A stretch of 9,454 nt of DNA from PVC group bacterium (GTDB lineage: Bacteria; GCA-001730085; JADFSZ01): positions 1-9,454 of the forward strand of contig JADFSZ010000054.1 of assembly GCA_022560555.1 (NCBI GenBank). Reading direction: 5' to 3'. Shown in pieces: positions 1 to 9,454 of this stretch. The first letter of the stretch is position 1, and every line of letters starts with the position of its first letter. Made by a program: the position numbers and the translations under genes. The notes beneath the pieces were generated by a model. That model saw only the letters and a list, made by a program, of their open reading frames with translations. It did not search any database and was not told the DNA's origin.

Positions 1-131
1 TTTTTTCTCTTAAAATATTTTATAGGCTGAGTATTCATAGTGATCCTAGGTTTTATTGTAGCTCAGAACAAGGTTGAAAGTGCCCATGATTTTACGATTA
101 AATCCACGATTGAGCACGTACGGGCGTAAAT

Positions 132-147
132 TGTTTCACGTGAAACA
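132..147. promoter_or_regulatory. parS: parS site 1 (ParB-binding centromere palindrome)
   Basis: Perfect match to the chromosomal parS consensus TGTTNCACGTGAAACA. The palindrome is limited to the 16-bp core (flanks t/t). Confidence 0.9.
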
Positions 148-334
148 TCCTTAGCCGGAACTACGGGGCTCATTTACGCTAGTTTTCCTCTTCACGTGTC
201 CAAAATGGAGCTGATAGGACATCACAAGGGCTTAATTTTTTTCATACGGATAAGGGCCTCCGATATATAGATCAGGGCTTACAGTTATTATAATTGTCTT
301 GCTTCATTGAAGAAGTTGTTTTACTGAAAAGATA

Positions 335-350
335 TGTTTCACGTGAAACA
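335..350. promoter_or_regulatory. parS: parS site 2
   Basis: Perfect 16-mer. The palindrome extends to 18 bp (334-351, aTGTTTCACGTGAAACAt). Confidence 0.9.
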
Positions 351-512
351 TTAACAGGTATCTAAGGTCATTTCGTTAGCTTCACTTTCATGCTTCCAAA
401 AGGCAACTGAAATACCAATAGTCCTCCTGAGCTTTATCGTAATCTGCATAAAATTAAAAACATTTCTGGTCTTTGTGATTTAAGCTACGATTAAGCACGT
501 ACAGATGACAAT

Positions 513-528
513 TGTTTCACGTGAAACA
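513..528. promoter_or_regulatory. parS: parS site 3
   Basis: Perfect 16-mer. The palindrome extends to 24 bp (509-532, caatTGTTTCACGTGAAACAattg). Confidence 0.9.
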
Positions 529-673
529 ATTGATATTTCTTATATATGCACCCTTAAATATGGCCGATAGGCCGCTATGGGGTTTATTCTTCTTGTTCTA
601 ACTCAGAAATGGATATTTTTTGTTCCTTGCAGGACGGGATCTCTCTGCGTTATTTGAATTTCATTAAATATGA

Positions 674-689
674 TGTTTCACGTGAAACA
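674..689. promoter_or_regulatory. parS: parS site 4
   Basis: Perfect 16-mer. The palindrome extends to 18 bp (673-690). Confidence 0.9.
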
Positions 690-892
690 TTGCTTCTCCG
701 GCGAATCATGCCCCGTTGATCGCTAAGGTTGCTGAAGGAAGCCTAATAGACAAACATGATATTTTCTTATCATCCGCCTTGAAAATGGTCGTGTTGAAAT
801 TACTAGGTTTAAGATCCCCTGTGCTTGTGAAATCAAAAGCAGGCAACGCTTTTACGTTTTACGAATCACGCTTCACTATTTACGATTTTTAA

Positions 893-908
893 TGTTTCAC
901 GTGAAACA
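893..908. promoter_or_regulatory. parS: parS site 5
   Basis: Perfect 16-mer. The palindrome extends to 20 bp (891-910). Confidence 0.9.
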
Positions 909-1062
909 TTGTAATTGTGATGGCTGATTCACGATTCGGAGAAAACCATCATCGAGGCATCACCTGGACACGATTTCCAAAGTATTTCATACCGGTTGAT
1001 GGAAGCTCAATATCATCTAAGCACAAAAAGAGAGATGATTCATTGAAGATAGTGTACTCTTC

Positions 1063-1104
1063 TTCACTAAAGCAATGTTTCACGTGAAACATTGCTTTAG
1101 TGAA
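1063..1104. repeat. 42-bp perfect palindrome centred on parS site 6
   Basis: TTCACTAAAGCAATGTTTCAC|GTGAAACATTGCTTTAGTGAA was checked base by base (1063 pairs with 1104, and so on; the first mismatch is 1062/1105). The right arm runs into a further exact parS half-site, GTGAAACA, at 1100-1107. Confidence 0.95.
1076..1091. promoter_or_regulatory. parS: parS site 6 (promoter-proximal)
   Basis: Perfect 16-mer at the centre of a 42-bp perfect palindrome. It lies 44 bp upstream of the -35 hexamer of the putative parAB promoter. Confidence 0.9.
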
Positions 1105-1134
1105 ACAAATTTTTTAATGAGAAAATCAAAGGAA

Positions 1135-1162
1135 TTGACACATTTTCTTAATATTGTATAAT
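1135..1162 (+). promoter_or_regulatory. Putative sigma70-type promoter of parAB (TTGACA-16 nt-TATAAT)
   Basis: TTGACA at 1135-1140 and TATAAT at 1157-1162 both match consensus exactly, with a 16-nt spacer. The element lies about 55 nt upstream of the parA ATG. Prediction from sequence only. Confidence 0.55.
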
Positions 1163-1217
1163 ACTCATTAACGGGTGTTTAGCTCCATCAAAACCCATCA
1201 AAAATGGGACCTATCAC

Positions 1218-2108
1218 ATGGGGAAAATTGTTGCCATCGCTAATCAAAAGGGTGGCGTCGGAAAAACGACAACAGCGGTCAATTTAGCTGCTTGCCTATC
1301 GTTTGCCGGCAAAAAAGTTCTTCTTATCGACTTAGATCCACAAAAAAATGCGTGTAGCGGTCTTGGAGTTTACGAGGAAACTTATCAAATAAGCGCTGTT
1401 GACGTTCTGCTCAACGAAACTCCCGTAACGGATGCGATTCTAAAGACCTCTTTTAATAATCTTGACCTTCTTCCGTCTTCTTCAGATCTTGTCGGCGCTG
1501 AAGTGATACTTACCGACCTCCCCATGCGGGAGCAGAGGCTCAAAGCGGCCCTCAATAAAACTGTTCGTGATATGTATGACTTTATTTTCATTGACACCCC
1601 TCCGTCTTTAGGACTCATTACCATCAATGCTTTTGGGGCTTGCCACAGTGTCTTAGTTCCTATTCAATGCGAGTATTACGCGCTTGAGGGTGTTAGTAGC
1701 CTCATGATGACCATTGAAACCGTTCGTGAGAGATTAAATTCCCGTATCGAGCTTGAAGGTATTGTTATGACCATGGCGGATAAAAGGACGAATTTGAATC
1801 AACAGGTCATTGCTGAAGTAAGAGAGCATTTCTCAGAAAAAGTGTATCGAACTCTCATATATCGTAATATTACGCTGGCTGAAGCTCCAAGTTTTGGCAA
1901 ACCGGCCATATTTTATAATATAAGATCAGTAGGATCAAACTGTTATATTAGTCTTACAAAAGAATTTCTTGAAAAAAATTCCCAGGCGCCAAAGAAGGCT
2001 CTATCAAGGGGGCAGATGATTATTGATATTCAGGGTTCTGAGAGATATATTCAAGAATCGCATAGGGATTTCGTTGATTCTTCAATATTCGAAAAATCAA
2101 AAAAATAA
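1218..2108 (+). CDS. parA: Chromosome-partitioning ATPase ParA/Soj with an atypical 42-aa C-terminal extension
   Basis: 296 aa. It has the deviant Walker A NQKGGVGKTTT, DLDPQ, the Walker B-like FIFIDTPPSLG, and VPIQCEYYALEG. The protein is collinear with Soj-type ParA up to ...YISLTKEFLEKN (residue 254). Residues 255-296 are extra. Confidence 0.93.
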   Translation: MGKIVAIANQKGGVGKTTTAVNLAACLSFAGKKVLLIDLDPQKNACSGLGVYEETYQISAVDVLLNETPVTDAILKTSFNNLDLLPSSSDLVGAEVILTDLPMREQRLKAALNKTVRDMYDFIFIDTPPSLGLITINAFGACHSVLVPIQCEYYALEGVSSLMMTIETVRERLNSRIELEGIVMTMADKRTNLNQQVIAEVREHFSEKVYRTLIYRNITLAEAPSFGKPAIFYNIRSVGSNCYISLTKEFLEKNSQAPKKALSRGQMIIDIQGSERYIQESHRDFVDSSIFEKSKK

Positions 2109-2125
2109 CAATTGTGGAGGAAAAT

Positions 2126-3010
2126 ATGTTTAATATTGACTTAAATAATGATAAAGTGGTTCACAAAAAGGCTTTAGGTCGTGGTTTAGATGTATTAATC
2201 CCAGAAAAAGAGAAAAGACGTGGATTTGTTAATATCGAAATCGAGAAAATTATACCCAATGCCCTGCAGCCACGGAAAAATTTTGCCCCGGATGAACTTT
2301 CTAACCTTGCAGCCTCCATCAAAGAAAAGGGTGTTCTCCAACCGATCATTGTTCGCTCAAAGGGGAGCAAATATGAGTTGGTAGTCGGAGAAAGGCGCTA
2401 CCGGGCGGTCAAATCACTTGGATTATCTGTTATTCCTGCCATCATCAAGGAACTTTCGGATCGTGACATGCTCGAAATGGCCTTAATAGAGAATATCCAA
2501 AGAGAGGACCTTGATGCAATCGAAAAAGCTGAAGGATTTCTTAAGCTGATGAATGATTTCGGACTGACACACGATGAACTGGCACGTCATGTCGGACAGA
2601 GCCGAACGAGTGTTACCAACACATTAAGGCTGTTAAAGCTCCCCCATCGGATCAAAAAAGGGATTTCATATAAGAAAATCAATATGAGCCAGGCGCGGAC
2701 ATTGCTTGGACTGAAATCGGAGCATGAACAGATTCAAATGTACGAGCGTATTCTCGAAAACCCGCTCAACGTCAGGGATTTAGAAGAAATGGTGTCTGAT
2801 ATCCAAATCACATTAGATCCAAAATCCGTAACACGAAAAAAGAGGAAAAAAGACCCCCAATTAGGACTTCTCGAAGATGAATTGAGAGAGATTTGGGGAA
2901 CAAAGATCGTTGTGCGCGGCAATAACAAAAAAGGGCGCATTGAAATTCACTACTACTCTCTGGATGATCTGGACCGGATCCTGAAGCAATTAAAACGCCT
3001 CTCCCCATGA
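2126..3010 (+). CDS. parB: Chromosome-partitioning protein ParB/Spo0J (CTP-dependent parS-binding clamp)
   Basis: It has the N-terminal KKALGRGLDVLI motif, IIPNALQPRKNF, the CTP-binding motif GERRYRA, an HTH (LTHDELARHVGQSRTSVTNTLRLLKL), and a C-terminal dimerisation segment (GRIEIHYYSLDDLDRILKQL). I place the start at ATG 2126, 5 nt after GGAGG (2116-2120). The ORF track's in-frame GTG at 2114 overlaps that RBS. Confidence 0.92.
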   Translation: MFNIDLNNDKVVHKKALGRGLDVLIPEKEKRRGFVNIEIEKIIPNALQPRKNFAPDELSNLAASIKEKGVLQPIIVRSKGSKYELVVGERRYRAVKSLGLSVIPAIIKELSDRDMLEMALIENIQREDLDAIEKAEGFLKLMNDFGLTHDELARHVGQSRTSVTNTLRLLKLPHRIKKGISYKKINMSQARTLLGLKSEHEQIQMYERILENPLNVRDLEEMVSDIQITLDPKSVTRKKRKKDPQLGLLEDELREIWGTKIVVRGNNKKGRIEIHYYSLDDLDRILKQLKRLSP

Positions 3011-3133
3011 AGTAATGAAACTTGCTATGAAACCCCTTCCTTTATTATGGCGGCTCCGGAAGCCCCTGAAGAAGAGATTTTTGTAAAATTCTAAAATTCA
3101 AAAAGTTGGCATAAAAAAAGACAGGACGCTGAC

Positions 3134-3163
3134 TTGACGTCTCTCTCCTATCTTATATATAAT
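3134..3163 (+). promoter_or_regulatory. Possible promoter for the acetyltransferase/pilus cluster (TTGACG-18 nt-TATAAT)
   Basis: TTGACG at 3134-3139 and TATAAT at 3158-3163, within the 213-bp parB-downstream intergenic region. The 18-nt spacer is suboptimal. Prediction only. Confidence 0.3.
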
Positions 3164-3223
3164 TAGATGTTTGGACCCATCAAGCATGTTCTGGCATGCC
3201 AACGACAGTAAAGGGGTAATTCC

Positions 3224-3808
3224 ATGAAGGGAAACTTGTATTTTGTTCATCCGACCAGCGTTGTTGACCAAGGAGCTGTCATTGGACGGGACACAAAAAT
3301 TTGGCATTTCTCACACATATCAGCACAAGCGATGATCGGACAAGATTGCAAAATTGGACAAAACGTCTTTATCTCTGATCATGTCAAAATCGGGAACAAT
3401 GTGAAAATTCAAAACAATGTTTCCATCTATACCGGAGTTGTTTTAGAAGATGATGTTTTTTGCGGCCCGTCTATGGTGTTTACGAATATTGTTAACCCGC
3501 GATCAAAATTTCCTAGGAATGATCCTAAATATTACCAAAAGACTCTCGTTAAACAAGGAGCGTCTATCGGAGCGAATGCTACCATTCTTTGCGGAATCAC
3601 TATCGGCAAACATAGTTTTATCGGAGCGGCCTCCGTTGTGACAAAAAGCGTTCCGGATTATGGATTGGTGTACGGGAATCCCGCCATGCTTAAGGGGTGG
3701 GTTTGTGTCTGCGGGAAAAAACTTGAAGGAAAAAATCAAGAATGGATGTGCCCTGATTGTCAAAAAGCTTATGATATCAACGGTCAAAAGGTGACCGCGA
3801 AAATATAA
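3224..3808 (+). CDS. Left-handed beta-helix (hexapeptide-repeat) sugar N-acetyltransferase, WbpD/WlbB-like, with a C-terminal CxC...CxxC cluster
   Basis: 194 aa. Repeated [LIV]-G-x4 hexapeptides (VIGRDTKI, MIGQDCKIGQNVFI, VKIGNNVKIQNNVSI). DDVFCGPSMVFTN and GASIGANATILCGITIGKHSFIGAASVV are typical of nucleotide-sugar amino-group acetyltransferases. RBS AAGGGG lies upstream. Substrate is not determinable from sequence. Confidence 0.75.
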   Translation: MKGNLYFVHPTSVVDQGAVIGRDTKIWHFSHISAQAMIGQDCKIGQNVFISDHVKIGNNVKIQNNVSIYTGVVLEDDVFCGPSMVFTNIVNPRSKFPRNDPKYYQKTLVKQGASIGANATILCGITIGKHSFIGAASVVTKSVPDYGLVYGNPAMLKGWVCVCGKKLEGKNQEWMCPDCQKAYDINGQKVTAKI

Positions 3809-3840
3809 ATGTTCAGCATAACCTAAAGAATGGAGACAAA

Positions 3841-4908
3841 ATGAATATTGCGGAACTGCTGCTTATGGCAAAGGAAAACAATGCTTCTGACCTTCATATT
3901 TCTGTGGGATTACCGCCGATTTTGAGAATTCACGGAATTATGGAGAGGACAGGGTCGTCACCGATGGAAAAAGAAGAAACACACGACCTCTTGTATGACA
4001 TTCTTTCGGATGCCCAAAAGAGTACGCTCGAAGAAAAGATGGATATTGACTTTTCTCTTGAGGTCGAGAATGTCGGACGATTTCGCGTCAATATTTATCG
4101 GGATCGACGGGGGATTGCCGCCGCCTTCAGACTCATTCCTGAAGAAATCCGGTCTGTTCAAGAGCTAGGATTACCTGACGCTCTGACGCACCTGGCCCGG
4201 AGAAGAAAAGGGCTGATTCTTGTGACGGGTCCGACAGGAAGTGGAAAGTCTACGACGCTGGCAACAGTTATTGATCAGATCAATGAAGAAAGAAAAGAGC
4301 ATATCATTACTATTGAAGACCCTATTGAATTTATACATCAGCATAAAAACTGTATGGTCAATCAAAGAGAAATCGGTTTTCACGCGGAGTCTTTTAACCG
4401 GGCCCTTCGGGCGGCTCTCAGAGAAGACCCCGATGTGATTCTGGTCGGGGAAATGCGGGATCTAGAGACGATCGGCATGGCGATCACAGCCGCCGAGACC
4501 GGTCACTTGGTTTTAGCGACACTGCACACAAACAGCTGTGCAGAAACGATTGATCGTATTGTCGATGTGTTTCCGTCTCATCAGCAAAAACAGATTCGAA
4601 CGCAATTGGCCAATAGTATTCAAGGGGTACTCACCCAAACACTCATCCCGACGATTGACGGACGGGGGCGGGTTGTGGCGTGTGAAGTGATGATTGGAAC
4701 TACAGCGATCCGAAGTTTGATTCGTGAAGCCAAGCCCCATCAGATCGCGTCCGTTATCCAAACGAGCACAAAAGAAGGGATGCAGAGTATGGACCAGTGT
4801 CTTAAAAATCTTGTGATGGAGAGAAAAATTGCTTTGTCAGAAGCCATATCGCGCGCGGATCATGTGGATGAGTTTCGAAAGCTTGAAGCAACGTATGGTA
4901 CAAAATAA
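3841..4908 (+). CDS. pilT: Type IV pilus retraction ATPase PilT
   Basis: 355 aa. ASDLHI, Walker A GPTGSGKST, Asp box ITIEDPIEF, Walker B DVILVGEMRD, His box TGHLVLATLHT, AIRSLIRE (AIRNLIRE motif), and EGMQSMDQCL. RBS GGAG at 3831-3834. Confidence 0.9.
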   Translation: MNIAELLLMAKENNASDLHISVGLPPILRIHGIMERTGSSPMEKEETHDLLYDILSDAQKSTLEEKMDIDFSLEVENVGRFRVNIYRDRRGIAAAFRLIPEEIRSVQELGLPDALTHLARRRKGLILVTGPTGSGKSTTLATVIDQINEERKEHIITIEDPIEFIHQHKNCMVNQREIGFHAESFNRALRAALREDPDVILVGEMRDLETIGMAITAAETGHLVLATLHTNSCAETIDRIVDVFPSHQQKQIRTQLANSIQGVLTQTLIPTIDGRGRVVACEVMIGTTAIRSLIREAKPHQIASVIQTSTKEGMQSMDQCLKNLVMERKIALSEAISRADHVDEFRKLEATYGTK

Positions 4909-4914
4909 AGAATT

Positions 4915-6657
4915 TTGAGGGGCAAATTTTTCGCCAGGAATTTCAAAAAGAATATTAAAGTGACAAAAAAAAGTAAATCAAAACAAGAGGATATTAAGCA
5001 AGACAGCCAATCGTTTGAGCAGAAAGTCAAATGGCTGGAGACGCTCTATCATGTGACACATGAGGTTGTGGGATCTCTCTCCCTGGAAAAATGTTTAAAA
5101 ACAATTGTCCACGAAACAAAAAAAATCCTCAAAATTAAACGAGTGTCGCTTCTCCTGATCGATCAGGAGAAAAAACATTTAAGAATAAAAGTCGCGGCAG
5201 GTATCGATCCCTCTGTTATCCGCAAAACAATTGTCAAAATGGGCGAAGGAATATCCGGATGGGTGGCTTTTCATAAAAAACCCATTTTTGTCGATGATAT
5301 TACCCAAGAAAACCATTTTTCTTCCTCAGGGTTTTCAGGCTACGATACAAAATCTTTTATAAGCGTTCCTCTTATGTTTCAGGAAGAATGTATCGGGGTT
5401 CTGAACGTCAACAACAAAATATCGGGGGAGCCCTTCTATGAAGATGATTTCCTTTTGTTAAAAGCCTTCGCTAATGAAGCCTCCATGGCCATCAAAAATG
5501 CGCGATTATACACGGAACTAAAAGAAGCTAACCAGCGGCTTAAGGAGATGGACGCGTTAAAATCCAATTTTGTCGCGTGCGTGTCCCATGAGCTGAGAAC
5601 ACCCCTCGCGAGCATGCGCTATCTTATCGCCGCTGTTCTTGACGATAAAAAATCCGCCATGCCCGAGGAGCAAAGAGAGTATTGCATGTTGGTCGAAGAA
5701 AACCTGGAGCGCCTGACACGGCTTGTCAACGATATCCTGGATATGTCTAAGATTGAAGCCAAGAAACTCACGCTTGATCGAAGACTTTTATTGATGAGCG
5801 ACATTGTTAAAAATATCAAGATATCGTTTGAAGGTTTAGCCGAGAAAAAGGGGATTACATTAAAGACTCATATGCAAAAACGGAACATATATGCTTATGC
5901 GGACCAGGACAAAATTTCGCAAATATTATATAACCTTTTAAATAATGCCCTCAAATTTACACCGAACAAAGGACGTGTGGATATTAAGCTTCGCTATGAA
6001 ACCCGTGTTAACCAAACGATGATTCGCGTGTCCGTATCGGATACGGGCCCGGGTATTCCCGATGATGAAAAAAAACGTGTTTTTGACCAATTCTATCAAT
6101 ACCAGAAAGGCACATCCGGGACCTCCGGCGGGACAGGATTGGGTTTGACCATCACAAAAGAATTGATTGAGCTCCACGAAGGGATATTGGAAGTCAAAGA
6201 TAATCTTTTCGGCCCCGGCGCGGTTTTTGAATTTGTCATTCCCGCATGTGACTCGACAAAATACCTTAAAGAGTTCCTCCCTCATGAAGTTCGTCACGCT
6301 CCGCCGGCCGGATTTGCCATATCCATGATTATTCTTCGGTTTCAATTTCCCAAAAACGCCGGCTTGAAAGTTAAAGATAAAATCTTACAGGATACTCAAA
6401 ATATCCTGGGGAAATATGCCGAGGCACGGGACATGGTTTTTGAGGAAGACAATAAACTTTTGGGAATCTATTACGGCATTAATCCGGAAAAGGCAAAAAA
6501 GAACAAGATCAAAATAGAAAACAATGTTCAAGCGCTTTTGATGGATTGCCAAAAGAACGGTTCTATCAAATTTCAAATAAAAAGATATTCCTACACCAAA
6601 AATATATCAGCCTTCAAAACCTTTATCACTCAAGTAAACGAAGAGTGGCAATCTTGA
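4915..6657 (+). CDS. Soluble GAF-domain sensor histidine kinase with an unassigned C-terminal module of about 135 aa
   Basis: 580 aa with no obvious TM segment. GAF-like region at about residues 40-195 (SFISVPLMFQEECIGVLNVNN). H-box SHELRTPL (His225, nt 5587-5589). N box NLLNNALKFT, G1 DTGPGI, G2 GTGLGL. The start is uncertain: TTG 4915 (ORF track) or GTG 4960. There is no in-frame ATG before codon 109 and no clear SD. Confidence 0.85.
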   Translation: MRGKFFARNFKKNIKVTKKSKSKQEDIKQDSQSFEQKVKWLETLYHVTHEVVGSLSLEKCLKTIVHETKKILKIKRVSLLLIDQEKKHLRIKVAAGIDPSVIRKTIVKMGEGISGWVAFHKKPIFVDDITQENHFSSSGFSGYDTKSFISVPLMFQEECIGVLNVNNKISGEPFYEDDFLLLKAFANEASMAIKNARLYTELKEANQRLKEMDALKSNFVACVSHELRTPLASMRYLIAAVLDDKKSAMPEEQREYCMLVEENLERLTRLVNDILDMSKIEAKKLTLDRRLLLMSDIVKNIKISFEGLAEKKGITLKTHMQKRNIYAYADQDKISQILYNLLNNALKFTPNKGRVDIKLRYETRVNQTMIRVSVSDTGPGIPDDEKKRVFDQFYQYQKGTSGTSGGTGLGLTITKELIELHEGILEVKDNLFGPGAVFEFVIPACDSTKYLKEFLPHEVRHAPPAGFAISMIILRFQFPKNAGLKVKDKILQDTQNILGKYAEARDMVFEEDNKLLGIYYGINPEKAKKNKIKIENNVQALLMDCQKNGSIKFQIKRYSYTKNISAFKTFITQVNEEWQS

Positions 6658-6675
6658 GGCAAAAGGGAAAATCCC

Positions 6676-7050
6676 ATGCCGAAAAACATATTACTCATTG
6701 AAGATGAAGAGAGTTTCGCGAAAAGCCTAACGATTTTTTTAGAGGGAAAAGGCTATTCTATCAGCTGGATCTCAGACGGGGAAAACGGTCTTAAACACGC
6801 GCAATCGGATTCTCCTGATTTGATTATCCTGGACGTGATGCTTCCCAAGATGGATGGATTTAAGATTTGCCGGTATCTCAAATTTGACGCGCGTTACAAA
6901 AAGATACCTATCTTGATGCTGACGGCCCGCGCGGAAAAATCGGATTTTGCTCTCGGAAAAGATATGGGTGCGGACGCGTATATGATCAAAACGGCAAAAC
7001 CTTCTTTGGTTTTGGAAAAAGTCCGGGAGTTGCTCGGAGAAAATAGCTGA
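6676..7050 (+). CDS. Stand-alone response-regulator receiver (CheY-like, no output domain)
   Basis: 124 aa. Acidic pocket E9-D10, phospho-acceptor D53 in LIILDVMLP, T in LMLTA, K in the YMIKTAKP region. There is no DNA-binding or other C-terminal domain. The stop lies 1 nt before the pilB ATG. Confidence 0.87.
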   Translation: MPKNILLIEDEESFAKSLTIFLEGKGYSISWISDGENGLKHAQSDSPDLIILDVMLPKMDGFKICRYLKFDARYKKIPILMLTARAEKSDFALGKDMGADAYMIKTAKPSLVLEKVRELLGENS

Positions 7051-7051
7051 T

Positions 7052-8752
7052 ATGAAGACAGCCCGCCATAAAGCTCTGCTCAATTATCTTAAAGATCATA
7101 AAATCCTGCCGGAAGAAAAAATTCAGGAATTGGTCAAAGCGACCGAAATTGAACAAACATCCATGGAAGTCTTGCTGGTCAAAAAAGGGTATTTAACGGA
7201 AGAGACTCTATATTCCATCTTGGCGGATATCAATAAAGTCCCTTATGTTGATTTGGCAAACTATCGCATTGACCGCGATATCCTAGAACTTATTCCCTAT
7301 GAATTAGCCCGCAAACACCATGTCATTCCTTTGTTTAAGATTCAAAACGTTTTAACGGTGGCGATGACGGATCCGGCGGACATTGTTATCATTGATATTT
7401 TGAGAGAACGTACAAGTTGTGATATTGATCCGTGTGTCAGTTCCCCCAAACTAATCTCGAAGGCCATCCAGGAGTACTACCAAAGCCGACAAACGATCAA
7501 TCACCTCATAGGAACGTTAGATAAGGAAATGACCGGTGTGGATCAAATTGTTAAAACGGATGAGACCGAAACCGTTCAACTTGCAGATGAAGCCCCCATT
7601 GTCAAACTTGTGAATATGACCGTGACCCAAGCTGTTCAAGAGGGAGCCAGTGATATCCATTTTGAACCCGATAAAGAATTTTTACGGGTTAGATTCCGTA
7701 TCGGAGGCATTATGCGTGAAGCGGCGACTCCTCCCAAACATCTGCAGTCGCCTATTCTTACGCGTCTTAAAGTTATGTCAGATATGGATATTTCCGAAAC
7801 ACGTGTGCCTCAGGACGGACGCTTTCATATCGAGGTTGATCATCGCCAGATTGATATTCGTGTGTCAAGCGTTCCGACCACGTATGGTGAAAACATAGTT
7901 CTCCGTTTATTAGATGTGAGCGGGGTGATGATAGGATTGGAAGGGTTGGGGTTCCGCAAAAATATTTTGAAAAGATTCGAAAAAGCGATCCGTATGCCTC
8001 ATGGGATTATCCTTGTTACGGGTCCGACAGGATGCGGGAAAACAACAACCCTGTATGCCGCACTACAAACTATCAATTCCAAGGATAAAAATATTGTAAC
8101 CATTGAAGATCCCGTGGAGTACCGTCTCGAGCTTATTCGGCAGATCCAGGTTCATCCTAAAGCCGGGTTGACATTTGCCACAGGATTGCGCTCCATCATG
8201 CGTCAGGACCCGGATATTATTATGGTGGGAGAAATTCGGGACGTGGAAACAGCTCGCCTGGCCATTCAAGCGGCGCTGACGGGGCATTTGGTTTTTTCTA
8301 CCCTCCACACGAATGATGCCCCAAGCGCGGTGATCCGTCTGAAAGACATGGGCATTGAGCCCTTTCTCATCGCGTCCACGGTTCGCAGCATTCTTGGCCA
8401 GCGTCTTGTGAGAAAATTGTGCGAACATTGCAAGGAAGCGTATACCCCCAATCCGGAACTCGTGAACTCTCTGGGGATCACTCCGGGGGACGATCTCGTT
8501 TTTTATAGAGAAAAGGGGTGTGAGTTCTGTCATCAATCCGGATATCAGGGGCGCATCGGATTGTTTGAATTGATGAGTGTCTCCCAGGAAATACAAGATC
8601 TCATTGTTCGAGATACTTCGGCTCAAGACATTAAAAAATGGGCGCAATCGCGCGCCTACGAGGATATCAAACAAGACGGGATACAAAAAGTTTGCCAAGG
8701 GCTCACATCTTTGTCTGAAATCTACCGGGTCACGGAAGAAGAGGCGGTATAA
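7052..8752 (+). CDS. pilB: Type IV pilus assembly (extension) ATPase PilB / GspE family
   Basis: 566 aa. N-terminal T2SSE_N-like domain, Walker A GPTGCGKTTT, Asp box VTIEDPVEY, Walker B DIIMVGEIRD, His box TGHLVFSTLHTN, and the tetracysteine motif CEHC...CEFC. Confidence 0.9.
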   Translation: MKTARHKALLNYLKDHKILPEEKIQELVKATEIEQTSMEVLLVKKGYLTEETLYSILADINKVPYVDLANYRIDRDILELIPYELARKHHVIPLFKIQNVLTVAMTDPADIVIIDILRERTSCDIDPCVSSPKLISKAIQEYYQSRQTINHLIGTLDKEMTGVDQIVKTDETETVQLADEAPIVKLVNMTVTQAVQEGASDIHFEPDKEFLRVRFRIGGIMREAATPPKHLQSPILTRLKVMSDMDISETRVPQDGRFHIEVDHRQIDIRVSSVPTTYGENIVLRLLDVSGVMIGLEGLGFRKNILKRFEKAIRMPHGIILVTGPTGCGKTTTLYAALQTINSKDKNIVTIEDPVEYRLELIRQIQVHPKAGLTFATGLRSIMRQDPDIIMVGEIRDVETARLAIQAALTGHLVFSTLHTNDAPSAVIRLKDMGIEPFLIASTVRSILGQRLVRKLCEHCKEAYTPNPELVNSLGITPGDDLVFYREKGCEFCHQSGYQGRIGLFELMSVSQEIQDLIVRDTSAQDIKKWAQSRAYEDIKQDGIQKVCQGLTSLSEIYRVTEEEAV

Positions 8753-8767
8753 AAAGAGTGAAATTTT

Positions 8768-9205
8768 ATGGTTAAAAATCACGCGAAAAATCGTAACGAA
8801 ACACGGATGCATCCGCGGGTTGATGTGCGGATACCGGTGATCTTCCAGATTGACGAGTCATCAAAATCGAGCATTCACATTGTTGACGAAAGTTTTATTC
8901 ATGGGGAACTTATGGACATCAGTGTCAATGGGGCCGGCTTTTTTATTCCGATTTTTATCCCGAAAGGCATCCGGATTGTGCTGCAAATTCAAGCGGTGCC
9001 TTTTTATAGCGATCGGGAGGGGCCTAACGAATATATCCGGACGACGGCGAAAGTCATATATTCCCGGCTGGATGTTCAAGACACCCAGAGTCCGAGAACA
9101 GAAGAACGATTCATAAGACGGTATCGGACGGGTGTGGAATATCTAAAAATTGATTCTTCGGATCAAAATGCCATTCAGATCTATACAGAAAAAAACAAAA
9201 GTTAA
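8768..9205 (+). CDS. PilZ-domain protein (predicted c-di-GMP receptor)
   Basis: 145 aa. RxxxR motif R13-MHP-R17 (nt 8804-8818) and DxSxxG motif D50-I-S-V-N-G55 (nt 8915-8932), with spacing typical of canonical PilZ domains. Confidence 0.8.
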   Translation: MVKNHAKNRNETRMHPRVDVRIPVIFQIDESSKSSIHIVDESFIHGELMDISVNGAGFFIPIFIPKGIRIVLQIQAVPFYSDREGPNEYIRTTAKVIYSRLDVQDTQSPRTEERFIRRYRTGVEYLKIDSSDQNAIQIYTEKNKS

Positions 9206-9214
9206 CCGGATATT

Positions 9215-9454
9215 ATGCCTGTTTTTGAGTATACAGCACGTGATTCAGACGGCAAGAAAATTGTTGGGATAATTGAAGCGGTCGACCGCCAGCGTGTACT
9301 GTCCTATGTGGATGGATTAGGCTTGCTTCCCATTGATGTGCGCAGCAAAAAAACCCCATTTTGGAAGAAATGGTTAAAGGTTTCGTTCGGACGAGTTAAA
9401 AAGCCCCACCTGGTATTTTTCAGCCGGCAATTGTCGACACTTATTAAAGCCGGG
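9215..9454 (+). CDS. pilC: Type IV pilus platform protein PilC/GspF, 5' partial (runs off the window)
   Basis: This ORF is not in the track because it is open-ended. My translation from ATG 9215 gives MPVFEYTARDSDGKKIVGIIEAVDRQRVLSYVDGLGLLPIDV...LVFFSRQLSTLIKAG. That is the characteristic PilC/GspF N-terminus (FxYxAxxxxGxxxxGxxxA ... FxRQLxxLxxAG). 80 codons with no stop. Confidence 0.8.
   Translation, partial: MPVFEYTARDSDGKKIVGIIEAVDRQRVLSYVDGLGLLPIDVRSKKTPFWKKWLKVSFGRVKKPHLVFFSRQLSTLIKAG

Follow-up and report, generated by a model that had tools for sequence, protein, structure and literature searches.

The DNA analysed here (the window) is one entire 9,454-bp NCBI contig from an uncultured deep-sea 'PVC group bacterium'. 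It begins with a gene-free leader (1..1217) that holds an array of parS sites, and this leader is followed on the forward strand by parA (1218..2108) and parB (2114..3010). Further downstream lie pilT, pilB, pilC, PilZ, kinase and response regulator genes, an ordinary set of housekeeping and motility functions, and a Pfam search of the window returned no phage or transposon genes. As the window is the whole contig, the 131 bp located 5' of the first parS site are all of the upstream sequence in the assembly. ParB scans of genome and metagenome contigs, together with look-ups of ParB, ParA, PilT and a cluster member, yielded no longer assembly of the locus; the assemblies retrieved were shorter or did not overlap, and each broke off in or close to the array, or in the gap that follows parB.

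ORF, Rfam and tRNA scans indicate that the leader is devoid of genes. Its GC content is about 36%–39%, compared with 40%–50% in the genes, and the description of the leader as ORF-free in a first-pass annotation of this DNA holds at a threshold of ≥60 aa, with just four ORFs of 46–58 aa, all within 706–1092. Two of these short ORFs fall in a spacer that is replaced in a 99% identical assembly (L010, discussed below), and hence are not conserved genes. Rfam matched nothing in the leader at gathering scores, while permissive settings gave sub-threshold hairpin matches to the palindrome at site 6 only, and a tRNA search of the leader found none.

A mismatch search of both strands of the window located the 16-mer TGTTTCACGTGAAACA, an exact palindrome, six times with no mismatches, at precisely the positions first reported: 132..147 (site 1), 335..350 (site 2), 513..528 (site 3, within a perfect 24-bp palindrome at 509–532), 674..689 (site 4), 893..908 (site 5) and 1076..1091 (site 6, the promoter-proximal copy). 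All six are exact matches to the chromosomal-type parS consensus, a 16-bp palindrome of the form TGTTNCACGTGAAACA. The further claim that no other full copy is present in the window, including within parB, holds, and none was found on either strand of the 9,454 bp even with ≤3 mismatches. Chance matches at this threshold averaged 0.04, and 0 of 200 dinucleotide-preserving shuffles reached six. Nor is the motif spread through the remaining ~10.6 kb of sequence known from the organism (8.2 kb of the window and a 2.4-kb extension, L011), where it has no copies. Six copies in 1.2 kb versus none in ~10.6 kb, albeit from a small sample, is not the distribution of a REP-like dispersed repeat. The array spans 960 bp, with approximately one site per 189 bp and spacers of 145–203 bp, and the site spacings (203, 178, 161, 219 and 183 bp) show no helical phasing. 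A CRISPR array (defined by direct repeats of 23–50 bp, spacers of 26–72 bp and cas genes) was also considered and rejected, given that the array consists of 16-bp palindromes set 145–203 bp apart and that cas genes are absent.

The parA gene encodes a Walker-type ATPase of 296 aa (AAA_31, 210 bits in Pfam), with the deviant Walker A motif KGGVGKT at residues 11–17 and some 45 additional residues at the C-terminus, and its product is ~58% identical to many Soj/ParA proteins. The start of parB lies 6 bp past the parA stop codon, consistent with co-transcription of parB with a deviant-Walker ParA. Its 298-aa product comprises ParB_N (with the GERRYRA motif), HTH_ParB and ParB_C domains (PF02195, PF17762 and PF23552, each above the Pfam cut-off), and so has an N-terminal CTP-binding domain with its GxxRxxA box, an HTH and a C-terminal dimerisation domain. 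The protein passes TIGR00180 (183.7 bits, cut-off 58.45) and scores below the cut-off of the Noc profile (238.7, cut-off 315), and both GERRYRA and ENIQREDL (ENxQREDL) are intact in an alignment to the Spo0J structures 1vz0 and 6sdk (Thermus, Bacillus). The Pfam, structure alignment and TIGR00180 results thus bear out the proposal that the partner protein of the array is an HTH ParB of full length rather than a ribbon-helix-helix (RHH) protein; the small RHH partner of type Ib systems is lacking, as the sole partner gene is that of the 298-aa HTH ParB. Proteins that bind parS are distinguished from Noc by an R at position 173 and no R at position 201 (Caulobacter numbering, PMC7383237). Segments QSR, TNT, LLK and MSQAR of the ParB supply the equivalents of R173, T179, K184 and S201, and place it with the parS binders. 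Nonetheless, S at 201 (usually G) and Q at 171 (usually K) are atypical, and we therefore infer parS specificity rather than regard it as guaranteed.

Site 6 is centred in a perfect 42-bp palindrome (1063..1104) whose 21-nt arms are 100% complementary with no gap, and a T-run follows. As RNA, this palindrome is predicted to form a 19-bp hairpin (-27.3 kcal/mol, z = -8.45), and together with the T-run it looks like an intrinsic terminator; site 3 is likewise terminator-like by score. An additional exact half-site, GTGAAACA, is present on the forward strand 8 bp after site 6 (1100..1107), and all other half-sites in the window belong to full sites. A predicted sigma-70-type promoter with the sequence TTGACA-16 nt-TATAAT (1135..1162, forward strand) matches the consensus at 12 of 12 positions, and is separated by 43 bp from site 6 on one side and by 55 bp from the parA ATG on the other. 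The array accordingly abuts a strong consensus parA promoter, as had been anticipated. In a related locus (L006, below), the equivalent promoter begins 11 bp after the last parS site.

The DNA between the sites was initially judged to have diverged almost completely. This is mostly correct, except that several of the spacers still share homology that is weak but significant. The flank located 5' of site 1 (26..121, forward strand) is homologous to 406–502, upstream of site 3 (57 nt at 81%, homology z = 6.3), and autocorrelation of the leader peaks at a shift of 381 (z = 4.1). Judging from the sequence, this pair of segments is what remains of a unit of about 380 bp that was duplicated. Residual spacer homology and the 381-bp periodicity together suggest that the array grew by tandem duplication. 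A third unit of ~380 bp would fit the 380-bp spacing, and pairwise tests of the region 5' of site 5 against the first two units were not significant. From the homology between units, a further parS site would be predicted some 30–50 bp past the start of the contig. The strain variant L010, assembled independently and 99% identical to the window, has all six sites and differs in only one of the five inter-site spacers. That spacer, between sites 4 and 5 (692..885), is replaced in L010 by an unrelated 131-nt spacer, which is homologous to the spacers that follow sites 1 and 2. We also noted that the hexamer ACGATT occurs six times on the forward strand of the leader versus five times in the other 8.2 kb, and considered it as a second binding motif. 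Its copies lie in the duplicated flanks 5' of sites 1, 3 and 5, or at no fixed distance from a site, and are hence read as duplication remnants.

We compared the upstream regions of related parAB loci. The array recurs in L006, the only further member of the lineage found in a search for ParA homologues (the rest were generic Soj proteins of ≤60% identity). L006 shares 62% identity in ParB and 65% in ParA, and has the gene order parA-parB-LbH-pilT-GAF kinase in common with the window. Its 326 bp before parA contain three full sites and one cut by the contig end (at least four), all of identical sequence. BLASTN detected no DNA similarity between L006 and the window, and the L006 spacers are unalignable; the extended palindrome of site 6 is not conserved there either. 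The contrast first noted, with 16-mers that persist as the spacers diverge, holds both within the array and between lineages, and retention of identical sites among unalignable spacers means that the sites are under selection in this lineage. Beyond L006, eleven more distant ParB loci have 0–2 sites (≤2 mismatches) within about 10 kb. An unrelated genome (L015) has a single parS-like site 43 bp before parA. Arrays of canonical parS also occur on phage contigs, including a podophage family of ~15 kb with 4–6 sites and a contig (L099) with eight sites in 38-bp tandem repeats. Phage phi29 is reported to use such sites to exploit the Spo0J of its host (Meijer et al. 2005). The small phage genomes retrieved here carry the same 16-mer in multiple copies with no parAB of their own beside the sites, whereas the array described here is fixed beside a conserved parAB and cellular genes.

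With regard to the type of replicon, scans for an origin in the leader were negative. Strict DnaA boxes (TTATCCACA, ≤1 mismatch, although this consensus may not be that of the host lineage) were absent, relaxed DnaA boxes occurred at no higher density than in the genes, and the 87% AT sought as an AT-rich unwinding element was not reached in any 30-nt stretch of the leader. An oriC or iteron origin in the leader was rejected on these grounds. The usual neighbours in origin regions (rsmG, jag, yidC, rnpA and dnaA), which adjoin more distant homologues, are absent downstream of parAB here. A plasmid origin of the ParB was likewise rejected, as no tblastn match in PLSDB exceeded 41% identity and most of the top-scoring ones were soj/spo0J of mislabelled chromosomes.

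Taken together, we consider it likely (probability of roughly 0.8) that a chromosomal-type ParABS system in this uncultured 'PVC group' bacterium has all or much of its centromere in the leader, at a putatively chromosomal or origin-proximal location. The ParB encoded 1 kb downstream would nucleate and load, as a dimer, at each 16-bp palindrome. By analogy with characterised ParB proteins, binding to parS would trigger CTP-dependent closure of the N-terminal gate, and the closed clamp would slide onto flanking DNA, freeing the site for reloading. With six sites placed 161–219 bp apart, ParB would load at a high flux within a short stretch of DNA, and the expected result is a compact, ParB-dense partition complex across the leader and the parAB operon; a larger number of sites is predicted to make the complex denser but not wider. 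This complex would stimulate nucleoid-bound ParA-ATP to drive segregation, and would probably recruit SMC. ParB occupancy or spreading probably also represses the parAB promoter in a negative feedback, since 43 bp here, and 11 bp in L006, separate the last site from the -35 element downstream of it. Such autoregulation is not general, however, as Spo0J of B. subtilis has no effect on the genes beside its parS (PMC7022226). The array itself appears to have grown by tandem duplication of parS units of ~190 or 380 bp, and still to be changing through recombination between units.

Several other explanations were weighed against this reading. The array could instead be the centromere of a secondary replicon (a chromid, megaplasmid or integrated element) with chromosomal-type ParAB, its compact layout reflecting the habit of autonomous replicons. 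The layout does recall the repeat arrays directly 5' of parAB on chrII and the megaplasmid of Deinococcus (PMC7671480); moreover, origin-region neighbours are missing on the visible side and every assembly retrieved is short. We nonetheless think a secondary replicon unlikely, because the downstream pilT, pilB, pilC, PilZ, kinase and response regulator genes are ordinary and their order is kept in a relative of 62% identity, the nearest plasmid ParB is only ~41% identical (with mislabelled chromosomes as the top 'plasmid' matches), the site is the universal chromosomal parS rather than a replicon-specific variant, and the leader has no DnaA-box or iteron signature. The proximity of site 6 to the consensus -35 in both lineage members (43 and 11 bp), its position in a perfect, stably folding palindrome (-27.3 kcal/mol, z = -8.45) with a T-run, and the terminator-like character of site 3 would also be compatible with palindromes that are mainly transcriptional, acting as ParB operators for parAB and/or as hairpin terminators that shield the operon from upstream read-through, while segregation is nucleated elsewhere. 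For example, ParB of P. aeruginosa represses genes beside intergenic parS (PMC7022226). One operator would suffice for this purpose, however, which leaves an array of six over 960 bp, five of them 230–1,000 bp from the promoter, superfluous, and the extended palindrome is not kept in L006. A mainly transcriptional function thus appears quite improbable; regulation is compatible with centromere function, and is likelier to be an added role than an alternative one.

It is very improbable that the sites are a neutral or selfish palindromic repeat, the remnant of a mobile element carrying host parS, or an assembly artefact, with no dedicated role in parAB function. Phage contigs with canonical parS arrays (the podophage family and L099) provide a precedent for mobile copies, and one spacer differs between assemblies. 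Yet two independent assemblies have the six sites in common, along with all but one of the five spacers, no sites were found in the other ~10.6 kb of sequence from the organism, phage and transposon genes are lacking in the window, and the array occupies the same place directly before parA in L006, where the DNA is otherwise unalignable. The ParABS centromere could, in turn, be of a more dynamic kind: a repeat-built regional centromere that is still expanding and reshuffling by unequal recombination of parS units, with more than six sites in total and a size and content that vary among strains, and wired to the parAB promoter such that the number of loading sites titrates the production of ParB. 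We put this extension forward tentatively, as a possible but doubtful elaboration.

In type Ib plasmid centromeres (e.g., TP228 parH and pB171 parC), iterated sites lie directly 5' of parA up to the promoter, so that the centromere-binding protein can regulate its own expression. The array shares this arrangement, with iterated repeats directly 5' of parA as far as the promoter, and the resemblance is one of layout only; type Ib systems use a small RHH protein and short contiguous repeats, whereas here a 298-aa protein with ParB_N, HTH and ParB_C is paired with separated sites. The first-pass annotation regarded such a layout as essentially undescribed for chromosomal-type parts, a claim of novelty that is overstated in view of several precedents, including the promoter-proximal single parS-like site of L015. 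M. xanthus has 22 canonical parS sites in a 3-kb cluster ~4 kb upstream of parA, and its canonical ParB binds in vitro to a 3.1-kb fragment of the cluster as well as to a single consensus site (PMC3899335, PMC3778016). That cluster is denser than the one described here (~139 versus ~189 bp per site), and the two are alike in having many canonical 16-bp parS sites (22–24 in M. xanthus) at a spacing of ~140–190 bp on the upstream side of parAB, and an HTH/CTPase ParB. They differ in that the M. xanthus sites vary in sequence and orientation, are separated from parA by ~4 kb and belong to a locus about 30 kb from ori, while the six sites seen here are identical and occupy 960 bp of the intergenic region that also holds the parA promoter.

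Canonical sites are also clustered beside parAB in Caulobacter crescentus, where clustering has been proposed to offset the short range of ParB spreading (≤2 kb per site) by raising local ParB (PMC5815017). The five strong Caulobacter sites are distributed over ~5 kb and lie inside genes, in comparison with the ~10 times denser, non-coding array here. Deinococcus radiodurans cisII/cisMP offer a precedent for the claimed layout on secondary replicons, with iterated ParB-binding repeats in the few hundred bp directly upstream of an HTH-type parAB on chrII and the megaplasmid (PMC7671480). In Deinococcus, the repeats are 18-bp direct iterons specific to each replicon, which overlap DnaA boxes and double as an origin, unlike the universal, palindromic and widely spaced parS sites here, around which DnaA boxes are not enriched. 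The locus is a real and compact case of an arrangement known from Myxococcus, rather than a new kind of system.

The function proposed for the array, a ParABS centromere, is an ordinary one, and leaves the current understanding of partition systems unchanged. What the locus adds is a compact, non-coding, all-consensus array of six parS sites that has been conserved since a deep divergence within an uncultured PVC-group lineage, and in which traces of construction are visible as inter-unit homology, a 381-bp periodicity and a spacer swap between near-identical strains. The reasons for parS clustering and the way in which the centromere region expands are listed in reviews as open questions (PMC7333895, PMC5815017), and the locus lends modest sequence-level support to tandem duplication as one route of centromere expansion. 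The 1.2-kb fragment would also lend itself to ParB loading assays, as a natural substrate with multiple parS sites. If the array is indeed expanding and wired to its promoter, it would constitute a natural system for studying how bacterial centromere regions expand (PMC5815017, PMC7333895).

Within the leader preceding parA (window 1-1217), the parS 16-mer TGTTTCACGTGAAACA occurs exactly at positions 132, 335, 513, 674, 893 and 1076 (sites 1-6), and no further match was found on either strand of the 9,454-bp window at up to 3 mismatches. Both the six mismatch-free sites and the lack of a seventh copy had been proposed in the first-pass annotation. Dinucleotide-preserving shuffles predict a mean of 0.04 matches, and six were not reached in any of the 200. 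We interpret the array as a ParABS centromere with a probability of about 0.8. Start-to-start spacings between sites are 203, 178, 161, 219 and 183 bp and show no helical phasing. The claim that the leader is free of ORFs holds at a minimum length of 60 aa; below this, four ORFs of 46-58 aa are present, all between 706 and 1092. These are not regarded as conserved genes because two of the four sit in a spacer (DNA between two sites) that is wholly different in L010, a 99%-identical strain. The leader (GC content 36-39% versus 40-50% in the genes) yielded no tRNA and, at gathering score, no Rfam family; under permissive settings, Rfam hits were limited to sub-threshold hairpins matching the palindrome at site 6.

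Two sites lie within larger symmetrical elements. Site 3 is inside a 24-bp perfect palindrome, and site 6 sits at the middle of a 42-bp one (1063-1104), likewise perfect, with a T-run after it. When transcribed, the 42-bp palindrome would form a 19-bp hairpin (-27.3 kcal/mol, z = -8.45), and the chance of the palindrome extending beyond the site is about 4^-13. The sole orphan half-site of the window, an exact GTGAAACA, is located beyond site 6 at 1100-1107. The palindrome is identical in L010 and missing from L006, a more distant relative. It could act as a terminator of upstream read-through, and possible roles for 1063-1107 as a whole are terminator, insulator or extra ParB binding.

All genes, assigned via Pfam, are on the + strand. 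A sigma-70 promoter sequence (TTGACA-16-TATAAT, 1135-1162, + strand, 12/12 consensus) begins 43 bp past site 6 and lies 55 bp ahead of the parA start codon. ParA (1218-2108) matches AAA_31 (210 bits) and carries the Walker A motif KGGVGKT, while ParB (2114-3010) comprises ParB_N, HTH_ParB and ParB_C domains. ParB also passes the NCBIfam TIGR00180 cut-off (183.7 bits, cut-off 58.45) and scores 238.7 against the Noc model, under its cut-off of 315. Among solved structures, its closest relatives are Spo0J of Thermus (E = 2e-52) and of Bacillus (E = 2e-45), with GERRYRA and ENIQREDL aligned, which agrees with the original identification of an HTH ParB with GERRYRA rather than an RHH protein. Four positions have been used to tell parS binders from Noc (Jalal et al., PMC7383237). 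Alignment to the Spo0J structures gives R173, T179, K184 and S201 at these positions in the window ParB, with N178 and R204 kept. Judged by sequence, this specificity pattern is of the parS type, since Noc instead has Q173 and R201 (PMC7383237). As S201 and Q171 are atypical, we strongly infer cognate parS binding rather than treating it as demonstrated. A tblastn search of 72,556 plasmid records yielded no plasmid ParB relatives above 41% identity; the top matches were mostly soj/spo0J loci on chromosomes filed as plasmids.

ParA (296 aa) has a C-terminus approximately 40-45 aa longer than typical Soj/ParA proteins (253-260 aa), the tail spanning residues ~251-296 (window 1968-2108). The ParA of L006 (292 aa) has a tail of like length and poorly conserved sequence. 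Genes downstream of parAB encode a hexapeptide acyltransferase and a type IV pilus module. The module, directly 3' of parAB (window 3841-9205; 5890-7107 in the related assembly L011), consists of pilT, a GAF histidine kinase, a receiver-only response regulator, pilB and a PilZ protein, followed by pilC, and its gene order is kept in L006 and L011. The usual origin-region genes were not seen in the sequence downstream of parAB (window and L011).

The window is the complete 9,454-bp NCBI contig of a metagenome-assembled genome labelled "PVC group bacterium," and ParB-based scans of genome and metagenome collections recovered no longer version of the locus. L010 (~99% identical) begins at window position 101 and has the same six sites, while L011 covers window 3326-9454 only, plus 2.4 kb beyond, and lacks parS. 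In L006, from a separate JGI metagenome, ParB and ParA are 62% and 65% identical to those of the window, and the order parA-parB-LbH-pilT-GAF kinase is the same. BLASTN did not match L006 to the window at the DNA level. Nonetheless, three full, identical 16-mers and a fourth cut by the contig end (position 1-13) occupy the 326 bp ahead of the L006 parA, and a promoter (TTGACA-16-TAAAAT) begins 11 bp past the last site. The comparison of parAB upstream regions in relatives thus indicates that both the array and its placement next to the promoter have been preserved on the two sides of a deep split. As the sites were retained while all DNA between them turned over, selection on the sites, as initially argued, is borne out. 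Eleven farther ParB loci, drawn from several phyla and 35-50% identical, each contain 0-2 sites at ≤2 mismatches within up to 10 kb on each side, never nearer each other than about 1.3 kb. In one of these, L015, there is a single site, a degenerate one lying 43 bp upstream of parA; hence a single promoter-proximal parS appears not to be unusual. The L015/L016 locus, from an unrelated 3-Mb genome, has a degenerate parS (GGTTTCACGTGAAACG) at position 9140, flanked by two transposase genes.

The spacers were initially described as almost completely diverged, which is mostly the case, although residual homology is detectable. The flank before site 1 (26-121) aligns with that before site 3 (406-502) over 57 nt at 81% identity (z = 6.3), and the first ~100 nt past sites 1 and 2 align weakly (z = 4.3). 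With sites masked, leader self-similarity peaks at a 381-bp shift (z = 4.1), matching the distances from site 1 to 3 (381 bp) and site 3 to 5 (380 bp). Such a period is suggestive of a higher-order repeat whose unit holds two sites; homology of a third ~380-bp unit is not statistically supported. We read the array as having arisen through tandem duplication of units that contain parS, the latest layer being a two-site unit of ~380 bp, after which all but the 16-mers would have decayed. On the + strand, ACGATT occurs six times in the 1.2-kb leader (94, 106, 487, 882, 931 and 970) versus five in the other 8.2 kb of the window. Most of the leader copies are in duplicated flanks upstream of odd-numbered sites and are therefore probably duplication remnants. 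Some ten substitutions and a single 6-bp indel separate the window and L010 leaders, except in the spacer between sites 4 and 5 (203 nt, 692-885, in the window; 131 nt, 590-720, in L010), which is unalignable. The L010 spacer is instead clearly homologous to window spacers after site 2 (z = 15.8) and site 1 (z = 6.5), which points to exchange or conversion of units among strains, or else to an additional unit that the window lacks. Contigs start 131 bp (window) and 31 bp (L010) before a site, or inside one (L006). Since the flank before site 1 also resembles an internal spacer, upstream continuation of the array is plausible but unproven.

Other explanations for the repeats were considered. 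A replication origin is not supported, as the leader has no DnaA box at ≤1 mismatch, no enrichment of relaxed boxes and no strongly AT-rich stretch. A dispersed REP-like family was ruled out within the 10.6 kb checked (window and L011 extension), as was a CRISPR array. Two independent assemblies agree on the six sites and four of the five spacers, contrary to an assembly artifact. The proposed likeness to type Ib plasmid centromeres extends to layout only; their defining RHH protein is missing here (Pfam).

Phage contigs also carry parS. L099 (IMGVR_UViG_3300035391_000073; terminase large subunit) has eight parS at 6137-6460 (six exact, two with one mismatch), mostly at 38-bp tandem spacing, a DnaA-box sequence (TTATCCACA) ~100 bp downstream, and no parB among ORFs ≥90 aa. 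Podophage genomes of ~15 kb form a large family (L018-L122, e.g., L043 from IMG/VR sample 3300045988; DNA polymerase phrog_1907, terminase and tail proteins) with 4-6 exact canonical parS per genome, about 0.2-4 kb apart, resembling phi29-type use of host Spo0J.

By analogy with characterized systems, ParB dimers would nucleate at the six sites of the putative centromere, close as clamps that hold CTP and slide out over adjacent DNA. The result would be a dense partition complex over the leader and parAB operon, which would power segregation via ParA and probably also load SMC. From one site, Caulobacter ParB reaches no further than 2 kb, and clustered sites have been proposed as a means of raising local ParB concentration (PMC5815017); six consensus sites in <1 kb would do so very effectively. 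ParB feedback on parAB transcription, favored by the last site abutting the promoter in both the window and L006, has slightly less than an even chance. Intergenic parS represses neighboring genes in P. aeruginosa and not in B. subtilis (PMC7022226).

The first-pass annotation presumed that dense canonical parS arrays with an HTH ParB were undescribed, which is contradicted by two known systems. Myxococcus xanthus has 22 parS (24 by another count) in a 3-kb cluster, denser than the window array, about 4 kb upstream of parA and bound in vitro by its ParB (PMC3899335; PMC3778016). On Deinococcus chrII and the megaplasmid, repeat arrays directly upstream of parAB bind their own HTH ParBs (PMC7671480). 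Particular to the window array is the combination: every site is consensus-identical, the same non-coding leader holds all of them together with the promoter, and the lineage (PVC group) is not known to have a studied partition system. The locus is hence a real, selected and lineage-conserved parS array of an already known kind, with an expected function. What the array retains of past duplication and recombination is relevant to how centromere regions grow, a question that is still open (PMC7333895).
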